Below, in pieces: positions 1-56,182 of a stretch of 56,182 nt of DNA. The position numbers and the translations under genes are program-made. The stretch is from positions 1 to 56,182 of the forward strand of contig JBLHMK010000003.1 in assembly GCA_047621945.1 (NCBI GenBank), written 5' to 3'. The notes beneath the pieces are model-generated. The model saw only the letters and a program-made list of their open reading frames with translations. It searched no databases and was not told the DNA's origin. The stretch comes from Flavobacteriaceae bacterium. GTDB taxonomy: Bacteria > Bacteroidota > Bacteroidia > Chitinophagales > UBA8649. The first letter of the stretch is position 1. Each line of letters opens with the position of its first letter.

Positions 1-1467
1 GGAGAACATGGCGATGGAAGGGTGCGAGCAAGCTTTATCCCATTTATGTTGGGTGAAAAGAATTATCAGCTCCTACGGGATATTAAGGCAACTTGGGATC
101 CACAGGGTGTTTTTAACGCTGGGAAGATTACCGATGCTCCGAAGATCGATGAGAATTTACGATATGAAATTGATGCGCCGGAACCTGTGTTAAAGACGAT
201 CTTAAATTTTGATGAGGAAGGCGGATTTTTACGTTTGGCTGAGAAATGCAATGGGTCTGGAGATTGCAGAAAGACTCATTTAAGTGGGGGAACGATGTGC
301 CCAAGTTATATGGCCACAAAAGATGAAAAGGATACAACCAGGGCTCGTGCTAATGTGCTTAGAGAGTTTCTTACTCAGAATGATACAGAGCTTGAAAAGT
401 GGACATCTGAAGAAATAAAGGAGGCCTTAGATTTATGCTTAAGCTGCAAAGCCTGTAAAAGTGAATGTCCTAGTAATGTGGATATGGCAAGTTTAAAAGC
501 CGAGTTTCTCTATCAATATCAAGAAAGAAAAGGTACCTCAATGAGGACTAAAATATTCGGACATGTACAACAATTAAATGCTTTCGCATCTATATTTCCA
601 AGCTTATCGAATGCCATTAATTCAAGTGCTATTGGTAAAAAAGTATTAGGGATAGCTGAGGAAAGAACACCGCCTAAGTTGGCGAAAGAAACCTTGAAAA
701 AATGGTTTCTCAAACGAGCTAAAAAAGGTGAAGGCAAACTTAAGTCTGTATACTTTTTTGCCGATGAGTTTACGAACTACTATGATGTAGATGCGGGTCA
801 AGCCACTGTGTTATTGTTGGAAGAGTTAGGGTATGAGGTCAAGCTGGCACCCTTATCGGATAGTGGGAGAGCATTTATTTCTAAAGGGATGTTAAAGCAG
901 GCCAAGCAGTTAGCTAACAAGAATGTTCAAGCGTTAATTCCGCTTGTTTCTGAAGATACTCCAATAGTGGGTGTAGAGCCTAGTGCTATTCTTTCTTTCA
1001 GGGATGAATATATACGTTTAGTGGATAATAAGGAGTTTAAAAATTCTTGTATTGTCAAACATAGTTATACCATAGAGGAATTCCTTGCTAGTGAATTTGA
1101 GAAGGGCTTTATTGATCCAGCTTTGTTTACTACTTCGCACAAACAAGTGGTCTTACATGGTCATTGTCACCAGAAAGCCATTAGTGAAGTGAGTTGTTCA
1201 TCTACTATTCTTTCTATTCCTAGGAATTATCATGTGGAAACTTTAGCTACTGGTTGTTGCGGAATGGCTGGAAGCTTTGGCTATGAAAAAGAGCATTATC
1301 AAACTTCAATGGATGTTGGTGAATTGGTGTTGTTTCCTTCAGTAAGAAAGTGTGCACCGGAAACGGTTGTTTCGGCGCCCGGAACAAGCTGTCGTCATCA
1401 GATATTCGATGGAACAAAGAGGAAGGCCTTACACCCTGTCCAGGTACTCTATGAGGCCTTACTTTAA
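1..1467 (+). CDS. FAD-linked oxidase / Fe-S oxidoreductase (YdiJ/GlcDF-like fusion), 5'-truncated by the window edge
   Basis: Frame is open from base 1 (GEHGDGRVR, FAD-oxidase C-terminal motif). Contains CNGSGDC...MCPSY and CLSCKACKSECP ferredoxin motifs, plus HGHCH and CCGMAGSFG (CCG domain). Confidence 0.85.
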   Translation, partial: GEHGDGRVRASFIPFMLGEKNYQLLRDIKATWDPQGVFNAGKITDAPKIDENLRYEIDAPEPVLKTILNFDEEGGFLRLAEKCNGSGDCRKTHLSGGTMCPSYMATKDEKDTTRARANVLREFLTQNDTELEKWTSEEIKEALDLCLSCKACKSECPSNVDMASLKAEFLYQYQERKGTSMRTKIFGHVQQLNAFASIFPSLSNAINSSAIGKKVLGIAEERTPPKLAKETLKKWFLKRAKKGEGKLKSVYFFADEFTNYYDVDAGQATVLLLEELGYEVKLAPLSDSGRAFISKGMLKQAKQLANKNVQALIPLVSEDTPIVGVEPSAILSFRDEYIRLVDNKEFKNSCIVKHSYTIEEFLASEFEKGFIDPALFTTSHKQVVLHGHCHQKAISEVSCSSTILSIPRNYHVETLATGCCGMAGSFGYEKEHYQTSMDVGELVLFPSVRKCAPETVVSAPGTSCRHQIFDGTKRKALHPVQVLYEALL

Positions 1468-1481
1468 GATCTTAGTAGCGA

Positions 1482-2069
1482 TTAGATTTCGCCATTCTTG
1501 ACTTTTACTGTGCCGCTAATATTATAGATAACATAGTTGGTGAAGTTTTCATCAGCTTCGAAACCTGTACCATAGATAATTTCATCATCAGTAAGTATTT
1601 TTACAAACCCTTCTGATCTTATTTTTTTATCTATTTTATTCCATGTAAGATTTTCAGTGTTAAGCTGTTCCCCTTTTTTATTTAGAATTACTACGTCTCC
1701 ATTAACTTCCAGATCATCGCTATTATCTGTCATTTTACCCTCATTCGCTGAAAGCTCACTGTCTAGTTCGCCCTCTTCGTTATAAACGTATAGTTTCATT
1801 CCATCGGGGAATGAGGTGTAAGGTAAGTCTGGTGGATCCGCATTATATCTAACCGCAGTTGGAGCAACTATTTTTATGGTAGGAAGAGCATCTTCTGTAA
1901 AAAGTATTTCAACTTCTTTACCTTGCTCTATGCTAACAAATTCTTCGCTTATCTTCTTGACTTCTTCTATATCATTACTGCATGCAGTAAGGAGGACGAG
2001 GCTGAAAATAACAATCCGTTTCCAAGTAATTGAAAACGGACTGTAGTTATGTGTTATATGGTCAAACAT
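1482..2069 (-). CDS. lptC: LPS export ABC transporter periplasmic protein LptC (Bacteroidota type)
   Basis: Lipobox-like LLTAC; FPDG, L(N)TENLTWN and IYGTGFEADENF motifs; lies downstream of coaX, an OMP and a TPR gene. True start may be downstream of 2069. Confidence 0.8.
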   Translation of the reverse strand: MFDHITHNYSPFSITWKRIVIFSLVLLTACSNDIEEVKKISEEFVSIEQGKEVEILFTEDALPTIKIVAPTAVRYNADPPDLPYTSFPDGMKLYVYNEEGELDSELSANEGKMTDNSDDLEVNGDVVILNKKGEQLNTENLTWNKIDKKIRSEGFVKILTDDEIIYGTGFEADENFTNYVIYNISGTVKVKNGEI

Positions 2070-2071
2070 GC

Positions 2072-3499
2072 TTAGTCAGCTGTTCTTACCGTTGTAGTAG
2101 CTCCTATCCAACATCCAATACTATATGATGATCCCACACTAATATCTGGTCTCAGGAAAATATCAGATTTTGATGGCATATATTGATAGTATTTGTTAAT
2201 CAAGTTTTGAGCTTTAGTAGAAACTGAAGGATCAATGTTTTTCGCTTTTGACCACATGTCTATTGCTGCCCAAACTACTACTTGACTATCCCATCCTGCA
2301 CCACTTCCGCACTTTGAGCCACTAGATGCATACAATCTACCTATCAAGATATAAGGATCTCCCCATCCTGGACGCATTGCTGCTGCTTTGTTTGCATACG
2401 AACGAGCAGAACTAAAGTCGCCCTTAGCTTGATAAAATTGAGCAATTGTTAACAAATTATCTGCTTTTGCATTGTCATCAGTTTCTGATTCATTAGCTTC
2501 TTGCATGTATTGAATAGCAGTTGAATAGCTACCATTTCCACTTGCACGTTTAGCTAGGAATGTTGCCAAAGCTGAACTCGGTTGTTGCTGATATACTTTT
2601 TCAGCAACTTCAAAGAAGATTGGGTTATCGTACAATTTTGCTGCTTTCAGCATTTTATACACTTTAACTTGAGTTCCTAAATCAGTTGGATTAGAGGCAT
2701 ATTTTTTCTCAGCCATTGCTCCAATTGTTTCAGGATCTAGGTAACCATACTTTTCCATGTACTCAAAACACTTATCAGCAGTTCCTTTATATTTCCCAAC
2801 ACTATTTCCCTCTGACATATTGTGATCAGCAATTTCATTTATTTGGTCAAAGATGTCAAATACAGCTTCTTCATCAATTGCTTTAGCAGTTTTGTTAGCT
2901 TTGATTGCCATAATCATCCAAGGTGCAAGGAAGGCAGGACTAATATTTAATTTAGAAGTTCCTTCTTCTGAGTCAAACAATTCAACTGTTTTATTGAACA
3001 AGTTAAATACATAGGCTTCATTTCCTTTATTTTTATTGCTATACCAAGCGAAAGATTTTCTCATGGTTAAGTCAGCAGTTTCACCAAAGCACTTTAGTCT
3101 GATGTCATATATCGCAAGCATAGAATCGATGTAGGCGTTCTTAACACTCTCATCAGTAGCTGCTTCAGAGTAGGCTTTAAAAATATCATACCCATCAAGA
3201 TGTGGCGTTTCTCTGGCACTTGGAGCGTTTACATAAATGTATTTCCATCCTTTATAAGCATCTTTGTAATACCTTACTTTAGTAGCTAAGTCTTCTTGGC
3301 TATCTCCTTGTTTTTTGAATTCACGATAAAGTGAATAGTTTTGAATCGCTTTCAAACTATCTGGCCCCCAATGAGGAGAACCACAATTTATGGTTGTAGC
3401 ATCGGCAATTGCTTGCACTCTAGCTGGATCATCTTGAGCGAAAGCTTGAAGGCTTGTAAGAGTAAGTATACTCAGTACTAGGTGTTTTATCGTTTTCAT
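2072..3499 (-). CDS. Secreted tetratricopeptide-repeat protein
   Basis: Signal peptide MKTIKHLVLSILTLTSLQAFA-Q from ATG at 3499; helical repeats; C-terminal AIDMWSKAKNIDP...IGCWIG typical of the TPR gene before lptC. Confidence 0.75.
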   Translation of the reverse strand: MKTIKHLVLSILTLTSLQAFAQDDPARVQAIADATTINCGSPHWGPDSLKAIQNYSLYREFKKQGDSQEDLATKVRYYKDAYKGWKYIYVNAPSARETPHLDGYDIFKAYSEAATDESVKNAYIDSMLAIYDIRLKCFGETADLTMRKSFAWYSNKNKGNEAYVFNLFNKTVELFDSEEGTSKLNISPAFLAPWMIMAIKANKTAKAIDEEAVFDIFDQINEIADHNMSEGNSVGKYKGTADKCFEYMEKYGYLDPETIGAMAEKKYASNPTDLGTQVKVYKMLKAAKLYDNPIFFEVAEKVYQQQPSSALATFLAKRASGNGSYSTAIQYMQEANESETDDNAKADNLLTIAQFYQAKGDFSSARSYANKAAAMRPGWGDPYILIGRLYASSGSKCGSGAGWDSQVVVWAAIDMWSKAKNIDPSVSTKAQNLINKYYQYMPSKSDIFLRPDISVGSSYSIGCWIGATTTVRTAD

Positions 3500-3509
3500 C
3501 TTTCTAATT

Positions 3510-4823
3510 TTAATCAAATTTTCTTTTAATAAACCATCGATCACTTAAAGAGTAGGCTAATGTTACTTTGTAATAGTTTTCTTTTACTGCTACATCGCTA
3601 ACTATTCCTCTTCTTCCTATTTCTACTGTAAGGTTTAACTTACTATATGATTGATAGTTGCCCGAAGTCTTTCCGAACGGTAAACCAAGTCCAAATGTCG
3701 TGCCAAACTCAGGAACACCAATGTTATTAGATACTACGCGAGACTTCCCAAAGTGTGCACCCACTCGATAACTCACATTGCTACCGTATTTTTTGCTCTT
3801 ATAGTTGGGCTTAATCTCTCCGCCAACTTTCACATGCCATTCATTATCGAGACTAAGATTATTTAAAGGGCTTGAGAATTTTTTCCAATTTTCGAAATGG
3901 AAATCTACGCCAGTTGTCCATCTATTTTCATTTCCAAAAGTAACTCCAGCACCAAAATAAGCGGGAAGAATGGTTTGTTCTTTCAAATCATAAACGCCAC
4001 CACTTGCAGAATCTATGGCTACTTCCTCATTAGTGAATACACTTGTGAAGCTTGAGTTTGAATATTTAGAAGAGAAACTTCTTATTTTATATGATGGAGA
4101 ACCATAAGCTCCAACCGTCATATAGATGCTTTCACGGTCTTTATTCTCATTTTCAAGTTTGTTAATTTTGACTTGATATTGGATACCGAAATCAAAACTA
4201 AGGTCTTTTAAACTGACTGTACTATGTTTGCTTGTGTTGATGTTACCAATTGAATCTGCAAACAAAATGTTTTCTGATTCATCTAATTCCCCAAATAGGA
4301 AATTGGTATTCATACCTAGACTAAGGTTTTTAATTTGTACGCCATTACCCCAAAAAAGTTTATAGGTTGATCCGCTTCCTTTTTGCTGATAATTATAGCT
4401 AATCCCATCTTCCACTATATCAGAATTGTAGGTGTAATTTTTGAAAGAATATGGAAGAAGACCAACAGCCATGCTCCATTTTCTTTGCATGATTGGAAAT
4501 GCAAGAGCTACATGGTTTATTCCACCGTTAGCTCCATCGGTTAATCGAGCACTATCAGAAACAACGTTCCCATTCAAGTGAAGACCAATGTCGAAAGTGG
4601 TAAATGTAAGCGCAGAGTAAGAAGCCGGATTGAGATAATTAATATCTCGAGAACTGCGAAATCCAGCTGCGATTCCTCCCATTCCTTTATTTGTAGCAAA
4701 TGTTGGGCTGTGCATATTACCCAAACCAAATTGGCTTTGAGGAGAAAATGTCTGTGCCTGTAAACTTACGGCTATCAAAGACAGTGTAAGGAGGCTAAAA
4801 ATAGATGAAAACTTAATCTGCAT
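3510..4823 (-). CDS. Outer-membrane beta-barrel of the FadL/OmpP1 superfamily; candidate BAM accessory barrel (BamG-like)
   Basis: Signal peptide, SPQSQFGLG, GMGG and INYLNPAS N-terminal motifs, amphipathic strands, C-terminal DRWFIKRKFD; located between coaX and TPR-lptC. Confidence 0.7.
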   Translation of the reverse strand: MQIKFSSIFSLLTLSLIAVSLQAQTFSPQSQFGLGNMHSPTFATNKGMGGIAAGFRSSRDINYLNPASYSALTFTTFDIGLHLNGNVVSDSARLTDGANGGINHVALAFPIMQRKWSMAVGLLPYSFKNYTYNSDIVEDGISYNYQQKGSGSTYKLFWGNGVQIKNLSLGMNTNFLFGELDESENILFADSIGNINTSKHSTVSLKDLSFDFGIQYQVKINKLENENKDRESIYMTVGAYGSPSYKIRSFSSKYSNSSFTSVFTNEEVAIDSASGGVYDLKEQTILPAYFGAGVTFGNENRWTTGVDFHFENWKKFSSPLNNLSLDNEWHVKVGGEIKPNYKSKKYGSNVSYRVGAHFGKSRVVSNNIGVPEFGTTFGLGLPFGKTSGNYQSYSKLNLTVEIGRRGIVSDVAVKENYYKVTLAYSLSDRWFIKRKFD

Positions 4824-5526
4824 TGTATAATAAGATTCGGTTCAAGCCAATGGCTTGTAAATTTTGTTGCGCAAATATCTCATTTTTCAGGTGGAATTCA
4901 AACAAATAAGCATCTCCACCAGTTATTATTACTGTTAAATCATGATAAATAGCCTTGAAGCGCTCTATAGTCGCACTGATTTCGTTCAAGGCTCCGTTAA
5001 AAACCCCGCTTTGCATACTTTCTAATGTTGTCTTTCCCACAAGAGGAATATGAGTTGGTTTCTGCTGTTCAATTAACGGAAGATTTGCTGTTTGATTGTG
5101 CAAGGCCTTTCTTCTCATATCAAGACCAAGAGTAATTATTCCACCCTGAAAAACGCCTTCTTTGTCGATTAAATCGATAGTTATACAGGTTCCTGCACTT
5201 AGAATCAATGAGCTTCTGTTTGGATATAAGTAGTTGGCTCCTACGGCTAATGCTATTCTATCCGTACCTAGAGTTCCTGGTGTATGGTAATTTAAGTTAA
5301 TAGGGATTGGAGTATCTTTTGTAAGAATTAAAAACTGTTCTTCCTTTATGAAATCGGGAATGCTAGAAGAGCTTGAATAGATGCCTTGTTTAAACTCACT
5401 TGATTGTAAAACAAGTTGGATGTTTTGTTCTTCATCATTGAAAAAAGCGTACGACTGCACAATCTTTTCTTCTTCTATAAAGTAGATTTTAGTTTTTGTA
5501 TTGCCTTGGTCAATTAAACAATTCAT
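4813..5526 (-). CDS. coaX: Type III pantothenate kinase
   Basis: DQGNTKTK, LGTDR, AGTCITID, GGII and TGGDA motifs. Confidence 0.93.
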   Translation of the reverse strand: MNCLIDQGNTKTKIYFIEEEKIVQSYAFFNDEEQNIQLVLQSSEFKQGIYSSSSSIPDFIKEEQFLILTKDTPIPINLNYHTPGTLGTDRIALAVGANYLYPNRSSLILSAGTCITIDLIDKEGVFQGGIITLGLDMRRKALHNQTANLPLIEQQKPTHIPLVGKTTLESMQSGVFNGALNEISATIERFKAIYHDLTVIITGGDAYLFEFHLKNEIFAQQNLQAIGLNRILLYNAD

Positions 5527-5539
5527 TCCTTGTATATAA

Positions 5540-7081
5540 TTAGTTAGCTTTTTTTATACCGTTTTCAAAAGGAACCACGTACGCATATTTATGCCCATTT
5601 CTTTTAACATCTAAACAAAAGTCATTGGCTTGTTTAAGATTTTTAAAATTGCCAATTACATAGTGGAAATAATCATCGTCAAAATAGGTTTCATAATCTT
5701 TTAAGTGGTCGTAATAATTGACGTCTATTGGTATTTCTCTTCTCAAGCTTAGGAATTGAACTTTATAGGTAATCCCCTCGTAGAAAATAGGGGTGCTTGA
5801 AGTTGTTTCATTCCTTTCCTCTTCTTCTAGAAAGCCACCAAGTGCTAACAGTAAATGGTTGTTAACTTCTAGAGTGAATTCTTTGCTTTCGTTCAATGGT
5901 CTGCGAGTTACGGTGAGCACTTCTGCAACGTCATCTATTATGGCATCACTTAACTCGTATTCTACTTCTTTTAATTCTCCGCTAAACTTATGTCTTACTT
6001 GTTCCGAAGCACCACTCATCCATTGCCTTTCGGAAACTGAAATAGGTACGGAAAGATTGTTTTTTTCTACTTGAGACACGGGCATAATAGCGTATTTAGC
6101 CAGACCTCCATTATCGTACATCCCGCTGAAAGTTGGTATGTATCCTACATCTTTTGTAAATGCAACGCCTGAACTTTTATTTTTTTCTACAATAACCTCC
6201 AGTATACAAGCGCTGTTGTTTATTGGAGAAGCTTTGGTGCTTACAAAATCACCTAAGGAATAAGCGATAATTCTATTTGTTAGATACCCATTAATCACGT
6301 GGTCGCTCACATTTACATCTTGAACCACACGTGGGTTGGAGCCAACTACAATATTAGCGCCTTCTTGGATGCACAAATCTGCTAATTTTACTTGTGTTTT
6401 ATTTGGAGAAGATTCGTATTCTTCCCCCCAATTCATATAGACTATGGTAAAATCGGCACCCCGGTTTTTAGCTAGTAATAAATCTCTTTTAATAATTTCC
6501 TCTTTAGCTCCATTAACTAGAGGAGATAGCTCGGGGTAGTAAGGCAGCCCTTCTATATAGTTAAGGAAGGCTATCTTAATTCCGTATTTTTCTATAATCG
6601 TGGGATTTCTCTCATATCGATCTTCTTCGTGTTCAAAAGAGCCTATTTGAGTTATATTAATATCATTTAAAAATTCTTTGTTCGCCTTCCAATCATCTAA
6701 TTCCTGATGAACTGCGCTTCTATTAGCATTCATCAAAAGGTTAAATCCTGCATATTTTAATGCTATTCCATACTCATCTGGAATAGACTTGAGCCCAGAT
6801 TCCAAATAGTCGTCTGACTGAGCAAAGGAGTTATCCAAATTACCTACAACAATGTCGCCCAAATTTAGCAGAGGGCGGATATAATGAAAAATGTATTGAA
6901 AATCATACTGATCCTTACTTGGAATGTATGAAGCATCAAGAATTTGCTGATTGATTGTTAAATCTCCGACAAGGAGGATTTTCAAAAAATCACTAGTATC
7001 ATTATTTACATATTGTTGTTGTGCTTGTATGTAAAAGCAACTAATTATTGATAAGGCTATTAGCCAATTCTTTAATCTCAT
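5540..7081 (-). CDS. CapA/PGA_cap metallophosphoesterase-fold protein with degenerate active site and C-terminal SPOR-like domain
   Basis: Signal peptide; VGD, GNLD, ANRS, MNWGEEY, GSNPRVVQ and YSLGDF align with CapA motifs; C-terminal YKVQF...YVIGNF...AYVVPFENG. Confidence 0.75.
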   Translation of the reverse strand: MRLKNWLIALSIISCFYIQAQQQYVNNDTSDFLKILLVGDLTINQQILDASYIPSKDQYDFQYIFHYIRPLLNLGDIVVGNLDNSFAQSDDYLESGLKSIPDEYGIALKYAGFNLLMNANRSAVHQELDDWKANKEFLNDINITQIGSFEHEEDRYERNPTIIEKYGIKIAFLNYIEGLPYYPELSPLVNGAKEEIIKRDLLLAKNRGADFTIVYMNWGEEYESSPNKTQVKLADLCIQEGANIVVGSNPRVVQDVNVSDHVINGYLTNRIIAYSLGDFVSTKASPINNSACILEVIVEKNKSSGVAFTKDVGYIPTFSGMYDNGGLAKYAIMPVSQVEKNNLSVPISVSERQWMSGASEQVRHKFSGELKEVEYELSDAIIDDVAEVLTVTRRPLNESKEFTLEVNNHLLLALGGFLEEEERNETTSSTPIFYEGITYKVQFLSLRREIPIDVNYYDHLKDYETYFDDDYFHYVIGNFKNLKQANDFCLDVKRNGHKYAYVVPFENGIKKAN

Positions 7082-7715
7082 CCGACTCTATGGTTTGATA
7101 TTTTATATGTTTGTTTTTTGCAACGGCTAGCATTCCTTTAGCTACATCATTCGCTTGAATACTGCGATATTTCTTTAATTTCCCTTGAAGTAAAAACTCT
7201 AAAGGCGGCATAAAGGTCATCGCTAATTTTTCCCCAAATCTCTTTTCTTTTCGATTCCCTAAAAGAAGTGAAGGTTGGTAAATGTTTAAGGATTGAAAAT
7301 GTAATGCTTGCAATTCTTTTTCTAATTCTCCTTTTACCTGGTTATAGAAGATAGTTGATTGCGCATCTGCTCCTAAAGCTGTAACAACATGATAGGATTT
7401 GCAATCATTGACTTTAAGGGCTTTGGCAAGTTGTAGAGGGAAATGGAAGTCTACCTTTTTAAAGGCTTTTTGAGAACCGGCTTTTTTAATGGTGGTGCCC
7501 AAACAACAAAATGCTTGGTCTACGTTTGGAATGTTGGAATAGCTTTCTTCATTGTTAAAATCAAAAATGCGCTCCTTTAGCTTTGGATGCTCTTTCCCAC
7601 TTGATTTTCTTACCAGACTATAAACCGAATCAAAGCTATTTTCATCTAGTAAGAGGTCTAATAAATGTCCTCCAACTAAGCCACTTGCTCCTGCTATTAA
7701 AACGGTCTTCTTCAT
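7041..7715 (-). CDS. NAD(P)H-binding oxidoreductase (YraR/TIP30-like atypical SDR)
   Basis: GASGLVG Rossmann motif, CCLGTTIKKAGS, FYNQVKGE, PSLLLG; ATG at 7715. Confidence 0.85.
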   Translation of the reverse strand: MKKTVLIAGASGLVGGHLLDLLLDENSFDSVYSLVRKSSGKEHPKLKERIFDFNNEESYSNIPNVDQAFCCLGTTIKKAGSQKAFKKVDFHFPLQLAKALKVNDCKSYHVVTALGADAQSTIFYNQVKGELEKELQALHFQSLNIYQPSLLLGNRKEKRFGEKLAMTFMPPLEFLLQGKLKKYRSIQANDVAKGMLAVAKNKHIKYQTIESDEIKELANSLINN

Positions 7716-7751
7716 ATTGAGATTACTTCTCTTGATGTAAAGATAATCACA

Positions 7752-7759
7752 TAACTTTG
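7752..7759 (+). promoter_or_regulatory. Bacteroidota -7 promoter element TAACTTTG
   Basis: Exact TAnnTTTG match 4 nt before ATG 7764 in a 48-bp divergent intergenic region. Confidence 0.6.
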
Positions 7760-7763
7760 TTCT

Positions 7764-8525
7764 ATGGATTTTTGGCATATAATACTTGTTCTTGTAGTTG
7801 GATTCGTGGCGGGTATTATTAATGTTATGGCTGGAGGTGGTTCATTGTTAACCATGCCTTTGTTGATTTTTTTAGGGCTTGATTCTACCATGGCAAATGG
7901 CACTAATCGGATAGCCATTCTATTTCAAAACGCTACGGCTATTGGAGGATATCAAAGTAAAGGGCAGAGCCCAGGAAGCTTTGGTATTTATTTAGGAATA
8001 GCTGCGCTTTTCGGAGCTATAATCGGTTCGAAAATTGCACTTGAAATACCCGATGGTATATTTAATAAAATTCTAGCAATTGTGATGGTATTGGTAGTCT
8101 TAATGACTTTGGTTAATCCTTCGCTTAAACTTAAAGATGGTGAACAGCTCATCCTCCGATTAGGTAAAAAACACAAGATCATGGCTATTATTGCGTTGTT
8201 CTTAACAGGTATATATGGTGGTTTTATTCAAGCAGGAACCGGGTTGTTTATTATGGCTGCATTGAGCTTCATAAATAGATACACCTTACTTCAGGCTAAT
8301 GTAGCAAAAGCTACGATTATGTTTATCTATACCTTATCTGCTATAGCGATATTTGCTTATGATGGACAAATTAATCTATTGTACGGATTAGCCTTAGCCG
8401 TGAGTATGTCTATTGGTGCATGGTGGGCCAGCAGATGGTCTACAGGTTCTGGCCAGAAGTATATTAAATGGTTTATGGTTATTGCCGTCACGATTATGGC
8501 AATAAGTCTTTGGCTAAAACCTTAA
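7764..8525 (+). CDS. Sulfite exporter TauE/SafE family membrane protein
   Basis: AGGGSLLTMP, ANGTN and YGGFIQAGTG motifs; multiple TM helices. Confidence 0.88.
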   Translation: MDFWHIILVLVVGFVAGIINVMAGGGSLLTMPLLIFLGLDSTMANGTNRIAILFQNATAIGGYQSKGQSPGSFGIYLGIAALFGAIIGSKIALEIPDGIFNKILAIVMVLVVLMTLVNPSLKLKDGEQLILRLGKKHKIMAIIALFLTGIYGGFIQAGTGLFIMAALSFINRYTLLQANVAKATIMFIYTLSAIAIFAYDGQINLLYGLALAVSMSIGAWWASRWSTGSGQKYIKWFMVIAVTIMAISLWLKP

Positions 8526-8526
8526 G

Positions 8527-9498
8527 CTATTTTATAGGATAGGTAACTTTAGTGTTCCATTTTCTTGGGTCGCTTTCGGCTTCAGGGTCAGTTATATATT
8601 CTTCAATAGCTGGTCCAACATATTCTAGCTCATTAGCAATTAGGTAACCCTCAATAAGCCCATGAACTTCTGCTAAGCCTTCATAAGCGCCATAGTAATC
8701 AACCATAACGGCTTTCGATTCGGGTATAGTAATTATTGTAGTTCCCTCAGGTGCTTTTGTTCCAGAGACCACAGGTATGGCTGCTGCAAGGTCAGTACGC
8801 ATATTTTCCATATCCCAGGTAAAGTATAAGCCAGAGGGCATTCCACCTTCCATGGTTACTCCAGATTCCATAATTTTCATATAATTGTTTGCGTAAAAAG
8901 ATTGAATTTCAGTAATATCAGTCTCTTCTCGAATCGCAACATAATGCTTCTCGGTCATGTCTATTTCTTTTACCTGCATGCTTGGAGCTTCAGCTGGAAT
9001 GTTTTCTGCATGAGATTTTAATAACTCAAGACCTTCCTCAAAATCAGGACCTACCATTTTGTCCATATTCATAAACAAAGCAGCGATGCCCTTTAGTTGA
9101 CCATGAAATCCCCATTTAACTTCTGTTCCTCCTTCTATTTCTGCTACTTGAACATATCCGTCAGATTCGCTTTCAAAAGGGTCTAAGAAATGGGTGTGAT
9201 ACTTTACTTCTTCTCCTTCTATAAGACTGGTCATGTTCATTTCTCCAGCACCTGAGTTTTCACTCGTCCAAGAATAGCCACTTTCTATTTCTCCGTCAGT
9301 TCCGGAAAGCATCCATTCCATGGTGGAATCTTTGGCGTACCAAGGAGACCAATGTTGCCAATTCTCAAAATATTTCACTTGTTGCCAGACCACATCAGCA
9401 GGTGCGTCTATAACTATTGAACGCTCTACGGCGTAATCTTTCTTACAAGAGCTAAACACTAGTAAAGCGGGTATGATCAAAAAGAGTATTTTTTTCAT
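8527..9498 (-). CDS. SRPBCC (START-like) plus GyrI-like small-molecule-binding domain lipoprotein
   Basis: VERSIVIDAP...WSPW (SRPBCC); YYGAYEGL...EEYITDP...TKVTYPI (GyrI-like); lipobox VFSSC. Confidence 0.8.
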   Translation of the reverse strand: MKKILFLIIPALLVFSSCKKDYAVERSIVIDAPADVVWQQVKYFENWQHWSPWYAKDSTMEWMLSGTDGEIESGYSWTSENSGAGEMNMTSLIEGEEVKYHTHFLDPFESESDGYVQVAEIEGGTEVKWGFHGQLKGIAALFMNMDKMVGPDFEEGLELLKSHAENIPAEAPSMQVKEIDMTEKHYVAIREETDITEIQSFYANNYMKIMESGVTMEGGMPSGLYFTWDMENMRTDLAAAIPVVSGTKAPEGTTIITIPESKAVMVDYYGAYEGLAEVHGLIEGYLIANELEYVGPAIEEYITDPEAESDPRKWNTKVTYPIK

Positions 9499-9540
9499 AG
9501 GTCTAGGTTTGAGTAATAAATATAAGGAATTTAGAATAAT

Positions 9541-10368
9541 TTAGTATAACTCATCAAAGATGGAGGTCTCTTCAAAAGAGTCGTTAAGTATTTCATATAC
9601 GGTATGATGATAAGCTGAATGTTTGGGCAAATTGTTATGCCTTCCACCTTTAATACGGATTAAATGACTTCTCTTGTTCAACTGACTTAGCTTAAGGGCA
9701 TGTCGATATGGGATAAGTTTATCATCTGTGCCATGAATAATGAAAATAGGGCACTTCACATTTTGAATATGCTGATCGGTCCGAATGTGATAATTTAAAA
9801 TGGAGGCAACGGGTAAAAAAGGAAGGTACATTTTGATTAGATGATACATACTGTAATATGGCGAATCTAAAATCAACTTTTTAGGATGATTACTAGCTGC
9901 TAAACTAGCAGAGAATCCGGAACCGATGCTTCTTCCGTAGATTATGATATCGCTTTCCGCATAAAATTTCTTAAGATATTTATAAGCTATCTGAGTGTCT
10001 AATTCAATATTCCTTTCGGAACGTTTACCTGTTGATTTTCCAAAACCACGATAATCAATTACAAAGAAATCGAAACCCTTACTTAAAAAATCTCTTGCAT
10101 ATTTTCCCCATCCTTTAATACTTCGCGTATTTCCTTTGAAATAGAAAACGACCCCTTTGCTTTTGGGTAATTGAAAATGTAAGCCATTAATTAGCTCATC
10201 ATCTTCTGTGTCAAGAAAAAATTCGTAATGTGGATATTCAAACTGATATTTAAAATCCAAGTCTAATTTTTCAGGATGGAATAGAAAAAGTTCTTGAGTG
10301 TAGTAAAAAATCAAACAAATGCCGAGGTATACTAGAGCTATGATACCTATCCATTCTAAAATTGTCAT
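9541..10368 (-). CDS. Alpha/beta hydrolase (ABHD13/BEM46-like)
   Basis: DYRGFGKS, GRSIG nucleophile, HGTDD, GGRHN; N-terminal TM helix. Confidence 0.88.
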   Translation of the reverse strand: MTILEWIGIIALVYLGICLIFYYTQELFLFHPEKLDLDFKYQFEYPHYEFFLDTEDDELINGLHFQLPKSKGVVFYFKGNTRSIKGWGKYARDFLSKGFDFFVIDYRGFGKSTGKRSERNIELDTQIAYKYLKKFYAESDIIIYGRSIGSGFSASLAASNHPKKLILDSPYYSMYHLIKMYLPFLPVASILNYHIRTDQHIQNVKCPIFIIHGTDDKLIPYRHALKLSQLNKRSHLIRIKGGRHNNLPKHSAYHHTVYEILNDSFEETSIFDELY

Positions 10369-10413
10369 ACTGAAAGGTAGCTATAATTAACGGAAAAATA
10401 ATTTTGGAATAGA

Positions 10414-13140
10414 CTAAAAGTTAAACTCTAAGGTGTCGCCTGGTTTGAATTTGTCAGAGTCCTTTGCATCAGGTTTTTCTTCAGATTTTGGTTCAGCCTT
10501 AATTGGCTCTTTTTCAAGCTTGACTTCTGTTTGATCTATAACCTCCGCTTCCTCAACTGGGTCAGGGATTACTTTTTCAGGCTCCTTTTCTTCAGGTATT
10601 ACTGGTTTCTCGACTTCAAGTAATTTGATTTTCCCACTAATTGGATAAGCGCTTAATTTGTTGCCGAGTGCTTTCCACCCTTTTACATCAATAAACTCAT
10701 GAAGATCTACTTGTTCTTCTATTTTTTCTTTACTCTTTCCTTTTAAAACATTGAACTGAACTGTGGCTTGATCTTCTGAAGAAACGACTGCAATGCTGGA
10801 TCTTTTATGATCAGTAATAAAGTGAAATTTTTGTCCTTCACTTTTAGTTTCTATATGGAATCTCTTTACATAATGCTCCTTTGATTCACCATCATAGTAG
10901 ATGCAAGAAATTGCGCGTTCTTCTTGATATTTTTCTACTAGGAGAATGTTCGCCATATCATATCGATGGGATAACTCAAAATTAGTCAACTCATATTCGC
11001 CTGCTTTAAAAACAATCAATATTTGATCTCCAGTATTGAAATTTCCTAAGTAATCACCCCGTTCATCTTTGTTTAAACGACCCACAGTTTGGTCTATCCA
11101 AATATCTACACCACCTAAGGTTGATGCACCTAAGGATTTTTGTTCTACCTTTCGAATAGGGTACTTAGTAATAACATTACCTGCAGAATTTCTTCCCTTT
11201 ATCGATAATTCCCCAAAGTCATAATCGAATTGTTTTTGACGGGCTTTTGCGTTTGCACTTAATTGTATGCTTACAATTTCTTCTTCGCTATTTGGGTGAA
11301 CAGCAAAGTAAATTACTTTAGCCTTATCCGACTTAGTAAGCGGGTACTCTTTATCTCTGGTAATCGATGTTACAGCAAATCTTTTTACATAATTCTTACC
11401 ATCTGGGAGGTTGGCATAGATCAAGTGGTAAATGGTTCGTTCATCGCCTTTTTTCCAGACTGCTACATGAAGGATATCTTTCCCCACGAATTTTTTGTCT
11501 TCGATTCTAGAGACGACCATAGCACCATCTTTTCGAAAGATAATTACATCATCAATATCGCTGCAATCACAGACAAAATCGTCCTTTTTCAATCCAAAGC
11601 CAATAAATCCTTCAGCACGATTGACGTACAATTTGGAGTTGATTGCAGCTACTTGGCTGATTTCGATGTTTTCAAAGTTGCGAATTTCAGTTTTTCGCTC
11701 TTGCCCTTTACCATACTTCGTTAACAAGTTGTCAAAATAGGCAATCGCATAATCTGTTAAGTTTGCCAAATGATGAGCAACAACTTCTAATTCTTTTTCC
11801 AAATTCTTGATGTACTCATCCGCTTTGAATGAATCAAACTTGGAAATTCGTTTTATTTTTATTTCTGTAAGCTTAGCAATATCCTCATCCGTGAGATCTC
11901 GAATCAAGCTTATGGCATCCTTATCTTTACTAGGCTTTGAAGGGGTAGAAATGAATTTGTAAAGACCGGTATAGATGTTTTGAATTACTTCTTCCCAAGT
12001 TTCAGCTTCCTCTATATCTCGATAAATTCTATGCTCAATAAAAATCTTCTCAAGAGAAGACATGTGCCATTTTTCATTAAGCTCAGTTTGCTTAATTTCT
12101 AACTCTCTTTTAAGTAAAGCCTTGGTGTTCTCTGTGGAGGTTTGAAGTATATCTTCAACACTCAAGAAATGCGGTTTATCATTGATAATTACGCAAGCGT
12201 TCGGTGAAATACTTTGTTCACATTGTGTAAAAGCATAAAGCGCATCAATAGTCACATCAGGAGAAACGCCTGCTTGCAATTCTATTTCTATTTCGACGTC
12301 CTTAGCGGTATTGTCGACTATCTTTTTAATTTTAATTTTTCCTTTATCCCCAGCTTTAATGATTGAGTCAATTAAGGAAGATGTGGTGGTCGCGAATGGG
12401 ATTTCTTTAATCTTTAAAAACTTCTTATCGCTTACTTCAATTTTCGCTCTAACTTTCACTTTACCACCTCGCTTACCCGCATGGTAATCATTGACATCTA
12501 CATACCCTCCAGTATCGAAATCAGGGTAAATTGTTACTTTTTTACCTTTTAAGATTTTGATAGAAGCTTGAATTAGCTCGATGAAATTATGTGGAAGAAT
12601 TTTAGTAGAAAGACCTACAGCAATCCCTTCCACTCCTTGAGAAAGTAAAAGAGGAAACTTAGCTGGCAAAGCAAGAGGTTCATTTTTTCTACCATCATAT
12701 GATAGTTGCCAATCCGTGGTTTCTTTATTAAAAAGAACATCTAAGGCGAACTTGGTTAAACGAGCTTCAATATATCTTGGCGCTGCAGCTCTATCGCCAG
12801 TTCGAACATCTCCCCAGTTTCCCTGGCAATCAATCAATAAGTTCTTTTGTCCTAGCTTGACTAATGCATCGCCGATGGCGGCATCCCCGTGTGGGTGATA
12901 TTGCATGGTTTGACCGATGATATTCGCAACTTTATGAAAACGACCATCATCCATTTCCTTCATGGCATGCAAGATTCTTCTTTGAACGGGTTTCATCCCG
13001 TCATTGATAAGTGGAACGGCACGCTCAAGAATAACATAACTGGCATAGTCCAAGAACCAATCTTGGTACATTCCATCTACCTTGATTACATTACTTGGAT
13101 TCTGCGCTGAATTATCTTCGTTCTGATTGATTTCGTCCAT
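10414..13140 (-). CDS. parC: DNA topoisomerase IV subunit A
   Basis: DGMKPVQRR, YHPHGD and AAAPRYIEARL (catalytic Tyr); Bacteroidota-type ParC with long C-terminal region. Confidence 0.92.
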   Translation of the reverse strand: MDEINQNEDNSAQNPSNVIKVDGMYQDWFLDYASYVILERAVPLINDGMKPVQRRILHAMKEMDDGRFHKVANIIGQTMQYHPHGDAAIGDALVKLGQKNLLIDCQGNWGDVRTGDRAAAPRYIEARLTKFALDVLFNKETTDWQLSYDGRKNEPLALPAKFPLLLSQGVEGIAVGLSTKILPHNFIELIQASIKILKGKKVTIYPDFDTGGYVDVNDYHAGKRGGKVKVRAKIEVSDKKFLKIKEIPFATTTSSLIDSIIKAGDKGKIKIKKIVDNTAKDVEIEIELQAGVSPDVTIDALYAFTQCEQSISPNACVIINDKPHFLSVEDILQTSTENTKALLKRELEIKQTELNEKWHMSSLEKIFIEHRIYRDIEEAETWEEVIQNIYTGLYKFISTPSKPSKDKDAISLIRDLTDEDIAKLTEIKIKRISKFDSFKADEYIKNLEKELEVVAHHLANLTDYAIAYFDNLLTKYGKGQERKTEIRNFENIEISQVAAINSKLYVNRAEGFIGFGLKKDDFVCDCSDIDDVIIFRKDGAMVVSRIEDKKFVGKDILHVAVWKKGDERTIYHLIYANLPDGKNYVKRFAVTSITRDKEYPLTKSDKAKVIYFAVHPNSEEEIVSIQLSANAKARQKQFDYDFGELSIKGRNSAGNVITKYPIRKVEQKSLGASTLGGVDIWIDQTVGRLNKDERGDYLGNFNTGDQILIVFKAGEYELTNFELSHRYDMANILLVEKYQEERAISCIYYDGESKEHYVKRFHIETKSEGQKFHFITDHKRSSIAVVSSEDQATVQFNVLKGKSKEKIEEQVDLHEFIDVKGWKALGNKLSAYPISGKIKLLEVEKPVIPEEKEPEKVIPDPVEEAEVIDQTEVKLEKEPIKAEPKSEEKPDAKDSDKFKPGDTLEFNF

Positions 13141-13203
13141 TTAATCTTTGGTCTTTACCCGGCATGATAAGCACAAATAGGTTTAACACGCCTTCAACAG
13201 ATG

Positions 13204-13211
13204 CAAAGATA
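13204..13211 (-). promoter_or_regulatory. -7 element TATCTTTG for parC
   Basis: CAAAGATA on + strand upstream of the parC start. Confidence 0.55.
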
Positions 13212-13292
13212 AATGCTTTTAAATATTACAAAAGCATTTCTATCCACACCTTTCTAAGTATAACTAATAAAAATGGAGCAAGTACTGAACAA

Positions 13293-13754
13293 CTATTGAC
13301 TCAATAGCTCTTTAATCTGCTCAGTTGCCGCTTTGGTTTTTACTTTTGAAATAACCTCAATTATCTTATCATTCTCATCAATAAGGAAAGTTGTTCGATG
13401 TGTTCCATCATATTCTCTGCCCATAAATTTTTTCTTACCCCAGACTCCATAAGCATGATGTACAGTCAAATCGGTGTCTGCAATTAAGGAGAACGGAAGG
13501 TCGTATTTATCAATGAATTTTAAATGCGATTTTTCACCTTGACTGCTTACACCAATAACAACGAATCCCATATCTTGGAGTTCGCTAAAATGGTCCCTAA
13601 AGTTACATGCATTTGCGGTGCATCCCGGTGTGTTGTCTTTTGGATAGAAGTAAAGGATTTTCTTTTTTCCTTTAAATTGATCCAAGCTGATGGTGGCCCC
13701 ATTTTGATCTATTGCTTCAAAGCTAGGTGCTTTATCGCCATGTTGTAAATTCAT
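13293..13754 (-). CDS. bcp: Thioredoxin-dependent thiol peroxidase (BCP/PrxQ)
   Basis: YFYPKDNTPGCTANAC and RTTFLID motifs. Confidence 0.95.
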   Translation of the reverse strand: MNLQHGDKAPSFEAIDQNGATISLDQFKGKKKILYFYPKDNTPGCTANACNFRDHFSELQDMGFVVIGVSSQGEKSHLKFIDKYDLPFSLIADTDLTVHHAYGVWGKKKFMGREYDGTHRTTFLIDENDKIIEVISKVKTKAATEQIKELLSQ

Positions 13755-13786
13755 TTATCTGTTGTTTATTTATTCATTTAACGATT

Positions 13787-13794
13787 CAAAGATA
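13787..13794 (-). promoter_or_regulatory. -7 element TATCTTTG for bcp
   Basis: CAAAGATA on + strand in the divergent bcp/nif3 intergenic region. Confidence 0.55.
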
Positions 13795-13860
13795 AAGTTT
13801 GTTCGTCTTTAGACAATTACTTCCTTAGAAACCTCATAAAATCTCAGTAAATTTACTTTT

Positions 13861-14958
13861 ATGATTATACAAGAGCTTATTAATTTTTTGGAAGAAATAG
13901 CCCCTCCAGCTTTACAAGAAAGTTATGATAACGCTGGTTTGATTGTTGGTGACGCTAAACAAGAGTTTACGAAAGCCATTGTTTGTTTGGATGCCATCGA
14001 AGAAGTTATTGATGAAGCTATTCAAAAAGGGGCAAATTTGGTTATTGCTCATCATCCTATTGTATTTAGTGGCATCAAGAAACTGAATGGCAAAAATTAC
14101 GTGGAGAGAACGGTCATCAAAGCGATTAAGAATGATATAGCAATCTATGCTATCCATACCAACCTAGATAATGTTAATGATGGCGTTAACAAAAAGATTG
14201 CGGATAAGTTAGGGCTCGAGGATGTGGAAATTTTATCTCCTAAAATGAATTGCCTTTCGAAAGTAGTGTGCTTTGTCCCATTGAATGCAAAGAAGAAGGT
14301 ATTGCAAGCCATGTTTGAGGCTGGTGCTGGTCGAATTGGTAATTATAGTGAAGCTAGTTTTTCACATGAAGGTGAGGGGACGTTTAAAGGGAATTCAAGT
14401 AGTAAGCCCGCTATAGGAGAGCTTAATAAACTAGAAAAAGTAAAAGAAGCCAGAGTGGAGGTTTTGGTGGAAAATTATAGGTTGAGTAAGGTGCTAAGCG
14501 CTATGCAAGATGAACATCCTTATGAAGAGGTCGCTTATGATGTTATTGAATTGAAAAATGTACATAATGAAATAGGTGCAGGAATGATTGGAGTTCTCCC
14601 TAAAGAACTGGAGGTTTCACAATTTTTTAAAATGCTTCAGGAGGAATTTCAGGTGCCTGTTGTACGACACACCACTTTTGTAAAGGATAAAATAAGGCGA
14701 GTTGCATTATGTGGCGGGTCTGGAAGTTTTTTGCTTTCCTTGGCGAAACGAAAAAATGCAGATGTTTTTTTAACAGGTGATTTTAGGTACCATGAATTTT
14801 TTGATGCTGATAATCAGTTGATTATAGCAGATGTCGGGCACTACGAAAGTGAACAATTTACTTCCGAGCTTTTAATAGAGAATTTGAACAAAAAATTTCG
14901 TAATTTTGCATTCCTTTTGACGGAAATAAACACAAATCCAGTAAACTATTTTATATAA
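13861..14958 (+). CDS. Nif3-like dinuclear metal center protein (DUF34) with PII-like insertion
   Basis: QESYDNAGL, AHHP, HTNLD, HPYEEVAYD and GHYESE motifs. Confidence 0.93.
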   Translation: MIIQELINFLEEIAPPALQESYDNAGLIVGDAKQEFTKAIVCLDAIEEVIDEAIQKGANLVIAHHPIVFSGIKKLNGKNYVERTVIKAIKNDIAIYAIHTNLDNVNDGVNKKIADKLGLEDVEILSPKMNCLSKVVCFVPLNAKKKVLQAMFEAGAGRIGNYSEASFSHEGEGTFKGNSSSKPAIGELNKLEKVKEARVEVLVENYRLSKVLSAMQDEHPYEEVAYDVIELKNVHNEIGAGMIGVLPKELEVSQFFKMLQEEFQVPVVRHTTFVKDKIRRVALCGGSGSFLLSLAKRKNADVFLTGDFRYHEFFDADNQLIIADVGHYESEQFTSELLIENLNKKFRNFAFLLTEINTNPVNYFI

Positions 14959-14964
14959 ATACAG

Positions 14965-15711
14965 ATGGCAAAGAAAGAACTTACAGCAGCGGAAAAAATG
15001 GGAGCCTTGAACAATCTTCAAAAGATTGATACAAAAATTGATAAAATTCAGACTCTAAAAGGTGAGCTTCCAATGGAAGTTGAGGACTTAGAAGATGAGT
15101 TAGCAGGTCTTAATACTCGTATTGGTAAAATCGATGATGAGATTAAGGAAGTTGAAGAAGAATTAAGCGGTAGAGAAATTTCAATAAAAAAATCTAATGA
15201 GCTAATCAGCAAGTATGAGAAGCAAATGGATAATGTAAAGAATAGTCGTGAATTTGACGCATTGACTAAAGAAGTTGGAATGCAGAAGCTAGAGATTCAA
15301 TTAGCTGAAAAGAAAATCAGACATGCTAAAGAAAACTTGGATAGCAAGAAAGCTTACTTTGATGAAAGTAAAGCAAAAGTTGCTGGTTTTGACGAGCAAT
15401 TGAAAGAGAAGCAAGAAGAACTAGAGCGTATTACTAAGGAAACTGATGCTGAAGAAAAGTCATTGGTGACTAAATCTGAAAAAGCACGTGGAAAAGTTGA
15501 AGAGTCATTATTAAAAGCTTACGATCGTATTCGTAAAGCATATAAAGATGGTTTAGCTATAGTAAGTGTAGAAAGAGATTCATGCGGTGGCTGCCATGCA
15601 ACTATCCCACCTCAAGTTCAAATTGACATTGATGATCAAAAGAAAATTATTATTTGTGAGCATTGTGGAAGAATATTAGTTCCAGATTACGAAGTTGTAA
15701 AGCAACTATAA
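14965..15711 (+). CDS. Coiled-coil C4-type zinc-ribbon protein (DUF164/CT398-like)
   Basis: Long coiled coil; CGGCH...CEHCGRIL; usual partner of nif3. Confidence 0.9.
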   Translation: MAKKELTAAEKMGALNNLQKIDTKIDKIQTLKGELPMEVEDLEDELAGLNTRIGKIDDEIKEVEEELSGREISIKKSNELISKYEKQMDNVKNSREFDALTKEVGMQKLEIQLAEKKIRHAKENLDSKKAYFDESKAKVAGFDEQLKEKQEELERITKETDAEEKSLVTKSEKARGKVEESLLKAYDRIRKAYKDGLAIVSVERDSCGGCHATIPPQVQIDIDDQKKIIICEHCGRILVPDYEVVKQL

Positions 15712-15730
15712 GCAAATAAATACTTACGAG

Positions 15731-15765
15731 AAGCCCAATTTTGACATTCAAAATTGGGCTTTTTT
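15731..15765 (+). terminator. Rho-independent terminator
   Basis: Perfect 14-bp stem AAGCCCAATTTTGA-cat-TCAAAATTGGGCTT followed by a T tract, about 20 nt after the stop. Confidence 0.88.
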
Positions 15766-15795
15766 ATGAATAGGCATGTATTTAGGCTAAACATT

Positions 15796-16260
15796 ATGAT
15801 GGATACAAGTATTATTTTAAGCATTTTTTTAGGAGTCGGATTGTTTGCCGCAGTAGAATTTAGAGTTTTTATGCCTTTGATAGCTTTAAGTGTGGCTAAT
15901 TATTTTGGGGTAGTGCCTCTTGGTTAATCCTTTGCTTGGTCGGCGCTTTTCCTGCCATGATTGCTTTGGGAATTGCCGCAGTTTTGGAAATTGGAGCATA
16001 CTATATTCCATGGATAGATAACTTGTTGGAAACTGCAGCGGTGCATTTAGCAGCAATTGCCATAACCGGAGTTATAGCGGCAAGCTTAACTGATATAAGT
16101 CCCATGCTGACTTGGAGCTTCTCTTATGATGCTGTTTTTAGCAATCTTCGCTCCGGTAATCGCGATATTCTTTGTTGGATTGATTTTATTCTTCTTGTAT
16201 AAGTTTGTACGAAAATTTACAAAAAGGAAAGAAGCGAATTCTGTTCCAGATATTCAGTAG
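15796..16260 (+). pseudogene. DUF4126-family membrane protein pseudogene
   Basis: MMDTSIILSIFLGVGLFAAVEFRVFMPL ends at in-frame TAA 15925; frameshift into ...EIGAYYIPWIDNLLE...SPMLTWS; second frameshift with apparent internal deletion, then LAIFAPVIAIFFVGLILFFLYKFVRKF...TAG 16260. Confidence 0.75.
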
Positions 16261-16273
16261 ATCCGCTCTTTGA

Positions 16274-16668
16274 CTAGTTCAAAGATTTATGGTTTCTTTT
16301 AATCATCGCATTACTTTTCAAAAACCCTAGAGCCGAATAAAAACTTATTAGATCGTCGTCACAACTCAACCATTTACAAATGCTTGAGTTGCTCGTCCAT
16401 ATGTTCAGCTAATATTTTTTCCTACACCTTGTTTTTGATAGCTTGGCAGGACTTCAATTAAGGGGAGATACGCGGATAAAGTTTTATCTGAAATCGCATT
16501 AATGAAGCCTATCACTTTTTGATTCTGGATAGCCATTGTGATTTATGCGCTATTTTTAAGTATGGCAAACAATGTTTGCATTGAAGGTGGATTTGGCCAA
16601 GCAACAAAAAATTCTTCCATCATATTTTCAGGAAGAAGTCCTAAGGAGTTTTGGTAGATGAGAGCCAT
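16274..16668 (-). pseudogene. GNAT N-acetyltransferase pseudogene
   Basis: MALIYQNSL...FFVAWPNPPS...*...VIGFINAISDKTLSAYLPLIEVLPSYQKQGVGK (acetyl-CoA motif QxxGxG), then frameshifts to ...CDDDLISFYSALGF; stops at 16543-16545 and 16374-16376. Confidence 0.75.
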
Positions 16669-16680
16669 AATCTAAGCTAG

Positions 16681-17364
16681 TTAGTCTACAATTCTCTCTT
16701 CATTACTAAAAGCAAACCCTAAACGCTTACTTGTTTTATGCGTTATCGTTCCAGTTTGTTGAATTCGTTCTCCTACAGTAATTTCTTTAATTTCTTGATA
16801 CAGAGGCACCCATAAATCAAAATCAATAGAGAAAATCATAGCTTGTTCAATAACTAAAGCTAGGACATCCTTGTTCATAACTAGATTGTCGAAGTCTTTA
16901 AATAAGAAGCCTAATTGATCTTCACCCTCTATGAAAAAATGACCTTCATGATTAATGAAAATCCGAGCTACTAAATAGCCCGAATCACCATAACGCGAAT
17001 ATTTAAAAGAGTCAGCAAGGAAATTATACACTTCAATCATTCCACAATACTTTCTATTTTCATCTTCAAGTACATAGGGAGATTGGTGAATAAAAAACTC
17101 ATCTGGAAAATTAAAAACGTTCGTGTGCATGTTAAAAGTTAAAACATCTCCGGCAAATTGCAGCTCAGCTTCAAATTTCCCATTTTCGCTATACTTTATA
17201 TCAAACAAATCTTCCTTACACATATTGTTAAGGTCTTTCGAATGTTGTTCGATAACCTCTTTTAATTCATCAAAAACGGAAAGTGTTTTTTGATAAACCT
17301 TTTGCTTAAGGTTCCCTTTCCCTTTTAAGTGAAGTCCAATTTGTTCTAGATTCGTATTTTTCAT
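16681..17364 (-). CDS. Conserved hypothetical protein (Bacteroidota)
   Basis: 227-aa intact ORF; FAGDVLTFNMHTNVFNF and GYLVARIFINHEGHFFIEG look like conserved blocks; function unknown. Confidence 0.75.
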   Translation of the reverse strand: MKNTNLEQIGLHLKGKGNLKQKVYQKTLSVFDELKEVIEQHSKDLNNMCKEDLFDIKYSENGKFEAELQFAGDVLTFNMHTNVFNFPDEFFIHQSPYVLEDENRKYCGMIEVYNFLADSFKYSRYGDSGYLVARIFINHEGHFFIEGEDQLGFLFKDFDNLVMNKDVLALVIEQAMIFSIDFDLWVPLYQEIKEITVGERIQQTGTITHKTSKRLGFAFSNEERIVD

Positions 17365-17412
17365 ATATTCAATTTCTTAGGAAACAAACTATAAAATCCA
17401 TAAGTTCAATGC

Positions 17413-18894
17413 TTAATAGGCTCGAGCAAAAATAACTTTATGTTTTGCTTCCTTACCAGAATAAACACATGGTCCAGTTGGCACATTATCGTCTAGAGGA
17501 ATACACCTAATAGTTGCGCCTGTTTCTTCTTTTATTTTTTCTTCTGTTTCGGAACTTCCATCCCAGTTCGCTACAATAAATCCACCCTTATTCTCTAATA
17601 CATCTTTGAATTCAGCAATATTACTTGCTTGATGAGTATTGCTTGAGCGATGTTCTTGAGCTCTCGTAAGTAGATTGTTTTCAATATCTTTCAACAAACC
17701 ACTAATTGTTCCTACAATATCTTCGCTAGACTGAGTTTCTTTTTCTTTAGTATCTCTTCTAGCTATTTCTACTGTTCCATTTTCTAAATCTCTTGGACCA
17801 ATTACAATTCGAGTTGGATATCCTTTAAGTTCATATTCAGCAAATTTAAATCCTGGACGTTTAGTTTCATCATCGTCAATTTGAACACGCATTCCAGCTT
17901 TTCTTAAATCCTCAGCCATTTGCTGTGCTTTCTCCATCAACTGATCATTAATCTCCGGTTTGTTCTTCAAGAAGAATGGGATAATTACAGCGTGAAAGGG
18001 GGCTAGTTTAGGAGGAAGGATTAAACCTTCATCATCACTATGAGTCATTATTAATGCGCCCATTAATCTAGTGGAAACTCCCCAAGATGTTGCCCATACA
18101 TATTCCTCTTTCCCTTCTTTATCTGCAAACTTCACATCAAAAGCTTTGGCAAAATTCTGCCCAAGAAAATGACTAGTACCGGCTTGCAATGCTTTACCAT
18201 CTTGCATCAAGGCCTCAATGCAATAAGTCTCTACTGCACCAGCGAAACGTTCATTCGCACTTTTTAATCCTTTGATTACAGGCATGGCCATCATGTTTTC
18301 TGCAAACTCAGCGTAAACATCCAGCATCTTTTCTGCTTCATCAATAGCTTCTTGCTGTAAAGCATGAGCAGTATGCCCTTCTTGCCATAAGAATTCAGAA
18401 GTTCTTAGAAACAACCTAGTTCTTAATTCCCATCTTACCACGTTGGCCCATTGGTTAATTAGTAATGGAAGGTCTCTATAAGATTGAATCCAATTCTTGT
18501 AAGAATTCCAAATGATTGTTTCTGAAGTGGGTCGAACAATAAGTTCTTCTTCCAATTTAGCATCAGGATCAACAATTAGGCCTTTCCCGTCAGGAGAGTT
18601 TTTTAATCGATAATGAGTAACTACGGCACATTCTTTTGCAAAACCCTCAACGTGCTCTGCTTCTTTACTCAAATAACTTTTTGGGATGAATAAAGGAAAG
18701 TATGCATTTACATGCCCTGTCTCTTTAAAACGCTTGTCTAAAGCTTCTTTCATTAACTCCCAGATTGCAAAACCATAAGGTTTGATAACCATACAACCGC
18801 GAACATCACTGTGTTCAGCAAGGCCTGATTTTAATACAAGTTCATTGTACCATTGGGAATAATCGTCCTTTCGCTTTGTTAAACCTTTACTCAT
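17413..18894 (-). CDS. proS: Proline--tRNA ligase (archaeal/eukaryote-like type)
   Basis: [30 protein letters not shown] and C-terminal FARAY. Confidence 0.97.
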
Positions 18895-18934
18895 CGGAAT
18901 TTATTTGGTATGCTATTTGTTATATTTATGATGG

Positions 18935-18942
18935 CAAAAGTA
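18935..18942 (-). promoter_or_regulatory. -7 element TACTTTTG for proS
   Basis: CAAAAGTA on + strand about 40 nt upstream of the proS ATG. Confidence 0.55.
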
Positions 18943-18990
18943 AAGAAATTAAAATTTTTGCCGTCTTTAACCACTATAAAAATATATGCC

Positions 18991-20523
18991 ATGAATAATT
19001 TAATGAAATTCTTATTTGCTTTCACCCTAAGCTGGCTTATTCCTATTGACTCAAACGCTCAGTTTGATGACGTATATTATGATTCATCACAAGATAACTG
19101 GAATTCTAATAGTTCCTACAGTGATTATGATTCTCCTAATGAAGAATCTTCCTATAGCGAAAGCTATTACGATGAGGATGGAGATACTTATGTAACGAAT
19201 AATTATTACAATGATAATTATGATGAAGATTACGAATACTCAAAAAAACTAAGAAGGTACTATCAGCCATCAGTTGGTTTGAGTTACTATAATTACTATT
19301 ATACTGATTATTACACCTATAACAATTTTTACAACCCGTATTTAATGTATGGCAACAATTGGGGCTGGAATAATTGGGGCTGGAATAGACCTGTAGTAAG
19401 TATTAATGTTTATCAAGGCAATTTCGGATGGAATCCTTATGCGTACAATAATTGGGGCTTCAATAACTATTATGGATATAATAATTGGGGCTGGAATCAA
19501 TGGGGCGGTTATAACTACAATCCTTGGGGCGGGAATGCTGGTTACGGTCATCATCATCATGGGTACAATAACAATTGGAATGATCCATGGGGAAATCCGA
19601 ATTACGGAGTAAGTAACCCTTGGTGCGGGGGTTATGGTTACTATGGTAACGGCTATAGAAGTGAAAACACGTATTACGGTCCAAGAACTACATCTGCTAG
19701 CACAGGTGGAAGTACAACTATTAAACAACCTCAACTAGATGGAAAAGCTCCTCAAGGAGTAGCAGGTAGCTATACAATCAAGGATAAATCTCCTTCTCAA
19801 GTATCGGTTAATTTACCGGTGGTAAAAACACCATCTGCTACGCTTAGTGGAAATGGAGTTAAACAAGCTAATGTGGGAGGTTCATATTCTCCTTCGCAAT
19901 CAAGTGCGGTAAAGGTCCCTTCGAATGAGTATATAATAAAATCACCATCAAACGGAAGTGCACAGACTCCAAGTAAAGGAAACAATCCAATTCAATATAC
20001 GCCGTCAAATAGCGGTAATGTGAAATCGCCAGCGAATGTAAATGTGGTATCACCTAGCAATACAATTAACGGCAATGTGAAATCACCTGCTAATGGAAAT
20101 GTACAATACAACCCATATAATAATGCTAATGTGAAAGCACCATCGAATGGGGTTAAATCTTCTTCGTCGCAATATGATAATTACAACATGCCTTCTAATT
20201 CCGTGAAGACGCCCAGTAGTTCTCAAATCAACAAGCCAAATACGAATGTTTATAAGGCACCTAGCAATACTAATGTAAATAAACCAAGTACTAATGTTTA
20301 TAAAGCTCCTAGTAATACCAATGTAAATAAACCGAGTTCTAACGTGTATAAGGCGCCAACTAAGACAAAAGTGAACAAGCCTAGTAGTAATACTTACAAA
20401 GCGCCTAGCAATTCATATAATAAGCCTAGTAATAATTCTTACAAAGCACCAAGCGGAGGCAACTCTAGTTCTCCAAGCGTGAGCCCTTCAAAAGGTGGGG
20501 GAGCTTCGTACAAAAAGAATTAA
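18991..20523 (+). CDS. Secreted low-complexity protein (Y/N/W/G-rich core, S/N/P/K-rich repetitive tail)
   Basis: Signal peptide MNNLMKFLFAFTLSWLIPIDSNA-QFDDVYYD; divergent from proS; 9 nt upstream of a FadL-type gene. Confidence 0.75.
   Translation: MNNLMKFLFAFTLSWLIPIDSNAQFDDVYYDSSQDNWNSNSSYSDYDSPNEESSYSESYYDEDGDTYVTNNYYNDNYDEDYEYSKKLRRYYQPSVGLSYYNYYYTDYYTYNNFYNPYLMYGNNWGWNNWGWNRPVVSINVYQGNFGWNPYAYNNWGFNNYYGYNNWGWNQWGGYNYNPWGGNAGYGHHHHGYNNNWNDPWGNPNYGVSNPWCGGYGYYGNGYRSENTYYGPRTTSASTGGSTTIKQPQLDGKAPQGVAGSYTIKDKSPSQVSVNLPVVKTPSATLSGNGVKQANVGGSYSPSQSSAVKVPSNEYIIKSPSNGSAQTPSKGNNPIQYTPSNSGNVKSPANVNVVSPSNTINGNVKSPANGNVQYNPYNNANVKAPSNGVKSSSSQYDNYNMPSNSVKTPSSSQINKPNTNVYKAPSNTNVNKPSTNVYKAPSNTNVNKPSSNVYKAPTKTKVNKPSSNTYKAPSNSYNKPSNNSYKAPSGGNSSSPSVSPSKGGGASYKKN
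20230..20454 (+). repeat. Coding tandem repeat, about 5 x 48 bp (16 aa, NKPSxNVYKAPSNTNV)
   Basis: Units start at 20230, 20278, 20326, 20374 and 20419; conserved in protein, degenerate in codons. Confidence 0.85.
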
Positions 20524-20532
20524 GAAGTATTT

Positions 20533-22038
20533 ATGAGTCGTAGTTTTAAGTTTGTTTTTATCGGGTTAATATCAATTTGTAGTGTAGGTCTTTTTGCTCA
20601 GGGCTATGAAGCCGATATCTTAAGATTTTCCTTCAATAATTATGCGGGATCAGCTAGATATGTAGCCCTTGGAGGAGCATTTTCAAGTATTGGTGCAGAT
20701 TTATCGAATTTTAGTCATAATCCTGCGGGAGTAGGTATGTATAGAAATTCAATTGCGCAGTTTTCGGGAGGTGTAAACTTCGTAAATAATCGCTCAACTT
20801 ATTTGGGTAATGAAGAAACAGATTTCAAATTGAATCCATCTATTCCTAGTCTGGGAGTGGTTTTTGCCACAAATAAACCGAGTAAAAATGGGATGTTTAG
20901 AGGTGCAACTGTGGGTTTTGCATTTAACAGATTAGGGGAATATAATAGTAGTGAAAAAATTACTGCGCTTAATACGACTCCTCGATCATCTATCTCTTGG
21001 AATTGGGCTAACGAAATGTCGGATGTCTATAATGGTCAGTTTATCAATGAGACTTCGGTAGATCAAGTTTCTTTTAACACCTATACAGGTTATTATGGGT
21101 TTTTAGCAAATTATGATTCTAGCCTATTAGATTATACAAGCCCAGTGCTAGATTCTGTTCAACAAACTAGATATGTAGACTCTAAAGGAGGGAAAAATGA
21201 GATGGTTCTCGCTTTAGGGACTAACTATTTAGATAAACTTTTTATTGGAGCGAGCGTTGGTATCCCTTTGATCAATTACAGCAGAGAGTCAAGATTTATC
21301 GAAGAGGATGCTGCTATTTCAGACATCAATACCTTCTTTAATGAATTCGAATTAAAAGAAGATTACAAGACCGAAGGCTTAGGTTTTAACTTTAAGTTAG
21401 GCGCTTTATATAAGGTGAATAGATGGGTAAGAATTGGAGGAGCCTTCCATACTCCAGAGCGAATTAGTTTTACAGAAAGGTATTCATCGAACTTAACTAG
21501 CGATATGGATTTTGACGATTTCGATATTGAGTCGGGCGAAGGCGTTTTTCAATATAGAGTCCGTTTGCCATGGAAAGCAAATGTTGGAGCCAGTCTATTC
21601 TTTAAGGAAAAGGGATTCTTGTCCTTAGATTATGAAGCTATTGGGTTCAATGCTATGCGCTATACTTTTGAAAATGATTTCAGAGAATTGTCAGATGATA
21701 TTAATACAAATCTAAAGGCGAAATACAAAGTTAGTCATAGTGTAAGAGTTGGAATTGAAGGAGTGATTAAGAAATTCCGAATTCGAGGGGGATACTACTA
21801 CGCAGATAGTCCAATCAGGAAACAATTTCAGGTGGAAGGATTTAACTATTCGCGACACACTATTTCAGGAGGTTTTGGATTCATGCTAGACAAGGTAGCT
21901 GTTGATTTTGCTTATCAGCACAACGTCAATAGACAATTTGAGCAGCCATACACAGTTTCGAATGCCAATGTTTCTGGAATTAACCGAAATACCACCCAAG
22001 GACTGGGCATAGTTACGTTTTCCTATAAATTGAGATAG
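20533..22038 (+). CDS. OmpP1/FadL-family outer membrane protein
   Basis: GSARYVALGGAF...NPAG N-terminal motif, amphipathic strands, signal peptide. Confidence 0.85.
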   Translation: MSRSFKFVFIGLISICSVGLFAQGYEADILRFSFNNYAGSARYVALGGAFSSIGADLSNFSHNPAGVGMYRNSIAQFSGGVNFVNNRSTYLGNEETDFKLNPSIPSLGVVFATNKPSKNGMFRGATVGFAFNRLGEYNSSEKITALNTTPRSSISWNWANEMSDVYNGQFINETSVDQVSFNTYTGYYGFLANYDSSLLDYTSPVLDSVQQTRYVDSKGGKNEMVLALGTNYLDKLFIGASVGIPLINYSRESRFIEEDAAISDINTFFNEFELKEDYKTEGLGFNFKLGALYKVNRWVRIGGAFHTPERISFTERYSSNLTSDMDFDDFDIESGEGVFQYRVRLPWKANVGASLFFKEKGFLSLDYEAIGFNAMRYTFENDFRELSDDINTNLKAKYKVSHSVRVGIEGVIKKFRIRGGYYYADSPIRKQFQVEGFNYSRHTISGGFGFMLDKVAVDFAYQHNVNRQFEQPYTVSNANVSGINRNTTQGLGIVTFSYKLR

Positions 22039-22069
22039 ACATTCTATTTTTATTCTTTATGATTTAGCT

Positions 22070-22077
22070 TACTTTTG
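22070..22077 (+). promoter_or_regulatory. -7 element TACTTTTG
   Basis: Exact match 4 nt before GTG 22082. Confidence 0.55.
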
Positions 22078-22081
22078 ACAA

Positions 22082-23557
22082 GTGTTTAGTTTTCGCCTAT
22101 TCTTCTTCTTACTTCTACTCACCTCGAGTGTAGTTTGCTCTGCTCAAAGCTTTGATTTCAACAAGCAATGTGAGGAGGCTTATCAGCATATTATTTCTTT
22201 AAAACTGGCGAAAGGGAAGGAATTTATTAGTCAAGAGCTCATGGCTAATCCTAATAATTTAATTCCAGTATTCTTAGAAAATTACATAGATTTCTTAGAG
22301 GTCTATACCTCTGGTTCAGTAAGTGATTACGAAGGCAAGAAGAAAACCTTTGACAACCGTATTAATGAATTAAAGAGTGGGGATAAATCTTCTCCTTATT
22401 ATTTATATGCTCAAGCCGAAATACATACCCAATCGGCTGTCCTTCACATAAAGTTTGGCGAATATATTGCCACAATTTTTGATCTTAAAAAGGCGATAAA
22501 GAAGTTGGAAGCGAACCAAAATGAGTTTCCAGACTTTGTTCCAAATCAAAAGAGTTTGGGGATGTTATATGCCATCTTAGGAAGTATTCCTCAGCAATAT
22601 CAAGGGACCTTGGACTTTATCGGTTTGGGTGGTGATGTTACAGGTGGCATGAAAATGTTAAAAATTGCAGTGAAAGATAACGCTCACCCTTTTCAACATG
22701 AAGCTGCAACTATTTATGCATTTATGTTGCTGCATATTCAAAATGATCCAGATAACGCTTGGCAAGTGTTGAAAGCAAATAATTTTAATGCGCAATCTAA
22801 TCTGATGGATGCCTATTCTTTTGGCCATATTGGAATTTATGGCAATAATTGTGATGAAGGTATATCTGCTCTAATCAATAGACCAAAGGAATCAGCCTAC
22901 CACTCTTTTCCAATCACTGATTTTCTTTTAGGTCTGGGAAAGACTTATAGGCAGGATAGTGATGCAAATGTATATTTTCAGAAATTCCTTGAGCAAAATA
23001 AGGGAGAAGATTATATTAAATCTACTTGGCATAAGATGGCGTGGAATGAATTGATTAAGGGCAATGAGGATAAATACAAGAGGTATTTGCAAAAGGTTGC
23101 GAACGAAGGACGCGCTGTAATCGATACGGATAAGCAAGCAAAAAAAGAATTGGATAATCAACAGCTACCTAATCCTATTTTGTTGAAAGCAAGAATGCTT
23201 ACAGACGGTAAATACCTAGATAGAGCTTTAGTTATATTACAATCGCAAACCGTGAATAGTTTTAAAAATCGTTATGATAAAACTGAATATTTGTATCGAT
23301 TAGCTCGTGCTTATGATAAGGCTAAACAACTTTCAAAGGCTATTCAGTATTATGAAATCACTATAGTAAATGGACGTAATGTTCCTTATTACTACGGGGC
23401 GAATGCAGCGTATTTGTTAGGCTTTCTATATGAACAGCAATTGAATCGCTTACAAGCCGTTAAAAATTACAATCTTTGCTTATCTCTGGATGGTTATGAA
23501 TATGAGAATAGTATTCATCAAAAAGCGGAGGCAGGCCTTAATAGGCTAAAGAATTAA
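22082..23557 (+). CDS. Secreted tetratricopeptide-repeat protein
   Basis: Signal peptide; all-helical TPR-like repeats (YLYRLARAY, AAYLLGFLYE). Confidence 0.75.
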   Translation: MFSFRLFFFLLLLTSSVVCSAQSFDFNKQCEEAYQHIISLKLAKGKEFISQELMANPNNLIPVFLENYIDFLEVYTSGSVSDYEGKKKTFDNRINELKSGDKSSPYYLYAQAEIHTQSAVLHIKFGEYIATIFDLKKAIKKLEANQNEFPDFVPNQKSLGMLYAILGSIPQQYQGTLDFIGLGGDVTGGMKMLKIAVKDNAHPFQHEAATIYAFMLLHIQNDPDNAWQVLKANNFNAQSNLMDAYSFGHIGIYGNNCDEGISALINRPKESAYHSFPITDFLLGLGKTYRQDSDANVYFQKFLEQNKGEDYIKSTWHKMAWNELIKGNEDKYKRYLQKVANEGRAVIDTDKQAKKELDNQQLPNPILLKARMLTDGKYLDRALVILQSQTVNSFKNRYDKTEYLYRLARAYDKAKQLSKAIQYYEITIVNGRNVPYYYGANAAYLLGFLYEQQLNRLQAVKNYNLCLSLDGYEYENSIHQKAEAGLNRLKN

Positions 23558-23559
23558 TT

Positions 23560-24567
23560 ATGGAAGAGAATTTCTCCTTAAAAAAATACAATACTTTCGC
23601 AATTGATGCGAATGCGAAATATTTTGAAAGCTTAAGTGATTTTGCACAGCTCACTACATTGCAAAACCTACCTGATTTTAGAAACAATCGATTGATTCTT
23701 GGAGGAGGTAGTAATATACTGCTGACTCAAGATTTCGAGGGAATTGTGTTGAATAACAACTTGAGAGGAATTGAAGTAGTCAAAGAGCACGGAGAAGATA
23801 TCTATGTAAAAGCTTTAGGTGGAGAAGTCTGGCACGAATTCGTGCTGCATTGCATTAGTAATGAGTGGGCAGGTATAGAGAACCTATCTCTAATTCCTGG
23901 TAAGATTGGTGCTTCACCTATGCAGAATATTGGGGCTTATGGTGTGGAATTGAAAGATGTTTTCTATGAGCTAGAGGCTTGGAACATCGAAAAAGAACAG
24001 ATTGAGGTATTTGATAAAAATCAATGTCAGTTTGCTTATCGCGAAAGTATATTTAAAAACTCATATAAAAACAAGTACATCATTCTATCCGTAACTTTTA
24101 AATTGAGCAAGACTCCAAATGTAAATGTGAGTTATGGTGCTATTGAAGAAGTTTTGAAAACGATGGAAGTTGCTAATCCAGGAATTAAGGAAGTAAGTGA
24201 TGCAGTTATTGCTATTCGAAGTTCGAAATTACCAAATCCAGCGGAGATTGGAAATGCAGGAAGTTTCTTTAAAAATCCAGTCATTGAAAATTATAGAGTA
24301 GAAGAACTCAAAAAAACTTATCCTAAAATGCCCAGTTATCCGGTGGATGAAAATCTAACTAAGATTCCGGCAGGGTGGCTAATCGATCAAGCTGGTTGGA
24401 AAGGAAAGACATACGGAGAGTATGGCGTGCATAAAAACCAAGCTTTGGTTTTAGTGAACTATGGAGGAGCATCTGGAAATAACATTAAAAATCTTGCAGC
24501 CGAAATTCAACAAGACATTTTGGATAAGTACGGAATTGTGATTAATCCTGAGGTACATTTTATTTAA
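23560..24567 (+). CDS. murB: UDP-N-acetylmuramate dehydrogenase
   Basis: LGGGSN, IPG..GASPMQNIGAYG and GNAGSFFKNP motifs. Confidence 0.96.
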   Translation: MEENFSLKKYNTFAIDANAKYFESLSDFAQLTTLQNLPDFRNNRLILGGGSNILLTQDFEGIVLNNNLRGIEVVKEHGEDIYVKALGGEVWHEFVLHCISNEWAGIENLSLIPGKIGASPMQNIGAYGVELKDVFYELEAWNIEKEQIEVFDKNQCQFAYRESIFKNSYKNKYIILSVTFKLSKTPNVNVSYGAIEEVLKTMEVANPGIKEVSDAVIAIRSSKLPNPAEIGNAGSFFKNPVIENYRVEELKKTYPKMPSYPVDENLTKIPAGWLIDQAGWKGKTYGEYGVHKNQALVLVNYGGASGNNIKNLAAEIQQDILDKYGIVINPEVHFI

Positions 24568-24581
24568 TTTACCGAGTTGAT

Positions 24582-25233
24582 TTGAAAAGTATTGTAACTA
24601 TATCATTTATTTTATGCTTGGCTTTGTACAACTGATTCTTATGGTTTTACATCTAACAACCCAACGCAGGCTTCATTAATCATTGACAGTATAATAGGGA
24701 ATACATTGTATATCTCTAATCTTAGTGAATTCTATTGCTCGGGTTACTTGGTTTTCTCAGATGGTGGGGGTTTGTTAGATAGTGTATCAATGTATGCTTA
24801 TAGCGAATGGACCAGTGGTGCTAATCCGAATCAATTTCAATATGCTTTTCCCGATACGGGGTTGTATGGTGTTTCTTTAAGTGTAACTGGAGGTGATCGC
24901 ACAGATACTTACACTGTACAAATAAGTATTCAAGATACGCTCTCTGGTATTTCTCAATCTTACAATAGTAATAATGATATTTTAGTTTATCCAAACCCAG
25001 CGAGGGGCTACATTGTTATACAAACTGACTTCGGGCAGTTGAATATTCAAGATAAAGTGCTTAAATGTGCTATTTATAATACTAAAGGCAGTCTCCTCAA
25101 ACCTTATGACCTTGATCGCCGTTTGTATCAACAGATATTAGTTTTGGATGATTTAGTTAATGGTGTTTATTTGCTCAATTTCTCTGAAAAGGGTCGAAGT
25201 ATTGGGAATAAAAGATTGAGTTTAGTTAGATAG
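24582..25233 (+). CDS. Small T9SS type A sorting-domain protein with a PKD/Ig-like domain; signal peptide appears frameshifted (possible pseudogene)
   Basis: ILVYPNPA...GVYLL...KRLSLVR C-terminal sorting domain; main frame open from 24598; signal-like TTG-KSIVTISFILCLA at 24582 is in a different frame. Confidence 0.6.
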
Positions 25234-26242
25234 CATTCACTTTCTTATCCCACTCCCATGCACTGCGCATCATTTCTTCTAAGGAATATTGCGGATCCCA
25301 GCCTAACACTTTTTTAGCCTTACTATTATCCGCATAAATTGCAACAACATCACCTTCTCTTCGAGATGAAAGCTTGTAGTTTAATTTAAGCTGATTGGCT
25401 TGTTCAAAAGCCTTGACCATTTCTAAAACGGATACTCCATTTCCTGACCCTAAATTGAAAACTTCACAAATACTTTCGTTGGTTTCTGCCACTAACCACT
25501 TAATAGCTTTCGTATGCGCATCGGCAATATCCATTACATGAATGTAGTCCCTTACACAAGTTCCATCTGAAGTAGGGTAATCACTGCCTGCAATTTCAAA
25601 ACTTTCATACTGACCAAGTGCTGTTCCTATAATTCTAGGCATAAGATTAGGTGAAGCTTGTTTGGCTCGTTCACCAATATGCAAACTTTTGTGCGTCCCA
25701 ATAGGATTGAAGTATCTCAATAAAGTTGCCTTTAAGGGGTAGGTCATTATAAAATCTTTGATGAGTTGCTCCCCAATTAATTTGGTGTGAGCATAAGGAC
25801 TTTCTGGTTTTGCCAGTTCTACTTCTTCATGAACGGGAAGCTCTGTTGAATTACCATAAACCGAACACGAAGACGAAAATACTAAATGTTTAATATTGAA
25901 CTGTTTGCAACAGCTTAAGACATTAATGAGTCCTTCAATGTTGTTGTGGTAATAATCTAAAGGCTTTTCTACGGACTCATTCACGTACTTCTTAGCAGCA
26001 AAATGAATAATCCCTTGAATATCTGATTCTTGATTAAATACTTCTTGAGTAGCATTCAAATCACATAAATCGACGTCGTAATTCTTGACACGCTTGCCTG
26101 TAATTTCCTGTATGCCCTTAAGAACTGAGGTAAAACAGTTTTCATAATTGTCAATAGACACTACTTCATGACCCTTTTCAAGGAGATCAACAATAGTATG
26201 AGAACCTATATAACCACATCCACCTGTAACTAAGAATTTCAT
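25226..26242 (-). CDS. galE: UDP-glucose 4-epimerase
   Basis: GGCGYIGSH, FSSSCSVYG, YAHTK, LRYFNP and DGTCVRDYIHV motifs. Confidence 0.92.
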   Translation of the reverse strand: MKFLVTGGCGYIGSHTIVDLLEKGHEVVSIDNYENCFTSVLKGIQEITGKRVKNYDVDLCDLNATQEVFNQESDIQGIIHFAAKKYVNESVEKPLDYYHNNIEGLINVLSCCKQFNIKHLVFSSSCSVYGNSTELPVHEEVELAKPESPYAHTKLIGEQLIKDFIMTYPLKATLLRYFNPIGTHKSLHIGERAKQASPNLMPRIIGTALGQYESFEIAGSDYPTSDGTCVRDYIHVMDIADAHTKAIKWLVAETNESICEVFNLGSGNGVSVLEMVKAFEQANQLKLNYKLSSRREGDVVAIYADNSKAKKVLGWDPQYSLEEMMRSAWEWDKKVNAI

Positions 26243-27184
26243 TTATTTTCCGTAAAATGTAGCGCCAGCTTCTAGGATAATTTTAACACCTTCACTTATC
26301 GGTAATAAGTCTCTACCAAGAAGTTTCCGCATTTTATCAATGTCTGGCTTTCTCTTTTTCATATCTCCCTCTTTAAGAGCTGGAAGATGAACAAGCTTAG
26401 ATTTCGAACCTACCGTTTTAATAATAATTTCGGCCAATTCAATAATTGTTACTTCATGATCATTACCAATATTAACGGTGTCATTAACGAAATGACCGTG
26501 CTCAAAACTACTTAAACATGCGTCAATGTTGTCATTGATATAACAAAAAGTTCTCGTTTGTAAGCCATCACCGAATATGGTAATATCCTTATTAGCTTTG
26601 GCTAAATCTATAAATTTGCTCATCACAAAATCGGTACTTTGCTTAGGTCCGTATGTATTGAAAAATCTAAAGATGGTATAGTCTAAATCAAATTCTTGTT
26701 TGTAGCTTCTTAAAAAAGATTCCCCTACATTCTTAACTACAGCATAAGGTAAACGACTGTTTAAAGGAGTCGTAGCTTCATTTTGAGGGTGTTCTATCGG
26801 TTCACCGTATACTTCGGAAGAAGAAGCGAAGAAAACACGTTTAACATTGGTGTTCTTACAAAGGTCCAAGACATTCTTAATCCCAATGATATCTTCTAGA
26901 ACCATTTTTGGGTTATCAAGTGTTCTTTGAACCCCTACAACAGCCGCATAGTGAAATACATAGTCAAATTTGTATGCCAACATAACCGAAGAAATATCTT
27001 GAAAGTTATTGCAATCTGCTTTGATAAAGCGAACAGAGTCTTTGTTAATACTTTCCAGTCTACGAACATCTCCTGTGAGTAAATTATCAACTATAACTAC
27101 CTTGTGGTCAGTCGTATTTACAATTCTTTCTGCAAGGCTGCTTCCTACAAATCCCGCACCTCCTGTAATTAAAATTTTCGCCAT
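26243..27184 (-). CDS. NAD-dependent nucleotide-sugar epimerase/dehydratase (UDP-glucuronate decarboxylase-like extended SDR)
   Basis: GGAGFVGS, SSSEVYG, YAVVK, FNTYGP and GDGLQTRTFCY motifs. Confidence 0.85.
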   Translation of the reverse strand: MAKILITGGAGFVGSSLAERIVNTTDHKVVIVDNLLTGDVRRLESINKDSVRFIKADCNNFQDISSVMLAYKFDYVFHYAAVVGVQRTLDNPKMVLEDIIGIKNVLDLCKNTNVKRVFFASSSEVYGEPIEHPQNEATTPLNSRLPYAVVKNVGESFLRSYKQEFDLDYTIFRFFNTYGPKQSTDFVMSKFIDLAKANKDITIFGDGLQTRTFCYINDNIDACLSSFEHGHFVNDTVNIGNDHEVTIIELAEIIIKTVGSKSKLVHLPALKEGDMKKRKPDIDKMRKLLGRDLLPISEGVKIILEAGATFYGK

Positions 27185-27185
27185 T

Positions 27186-28046
27186 CTATTTTATTAAATT
27201 CATTAAGTACTCACCATAACCACTTTTCAATAGAGGTTTGGCTAATCTTTCTAGTTGTTCTTTGTTTATAAAACCTTGAATGTATGCTTCTTCTTCTATA
27301 CATCCAATCTTCAATCCTTGTCTTTCCTCAATTACCTGAACGAATTGAGTTGCCTGCATTAATGAATGGAAGGTGCCAGTATCTAACCAAGCAGTGCCTC
27401 TATCCAATATTCCTACACTGAGTTTATTTTGCTTAAGGTATTCTCTGTTCACATCGGTAATCTCGTATTCACCTCTTGCACTCGGCTCAATATTTTTTGC
27501 TATTTCTACCACACTATTGTCGTAGAAATACAAGCCAGGTACTGCATAATTTGACTTGGGTTGAGCTGGTTTTTCTTCAATAGATATCGCCTTAAGCTTG
27601 TCATCAAACTCTACTACCCCATATCGTTCTGGATCACTAACGTGGTACGCATAAATTACACCCCCATCTGGATTGCTATTGCTTTGTAATAGGTTTCTTA
27701 AACCCGTGCCGTAGAAAATGTTGTCGCCAAGAATCAATGCGCACTTATCTTCACCTATAAATTCTTCGCCGATAACAAAGGCTTGAGCTAATCCATTAGG
27801 TTCATGCTGAATAGCATAACTGATTTTGCAACCAATTTGCTCCCCTGAACCTAATAATTTCTCGAAATTGGGCAAATCATGCGGAGTAGAGATAATTAGA
27901 ATTTCATTGATTCCTGCTTGCATTAATGTTGATAAGGGGTAATAAATCATCGGCTTATCGTAAATAGGCATGATTTGCTTGCTAATGGCATAAGTAATAG
28001 GATATAATCTTGTCCCTGAACCTCCTGCTAAAATAATTCCTTTCAT
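27186..28046 (-). CDS. rfbA: Glucose-1-phosphate thymidylyltransferase
   Basis: [26 protein letters not shown] and [10 protein letters not shown] motifs. Confidence 0.96.
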
Positions 28047-28054
28047 AATCGAAA

Positions 28055-28062
28055 CAAATATA
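28055..28062 (-). promoter_or_regulatory. -7 element TATATTTG for the rfbA operon
   Basis: CAAATATA on + strand 8 nt upstream of ATG 28046. Confidence 0.5.
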
Positions 28063-28123
28063 GCACTTTGCTTGTAGTATAGAAAGCAATTAATAAAAGT
28101 AGTTGGTTTAAACTGGATATTTT

Positions 28124-28131
28124 TAACTTTG
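28124..28131 (+). promoter_or_regulatory. -7 element TAACTTTG for menG-porT
   Basis: Exact match; it overlaps the ORF-track TTG at 28129, which favours GTG 28165 as the true start. Confidence 0.55.
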
Positions 28132-28164
28132 CTGAGAATTTTACTTAACGTAAAGCTAGCAACC

Positions 28165-28893
28165 GTGAATCAACACATAAAGCCTTATCACAAAGATGGC
28201 GAAGGAAAGAAAGAAGAAGTTGAACAGATGTTTGACAATATTGCTCATCGATATGACTTCTTAAATCACCTGCTATCTGCAGGAATTGATCGTCTGTGGC
28301 GAAAAAAAGCCATTAAACACATTGCTTCTTATCAACCGAAACGGATCATGGACATGGCAACGGGTACAGGCGACTTTGCCATAGATGCTGTTAACATGTT
28401 GCAGTTAGATGAAGTAATAGCCTTAGATTTGAGCGAGGAAATGCTGGCAGTAGGTCGTAAGAAGCTGAAAAAAGATGAACATAAAATTATAGAATTCGTT
28501 AAAGGAGATAGTGAGAGTTTAAGCTATGAATCAAACTCTTTTGATGCTATGACCGCTGGATTCGGTGTTCGGAATTTTGAAAACTTAGAAAAGGGGCTTT
28601 CTGAAATGTATCGGGTTCTAAAACCGGGTTCCCCCTTAGTAATTCTTGAGGTTTCGCAACCTGACAATAAATTTTTAAAAGCAATATTTAGTATTTATTT
28701 TAAAGGTATTCTTCCTCTGATTGGTCGCTTGTTTAGTAAAGACCATCGAGCATATACCTATCTGCCAGAATCTGTAGAGGCTTTCCCGAAAGGCAAGGAT
28801 TTTACGGATATTTTAAAAAAAGTGGGCTTTACAGATGCTAAATACCAAGCTTTGACGTTAGGTATATGCGCAATGTATTTATGCGAAAAATAA
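28165..28893 (+). CDS. menG: Demethylmenaquinone methyltransferase UbiE/MenG
   Basis: [27 protein letters not shown] and AYTYLPESV motifs. Confidence 0.92.
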
Positions 28894-29567
28894 TCATTAC
28901 CATATTAGCTATGTTTATAGTCCTTGGACTGGAAGCTCAAATGAATTACCTAGAAAAAGGTAATAAGTTGGTGTACTTCGGTATTGCTATTGGTGTAAAC
29001 TATGGCGATTATAAAGTAGTACGTAAACCTAAGCTAGGGGCTTTGCAAACGGATAGTGTCAAGTTGATTAGTTCTAAATTTGGTCCTGGGTTTGACCTTG
29101 GTATTATAGGTAATTTGCAATTTCACAAGTATTGGGATCTTCGCTTGGTGCCCACTTTAAGCTTCTCAGACAAGTCCGTAGAATTTACAGATCAAGATGA
29201 TAATAATGTAACAAAAACGGTTTCGTCCATATATTTGAGCATGCCATTATATTTGCGGTACAAATCAAAACCGATTAAAGACTTTCGATTTTTCGTTTTG
29301 GGTGGGTTGCGTTATAACTATGATTTGAATTCAAATTCGAATGAAAGAAATACCGAAACTCAATTGCTAGTGAACAAACATGATATTGGAGCAGAAATGG
29401 GCTTTGGTTTTCAAGTGTTCTTTCCAAGCTTTGTTTTATCACCTGAGATTAAGGTTTATCATAGTTTAAGTAATATTAAAAAGCCTAATGAGGCTTTAAT
29501 CTATTCCAGAGCAATCGATAAAATGTTCTCAAGAATATTCACCCTAACTTTTAATTTAGAGGGCTAA
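28881..29567 (+). CDS. porT: Type IX secretion system outer membrane protein PorT/SprT
   Basis: PGFDLGIIGNL, DLRLVPTLSF and LSPEIK motifs; C-terminal LTFNLEG; directly after ubiE/menG, as is usual in Bacteroidota. Confidence 0.8.
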   Translation: MRKIIITILAMFIVLGLEAQMNYLEKGNKLVYFGIAIGVNYGDYKVVRKPKLGALQTDSVKLISSKFGPGFDLGIIGNLQFHKYWDLRLVPTLSFSDKSVEFTDQDDNNVTKTVSSIYLSMPLYLRYKSKPIKDFRFFVLGGLRYNYDLNSNSNERNTETQLLVNKHDIGAEMGFGFQVFFPSFVLSPEIKVYHSLSNIKKPNEALIYSRAIDKMFSRIFTLTFNLEG

Positions 29568-30181
29568 TGCCTGTTATCCGCGAACTCAAAAATCAAGACT
29601 ATCATCTGTTAGTATGGAAGATTACTGAGGATCTCTCTTTTTTCGCCAAAGAAGTTTTATTCAATAAATCAGAAATGGAGGAGTATGGAAACATTTCCCA
29701 TGAATCGAGAAAATTAGAATGGCTTGCCGCTCGGTTCGTTCAGCGGCAATTATGCAAAGATGCATTAGTAAAAGATACTTGGGGAAAGCCTCATCTTGAA
29801 AATGAAGATGGTTTTGTTTCAATAGCTCACTGTCATGGCTATGCAGCGGCAATCTACTCTTCGAAACAAGCAGTAGGAATTGATATTGAGCCCATCCATG
29901 ATAAAGTACAGCGAATCGCACAGAAATTTTTAAGTGCTAGCGAGCTGAGTTTCATAAACACTGCCGGACAAACTGAACATCTTATCACTTGCTGGAGTAT
30001 AAAGGAAGCGATTTATAAGTGGTATGGTAAAAGAGAACTTAGTTTTAAAGAGAATATTCGCATAGAAAACTTTGAGCTAAATGATGATAAAACTTCCGTA
30101 CTATTCGTTCGAGAAAATGAACGAGAGATTAAGGAGGTTAATTTCGAAAGAATAGCGAATCTCGCCTTGGCTCATACTTAA
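29567..30181 (+). CDS. 4'-phosphopantetheinyl transferase (Sfp-like)
   Basis: GKP, SIAH, VGIDIE and WSIKEAIYK motifs. Confidence 0.9.
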   Translation: MPVIRELKNQDYHLLVWKITEDLSFFAKEVLFNKSEMEEYGNISHESRKLEWLAARFVQRQLCKDALVKDTWGKPHLENEDGFVSIAHCHGYAAAIYSSKQAVGIDIEPIHDKVQRIAQKFLSASELSFINTAGQTEHLITCWSIKEAIYKWYGKRELSFKENIRIENFELNDDKTSVLFVRENEREIKEVNFERIANLALAHT

Positions 30182-30222
30182 GAATTGTGACAATTATCGC
30201 TTTAAGAACCTTTATAAATTGC

Positions 30223-30230
30223 TAACTTTG
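30223..30230 (+). promoter_or_regulatory. -7 element TAACTTTG heading the small ORF-mbnP-mbnH unit
   Basis: Exact match 5 nt before GTG 30236. Confidence 0.6.
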
Positions 30231-30235
30231 TCAAC

Positions 30236-30598
30236 GTGAAGGAGTTGTTCGCATATTTCTTGTTAGTTTTATTTGCTGCTATGAGTTTACAGCAGGCAAC
30301 TGTTGCTGCGGTTTTCTTTTCTAATCAAGACTATGTAACGGAAAAGTTTTGTGTGAATAAAGATAAACCGAAGCTAAACTGCAAAGGGAAATGTCATATG
30401 AAAAATATGCTTGTCCAAACAGCAGAAAAAGAAACCCAAAACGCTCCGCTCAACGTTGAAGTCATGATACCCGTGTTCTTTTGCGAGTCAACAATCGAGT
30501 TTCCAATTTTATTGGTTTCTGAATTCGTTCAGATTCAGAAGAATCGAATACTTTATGACTCTTATGAAAGTTGGATGTTTCAACCTCCCAGGGCATAA
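30236..30598 (+). CDS. Small membrane-anchored Cys-rich protein; candidate metal-responsive leader (CruR/DUF2946-like logic)
   Basis: N-terminal hydrophobic helix, CVNKDKPKLNCKGKCHM, C-terminal WMFQPPRA-stop. Confidence 0.7.
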   Translation: MKELFAYFLLVLFAAMSLQQATVAAVFFSNQDYVTEKFCVNKDKPKLNCKGKCHMKNMLVQTAEKETQNAPLNVEVMIPVFFCESTIEFPILLVSEFVQIQKNRILYDSYESWMFQPPRA

Positions 30599-30670
30599 TA
30601 GATTATTTCGCTATTATTATTGAAACATTATTAAACCCTATTGGGTATATCAACTTATTAAAAGAAAATT

Positions 30671-31381
30671 ATGAAAAATATATTTTTTGCAATCATGAGT
30701 ATTGCATTATTGAGCTTGACAGCTTGTTCAGAGGAAGCAGGAGAAGGAATTTTAACTTTAAAGTATGCTGCTACAGTGAATAGTGAAAACCTAGAATTGA
30801 ATAAAACTTATGTAATGGACGGTGATTCTGTGTACTTTACATTGCTTCAATATTACACCTCTGATATCTTTATTGAAGATAAAGATGGAACTACAGAAAC
30901 TGAGATCATGGACGTATCGTTTATTGATTTCTCGGAAGAAAGTTCTTTAGAATTTAGTACAACATTGGAGGCAACGGCATATAAAAACCCGAGCTACACA
31001 GTTGGTTTATCGGATACAAGAGGTGCAGCAGATCCTAGTTCTTTCGGAAGTGATCATCCTATGAGTTTGAACAGAAGTATGTTTTGGATTATGTCGAATT
31101 CTTATATTTATTTCAAAATAGAAGGATTCAGAATTAAGAACGGAATCGAAGAACCACTTGTTTATCATGTAGGGTTAACTGGCTATGGAGAAAACAAACA
31201 AGCTCAAAAGGCGTTTTCTATTAATGATGGTAATACAACTACTTTAGTCACTACTTTAAATTTAAACGAAGTGTTTGGAAATATTGATTTTGACACAGAA
31301 CCAGAAACGCATCAGATGAACAACATGCCACTTGCTCGAAAAATGATGACTAATTTTGCAAATGCATTAAGCGTTAATTAA
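30671..31381 (+). CDS. MbnP-family putative copper-binding lipoprotein
   Basis: Lipobox LSLTAC; LQYYTSDI, HPMS...MFWIMSNSYIYFKIEG, LVYHVG and ETHQM motifs; directly upstream of a di-heme bCcP/MauG-family gene. Confidence 0.75.
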   Translation: MKNIFFAIMSIALLSLTACSEEAGEGILTLKYAATVNSENLELNKTYVMDGDSVYFTLLQYYTSDIFIEDKDGTTETEIMDVSFIDFSEESSLEFSTTLEATAYKNPSYTVGLSDTRGAADPSSFGSDHPMSLNRSMFWIMSNSYIYFKIEGFRIKNGIEEPLVYHVGLTGYGENKQAQKAFSINDGNTTTLVTTLNLNEVFGNIDFDTEPETHQMNNMPLARKMMTNFANALSVN

Positions 31382-31383
31382 TT

Positions 31384-32460
31384 ATGGAAAACTCTTTTAG
31401 GTATTTTATATTATTCTTTGTTGTGTTAAGCTTTATGCTTAGCGGATGTAAAGAAGATGTGCCTTTCAATGAGAAATATGACGGTACACTTTTTGATTTT
31501 CAAAAGGTGTATCGTTTTCCTGCTATAGATATTCCACCAGACAATCCTTTAACGATTGCTAAGGTAGATTTAGGTAGAAAATTGTTCTACGACCAGCAAG
31601 TATCTAAAAGTAAAACGATGAGCTGTGCTACTTGCCATAACTTGGAAGATTCTTTTACTGATAACGGTTTAGTTTTATCTACTAATGACCTTGGAGGCCT
31701 CACAAAGCGAAATGCCACTCCATTGTTTAATCTTGCTTGGACAGATAAGGGATTCTTTTGGGATGGTCGTGTTATGACTCTTGAAGAAGCAGTGGAAGAT
31801 GCTGTGAATAATGAACAACATCCGGAATGGGGGGGCACTTTAGCAAGTTTACAAGACGATGAGACGTATAACCTAGAGTTTTCTCAATCGTTTACAAATG
31901 CGGAAGTGAGTGAGGAAAATGTAATTAAAGCGATTGCTTCTTTTCTTCGAATTATCGTCTCTAAAGATTCAAAATATGATCAAAGTGTGAGAGGTCAAGC
32001 TACCTTATCTGCTCTTGAACAAAAAGGTTTCGATTTAATATTTACTACTGAGTTTGGAGATTGCTTTCATTGCCATGGGGTATATCCATTTATGACCGAT
32101 AATGACTTTCATGATAATGGACTTCAAGATGCACCAAATCTTTCAGACTATGCAGATCAAGGGTTAGGCGGATTTAATGGAGTTACTACAGATGTTGGAA
32201 AAATGAAAGCTCCACCTTTAAGGAACCTTTCCTATACTGCTCCTTATATGCATGATGGTCGTTTTAACACATTAGATGAGGTGATTGATTTTTATAGCGA
32301 TGGTTTACATGTTACACCCAACATTGATCCTTTAATGAAGCAAGCATTGCAAGGGGGATTGCAATTAAGTGTACAAGAAAAAGCAGCTTTAAAGGCATTT
32401 TTACTGACATTAGATGACCCCACTTTCATCAATAATGAAGACTATAAGAGTCCATTTTAG
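31384..32460 (+). CDS. Di-heme cytochrome c peroxidase/MauG superfamily lipoprotein (MbnH-like)
   Basis: Heme motifs CATCH and CFHCH; LGRKLFYD, FFWDGR, PPLRNL and APYMHDGRF; lipobox MLSGC. Confidence 0.88.
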   Translation: MENSFRYFILFFVVLSFMLSGCKEDVPFNEKYDGTLFDFQKVYRFPAIDIPPDNPLTIAKVDLGRKLFYDQQVSKSKTMSCATCHNLEDSFTDNGLVLSTNDLGGLTKRNATPLFNLAWTDKGFFWDGRVMTLEEAVEDAVNNEQHPEWGGTLASLQDDETYNLEFSQSFTNAEVSEENVIKAIASFLRIIVSKDSKYDQSVRGQATLSALEQKGFDLIFTTEFGDCFHCHGVYPFMTDNDFHDNGLQDAPNLSDYADQGLGGFNGVTTDVGKMKAPPLRNLSYTAPYMHDGRFNTLDEVIDFYSDGLHVTPNIDPLMKQALQGGLQLSVQEKAALKAFLLTLDDPTFINNEDYKSPF

Positions 32461-32564
32461 CTAGTGTTCTGTCTTTTTAGTTAAGCCTTATGTCCTCAAA
32501 GGGCTAAATAGATAGAAAAATTCTATTTTTACATGAAGCGCAAATACAATGCGTTTAGCTCATC

Positions 32565-32572
32565 TATTTTTG
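32565..32572 (+). promoter_or_regulatory. -7 element TATTTTTG
   Basis: Exact match 15 nt before ATG 32588. Confidence 0.5.
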
Positions 32573-32587
32573 CAATAAAAAACAACC

Positions 32588-35500
32588 ATGCATACAGCTA
32601 CTTTCAATTTTACCCAAGAATACAATCGTTTAAATCAAGCACAGAAAAAAGCTGTGGAATTAATCGAAGGTCCAGTGCTAGTTGTTGCCGGGCCAGGTAC
32701 AGGTAAAACGCAGATCCTAGCTGCTCGAATTGGGAATATTTTGCACAAGGGAATTGCTTTTGCAGAGAATATCTTGTGCTTGACATATACGGAGGCAGGA
32801 GTAACTGCCATGAGAAAGAGGTTAATCCAATTCATCGGTGCAGAGGCGTATAAGGTAAGCATACACACTTTTCATAGTTTTTGTAATAAGGTTATTCAAG
32901 ATAATCCGGACCTTTTTGGTTTTGGTGAAATGGAGCCTATCTCTGATATTGAAGAAATTGAACTGCTTGAAAAGCTAATCGATGGGTTTAAAAATGACAA
33001 TGTTCTCAAGAGATGGAGAGGTGAAATTTATTATGATGTAAAAAGATTAAAAGAGTTATTCTCTATTATGAAAAAAGAGAATATCACCGCCAAAAAAATG
33101 GAAGCGGTGGTTAATGAATATTTGGAAGGCCTCTATACCAATGAAGATTTTATTTATAAAACAACGAGGGTTGGTCATTATTCAAAAGGAGATCCCAAAC
33201 AAAAAGATATTGATAAGGAAATAAAGACCTATACTACCACTTTGGCTGCTGCCAAACAATTTGAAAAATATCAAGCACTCAAAAAAGCGGCTAATCGCTA
33301 CGATTATGATGATATGATTTTGGATGTAATGAATGCCTTCCAAAATGAAGAATGGCTACTGAGTAGATACCAAGAACAATTTCAATATTTCTTAGTTGAT
33401 GAATACCAAGATACTAATGGTGCTCAAAATGAGATTCTTCGATTGCTTTATAGCTTCTGGGATACGCCTAATGTATTTGTTGTTGGAGATGATGATCAAA
33501 GTATTTATCGATTTCAAGGAGCAAGTTTGGGAAATATCATCGATTTCTATAGGCAAACGATTGCTTCTAAATCAAAAGCGGAGCAGGAAGAGCGCGTTAT
33601 TGTTTTAAAAGAGAATTATCGATCTACTCAAGAAATTTTAGATCTAGCAGACCTAAGTATTCAAAATAATAAGGAAAGGTTGATTCATCAAATCGATACC
33701 CTCAATTTAGATAAACATTTAACTGCCTCTGGTGATGTTGCAAAGGGAAATACGGTCAAACCGAAGATGGTGGTTTATCCAAACCCGAGTCATGAAGTAG
33801 CGGATGTGGCTAACCAAATTATTGCACTTAAAGCCAAGGGAGTTCCTTTGCATGAAATTAGTGTTCTCTACCATCAGCATAAACAAGCTGAAGAATTACA
33901 ACAGTGCTTGAATCAAAAGAATATAGCGGTAAGTACGAAAAAATCGGTCAATATTCTGGATCAAAAATTCACGAACCAATTGTTGTCGGTGTTAACCTAC
34001 ATTGCTGAGGAGAATAGAATCCCGCATAGCCGAGAGGACATACTTTTTGATATTCTAAACTTTCCATTTTTTAATATTAAAGCTATTCAAGTAGCTCGTT
34101 TGAGTTTCGAGTTAAGAGAAAGCAGGTATTCTGCGCCCAAAACAACGTGGAGAGAGGCACTGATGAACATAGAAAAAGTGTTTGATCAAGATAGTATTGA
34201 GGAGATTCAGCACACTGCAGAGTTGACGAATAAGTGGCAGAAAGATTTACAAGAAAAGCCGCTACAAATACTATTTCAAACCATCTTAGACGATCTAAAG
34301 GTCTTGGATTACATTAGGCAGCATAAAGAAAAGGTTTGGTTGCTTCAAGAGCTTAAATCACTGTTTGATTTTATTAAGCAAGAAAACCAGAAAAAGGCAA
34401 GTTTGAGTATTACAGACTTGTTGGAACAAATTAATCAGTTAAGAAAATATAGTATTGCTATTCCTTTTATCAAGTCAAGCTTTTCAGAAGAGGCGGTACA
34501 ATTGTCATCTGTTCATGGGTCTAAGGGCTTAGAGTACGAATATGTCTTTTTAATTGGCTGTGTGAGCAAATTATGGGAATCTAAAGGTGGCAACAATCGA
34601 GGTTTCAAATTACCTGAAGGCATTGTGCAAAAGGTAGAGCGAGAGACTAAATATGAGGATCTTAGAAGACTGTATTTTGTTGCACTTACACGAGCCAAGA
34701 AATTTTTACAAATATCTTATTACGATCAAGATTTGAATGAAAAGGATATGACTCCTTCACTTTTTGTAAGTGAGATCAAGGAAAGTGAGAACCTAGTTAC
34801 AACAGAAAAGCAACTTAGTGATGAGGAGATTTTTGATTTTAATATTCTCCAGTTAATGCAGGAGAAAATTGAACCGGCTTTGATTGAAGAGAACATGTTA
34901 AAACAGCGTTTGGAGAAATACACGATGAGTGTAACTCATCTAAATAATTACTTGAAATGCCCGCTTCAATTTTACTATCACAACTTCATTCAAATCCCTC
35001 AAGCGAAAAATGCAAGCTTGGCTTTTGGTAGTGCAGTTCATGATGCTATTGAGCACCTGTTTAAAGAAATGAAAAACAATGAGGACGTATTCCCAAGTGT
35101 TGAGCAGTTTGTTGAAATGGGGATGAAGCAACTGTATAAGCAACAAGATAGTTTTACTAAAAAAGAATACAAACAACGCACGGATTATATTGAAAAATTC
35201 TTTCCTGAGTATTATAAAAAATACATTAATATATGGAGCAAGGATGTGAATTTTGAAAAGAAGCTAGTTGCGGTTTTCAAGGATATAAACCTGACAGGTA
35301 AGATTGATAAGCTAGAATTTGACGGAAAAAAAGTAGTACTAGTTGATTACAAGACAGGTAAATTTGATTTTAGTAAAAAACCAAGTCTAAGAGGTCCTAA
35401 AGAAGAACTTAAGCCCGGTAAGGAACCAAGTTTTGAAGATATACATGGCGGCAACTATTGGCGACAAGCAGTGTTTTACAAAATTCTTATAGCGAATAGT

Positions 35501-35743
35501 ATTAATCCTGAACAACGCGAGTGGCAGTTAGAACGCACGGAGTTTGATTTTGTAGAGCCTAATGTGGAAACAGGTGAATTTCACAAGGAAAAGATTGTCA
35601 TTAGTCCAATGGATGTAGAATTTGTGCAAAAGCAAATTGTAGATACCTATCAAAATATTAAAGCCTTGAATTTTACAGGTTGTGGCAAGAAGGATTGTAC
35701 TTGGTGTGCAGGTGAACTAGATAAGAAAGAAGAAGATGTTTAG
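32588..35743 (+). CDS. UvrD/PcrA-like SF1A helicase fused to a C-terminal PD-(D/E)xK RecB-family nuclease
   Basis: Helicase motifs AGPGTGKT, VDEYQD, GDDDQSIY, ENYRS, VHGSKGLE and FVALTRA; nuclease motifs GSAVH, GKIDK, VDYKTG and RQAVFY. Confidence 0.9.
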   Translation: MHTATFNFTQEYNRLNQAQKKAVELIEGPVLVVAGPGTGKTQILAARIGNILHKGIAFAENILCLTYTEAGVTAMRKRLIQFIGAEAYKVSIHTFHSFCNKVIQDNPDLFGFGEMEPISDIEEIELLEKLIDGFKNDNVLKRWRGEIYYDVKRLKELFSIMKKENITAKKMEAVVNEYLEGLYTNEDFIYKTTRVGHYSKGDPKQKDIDKEIKTYTTTLAAAKQFEKYQALKKAANRYDYDDMILDVMNAFQNEEWLLSRYQEQFQYFLVDEYQDTNGAQNEILRLLYSFWDTPNVFVVGDDDQSIYRFQGASLGNIIDFYRQTIASKSKAEQEERVIVLKENYRSTQEILDLADLSIQNNKERLIHQIDTLNLDKHLTASGDVAKGNTVKPKMVVYPNPSHEVADVANQIIALKAKGVPLHEISVLYHQHKQAEELQQCLNQKNIAVSTKKSVNILDQKFTNQLLSVLTYIAEENRIPHSREDILFDILNFPFFNIKAIQVARLSFELRESRYSAPKTTWREALMNIEKVFDQDSIEEIQHTAELTNKWQKDLQEKPLQILFQTILDDLKVLDYIRQHKEKVWLLQELKSLFDFIKQENQKKASLSITDLLEQINQLRKYSIAIPFIKSSFSEEAVQLSSVHGSKGLEYEYVFLIGCVSKLWESKGGNNRGFKLPEGIVQKVERETKYEDLRRLYFVALTRAKKFLQISYYDQDLNEKDMTPSLFVSEIKESENLVTTEKQLSDEEIFDFNILQLMQEKIEPALIEENMLKQRLEKYTMSVTHLNNYLKCPLQFYYHNFIQIPQAKNASLAFGSAVHDAIEHLFKEMKNNEDVFPSVEQFVEMGMKQLYKQQDSFTKKEYKQRTDYIEKFFPEYYKKYINIWSKDVNFEKKLVAVFKDINLTGKIDKLEFDGKKVVLVDYKTGKFDFSKKPSLRGPKEELKPGKEPSFEDIHGGNYWRQAVFYKILIANSINPEQREWQLERTEFDFVEPNVETGEFHKEKIVISPMDVEFVQKQIVDTYQNIKALNFTGCGKKDCTWCAGELDKKEEDV

Positions 35744-35779
35744 CGAAACAATGCCGAGCTTAAGTGCGTAAATATAGGC

Positions 35780-36022
35780 ATGAACTTAAGCCGTTTATTA
35801 TCTTTTTTTGAATTCACCATTTTTAGGCTTGTTAAATTTTTATTTACGGGTAGTTCTGCCAATGAAAAAAGAACAAAAGGTAGTCATTTGATGACTTCGC
35901 AAGAAGCATATATCCTTTATACTGATGATTTGTTACCGGCTAAAAAGAATGTTTCCAATTTAATTGGGCAAAACCTTTGGTTGAGTTTAATAACAATTAG
36001 CTTTTTAAGCTTAATCATTTAA
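35780..36022 (+). CDS. Small hypothetical protein (uncertain)
   Basis: 80-aa ATG ORF filling the helicase-rnhB gap; hydrophobic C-terminus; no recognisable motif. Confidence 0.35.
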   Translation: MNLSRLLSFFEFTIFRLVKFLFTGSSANEKRTKGSHLMTSQEAYILYTDDLLPAKKNVSNLIGQNLWLSLITISFLSLII

Positions 36023-36628
36023 TTTTTCGAATAGACTTGAATTTGTGCGATTAGCTGATAGTCGAAATGATCTGCGATGGAGTTCGCAAGGTCCAAATTC
36101 GTCAATAGCTGCTCGATGTTTTTTAGTGGCATAAGCCATATTACTATCCCATCCATATATTGGAAATTTTTGATGTGCCTCCTGCATATATTCATCTCGA
36201 TAGGTTTTAGCCAAAATACTGGCCGCCGCAATTGAGGCATACTTTCCATCACCTTTAACAATAGTTTGATGTGGGATATTTTGGTATTTGTAAAATCTAT
36301 TACCATCTATAATGATATGCTCTATTGGACCTCTTAACTGATCTAATGCATGATGCATAGCAAGGATGGATGCTTTTAGAATATTGATTTCATCAATTTT
36401 AATATGGTCAACAAATGCCACTGCATAGTCTAGTGCTTGGCCCTCAATGATGAGTCGCAATTCTTCTCTGTTTTTTTTGTTGATCTGCTTAGAATCGTTG
36501 AGTAATGGATGACTAAAGTCTGCTGGTAGGATAACAGCCGCAGCAACTACTGGGCCCGCTAGACATCCCCGACCTGCTTCATCGCAACCCGCTTCAATTT
36601 TGTCTTTCAGTAAAAAAGGAGCTAACAT
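36011..36628 (-). CDS. rnhB: Ribonuclease HII
   Basis: GCDEAGRGCLAGP, DSK, IDGN and KGD...IAAASILAK motifs; alternative ATG at 36634. Confidence 0.96.
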   Translation of the reverse strand: MLAPFLLKDKIEAGCDEAGRGCLAGPVVAAAVILPADFSHPLLNDSKQINKKNREELRLIIEGQALDYAVAFVDHIKIDEINILKASILAMHHALDQLRGPIEHIIIDGNRFYKYQNIPHQTIVKGDGKYASIAAASILAKTYRDEYMQEAHQKFPIYGWDSNMAYATKKHRAAIDEFGPCELHRRSFRLSANRTNSSLFEKLND

Positions 36629-36783
36629 GTGCATAGTTTATAGTACATTCTGAGCAAACTTACTACTTTGATGTGTACTAAAATAGCGTTAAAGCGATAT
36701 TTCTACCAACACGTTCTTTTACCTTTGGTTGGTAGCATATTTCACTCTGGTTGTGAAGAATATTGTAAAAAGCATTAAAAGTA

Positions 36784-38256
36784 TTGAGTAAACTTAAAAG
36801 CTTAGCTGGTCAAACAGCAATCTATGGGATAAGCACTATTCTTGTGCGCTCTTTGAACTGGTTGATAAATCCTTTTCACACATACGTATTTGGTGGAAAC
36901 CAAAGCGACATGGGTATTATTGTTGAATTCTATGCCTATGTAGCCTTTATCAATATACTGCTTATGTACGGCATGGAAACTGCTTTTTTTCGATATGCAT
37001 CTAAAGATAAAGAGAACCATCAGCGCGTGTTTAGCACGGCTATGCTTTCCTTGCTTATTACCACTGGTTTTTTTGTAATCTTGATTAGTGCATTTGCACA
37101 GCCCATTGCTAATGCATTACAATACCCTAACTTATCGCATATTGTTATTATCCTCGCTGGGATAGTTGGGTTTGATACCTTAAGCAATATTCCTTTTGCC
37201 AAGTTACGCTTGGAAGGAAAACCTATGCAATATGTAAAAGTGAAACTGTTAAATGTGATTATCACGGTCAGTTTAAATTTCTTTTTACTCTTTCCAATTT
37301 TGAAGGAAAACCCATCAATGTTTGGCTTGCCTTTAAGAAACGAACATGCTTTACTTTATGTTTTTATTGCAAATCTTGCAGCAAGTGCGATAACTTTTTT
37401 CATTTTTGTTCCTGATTTCTTTAAGACAAAATTTGAATTTTGTAAAAAGACTTGGACAGATATGATGCGCTATGGGTTACCACTCATTGTAGTTGGCTTA
37501 GCGGGTATTGTGAATGAAACTATCGATAGAATTTTATTGAAACATCTTTTACCTCAAGAAACGCTTAGCGAGCGAAATGCACAGGTCGGAATATATGGTT
37601 CGGTATATAAGTTAGCCATATTTATGAGCTTGGTAGTGCAAGCTTATCGAATGGGTGCTGAACCCTTCTTTTTTCGGCAAGCGAAAGATAAAGACGCCTT
37701 AGAAACGGTTGCTAAAGCCATGTCTCTTTTTGTTATAATGGGGGTAGCTATCTTTTTGGCTGTCTCCTTTAATTTGGATTGGATTATTTTAATCATTGAA
37801 GAGAGCTTCCGTGGAGCAAAGGACATTGTTCCCATTCTACTTATGGCTTACTTATTTCTTGGCATATTTTACAATCTGTCTGTTTGGTATAAGCTTGGAG
37901 ATAAGACGCATTATGCAATGGCTATTTCCATTACCGGTGCTATAGTTACCATCGTAATTAATGTAATTTTCATTCCAACTCATGGCTATTGGGCCAGTGC
38001 ATGGGCAACTTTAGCCAGCTACTTAGTTATGACAATTATTTCATGGCAATGGGGTAAGAAATACTACCCAGTGCCATATGATCTGAAAAAAATCTCTTTT
38101 TATCTTTTAATGGGTTTAGCCCTCTTTGGCTTGTCTAAAATTGTAGCGCCTTCCTCATTTGGACTTCAACTAGTTTGGAAGAATTTCTTACTGTTGTTGT
38201 TTTTAGGCATTGCTTTTGTTAAGGATATTAATCCAATGCTTAAAGAGAGAGCTTAA
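36784..38256 (+). CDS. Polysaccharide/oligosaccharide flippase (MOP/Wzx family)
   Basis: LAGQTAIYG, YGMETAFFR and AEPFFF motifs; many TM helices; TTG start; TACCTTTG at 36720-36727 upstream. Confidence 0.88.
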   Translation: MSKLKSLAGQTAIYGISTILVRSLNWLINPFHTYVFGGNQSDMGIIVEFYAYVAFINILLMYGMETAFFRYASKDKENHQRVFSTAMLSLLITTGFFVILISAFAQPIANALQYPNLSHIVIILAGIVGFDTLSNIPFAKLRLEGKPMQYVKVKLLNVIITVSLNFFLLFPILKENPSMFGLPLRNEHALLYVFIANLAASAITFFIFVPDFFKTKFEFCKKTWTDMMRYGLPLIVVGLAGIVNETIDRILLKHLLPQETLSERNAQVGIYGSVYKLAIFMSLVVQAYRMGAEPFFFRQAKDKDALETVAKAMSLFVIMGVAIFLAVSFNLDWIILIIEESFRGAKDIVPILLMAYLFLGIFYNLSVWYKLGDKTHYAMAISITGAIVTIVINVIFIPTHGYWASAWATLASYLVMTIISWQWGKKYYPVPYDLKKISFYLLMGLALFGLSKIVAPSSFGLQLVWKNFLLLLFLGIAFVKDINPMLKERA

Positions 38257-38294
38257 TAAATGAATTATATTTACGACCAGAATAAAACAAGACT

Positions 38295-39305
38295 ATGAAG
38301 ATTATAATACCTATGGCCGGTTGGGGCTCAAGACTACGACCGCACACACTTACAATTCCTAAACCTATGGTGCCTATAGCAGGCAAACCTATTGTTCAAC
38401 GCTTAGTGGAAGGCTTAGTTGATTCAGTAGATGGATCAATTGACGAGATTAATTTCATTATCAGAAAAGAATTTGGAAAAGCTACAGAAGATAAATTGAG
38501 GGAAGTGGCTAAGGAGTTAAATACTAAATGTATAATTTCTTACCAAGAAAGCCCAGAGGGAACAGCGCATGCAATCTACTGCGCTAAAGAAAGCCTAGAG
38601 GGCAATGTGATTGTTGCTTTTGCTGACACCTTATTCCGTACAGATTTTAAAATTGACGCATCTAAAGATGGTGTAATTTGGGTAAGCAGAGTGGAAGACC
38701 CAAAAGCATTTGGGGTGGTTAAGTTAAATGCGGATAAGGTGATTACTGATTTTATTGAGAAACCACAAGAATTCGTTTCAGACCTAGCCATTATTGGAAT
38801 ATACTATTTCAAAGACGGAGCAGCTTTACAAAGTGAAATCAAACACTTGCTAGATAATGACATTAGAGAAAAGGGAGAATTTCAACTCACTAATGCTTTA
38901 GAAAACTTGAAACAAAAGGGTGCTAAGTTTGTCCCAGGCGAAGTCAAAGAATGGCTAGATTGTGGAAACAAAGCAGCATGCGTTTATACAAATGAGCGGG
39001 TTTTGGAAAATATTGATACCAAAGAAAAATTAGTATTCTCTAAGAATTTTCAACAAACTCTAATTATCGAACCTTGTTATATTGGGGAAAATGTTGTGTT
39101 GGAAAATGCAATCATAGGTCCGCATGTTTCTATTGGAGCAGGGTCTGTAATTAAAAATAGTATTGTTAAAAATTCTATAATACAAACCGAAACTAGTATA
39201 AATGGCGTTATATTAGACAAAGCGATGATCGGCAATAAAGTTGATCTAAGTTTAAAAGCTAGAGACTATAGTCTAGGGGATTATACAACAGTTAGAGATG
39301 AATAG
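38295..39305 (+). CDS. Sugar-phosphate nucleotidyltransferase with C-terminal left-handed beta-helix
   Basis: PMAGWGSRLRPHT...PKP, EKP and WLDCG motifs; hexapeptide repeats. Confidence 0.88.
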   Translation: MKIIIPMAGWGSRLRPHTLTIPKPMVPIAGKPIVQRLVEGLVDSVDGSIDEINFIIRKEFGKATEDKLREVAKELNTKCIISYQESPEGTAHAIYCAKESLEGNVIVAFADTLFRTDFKIDASKDGVIWVSRVEDPKAFGVVKLNADKVITDFIEKPQEFVSDLAIIGIYYFKDGAALQSEIKHLLDNDIREKGEFQLTNALENLKQKGAKFVPGEVKEWLDCGNKAACVYTNERVLENIDTKEKLVFSKNFQQTLIIEPCYIGENVVLENAIIGPHVSIGAGSVIKNSIVKNSIIQTETSINGVILDKAMIGNKVDLSLKARDYSLGDYTTVRDE

Positions 39306-41043
39306 AATTAAATATTTTTTATTGGTGTTTTGCGTTTTGCAATTTACTTTGGGTCATGCTCAAAAGAGAGGCAAAAAAAGCAAGGATGAAAAAAATAAAG
39401 TAGTAGTTGAGGTAAGTAATGCAAGCAAAATTAAAGCAGAACGCTTATTTTTTGATGGCCAAAGAGCTAAGCTGATTGGTGATTTAGAGGGAGCATACGA
39501 AAACTTTAATGATGCGGTTAAATTGCACCCTCAGCTTGATGCTGCGTATTATGAGTTGGCTCAATTACAACAATTGGGGGATGACTTTGTAAGTGCTCAG
39601 AAGAACATGGATAAAGCATTAGCCATCTCTCCAAGTAATGTTTGGTACCAGCGCTATCAAGGAGATCTTTTAGCTTTACAATTCAAGTATGATGAAGCAG
39701 CTGAGATTTATAATAATTTAAAAAGCGAGCACCCTAAAGAATACGATTATTATTTTCAAGAAGCTTATTATTTAATATTGACCGACCAATTGAAAGAGGC
39801 GATTGAAGTCTATGATGAAATTGAAGAAGCCATTGGTGTGCAAGGCGATGCTTCCTTACAAAAGCATAAGATATATTCTCGATTAAATAAACCCGATGAT
39901 GCAGTAAAGGAGTTAAATAAATTAATTGAAGCTTACCCAGACGATTTACAATATAGAAACGAACTTGCGGATTTCTATTTGATCAATGGACAAACTGAAA
40001 AGGCAGTAAATACTTTTGAAGAAATCTTAGAAGTAGACCCTAATAATGTATATGCGTTGACTTCATTGGCAGACTATTACAAAACTACTGGTGAGAGTGC
40101 AAAAGCACTAGAATATTCTGAACGAGCATTTGCTAATCCAGAAATCCCTATTGATGCAAAGATCTCTGTTTTGTATAATTATATCAAGTATTATAATGAA
40201 CGTAAAGATCAAATGGACGAGGCCTTTGGTTTGGCGGATATTTTAATTGGAGCGCACCCTAAGGAAGCAAAAGCTTACGCGATTGCTGGAGATCTAAGAA
40301 ACTTGGCTAGTCAACCAGAAGAAGCACTCGTTTATTATTACCAATCATTAGAGCAGCAAAAAGATATATTTACCGTTTGGCAACAAATATTCTTTATTAA
40401 TAGTGATTTACAAGAATATGGCGAGCTTGTTAAATATACGAATCTAGCCAAAGAGTACTTTCCCAATCAGGCCTTAGTTTACTTTTTCAATGGACTAGGA
40501 TTTCAACAGTTAAATGAATTTGCGGATGCTGAGAAGTCGTATTCTCGAGGAGTAAAAATGGCTGGTGATAATGCAGAGTTAAAAGCTCAGTTTTACTCAA
40601 ATTTAGGCAACACCTATAATGATTTGAAGAAATATGCTGAAAGCGATGAGAGTTTCGACAAGGCCTTAGAGCTTAATCCTAGAAATGCTTTTGTTCTAAA
40701 TAACTATAGTTATTATCTTTCATTGCGAGGAGAAAATTTAAAAAAAGCTGAAGAAATGAGTTTGCTTTCTAACGAAATTCAACCAAACAGCAGTTCATTT
40801 TTAGATACCTATGCTTGGGTTTTGTATAAGTCAGAAAAATATGTGGAAGCTAAGGAATGGCAGATAAAAGCGATTGAGGCATCTGATTCGCCGAGTGCTA
40901 CTTTGTTAGAACATTTAGGTGATATCCTTTATAAACTAGGTGATAAGAAAGCTGCCATAAGTAAATGGGAAGAAGCGGCCGAATTGAAAGGCGGAAGTGA
41001 TAAATTGATAAAGAAAATAGATGGTCAAACGCTCTATGAGTAA
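39298..41043 (+). CDS. Secreted tetratricopeptide-repeat protein
   Basis: Signal peptide; many TPRs; VLNNYSYYLS, FLDTYAWVLY and EHLGDIL. Confidence 0.88.
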   Translation: MNRIKYFLLVFCVLQFTLGHAQKRGKKSKDEKNKVVVEVSNASKIKAERLFFDGQRAKLIGDLEGAYENFNDAVKLHPQLDAAYYELAQLQQLGDDFVSAQKNMDKALAISPSNVWYQRYQGDLLALQFKYDEAAEIYNNLKSEHPKEYDYYFQEAYYLILTDQLKEAIEVYDEIEEAIGVQGDASLQKHKIYSRLNKPDDAVKELNKLIEAYPDDLQYRNELADFYLINGQTEKAVNTFEEILEVDPNNVYALTSLADYYKTTGESAKALEYSERAFANPEIPIDAKISVLYNYIKYYNERKDQMDEAFGLADILIGAHPKEAKAYAIAGDLRNLASQPEEALVYYYQSLEQQKDIFTVWQQIFFINSDLQEYGELVKYTNLAKEYFPNQALVYFFNGLGFQQLNEFADAEKSYSRGVKMAGDNAELKAQFYSNLGNTYNDLKKYAESDESFDKALELNPRNAFVLNNYSYYLSLRGENLKKAEEMSLLSNEIQPNSSSFLDTYAWVLYKSEKYVEAKEWQIKAIEASDSPSATLLEHLGDILYKLGDKKAAISKWEEAAELKGGSDKLIKKIDGQTLYE

Positions 41044-41782
41044 ATATATCCCCCTTTTATTTCTGATCTTCATATTTGCCTGTAAAGGCACGAAGGAGAT
41101 AAGTAGCTCAAGTGCAAATAAATTGAGTTCAAAACAATTGCATAAGCAAATGCAAGCTGCTGATTTTGATTTTGATTATTTGCAAGCTAAAGCCCGAATT
41201 AAATTTGATGATGGAGCCATTAATCAAAGTTTTACAGCCAACATTAGAATACAGAATAATGAAACGATCTGGATGTCACTAACGGGACCTTTTGGTATTG
41301 AAGGAGCACGAATTTTACTTTCCAAGAATCGAGTTCAAATCATAGATCGCCTTAACGGTAAATATTATGATGAGAAGTTTGGGTTTATCGATAATTACCT
41401 ACCTTTTCAAACCAACTTAGGCTTTATTCAAAATTTAATTGTTGGTAATGTATTTCAAGAAGAAATAAGTAAACAGAAGCATGAATTAATGGAGGATAAT
41501 TACCTCATTGAGGATGAATTTAAAGGCATCCAAGCAAAATATACGGTTTCACCTAGTTTCAAGTATCGGAAAGTGGAAATGAGCGAAGTGCTAAATGAAA
41601 GAAATATAGAGCTCGATTTTAATGACTATCGATTTATTGAAGAGAAGCTATTTGCTATGCTAAGGAATATCCATTTTTCAGAAAATGGGAAGGATGTTTT
41701 TGTAGAAATGAATTTCACGAAATTGAAAAAGGAAAGCACGCTTGATTTCCCCTTTAATGTGCCTGACAGAATGAAAAACTAA
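41036..41782 (+). CDS. DUF4292-domain lipoprotein (possibly LolB-like)
   Basis: Lipobox IFAC; IWMS...GIEGARI; C-terminal FPFNVP; lies between TPR and M23 genes. Confidence 0.8.
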   Translation: MSKYIPLLFLIFIFACKGTKEISSSSANKLSSKQLHKQMQAADFDFDYLQAKARIKFDDGAINQSFTANIRIQNNETIWMSLTGPFGIEGARILLSKNRVQIIDRLNGKYYDEKFGFIDNYLPFQTNLGFIQNLIVGNVFQEEISKQKHELMEDNYLIEDEFKGIQAKYTVSPSFKYRKVEMSEVLNERNIELDFNDYRFIEEKLFAMLRNIHFSENGKDVFVEMNFTKLKKESTLDFPFNVPDRMKN

Positions 41783-41788
41783 TCGTAG

Positions 41789-43042
41789 ATGACTAGCTTA
41801 TTCAACATAAAGAAAGTTTTTGGGAAAACATTAATGCTGTTTATCCTAGCTTTGGGTCTAGTGACTGTTTCTTTCTCGCAATCGAATAAAAAAGCGGAGC
41901 TTCAAAATAAGTATAAGAAGTTACAGGAAGATATCAAGAAGATTGAATCTCTTATCGCAAATACGCAATCGGAAAAATCAAATTCTCTTGAACAGCTTAA
42001 GTCGATTAATTCGAAAATTAATACTAGACAAAGTCTAATCAATAATATTAATGCCCAAGTTATTTTCATTCAAAAGAACATTGATGATAAACAAGAAGTA
42101 ATCGTCGCATTGGATAAGGATATAGGTCGATTGAAAGATGACTATGCAGATATGGTGGTTAATGCCTATCGAAACAAACACAGTTCAAATGCCTTGAGTT
42201 TTCTTTTCTCTTCAGATAATTTTAATCAAGCACTTCAACGATTTTCTTACATGCGCAGTTATGCCACAACTCGGGCAAATCAGTCTGCATTGATAGCTAA
42301 AACTATTGAGGATTTAAATGCTAAAATCCAAAAATTGGAAGAGGAAAAAGTAGCTAAAGAAGCTTTCTTAAACGAGGAGAAAAAGCAGCGTTTTGTTCTT
42401 CAAGAAGAAAAATTATTGAAGAGTGATTTGATTAACAGATTACAAGGGGATGAAGAGAATCTTAAGAAGCAAATCAATGAAAAGAATAAGGCTGCACAAG
42501 CCTTGAACAATCAGATCCAAAAGATTATTGAGGAAGAGATTAAGTTGGCAAAAGAAAAAGCCGCCAAAACAGCAGCAGCAAAGGGTGAAGCGCCAGTTCA
42601 AGGATTAGCACTTACGCCAGATGAAAAACAACTTTCGAAAGATTTTATCTATAATATGGGTAAGCTCCCATGGCCGGTTAGCAAAGGATTTATTGTAAGT
42701 AAGTTTGGAAAACATGAGCATGAAAGCTTAAAGCAGGTCTACACCAATAATAACGGAGTGGATATTAAAACAGAAGAGGGTGCAGATGTAAGAGTCGTGT
42801 TCAATGGAACGGTGGTGAATTCATTCTATTTGCCATCAACGCAGAATTCGGTCATTGTAAAACATGGTGAGTACTATTCTGTTTATTCGAACTTAAAAAC
42901 AGTTGCGGTGAGTGCTGGACAAAAGTTGAGCACAAAGGAAAGCATTGGAGTAGCATATACTGAAAACAAGCAAACAAAAGTGCATTTAGAGATTTGGAAG
43001 GGGATGGAAAAAACAAATCCTGAGCTCTGGTTGGCTAGGTAA
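41789..43042 (+). CDS. Murein hydrolase activator EnvC-family protein (coiled coil plus degenerate M23)
   Basis: Long coiled coil; GKLPWPV; NNGVDI and YSNL lack the conserved His residues; HLEIW. Confidence 0.85.
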   Translation: MTSLFNIKKVFGKTLMLFILALGLVTVSFSQSNKKAELQNKYKKLQEDIKKIESLIANTQSEKSNSLEQLKSINSKINTRQSLINNINAQVIFIQKNIDDKQEVIVALDKDIGRLKDDYADMVVNAYRNKHSSNALSFLFSSDNFNQALQRFSYMRSYATTRANQSALIAKTIEDLNAKIQKLEEEKVAKEAFLNEEKKQRFVLQEEKLLKSDLINRLQGDEENLKKQINEKNKAAQALNNQIQKIIEEEIKLAKEKAAKTAAAKGEAPVQGLALTPDEKQLSKDFIYNMGKLPWPVSKGFIVSKFGKHEHESLKQVYTNNNGVDIKTEEGADVRVVFNGTVVNSFYLPSTQNSVIVKHGEYYSVYSNLKTVAVSAGQKLSTKESIGVAYTENKQTKVHLEIWKGMEKTNPELWLAR

Positions 43043-43091
43043 TGGCCATTAACAAAATGCTTTAATATTACCTTTTCTAAGTAAATCCTTG

Positions 43092-43099
43092 TAATTTTG
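43092..43099 (+). promoter_or_regulatory. -7 element TAATTTTG for tatA-gatA
   Basis: Exact match 21 nt before ATG 43121. Confidence 0.55.
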
Positions 43100-43120
43100 T
43101 ACGCTAAAATCATTTCAATT

Positions 43121-43363
43121 ATGAATACTATGTTATTGTGGACACCAGGTGTAGGAGAAATAGTGGTTATAGCACTTGTCGTGTTATTGTTGTTTGGTGG
43201 TAAGAAAATTCCAGAATTAATGAAAGGCTTAGGTAGTGGAGTTAGAGAGTTTAACTCAGCTAAAAACACTATCAAAAGTGAGATTGAAGAAGGCATGAAA
43301 GAACCGAAGACTGAGGCTAAAACTGAAACTAAAGAAACTAAAGAAGCTAAAGAAGCTGAATAA
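43121..43363 (+). CDS. tatA: Twin-arginine translocase subunit TatA/E
   Basis: [32 protein letters not shown]. Confidence 0.93.
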
Positions 43364-43373
43364 GGAATTACGA

Positions 43374-44783
43374 ATGAAAAATTATTCTTCTCTGGCTGTC
43401 TTACAAGCCGACCTTGATAAAAGCCTTACTTCTTGTACTGCGCTTGTTCAAAATTATTTACAACAAATAGAAAGTAAAAAGGACCTAAATGCCTTTTTGG
43501 AAGTCTTTGGTGATGAAGCGCTAGAACGAGCTGCGGAATTAGACAAAAAAGAGGGTTCAAAAGGAAAGTTGTTTGGTTTAGTAATAGCAATCAAAGACAA
43601 TATTTGTTTTGCTAATCATAAAGTAAGCGCCTCATCGCTTATGTTGGAAAACTTTGAATCTTTGTATTCATCCACAGCAGTTGAACGTTTGATAGCTGAA
43701 GACGCTATTGTCATTGGACGATTGAACTGTGATGAGTTTGCTATGGGTGGATCTAATGAAAATTCTGCTTTTGGTCCAGTTTTAAATGAAGCTGACAAAA
43801 CAAGAGTATCTGGTGGTTCATCAGGAGGAAGTGCAGTAGCTGTGCAAGCGCAATTATGTCATGCTAGTTTGGGCTCCGATACTGGAGGATCTATTCGTCA
43901 ACCTGCGGCCTTTTGCGGAGTTGTTGGATTGAAACCTACCTATGGCCGTGTTTCCCGCCATGGATTGATTGCATTTGGTTCTTCATTCGATCAGATCGGT
44001 CCGTTGACGCGAAGTGTTGATGATGCCCAGTTAATATTAGAAGTTATTAATGGTCAGGATAATTATGATGCTACGGCTATTCAAAACCGAGTAGAGCATT
44101 ATGAATTTGATCAAAAAAGGAAATATAAAATTGCTTATTTCAAAGAAGTGATTGAAAGTCCTGGCTTAAATCCAGAGATTAAAGAATCGTTCTTGAATCT
44201 GATAGCACGCCTTAAAGATTTGGGCCATCAAGTTGAGGCAAAGCCTTTTCCTTTATTAGATTATGTTGTGCCTACTTACTATGTTTTAACTACTGCAGAG
44301 GCCTCTTCTAACTTATCGAGGTATGATGGCGTGCATTACGGACATCGTTCAATCGAGGCTGCTAATATGGACGAGGTTTATAAGAAATCTAGGACAGAGG
44401 GATTTGGAAAGGAAGTCAAAAATAGAATTATGCTCGGCACCTTCGTGTTAAGCTCAGGATATTATGATGCTTACTATTCTAAAGCACAAAAAGTAAGAAG
44501 GTTGTTAAGTGAATCAGTAAGTGAGATATACAAAGAAAGTGATTTCATTTTGTCACCAACAACACCTTCTCCTGCGTTTAAATTAGGTGCGAAAACTGCA
44601 GACCCAGTTGAAATGTATTTAGAAGATATCTATACAGTATTGGCAAACTTAGTAGGTGCCCCGGCAATATCATTGCCTTTGTATCAAACAAAGGGAGGAT
44701 TACCTATAGGCATGCAGTTTATGGCTCACAACCAAGAAGAAGGAGCTTTGTTTGCTCTCGGTAAAGCGTTGATGGGCGAGTAG
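43374..44783 (+). CDS. gatA: Asp/Glu-tRNA amidotransferase subunit A
   Basis: IKDN, DEFAMG, GGSSGGS, GSDTGGSIRQPA and SNLSRYDG motifs. Confidence 0.95.
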   Translation: MKNYSSLAVLQADLDKSLTSCTALVQNYLQQIESKKDLNAFLEVFGDEALERAAELDKKEGSKGKLFGLVIAIKDNICFANHKVSASSLMLENFESLYSSTAVERLIAEDAIVIGRLNCDEFAMGGSNENSAFGPVLNEADKTRVSGGSSGGSAVAVQAQLCHASLGSDTGGSIRQPAAFCGVVGLKPTYGRVSRHGLIAFGSSFDQIGPLTRSVDDAQLILEVINGQDNYDATAIQNRVEHYEFDQKRKYKIAYFKEVIESPGLNPEIKESFLNLIARLKDLGHQVEAKPFPLLDYVVPTYYVLTTAEASSNLSRYDGVHYGHRSIEAANMDEVYKKSRTEGFGKEVKNRIMLGTFVLSSGYYDAYYSKAQKVRRLLSESVSEIYKESDFILSPTTPSPAFKLGAKTADPVEMYLEDIYTVLANLVGAPAISLPLYQTKGGLPIGMQFMAHNQEEGALFALGKALMGE

Positions 44784-44865
44784 TGTCAATTTCCTGTCAA
44801 AAGAATGTTTCGATATACTTTTTACACCTTTAAGATTGTTTAGGATAAGAACCCAAAAAATTGAA

Positions 44866-45936
44866 ATGATGAAATATGCTAGCTTTTTACTAATTGCTGT
44901 TGCACTTTTATTTAGTTCGTGCAAAAACGAGGACGGAACTACAAGTTCGAGTCCTTTTAGTAGTGTTCTTCCATCTTCCACTGGTGCCGCAGATGAAATT
45001 ATGTTCATTTTGCCGGACAACTTAAATACCAGCGCTACAAAAAACGCAATCAATCAGGAGTTTAATAAAATATATCGTGTTTTACCCCAAGAAGAAACTA
45101 TTTTCAATATTAGTAAAGTAGATTATAGCATTGTGAATAGCTTGATGTATCGATTCAGGAATATTGTATTGATTGCAAACACTGATCAAGAAACGCCTAT
45201 TCTAGCAATGGCCAAAGATATTTTATCTGAAAAGCAATTTGAAGATTTAAAAAACGGCAAACAGCAAACCTTCATCTTGAAAAATATTTGGAGCAAGCCA
45301 CAGAATGTCATCTTTATTTTTGGAACAGATGTAGCTGATTTGCAAGCTAATCTTGCGGCAAGTTCACCTGGAATTATTAAGCACGTTACACAAACAGATT
45401 TAGAAGTCTATAAAAAGATTGCCTACATCAATGGGGTTAATGGAAAGTTGAATGAACAGTGGTTGGAATACTACAATTTAACTTTAGATATTCCATCTGA
45501 ATATAAGATTGCGGAGAATGAAGGGAGTTTTGTTTCCCTAAGAAAGGATATTCCCAAAGGAATGATTTTTATCTATTTTGATGTAATCAATTATAGCGGT
45601 GCAGTGCCTGATGCAAATTACGGAATCACCTTACGTAATGAAAGAGGGAAATATGTGAGTAGCAGTGCTCCAGACAGCTATATGTCAACGGATAGTACTT
45701 TAGGATTCATTACCACAAAAGCAGTGAAGGATAATGTGATTAAGTATGAAACTAGTGGGCTCTGGCGAATGGAGAATGACTTTATGGGCGGTCCATTCAT
45801 CAATCAATATATTATTGATGAAGCAAACAATCGCGTTATTATGTTAGACGGATTTATTTTTGCTCCTGGGGAAAATAAAAAGAAGAGATACATGCGCCAA
45901 CTAGAAGGTATCTTCAGTACGCTTAATTTCAACTAA
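44866..45936 (+). CDS. DUF4837-family lipoprotein
   Basis: Lipobox LFSSC; LPQEE, WSKPQ, GLWRME..FMGGPF and FIFAP...KRYMRQLE motifs. Confidence 0.8.
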   Translation: MMKYASFLLIAVALLFSSCKNEDGTTSSSPFSSVLPSSTGAADEIMFILPDNLNTSATKNAINQEFNKIYRVLPQEETIFNISKVDYSIVNSLMYRFRNIVLIANTDQETPILAMAKDILSEKQFEDLKNGKQQTFILKNIWSKPQNVIFIFGTDVADLQANLAASSPGIIKHVTQTDLEVYKKIAYINGVNGKLNEQWLEYYNLTLDIPSEYKIAENEGSFVSLRKDIPKGMIFIYFDVINYSGAVPDANYGITLRNERGKYVSSSAPDSYMSTDSTLGFITTKAVKDNVIKYETSGLWRMENDFMGGPFINQYIIDEANNRVIMLDGFIFAPGENKKKRYMRQLEGIFSTLNFN

Positions 45937-46952
45937 TCAAACTGCAAATCTTTAAAGTTTAAGAGAGTTCTTGCACGCAAACTATCTTGTTCATCATAGA
46001 TTTGTAATTCTAATTGATTGGCTTCCCAGTCTATTTGTATAATTCCAAAATTGGATTGAGGAATGACCTCTCCTATACGATTACTATTGGGTTCTGTCTT
46101 GTGCCAAGTTTGGGTCAGTCCACTTGAAGTTACGTCATAAATAGGGTAGGTGTAAGAATTCTCAAGTTTAGAAATTTCACCCCAATGTACATCACCGGAA
46201 ATACATATTACGCCATTAGCTTGGGAGCCTTGTATTAGTTGTAATAGGCGTTCTTGTTCTAAAGGGAAGTTTGTCCAACTTTCATATCCATTGTATTCAT
46301 GAGCGAACTGATTACTACTCGCTATGATACGAATACTTGCGGGCTTCTTTAATTCTTCTTCAAGCCAAAGCCATTGTTGCTCACCTAGTATCGTAGCCAT
46401 TTTACTAAAATTGGGTCGATAACTATTCTTATACTTAATGAAGCGTAAATAGCTATATTTTAATCGGGTTCTAAAGCTTCGGGTGTCGAGTAGAATTACT
46501 TGAACAATTTCATCGCCACTTCCGTAGTATTCGCTATGATAAATGCCATCGTGAGCGTAGCGACTAGAATTGCCAGGCTCCTTCCAAAAGTCAAGAAAAA
46601 GGGCTTTCGATTCTTTCTTCATTTCGTATTTTTTACCAGCATCATTCTTCCCATAATCATGATCATCCCAAGTGGCTAGTACTTCACATTCTTGTCGTAA
46701 AGCTTGGTGTTCTGCTTTGCCACCAAGAATATCATACTTTGAACGAAGAACATCCATATCGTGGGTGTCGCCGTAAATATTATCTCCTAGATAAATAAAC
46801 AGATCGGGGTGTTTACCAACTACTTTATATAAGATGGACTGATCTTTGTTTTGATCAGAACAAGAACCAAATGCAATGGTTTGAATCGTTTTTGAGTTTT
46901 GAGCGGCAAGGCTTAAGGGTAGTATAATTAGAAGTAGTCGGAATAATTTCAT
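45933..46952 (-). CDS. phoD: Alkaline phosphatase D family protein
   Basis: AFGSC, GDNIYGD, WDDHDYG.ND, LLDTR and SGDVH motifs. Confidence 0.88.
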   Translation of the reverse strand: MKLFRLLLIILPLSLAAQNSKTIQTIAFGSCSDQNKDQSILYKVVGKHPDLFIYLGDNIYGDTHDMDVLRSKYDILGGKAEHQALRQECEVLATWDDHDYGKNDAGKKYEMKKESKALFLDFWKEPGNSSRYAHDGIYHSEYYGSGDEIVQVILLDTRSFRTRLKYSYLRFIKYKNSYRPNFSKMATILGEQQWLWLEEELKKPASIRIIASSNQFAHEYNGYESWTNFPLEQERLLQLIQGSQANGVICISGDVHWGEISKLENSYTYPIYDVTSSGLTQTWHKTEPNSNRIGEVIPQSNFGIIQIDWEANQLELQIYDEQDSLRARTLLNFKDLQFD

Positions 46953-47075
46953 AGGCACTTAATATAGTTAGCTTAAATTCTAAAAGTAAATATAGTGGTC
47001 GATTATTGAAAGAAATAATTATTTAAGCTTGATTTGATGCTCTGTTTATCAGGAAAGTTTCAGCTGGCTTGAGGT

Positions 47076-47118
47076 TAAATAAAAAAGGGTGAATCGAAGA
47101 TTCACCCTTTTTTATTTA
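47076..47118. terminator. Rho-independent terminator (bidirectional form), ending the PorP/SprF transcript
   Basis: Perfect 20-bp inverted repeat TAAATAAAAAAGGGTGAATC-gaa-GATTCACCCTTTTTTATTTA. Confidence 0.9.
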
Positions 47119-47133
47119 TGATTGTTTAGTTTT

Positions 47134-48192
47134 TTAGAATGTAGGACAGAAACGCTCGTAATGTATTCTACCAGGTTCTTCTTGCTTGTGAATATAAACA
47201 ACACTAATTTCTAAAGCTCCAACTGATTTACTTGCACCTCTAAAACCTGAAGTATTAAAGTCATAACTAATTCCAACACGCGTATTTGAAACTTCACCTC
47301 CAATGGTTACGATGGCCGCATCGTTGTTGAAGCCATCAATGCCTCCAACAACTCTTGTCCATGCACCTGCAAATCCTTTGAAATTATCTGAAAATGCATA
47401 TTCAAACCCAGAACCTAAATTGATTTGTTGAGCCTGTGTTTGAAGCATGTATAAGAAGGTTGGTAAGATTTTGAAGTACTTTCCCGTTTTAATTGCTAAA
47501 CCACCATGAGCCGTATAGCGCATATCTAATTCGTTTTTCTCAGTTTGTTGATCAAGAAAGTTTTCACCCGGAGTAGTTAAGTGATTAGCTGCAAACCCGA
47601 AGTAGTAACTTACGTTATCAGAAGCCATTGATGAAAACATCGCTCCAGCATTTAAATCAAAATAACCGAAATTCCCTTGGTTGAAATTATCTTCACCATC
47701 ATCTAGGAAAGGATTAAATGTATTGATTGATCCATCGAATTGTTGTTCAAATAACAAGTCATAGCGAAAGATTCTTTTTTGAACATATCCTGCTTGGAAC
47801 CCTAAAGAAATTCTACTTCTTCCAAATCTATCTACTGCTTGGTGGTAGGCTATAGACCCCATAACAGCATAAGTAGCTAGAGAACCATTTCCAGCCTCAT
47901 CAGCATAAAACATTGCCCCAACTCCTAATCCATTTGCTTTTAATTTTCTTCTCAACAAAGAAGCATCGAAAGACCCTTGGTAGGTGTTGTAAGGAGAAAC
48001 AGAATTCGAAGTTGGAATGGTAAACCATTGCCCCCTATAATTAGCTGCAACTCTAAAATCGCCATTTATCAAACCCGTCATTGCTGGATTTAAAGTCAGT
48101 GGAGATGCATAATATTGTGAAAAATGAATGTCCTGCGCGGAAACGCCAATGACAAACAAGAGGGAAATTAATAATAGGGATAGTCTCTTCAT
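47134..48192 (-). CDS. PorP/SprF family type IX secretion system membrane protein
   Basis: QDIHFSQYYASPLTLNPAMTG, NYRGQW and GISYD...GALEIS motifs. Confidence 0.9.
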   Translation of the reverse strand: MKRLSLLLISLLFVIGVSAQDIHFSQYYASPLTLNPAMTGLINGDFRVAANYRGQWFTIPTSNSVSPYNTYQGSFDASLLRRKLKANGLGVGAMFYADEAGNGSLATYAVMGSIAYHQAVDRFGRSRISLGFQAGYVQKRIFRYDLLFEQQFDGSINTFNPFLDDGEDNFNQGNFGYFDLNAGAMFSSMASDNVSYYFGFAANHLTTPGENFLDQQTEKNELDMRYTAHGGLAIKTGKYFKILPTFLYMLQTQAQQINLGSGFEYAFSDNFKGFAGAWTRVVGGIDGFNNDAAIVTIGGEVSNTRVGISYDFNTSGFRGASKSVGALEISVVYIHKQEEPGRIHYERFCPTF

Positions 48193-48244
48193 GTTTAGAC
48201 TTTTTACTTTAGTACTTAAGACACTAATTTAAACAAATTTCTAG

Positions 48245-49159
48245 TTAACTTTTAAATATACGTAGTAATTTAGGTAATAGATTCACTTTTACCTGAAAAT
48301 ACTTTGCCTTTTTAGCACCAAACCCTCTATAGAAGTTAGCAACGCCATCTATCATGGATCCTTCGAAATCCAGATATTTGTATTGACCTGCATTCGTTTG
48401 AATCAAATGATTCAATAAGTGTGTCATCGCTCCGACCGAATTTCCTAGTGGGCTGCTGGCTGGCATTAAGTTAACAAGACGTTGGGGATGGTTTATTAGA
48501 AAATTGGCAGCAAGTAGCTCTTTATCTTGGTTTTGAACACCAATTATAAAGCCCATGTTGTAATGAATCGCCTTGTATATTAAGCGCAACATGGAGTAGT
48601 AATGTTTGTCTTTAAAACCTTCTACTTTTGGCGCGGTGTGGGTCCTGTAGAAATCAGCAAAATCTTCTGGAGAAATCTGTTTGTTGATTATTAATTCCTC
48701 TTTTTCTGCTTTCTTCACTTTTCTTTTGACATTTCCAGAATACTGCTTGCGAAGAAGTTCATATTCTGGTTTCATATCAAGCAAATAGTTATATCGTTCT
48801 GTAACAATTCCTTGACTTGGGGCAAAATTGCTTTCGTTTAGAGAGATATCTAGATATTTAATCTCTTTTGGGATAGCTTTAAAAAACTGGTCTATAGTTG
48901 CTTTACTAATTGGGATATCTGCATAGATACCTAGCTGTTGTGTAAAGAATGGCTGATAACTATATCCAATTCCAAATTTTTTACCCAATACAATCGGCAT
49001 AACCATCTTGTAGTTACCAACCACAAGACCGACCCAATTTTCACAGACATTATCCAAATACCAGGTATAAGCATATGGGGGGGCTCCAAGGGCAAAATGA
49101 ACACATCCATTCCACCTCTTGTCATCAATTTCTTCTCTTTGCTCTAATTTAATTTGCAT
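48245..49159 (-). CDS. GNAT-fold protein (FemABX/BioF2-like double GNAT)
   Basis: YQPFFTQQLG and LDFEGSMIDGVANFYRGFGA motifs. Confidence 0.7.
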   Translation of the reverse strand: MQIKLEQREEIDDKRWNGCVHFALGAPPYAYTWYLDNVCENWVGLVVGNYKMVMPIVLGKKFGIGYSYQPFFTQQLGIYADIPISKATIDQFFKAIPKEIKYLDISLNESNFAPSQGIVTERYNYLLDMKPEYELLRKQYSGNVKRKVKKAEKEELIINKQISPEDFADFYRTHTAPKVEGFKDKHYYSMLRLIYKAIHYNMGFIIGVQNQDKELLAANFLINHPQRLVNLMPASSPLGNSVGAMTHLLNHLIQTNAGQYKYLDFEGSMIDGVANFYRGFGAKKAKYFQVKVNLLPKLLRIFKS

Positions 49160-49214
49160 AATGTGCGCTAAAAATACGACTTTGCTTTATTTTTACGGTT
49201 AAAACCAAATAATC

Positions 49215-49595
49215 ATGAAAAAAGAAATCATAATTACTAAAAATGCTCCTGCTCCTATAGGACCTTATAATCAAGCAACAAAAGCAAATCATACTTTGTT
49301 TATTTCAGGACAGATTCCTGCGGATCCAGCAACGGGCGAAATCGTTACTTCTTCTATTGAAGATGAAACGCATATGGTGATGAAAAACCTAAAAGCCATA
49401 CTAGAAGAAGCTGGATTAGGTTTTGACAATATCTTGAAAACTTCAATCTTCATTTCTGATATGAACAACTTCAGCAGAATTAATGAAGTGTATGGTTCAT
49501 ACTTTACTTCAGATTTTCCGGCAAGGGAAACTGTAGAGGTAGCAAGACTTCCTAAAGATGTAAATGTAGAAATTTCTGCAATAGCTACTTTTTAA
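49215..49595 (+). CDS. ridA: RidA family enamine/imine deaminase
   Basis: APAPIGPYNQA, SGQIP and PARETVEVARLP..VEI motifs. Confidence 0.92.
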   Translation: MKKEIIITKNAPAPIGPYNQATKANHTLFISGQIPADPATGEIVTSSIEDETHMVMKNLKAILEEAGLGFDNILKTSIFISDMNNFSRINEVYGSYFTSDFPARETVEVARLPKDVNVEISAIATF

Positions 49596-49675
49596 GGTAT
49601 AGTTCTAGTTAAAAAACTATAAATCTAATGGGTAGTATCTTTATTCGATACTGCCTTTTTTATTTTTACAACTCG

Positions 49676-50677
49676 ATGTTAAAACTTGCACACCATAATC
49701 ATCTTTGGGCATTCGCGCTATTGGCTATATTGCTATTGGCTTTTGCATTCTTTCTAGTAAGGAGAAAGCAGCTATTTAAGCTGATTGGATTAGAAGTCTT
49801 AGTTGATAAACTTACAGCTTCAAGCAATGTGACTCGGAGATATATTAAATTCTCACTGATGTTATTGGGCTTTAGTGCTTTAATCATTGCTTGGGCAAAC
49901 CCACTTTTAGGTACAAAATTTGAAAAAGTAAAGCGAGAAGGAATTGATGTCATTTTTGCTATGGATGTTTCTAAGTCTATGAATGCGCAGGATATTGTTC
50001 CTAGTCGGATGCTGAAGGCAAAGCAAATCGTTTCAACGGTCATTGATCAAATGAGTAATGATAGAATTGGTTTAATTGTCTTTGCAGGAAATGCATATCT
50101 TCAAATGCCAGTTACAGTGGACTATTCTGGGGCGAAGATGTATCTTAAGACAATCAATACAGACATGGTTCCACGGCAAGGAACCGCCATTAGTGAAGCT
50201 ATTGAACTGGCTATTAATTCTTATGACAAGGATGCAGAAGGGTATAAGACCTTAGTGATATTATCTGATGGAGAAGATCATGATGGAGATGCGGAAGCTT
50301 TAGCTAAAGAGGCCAAGGAGCTTGGAATAACCATTCATACTATTGGTGTAGGTACTCAGCAAGCAAGTAAAATCCCTATGGATAAGCAGGGAAACTATAA
50401 GAAAGATAGTTCTGGAAATGAAGTCACTACAAAGTTAAATGAAGAAATGCTCAAAGAATTGGCAAAGCTTGGAGGAGGACAGTATTTAAGTGCGGCATCT
50501 ACGGATGTTTATGATGATTTACTGGTTGTGTTGAATGGACAAGGTGGAAGAATGATAGATGAAAAGGTTTATACAAGTTTTAAAAACCACTTTCCTATTT
50601 TTCTGATCATTGGCTTTATTGCCTTGTGTACAGAATTCCTGATTGGAGAAAGAAAATTAAAATGGCTGTCTTGGTAA
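49676..50677 (+). CDS. batB: VWA-domain membrane protein BatB
   Basis: MIDAS DVSKSM; DRIGLIVFAG, QGTAI and SDGEDH motifs; flanking TM helices. Confidence 0.85.
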   Translation: MLKLAHHNHLWAFALLAILLLAFAFFLVRRKQLFKLIGLEVLVDKLTASSNVTRRYIKFSLMLLGFSALIIAWANPLLGTKFEKVKREGIDVIFAMDVSKSMNAQDIVPSRMLKAKQIVSTVIDQMSNDRIGLIVFAGNAYLQMPVTVDYSGAKMYLKTINTDMVPRQGTAISEAIELAINSYDKDAEGYKTLVILSDGEDHDGDAEALAKEAKELGITIHTIGVGTQQASKIPMDKQGNYKKDSSGNEVTTKLNEEMLKELAKLGGGQYLSAASTDVYDDLLVVLNGQGGRMIDEKVYTSFKNHFPIFLIIGFIALCTEFLIGERKLKWLSW

Positions 50678-50678
50678 A

Positions 50679-51467
50679 ATGAAACGCTTCATAATTATAT
50701 TATTTTTAATGGTTTGTGCTCAAGTAACCTGGGCACAAAGTACTTATAGTTTAATCCAACAAGGGAATAAACAGGTAAATAAGGAACAGTATACTGACGC
50801 CGAGATAGATTATAGAAAGGCATTAGAACAGGAAGCTTCATTGACCGTGGCGGAGTACAATCTTGGAAATACGAAATACCTACTTGAAGATCATGATGCT
50901 GCCATCGAGCGCTTTAAAAAAGCTGCAGAAAAATTTGAGGATAAAGGAGATAAATCGCATGCCTATCACAATATGGGTAACAGCTATTTAAGTAAGAAGG
51001 AGTATGAAAATAGCATTCAAGCCTATAAAGAAGCATTGAAATTAGTACCCAATAATATGGATGCTAAATACAATTTGGCTTATGCTCAATTGAAATTGAA
51101 GAAAGAGCAGGAGCAACAAGAACAAGAGAACCAGGATCAAGAACAAGATCAGGAAGAAAACGAAGAGGAACAAGATCAGGAACAAGAGCAAGATGATCAA
51201 GGAGAGCAAGAGGAAAATCAAGAAGAAGGTGAAGAGGAAAAAGAAGGTCAAGGTAAAGAGGACGAGGAAAGTGAAGATGATGGAGAGCCGGAAGATCAAG
51301 AAGGAGAAGACGAAGGAGAGAAACCTCAGCCTAAAGAAGGAAGTCTAAGTAAGGAGGAAGCCGATCAATTGCTACAAATGTTGGAAAATGAAGAAGCTAA
51401 ATTGCAAGAAAAGATAGATGAACCAGAAGGGGAAGCCGTAAAAATAATGATTGAAAAAGACTGGTAA
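50679..51467 (+). CDS. batC: TPR protein BatC with acidic low-complexity linker
   Basis: AEIDYRKAL, YNLGN and YNLAYA motifs; E/Q/D tract; C-terminal EKDW. Confidence 0.88.
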   Translation: MKRFIIILFLMVCAQVTWAQSTYSLIQQGNKQVNKEQYTDAEIDYRKALEQEASLTVAEYNLGNTKYLLEDHDAAIERFKKAAEKFEDKGDKSHAYHNMGNSYLSKKEYENSIQAYKEALKLVPNNMDAKYNLAYAQLKLKKEQEQQEQENQDQEQDQEENEEEQDQEQEQDDQGEQEENQEEGEEEKEGQGKEDEESEDDGEPEDQEGEDEGEKPQPKEGSLSKEEADQLLQMLENEEAKLQEKIDEPEGEAVKIMIEKDW

Positions 51468-53278
51468 TGAGGGCTTTTAAAAACATATTGGTATTTGCAT
51501 TTTCCTTATTCAGCCTCTTTGGCTACGGACAAGTGAAATTTTATGCTCAAGGGCCGATCTCTAGTGCGGTTGGGGCAGATTATAAGATAGTATTCGTTAT
51601 CGAGAATGCTGATGCCTCTAATTTTAAAGCACCTAGCTTTGAGGGCTTTCAAATTTTGAGTGGACCTAATCAAAGTAGCAGTTATCAAAATATTAATGGA
51701 AAGATTACCAATTCACTGAGTATATACTATTTTTTGCGACCGCTAGAGGAAGGAACGCTGAGTATCAAGCCGGCATCCGTTATAATTGATGGAGAAAGGA
51801 TGTACACGGATGACTTTGAAGTCCTCGTTGGGCCAAGCAAACAAGCTAGTAGTGCAAACAACTCTAATCAGTCTGGGAATTCTTCTCAGTTAAATCAGAA
51901 TAATCCTGCTACGGCCGATGAATGGAAGGAACAAGCAAAAGACAATCTTTTTGTGCGTTTATATACGGATAATCAACAGCCTTATGTTGGGGAACAAATC
52001 TTTGTATATGCCAAGTTTTATCAGCGGATAAATACTTATGGATCCCAAATAACAGAGTACCCTGAATTTAAAGGCTTCTGGAAGCAGGATATCGAAGTAA
52101 GTGATTATGAACCGGTTATTGAAGAATACGAGGGCGTCCAATATCAAACTTTCCTTATTGCCAAGTATGCTTTATTCCCATTAAAAGAAGGGAAGTACAC
52201 GATTGACCCTGTTAAAATGACATCTATTTTGTTAATCTCTGTCCCAAAAGTAATGAACTATTGGGGCATGAAGGTGCAAACCATGGATTACGAGCAGGTG
52301 GAATACGATTTTGCTAGTAACCCGCTGTTAATCGACGCGAAACCCCTTCCAACAGCCAATAAACCGCTTAATTTTATAGGAGCAGTTGGAGAATTTGAGT
52401 TACAAACTTCAGTAGACTCTGCGGAGTTGAATTTAGGCAGTCCACTGCACTTTAAAGCAAAAATTAGTGGGGTGGGAAATATAATGTCTATCCAAGAACC
52501 AAAGTTAGAGTTTCCCCGACAATTGGAAGTCTATGACCCTGAAACGAATGAGAGCATTTCTAAGCAATCTAACTGGGTGAAAGGTTCTAAAACCTATGAT
52601 TATATTCTAGTTCCACAACGACCTGGGACCTATACTATTCCTCCTGTTCAATTTTCATATTTCGACACGAAAGAGAAGAGTTATAAAACCTTGAGTTCTT
52701 CCCCTATTGAAGTGAAGGTTAATGGAGAAATGCCTTCGATAGTTAAAGAAGAAGAAATTGAGGATGAGTATCCGTTTGAACTTCATGACATATATGCTAG
52801 CTATACTAAAACGGCTAAAAGTAATTTCTACTCTTCATGGAAGTACCAACTAAGTTTGGCAAGTCCTTTTATGTTGTATTTTCTATTCCTTTTTGGTGCG
52901 AGGCTTAAAGAAGAGTTCCAACCAGATGCAGTTGCTCTTAAAAATAAGCGCGCTCTAGAAGAAGGACAGAAACGTTTGAAGAAGGCGAAGGTGTATTTGG
53001 ACCAACAAAAACAAGAAGCTTTTTATAATGAGATTTTCGATGCATTTAATGGTTATGTAGCGGATAAGTTTAATATCGAACAAGCAAGTTTGAGTAAAGA
53101 GTATGTTTTAGAAAAATTTGAAGAAAAGAAGATTTCATTGCATTTAGCAGAACAATTTATACAAGTATTAAGTAATTCGGAGGAAGCACTTTATAGTCCG
53201 CAGGCTTATGTTAAAATGCAAGATGATTATGATACCGCTATTCAATGGATTATTAAGATTGAGCATGAGGTATCTTAA
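51467..53278 (+). CDS. batD: BatD family protein
   Basis: GPNQSSS...ING, YVGEQ, GFWKQ and GAVGEF motifs. Confidence 0.88.
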   Translation: MRAFKNILVFAFSLFSLFGYGQVKFYAQGPISSAVGADYKIVFVIENADASNFKAPSFEGFQILSGPNQSSSYQNINGKITNSLSIYYFLRPLEEGTLSIKPASVIIDGERMYTDDFEVLVGPSKQASSANNSNQSGNSSQLNQNNPATADEWKEQAKDNLFVRLYTDNQQPYVGEQIFVYAKFYQRINTYGSQITEYPEFKGFWKQDIEVSDYEPVIEEYEGVQYQTFLIAKYALFPLKEGKYTIDPVKMTSILLISVPKVMNYWGMKVQTMDYEQVEYDFASNPLLIDAKPLPTANKPLNFIGAVGEFELQTSVDSAELNLGSPLHFKAKISGVGNIMSIQEPKLEFPRQLEVYDPETNESISKQSNWVKGSKTYDYILVPQRPGTYTIPPVQFSYFDTKEKSYKTLSSSPIEVKVNGEMPSIVKEEEIEDEYPFELHDIYASYTKTAKSNFYSSWKYQLSLASPFMLYFLFLFGARLKEEFQPDAVALKNKRALEEGQKRLKKAKVYLDQQKQEAFYNEIFDAFNGYVADKFNIEQASLSKEYVLEKFEEKKISLHLAEQFIQVLSNSEEALYSPQAYVKMQDDYDTAIQWIIKIEHEVS

Positions 53279-54005
53279 GGCTATATTGTATATTATGTTG
53301 CTTTCTTTAGGAAGCCTGAAAGCCGCTGATAGTCTATTTGAAGAAGCTAATTTGGCCTATGAGGAAAAGAATTATGAACAGGCTATAGCGAAGTATAAAT
53401 TGATACTGAAAGAAGAACCTAAGATTGCTGAAGTGCATTTTAACTTGGCCAATGCATATTACCAAATTCACCAACTAGGCGAGAGTATTCTGTTTTATGA
53501 GAAGGCATTAAAACTTGATCCAGGAAGTGCTCAAATTAAGCATAACTTACAACTTGCTTATTTAAAAAGTGATAATGAAATTGAGCCACTTCCTCCGTTG
53601 TTCTTTGTAGAATGGTGGCATCAGTTATTAGCAAGTAGAAGTGCAAATTCTTGGGCAAAATGGGCCGTATTTTTTGCTTGGATAGGAATTTCTTTCTTCT
53701 TACTCAAACGGTTTAAAAAGAAACAAATTTTTGGCTATTTAGCTAGGCTGAGCCTGTTAAGTTGTTTTGGTTTAGTTTTCTTGGCTTTTCAAAAAAATAA
53801 CTTTGAAAAGAAACATGGTTATGCCATTGTCATGATTGAACAATCAAGCTTACGTAGCTCTCCAAATACCACTGCCGAGGAATTAGGTATTGCCTATGAA
53901 GGTTTAAAAGTTGAACTTATTGATAGTGTAGATACTTGGGTAAAAGTAAAACTTGAAGACGAAACTGAAGCCTGGATTGAAGAGAAGAAAGTTGCTAAAT
54001 TTTAA
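53265..54005 (+). CDS. batE: BatE (TPR plus SH3-like domain)
   Basis: FNLANAYY...YEKALKLDP...NL; TM segments; C-terminal SH3b-like EGLKV...WVKV...WI. Confidence 0.85.
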
Positions 54006-54985
54006 GCTTCAACTTCTACCGTTCTTGGGCTATAAACAGCTGCAGCTTTTGCAATGGCTTTAATGTGATCAGGAGTTGTTCCACAACATCCGCCTACCAC
54101 ATTGAGTAAACCTTCTTCTAGGAATACTTTTATTTGATCAGCCATATCTGCCGGGCTTTCATCATATTCCCCAAACTCATTAGGTAATCCAGCATTTGGG
54201 TGGGCACTCACATTAAAAGGTGCTTCCTTAGCCAATATTTGTAAATAAGGCCGCAGTTGCTTAGCTCCTAGAGCACAATTAAGCCCCACACTAAATAATG
54301 GTACATGTTGAATTGATATTAAAAATGCCTCCGTGGTTTGACCACTTAGGGTGCGTCCACTGGCATCTGTAATTGTTCCTGATACCATAATAGGTAACTG
54401 AATGTTGTTTTCTAGATAATATTCTTGAATAGCATATAATGCGGCTTTTGCATTTAAAGTATCAAACACAGTTTCAACTAGTAAAAGATCTACTCCACCA
54501 TCAACTAATCCTTTTACCTGAAACTTGTAGGCATCTTTTAGCTCATCAAAAGTAACCGCTCGATAGCCTGGGTTGTTTACATCTGGAGATAAAGAAGCGG
54601 TACGGTTGGTTGGGCCAATACTACCAGCTACAAATCTATCCGTGAATTCACTAGCTACTTCTTTAGCTATTTTGGCTGATAAATAATTTATTTGATAAAC
54701 GTCATCTGCGTTCAATGCATAATCAGCCTGGGCTATTGTGGTTCCACTGAAGGTGTTTGTTTCTATAATATCAGCACCTGCTTCAAAGTATTGACGATGA
54801 ATATTTTTAATAATTTCTGGTCTTGAAATAGACAGCAAATCATTATTTCCTTTTAAAGGATGGTTGTGGTCTTTAAATCGTTCTCCTCTAAAGTCTTCTT
54901 CTGTCAATGGATGACGCTGAATCATGGTACCCATGGCTCCATCAAGGATTAAAATTTTCTTTTGTGCTAATTCTGCTAAAGTCAT
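54002..54985 (-). CDS. metH: Homocysteine-binding (N-terminal) module of a split cobalamin-dependent methionine synthase
   Basis: [32 protein letters not shown] and GGCCGT (Zn ligands); ends before the pterin domain. Confidence 0.88.
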
Positions 54986-55175
54986 TTGCTAAAAATTAGT
55001 ATATATATATTCGATATGAACGTAAAATTATTAATAATCTCATCGAATAACACAATTTGCTGCTAAAAAGTTGCACGTGCAGCTGCGTCTAAAAGAGTCC
55101 GCAAGTTAAATCAAGAAAACTTACATGATTTCGAGTGAAATCAGTTAAAAAGTTAAAATAAGATTGAACAAGGTG

Positions 55176-55183
55176 TAAATTTG
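55176..55183 (+). promoter_or_regulatory. -7 element TAAATTTG for metF
   Basis: Exact match 4 nt before ATG 55188. Confidence 0.6.
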
Positions 55184-55187
55184 TTAA

Positions 55188-56144
55188 ATGAAAGTTATAG
55201 ATCTGATAAGTCAAACCAAGGATACCCTTTTCTCTTTAGAAGTTTTACCACCTATGAAAGGGAAAAATATCAGTGACTTGTACAAAGTGCTAGATCCTTT
55301 GATGGAGTTCAATCCGCCTTTCGTTGATGTAACTTACCATAGGGAGGAAATCACCTACAGAAAGAATGCAGATGGAACACTTCGTCAAATTCCAGTGAGA
55401 AAGCGACCAGGAACTGTTGGGATTTGTGCAGCAATCATGAATAAGTATAAAGTCGAATCGGTACCCCATTTGATTTGTGGTGGATTTACTAAAGAAGAAA
55501 CTGAAGATGCTTTGTTTTCACTTTACTATCTGGGGATAGAGAATATCTTAATCATCAAAGGTGATGAGATTGGTAAGTCGGAATACCATATCGAGGATCG
55601 AGTGAATAGAAATGTTTATGCGGTAGATTTAGTTGACCAGGTGAGTAAAATGAATAAAGGGCAGTTTCTTCATGAAGAAACGATTTCAGATTTTCACACT
55701 AATTTTTGTTCTGGTGTTGCTGGCTATCCAGAAAAGCACTTTGAAGCACCGAATTTAAATAGTGACTTAAGGTACCTTAAGGCGAAAGTGGATGCTGGGG
55801 CTGATTATATCGTTACTCAGATGTTTTTTGACAATGCTAAATATTTTGCATTTGTAGATAAATGTAAGCAAGCAGGAATTAATGTTCCAATTATTCCAGG
55901 ATTGAAGCCTTTAGCCACGAAAAACCATATGAACGTTCTACCTAGTATGTTTCATATTGATATTCCAGAGGACTTACAAAAGGAAATAGAAAAGTGTAAC
56001 GATAATAAAGCAGTAAAGCAAGTTGGAATTGAATGGGCTATTCAACAAAGTAAAGAGCTAAAAAATGCCAATGTACCTTGTATTCATTACTATACGATGA
56101 GTAGAAGTGATAATACTGTAGCTATTGCTCGCGAGGTATTTTAG
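55188..56144 (+). CDS. metF: 5,10-methylenetetrahydrofolate reductase
   Basis: SLEVLPP, VTYH, PHLIC, VAGYPEKH, KVDAGADYIVTQMFFD and HYYTM motifs. Confidence 0.95.
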   Translation: MKVIDLISQTKDTLFSLEVLPPMKGKNISDLYKVLDPLMEFNPPFVDVTYHREEITYRKNADGTLRQIPVRKRPGTVGICAAIMNKYKVESVPHLICGGFTKEETEDALFSLYYLGIENILIIKGDEIGKSEYHIEDRVNRNVYAVDLVDQVSKMNKGQFLHEETISDFHTNFCSGVAGYPEKHFEAPNLNSDLRYLKAKVDAGADYIVTQMFFDNAKYFAFVDKCKQAGINVPIIPGLKPLATKNHMNVLPSMFHIDIPEDLQKEIEKCNDNKAVKQVGIEWAIQQSKELKNANVPCIHYYTMSRSDNTVAIAREVF

Positions 56145-56182
56145 GCTAAACGATGTTTGTTTAGTTAGATTGGAAAGAGTTG

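Follow-up and report, generated by a model that had tools for sequence, protein, structure and literature searches.

The 120-codon open reading frame (ORF) that lies directly ahead of an mbnP–mbnH pair in the DNA analysed here probably encodes a cis-acting regulatory leader of these two genes, a Bacteroidota counterpart of CruR and CutF; we put the probability of this reading at roughly 60%. The family to which the ORF belongs most likely represents an as yet unnamed equivalent of the proteobacterial copper-sensing, ribosome-stalling leader peptides, and by analogy with these the ribosome would pause at a C-terminal Pro-Pro (PP) and the leader would respond to copper. The analysed window comprises 56,182 nt of the forward strand of contig JBLHMK010000003.1 (GCA_047621945.1), and the features of the locus are collected in Table 1.

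Table 1. Features of the candidate leader and of the mbnP–mbnH pair behind it (window coordinates)
Feature	Position	Strand	Basis or remark
−7 promoter box TAACTTTG	30223..30230	+	5 nt upstream of the GTG at 30236
Small ORF, 120 aa, GTG start	30236..30598	+	Unnamed Bacteroidota family; candidate metal-sensing arrest leader
N-terminal membrane helix, residues 2–29, predicted N-in/C-out	30239..30322	+	AlphaFold, hydropathy, flank charges
Cys motif C39-V-N-K-D-K-P-K-L-N-C49-K-G-K-C53-H54	30350..30397	+	Proposed metal-binding sensor
F115-Q-P117-P118, proposed ribosome-arrest site	30578..30589	+	PP codons 30584–30589
Intergenic spacer, 72 nt	30599..30670	+	No −7 box, no terminator-like site
MbnP-family lipoprotein gene, 236 aa, lipobox LTAC	30671..31381	+	Pfam PF20243, E 1.3e-24
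MbnH-like di-haem MauG/CCP-family gene, 358 aa, lipobox LSGC	31384..32460	+	PF03150 (CCP_MauG), E 9.8e-44

A sequence-only reading of this stretch had described a 120-aa ORF with an N-terminal membrane helix, a Cys/His/Met cluster and a terminal PP, and its observation was confirmed in each detail. The ORF is a real gene; the hydrophobic helix at residues 2–29 resembles an anchor more than a cleaved signal; the cluster C39-x9-C49-x3-C53-H54-M55 is present, and F115-Q-P117-P118 is followed directly by R-A and the stop codon (30596–30598). The protein has no match in Pfam at E≤0.1, nor did any NCBIfam family match it. AlphaFold predicts helices at residues 2–68 only, leaves residues 69–120 without secondary structure and returns no compact fold (pTM 0.41, mean pLDDT 80, pLDDT 62–81 in the C-terminal half). 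The latter values are above the very low ones typical of disorder, a point against the leader reading.

The family is very large and conserved, and it is annotated as ‘hypothetical’ everywhere because it has no Pfam or NCBIfam model. It comprises 5164 representative library clusters at E≤1e-3 and, with a 136-row alignment as query, was present in 109 of the 301 sampled genomes of the phylum (about one third). The sampled genomes are related to one another, so that counts across loci overstate independence. C39, N41, C49, G51 and C53 are invariant in all 136 relatives, giving the family motif C-x-N-x7-C-x-G-x-C. A reading of the ORF as spurious, either open by chance or owed to a wrongly called start ahead of mbnP, has a vanishingly small probability: the GTG start codon and the frequency of TAnnTTTG in the window, no higher than chance (79 matches versus 76 ± 8 in shuffles), can be cited for it, but it is refuted by homologues numbering in the thousands, in which the start position is conserved and invariant residues are spread over the full length.

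Of the proposed Cys/His/Met sensing set, the three Cys residues held up as a family feature and the His-Met pair did not: the His after the third Cys is kept in 94 of the 136 relatives and the Met in only 16. Hydropathy and flank charge counts found the N-terminal flank of the helix to be the more positive one in 103/136 relatives. This charge bias favours an N-in/C-out helix in the family, and would therefore place the Cys motif outside the cytoplasm.

The C-terminus is similarly constrained. As had been predicted, a terminal PP is conserved, being found within the last 15 residues in 139/141 genome loci and in 149/152 library proteins, and its distance from the Cys motif is fixed, at 64–69 residues in 132 of 149 library proteins and at 62–71 in 84/87. 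The tail consensus of the library proteins is Y/F(−7), I/V(−3), F(−2), H/Q(−1), PP. This C-terminal [IV]-F-[HQ]-P-P lies about 66 residues past the Cys motif and usually 2–4 residues before the stop codon (2–4 residues follow PP in 125/139 loci). In the family alignment, the linker that separates the Cys motif from PP shows little sequence conservation but a fixed length.

A stable protein would also account for an ORF this long (120 aa) whose helix and Cys motif are strongly conserved, which counts against the leader. The product could be an inner-membrane-anchored, periplasmic copper-binding accessory protein that acts in trans, possibly serving MbnP/MbnH, TonB-dependent receptors (TBDTs) or SCO1 as chaperone or hand-over partner, with PP as a structural or interaction motif rather than an arrest site. 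We consider this unlikely, though worth weighing. Three invariant Cys residues behind a membrane anchor, predicted to face outward, are consistent with it, as are the co-location of the gene with periplasmic copper proteins, the length of ~120 aa, which exceeds that of most leader peptides, and the mean pLDDT of 80. A pTM of 0.41 and a C-terminal part (69–120) devoid of predicted secondary structure argue against it, as does a linker that varies in sequence yet not in length. The gene context, given next, and the sharing of the tail with another family, described below, also count against it.

Both genes downstream of the ORF were identified by profile matches, which bear out the description of MbnP-like and MbnH-like genes on the same strand after 72 nt. 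The product of 30671–31381 scores 87.6 bits against PF20243 (cut-off 27), versus 20.2 bits against the NCBIfam equivalog TIGR04052, below its cut-off of 140. That of 31384–32460 reaches 150 bits with PF03150 (cut-off 25.6) and 225.8 bits with the MbnH-family model TIGR04039, under the cut-off of 362.85; by these scores it is MbnH-like and no equivalog. Between the ORF and mbnP there is neither a terminator-like site on the + strand nor a TAnnTTTG, in agreement with the sequence-only reading.

That reading had also proposed to check whether the family lies upstream of mbnPH, TBDT or metal genes. At 141 further loci, the adjacent downstream gene of the same strand encodes a TBDT (46), MbnP (31), a YtkA-like protein (18), a MetA-like porin (13), SCO1 (3), another protein (5) or a product without a Pfam match (25), and it is thus a copper- or metal-uptake gene in 111/141. 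The second gene follows suit: it is mbnH in 14/14 MbnP loci, encodes a TBDT in 9/11 YtkA loci and SCO1 in 11/12 porin loci (11/11 of those having a second gene). The ORF and its cargo are separated by a median of 114 nt, and by no more than 300 nt in 131/141 loci. The family is first in line before copper-acquisition genes. Across the 141 loci it stands directly before varied same-strand cargo genes and not among them, and several clusters (in G042, G226, G286, G066, G110, G037 and G242) hold two copies, each heading its own unit; both observations argue against the accessory protein. At the level of sequence, all comparative predictions of the earlier reading came out as predicted.

The same loci bear on a further alternative, in which the protein has a dual function or acts in trans as a regulator, sensing metal and signalling to a regulator or transporter, while the PP tail only slows translation for membrane insertion. 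We regard this as improbable. An AraC-type regulator gene does follow the leader in 2/141 loci, which can be counted in its favour, but at this frequency no regulator gene is a regular neighbour. Moreover, the near-invariance of PP and its fixed position at the end (139/141) go beyond what a general slowing signal would need. According to the accessible text of PMC9973294, CutF-like proteins do not all share one function, and the Pro motif is missing from some, such as CzcI; this is compatible with roles of this kind.

The promoter described earlier, TAnnTTTG 5 nt before the ORF, was found as the box TAACTTTG. An exact TAnnTTTG ending 3–6 nt before the start codon occurs in 31/139 family loci, compared with 44 of 1680 long ORFs of the genome from which the window derives. 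Upstream of the downstream genes, no exact match to this sigma-A −7 box was found within 60 nt of the start in any of the 141 loci (0/141), in line with the claim that these genes have no consensus promoter of their own. In Flavobacterium johnsoniae a G in the box lies at −5 and transcription starts 4–5 nt past the box, according to the accessible part of PMC6847099. Since the box lies 5 nt before the GTG, the predicted transcription start falls at the GTG or 1 nt before it. The leader mRNAs of the family are probably leaderless, starting at their own start codon, because the −7 box sits 3–6 nt before that codon in the 31 loci.

We searched the spacers for an RNA device that would join a stall to the next gene, and neither the folds nor a terminator scan revealed a conserved one, which counts against the leader reading. 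With mononucleotide shuffles, which are a less stringent control than dinucleotide ones, the mean folding z-score was −2.0 for leader-to-cargo junctions (n=116), against −1.2 (n=67) for junctions on the upstream side and −2.8 (n=40) for those joining the first downstream gene to the second, and the comparison of structure between spacers and control junctions gave a Mann–Whitney p of 0.076. A distinctive spacer RNA structure was rejected on these grounds, control junctions of the same loci being comparably structured. An intrinsic-terminator attenuator was likewise rejected as a general feature: terminator-like hairpins occur in 13/132 spacers and 5/42 controls, with 4.8 expected in the spacers from shuffles. 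In the minimum-energy fold for the window locus the W-M-F-Q codons pair with the spacer (z −2.1; 7 of 200 shuffles as good). In the folds of loci L015, L016, L033 and L046, the F-H codons (UUUCAU) and the AUGAAA starts of several downstream genes are complementary. As for a rut-like C>G skew, there is only a mild C excess, at 30382–30511. Metatranscriptome data contributed little: one run contained 11% of the sampled words, and its contigs on this stretch are two pieces, 30027–30209 and 30455–30588, which, being stored as contigs, hold no information on starts, strands or levels. No piece falls on mbnP or mbnH, which says nothing on their expression.

For the cis-acting leader, we propose the following course of events. 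The leader mRNA would be translated from its 5′ end during ongoing transcription. The helix would insert N-in, and the Cys motif would arrive at the periplasmic side at about the time that the ribosome, some 66 residues on, meets PP. Arrest would occur when P117 occupies the P site and P118 the A site, and binding of copper by the Cys motif, or its folding, would alter how long the arrest lasts. A stalled lead ribosome would leave the 72-nt spacer and mbnP available. This could happen by a CruR-like route, with the stalled ribosome shielding the transcript from Rho, or by another in which the A-rich start region, lacking a Shine-Dalgarno site, is held unfolded. As the operon in the window is an uptake operon, the logic of CruR would be expected, in which scarce copper leads to arrest and expression, and copper to release and shut-off. 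The window genome encodes both rho and efp. A plain PP is normally read through when EF-P is present, and we know of no demonstrated arrest activity for FHPP or FQPP as a motif; both points count against arrest at this site. The motif [FW][HQ]PP was seen once in the window genome against 2.8 expected, too few to judge.

The tail recurs on a second small protein family, the uncharacterised DUF6660 (PF20365) of Bacteroidota, a copy of which is encoded elsewhere in the window genome (C159:3804-4136). An hhalign comparison aligns the two families over their last 24 columns (probability 69.5%, E 4.2e-5), and the likeness is limited to these columns, ...I[FW][QH]PP[KRQ], and to the leaderless layout. 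As in the window family, the DUF6660 ORF is short and leaderless, encodes an N-terminal helix as well as a Cys cluster, comes first before metal transport genes, and ends in a tail (I-W-Q-P-P-K) placed 2–4 residues before the stop codon. Its sensor differs, consisting of PC[SA]D, a His-rich stretch and then CSPFCxCxCC, and its Cys-to-PP spacing is 40–50 residues. Its cargo is an RND pump in 10/12 loci and a TBDT in 2/12; as the RND cargo is an efflux pump, this suggests a regulatory logic opposite to that of the window family. The same tail on otherwise unrelated leaders of efflux pumps is a further point against the accessory protein. Our literature searches for DUF6660, PF20365 and the family name ‘HYC_CC_PP’ returned no paper.

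These likenesses lead us to a broader proposal, which we put forward tentatively: a Bacteroidota-specific arrest module, ...[YF]xxx[IV][FW][HQ]PP[KRQ] followed by 1–3 residues and the stop codon, that would be carried on leaderless mRNAs and combined with at least two unrelated Cys-rich transmembrane sensors, the window family gating copper uptake and DUF6660 heavy-metal efflux. If such a module exists, the window family would gate TBDT, MbnPH, YtkA–receptor pair and porin–SCO1 operons, and the pioneering ribosome would control much of envelope metal homeostasis co-translationally in a phylum without Shine-Dalgarno sequences. To our knowledge, copper-responsive arrest leaders have been shown experimentally in Proteobacteria only (CruR, CutF), a gap that the window family would fill for Bacteroidota with a different sensor motif and tail. 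The family bears on how a stalled ribosome is coupled to downstream expression in bacteria that lack Shine-Dalgarno sequences, on whether leaderless initiation belongs to such switches and on the control of MbnP/MbnH-type copper acquisition outside methanotrophs, and its presence would mark numerous receptors and porins whose substrates are unknown as likely importers of copper.

Among known systems, arrest leaders that monitor protein export share with the window family an N-terminal membrane or secretion signal and a proline-containing arrest site at the C-terminus, and force on the nascent chain relieves their arrest. They differ in what they monitor, namely protein export, and in preceding secA, secDF or yidC. 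Those of Bacteroidota end in Pro-stop, in place of PP followed by 2–4 residues, and have no Cys motif.

CutF of Rhodobacter capsulatus is, as a protein, reportedly undetectable or rapidly degraded in cells. Stalling at its C-terminal Pro motif has been shown (accessible parts of PMC9973294 and bioRxiv 10.1101/2025.02.05.636593), and the copper that it senses during co-translational export is periplasmic, in keeping with the outward orientation that we propose for the Cys motif. In the same accessible text, the gene that CutF controls encodes a detoxifying multicopper oxidase, whereas the window family heads uptake genes; copper enhances CutF stalling; and control works by melting of a stem-loop over a Shine-Dalgarno site, whereas the window locus has no such site and the spacers of the family are no more structured than control junctions. 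A rule-based ‘CutF-like’ set of small proteins ending in PP, with a Bacteroidota share of 19%, has been compiled (Ozturk et al. 2023, PMC9973294, as far as accessible), and in length, PP position and spacer the window ORF agrees with its rules (120 aa, PP at 117–118, 72 nt). To call the system ‘undescribed’, as the sequence-only reading did, is too strong: its kind is known from CruR and CutF, and CutF-like PP-ended proteins are already listed. In the accessible text of three supplementary files of PMC9973294 there was no match for MbnP, PF20243 or Bacteroidota, and literature searches for MbnP with Bacteroidetes or Flavobacter returned nothing on a leader of the window type.

The closest parallel is CruR (Bp2923) of Bordetella pertussis, prototype of Pfam DUF2946/PF11162 (Roy et al. 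2022, PMC9426467), whose arrest at RAPP has been shown by toeprinting (PMC12992588). In the accessible text of the former, the operons of DUF2946/CruR carry TBDT, Sco and MbnPH-like genes, and homologues are listed from Proteobacteria and a few Planctomycetes, Firmicutes and Deinococcus, and not from Bacteroidetes; the survey in the latter, to the extent that it is accessible, reports Bacteroidota to lack RAPP/RGPP uORFs of Cu-related genes. The PF11162 model matched 0/136 relatives at E≤0.01 and nothing in the window genome. CruR has a CXXC, which is absent from the C-x9-C-x3-C of the window family, a RAPP tail where the latter has [IV]F[HQ]PP at the same position relative to the stop codon (2–4 residues), and a Cys-to-PP spacing of 45 rather than ~66. 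Unlike CruR, the window family belongs to a phylum without Shine-Dalgarno sequences and its mRNA is predicted to be leaderless. In both, a short ORF opens a copper-uptake operon, its N-terminus is an export signal or an N-in/C-out helix, and the distance from its Cys motif to a C-terminal x-x-P-P, about three residues ahead of the stop codon, is constant; the spacer to the next gene spans tens to more than 100 nt, and the cargo is of the same types, TonB-dependent receptors, Sco and MbnPH-like genes.

All of the elements that the sequence-only reading had described were found in the window: the small ORF, the TAnnTTTG -7 promoter element (the box) ahead of it, the Cys cluster, the proline-containing tail, the 72-nt gap and the MbnP- and MbnH-like genes. 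The gene after the gap encodes a 236-residue lipoprotein matching the Pfam MbnP model (E 1.3e-24), and for the 358-residue di-haem MauG/CCP-family product encoded next the nearest model is the MbnH family, with a score of 225.8 bits that lies under the cut-off of 362.85. Neither a plus-strand terminator-like site nor a TAnnTTTG sequence was found between the small ORF and mbnP. As for the genes located directly upstream, the leader is likewise preceded by a 204-aa ORF, equal in length, in L002 and L006, two genomes from the genus. A further copy of the box overlaps the first TTG of a ubiE-like methyltransferase ORF, the true start of which probably lies farther downstream.

Features of the small-ORF locus and of the DUF6660 ORF in the same genome
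Feature	Position	Strand	Description
Small ORF	30236-30598	+	GTG start, 120 residues
Box TAACTTTG	30223-30230	+	5 bases upstream of small-ORF start
Hydrophobic N-terminus of small ORF	residues 2-29		Helix per AlphaFold
Cys cluster of small ORF	residues 39-55		C39-x9-C49-x3-C53-H54-M55
Small-ORF tail	PP codons 30584-30589		F115-Q-P-P-R-A-stop
mbnP	30671-31381	+	MbnP lipoprotein
mbnH-like gene	31384-32460	+	Di-haem MauG/CCP family
Genes directly upstream	28866-30181	+	PorT/SprT type IX secretion gene (NF052311, E 2.7e-53) and 4'-phosphopantetheinyl transferase gene
Further box TAACTTTG	28124-28131		Overlaps first TTG of next feature
ubiE-like methyltransferase ORF	28129-28893		From first TTG
Terminator-like hairpin	30290-30308	+	CAGCAG-loop-TTGCTG, then T-rich run
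RNA-library contig	30455-30588		134 nt, depth 11, no differences
DUF6660 ORF	G000 (window's own genome) contig C159:3804-4136 (locus L148:1498-1830)		GTG start 4 nt past TATATTTG

The terminator-like hairpin falls within the small ORF, towards its 5' end, 55-73 nt downstream of the predicted transcription start, and the residues encoded there are not conserved among relatives. The region holds four terminator-like sites, compared with 1.8 +/- 1.4 in shuffled sequences, and the hairpin may be a chance occurrence. The RNA-library contig, from one metatranscriptome run kept as contigs, adjoins adaptor at its first position and ends within the P118 codon, at its second base. Cleavage is known to occur in the A site when a ribosome stalls; metatranscriptome contigs cannot fix RNA ends, DNA may be present in such libraries, and this end may be a coincidence.

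The small ORF gave no Pfam or NCBIfam match at E<=0.1. A word-indexed search returned 15 relatives, in the alignment of which D32, E36, F38, C39, N41, K42, K44, P45, L47, C49, G51, K52, C53, H54, M55, V80, P90 and F115-Q-P-P118 are invariant, and the resulting profile had 5164 matching proteins (E<=1e-3) among 1.84 billion cluster representatives, 601 of them with E<=1e-10. The 136 members that were aligned had no meaningful match to any Pfam or NCBIfam family, DUF2946 included, and the ESM-Atlas clusters closest to the small ORF are without names and come mostly from Bacteroidota. At the level of whole genomes, 109 of the 301 sampled from the phylum, representing 58 of 144 genera, gave a profile match to the gene, and two or three copies per genome are frequent. 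A chance ORF is excluded: thousands of relatives share a conserved motif, and together they mark the small ORF as a genuine gene belonging to a very large family that has no name.

Homologues had been expected to share the terminal Pro-Pro (PP, P117-P118) at a fixed distance from the cysteines, and both expectations were borne out in a library set of 152 proteins (P0001, P0002, P0004 and P0016-P0164, other near-identical first matches being excluded). The C-x-N-x7-C-x-G-x-C motif is present in all 152 and PP lies inside the final 25 residues in 149; among the latter, the last Cys is 64-69 residues from the first Pro in 132 and PP is followed by 2-4 residues in 116. The tail consensus is Y/F at -7, I/V at -3, F at -2 (106/149) and H/Q at -1 (100/149), then PP followed mostly by Q/R/K/E. 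An independent, genome-derived set had PP inside the final 15 residues at 139 of 141 loci, with 2-4 residues after it in 125 of the 139; one of the two exceptions carries a 17-residue extension after QPPK, and the other is broken by a stop codon. The Cys/His/Met ligand set proposed earlier stood in part. The sole invariant positions in the 136-row alignment are C39, N41, C49, G51, C53 and P118, which retains all three cysteines, but H-M is not a family feature, since position 54 is His in 94/136 and position 55 Met in 16/136.

Between Cys motif and tail, sequence conservation is low. Given the 136-row alignment, AlphaFold predicted two further helices (31-38 and 52-68) and left residues 69-120 without secondary structure (mean pLDDT 80, pTM 0.41). 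The mean net charge is +1.2 ahead of the N-terminal helix and -0.6 in the 15 residues past it, with the N-flank more positive in 103/136; this comparison, a crude test of topology, favours an N-in/C-out helix, in agreement with an outward-facing Cys motif.

To describe the genes that accompany the family, the first ORF of >=100 aa downstream of the leader and on its strand was scanned with Pfam at every family locus found outside the window, 141 in all once duplicates were removed, the counts not being independent events in a sample of interrelated genomes. It encodes a TonB-dependent receptor at 46 loci, MbnP at 31, a YtkA-like lipoprotein at 18, a Phenol_MetA_deg-type outer-membrane channel at 13, SCO1/SenC at three, an AraC regulator at two and other products at three, and has no Pfam match at 25; a receptor, MbnP or SCO1 comes next after several of these unmatched genes. 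A position upstream of mbnPH, TonB-dependent receptor or metal genes, for which the sequence-only reading had proposed a test, is seen at 111 of the 141 loci. With the second gene included, operon types recur: leader-MbnP-MbnH (14/14 loci), leader-YtkA-receptor (9/11) and leader-porin-SCO1 (11/12, or 11/11 scannable loci, since L084 has no second same-strand gene). The leader-Phenol_MetA_deg channel-SCO1 units (L094-L096, L101, L102, L104, L110, L122, L124, L137 and L141) look like a copper entry route that does without TonB and supplies cytochrome oxidase assembly. Spacers between leader and cargo are 114 nt long at the median (interquartile range 72-185), and 131/141 loci have one of <=300 nt. 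In seven genomes the leader occurs twice on one strand, the copies lying 2-4.5 kb apart and each at the head of a separate unit (L047/L049 in G042, L032/L064 in G226, L036/L069 in G286, L013/L072 in G066, L043/L073 in G110, L077/L083 in G037 and L027/L054 in G242); one such copper gene cluster reads leader-SCO1, then leader-MbnP-MbnH.

TAnnTTTG is no commoner in the window than expected by chance (79 occurrences versus 76 +/- 8 in shuffles). Unlike its frequency, its position relative to the leader start is conserved across the loci compared: the exact box ends 3-6 nt (mode 4) ahead of the small-ORF start codon at 31/139 loci, 24 of them with a GTG start, and at 52/139 with one mismatch allowed, while in the control it lies 3-6 nt before the first start codon of 44/1680 ORFs of at least 150 aa in the window's genome. 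An independent start directly upstream of mbnP would speak against a leader; the exact box was found within 60 nt of the downstream-gene start at 0/141 loci, a result from sequence only, with alternative sigma factors possible. For F. johnsoniae, -5 is the reported position of the G in the box, and transcription starts 4-5 nt past the box (PMC6847099). From this distance and the box position here, the leader mRNAs are predicted to be leaderless, with translation beginning at the extreme 5' end. Transcripts whose leaders are short or absent are reported as rare in the phylum, 3.7% for B. thetaiotaomicron and 5.5% for F. psychrophilum (PMC7366714, PMC9723704).

The nearest named ESM-Atlas cluster, DUF6660 (PF20365; score 0.90), served as a lead only. 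Its members, 12 of which were sampled from genomes of the same order, are 94-110 aa long and consist of an N-terminal helix ending PC[SA]D, a His-rich stretch, CSPFCxCxCC and the tail I-W-Q-P-P-K-[IL]-S, with 40-50 residues (mode 42) from Cys cluster to PP. The following gene encodes an RND pump (ACR_tran) in 10/12 and a TonB-dependent receptor in 2/12. The exact box lies 4-5 nt before the start codon in 6/12, the layout, mostly with GTG, also seen in the window (30223-30238) and at 31/139 family loci, and one that predicts leaderless mRNAs here too. In a profile-profile comparison of the two families only the final 24 columns align (probability 69.5%, E 4.2e-5). The window's genome has exactly two small ORFs with a hydrophobic N-terminus, at least three Cys and hydrophobic-x-PP in the last 12 residues, namely the flagged ORF and a DUF6660 gene, with GTG starts 5 and 4 nt past a -7 box. 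In the DUF6660 ORF, CSPFCICACC accompanies a His-rich region and the C-terminus reads IWKPPKIS-stop; an RND (ACR_tran) pump gene comes next. This ORF resembles a second leader, on the efflux side, whose tail is that of the flagged ORF. The sharing of one C-terminal module by two different sensor domains, each heading metal transport operons, is what would be expected of an arrest module, and a role of this tail within a folded domain would hardly account for it. That the small ORF encodes a stable copper-binding accessory protein acting in trans, to which the invariant cysteines could also belong, we regard as unlikely, and a mixed or trans-regulatory role as more improbable still.

By analogy with known leaders, we take the small ORF to be, probably (roughly 0.6), an arrest leader that acts in cis and responds to metal. 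The ribosome would arrest at P117/P118 with the Cys motif 64-78 residues back, just past the exit tunnel, which holds ~30-40 residues, and the membrane crossing. The spacing of ~66 in the small-ORF family, compared with 45 in CruR and ~42 in DUF6660, would be explained because the Cys motif just clears tunnel and membrane. Copper binding or folding would then modify the arrest, and a stalled lead ribosome would hold downstream expression on. Both rho and efp are present in the window's genome. Structure and terminator-like hairpins are no more frequent in the leader-cargo spacers than in control junctions. Predicted minimum-energy folds of L015, L016, L033 and L046 have the F-H codons (UUUCAU) immediately preceding PP paired with AUGAAA, where the downstream gene starts.

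The likeness to CruR (DUF2946, PF11162) and CutF, the proteobacterial copper-responsive upstream ORFs, would lie in this mode of working. CruR is reported to require CXXC and RAPP, to arrest with the P and A sites occupied by two Pro codons and to protect the transcript from Rho in the absence of copper (PMC9426467; PMC12992588), and CutF is described as sensing periplasmic copper during co-translational export and stalling at a C-terminal proline motif (PMC9973294; bioRxiv 10.1101/2025.02.05.636593). The small-ORF family fails the sequence tests for DUF2946/CruR, being without a PF11162 match, CXXC or RAPP, but its cargo types are the same: Roy et al. report TonB-dependent receptors, Sco, PCuAC and 'MbnPH-like genes' in Proteobacteria, and place CruR homologues in Proteobacteria and a few Planctomycetes, Firmicutes and Deinococcus (PMC9426467). 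The arrest-type uORFs of Bacteroidota described by Fujiwara et al. occur only before secA/secDF and have Pro-stop ends. A rule-filtered jackhmmer search by Ozturk et al. 2023 is reported to have collected 5334 'CutF-like' proteins, 19% from Bacteroidota, with TonB-like and RND neighbours (PMC9973294). Because the small ORF conforms to these filter rules in length, PP position and spacer, and given the Bacteroidota share and the TonB-like and RND neighbours, that list may contain the small-ORF family or DUF6660.
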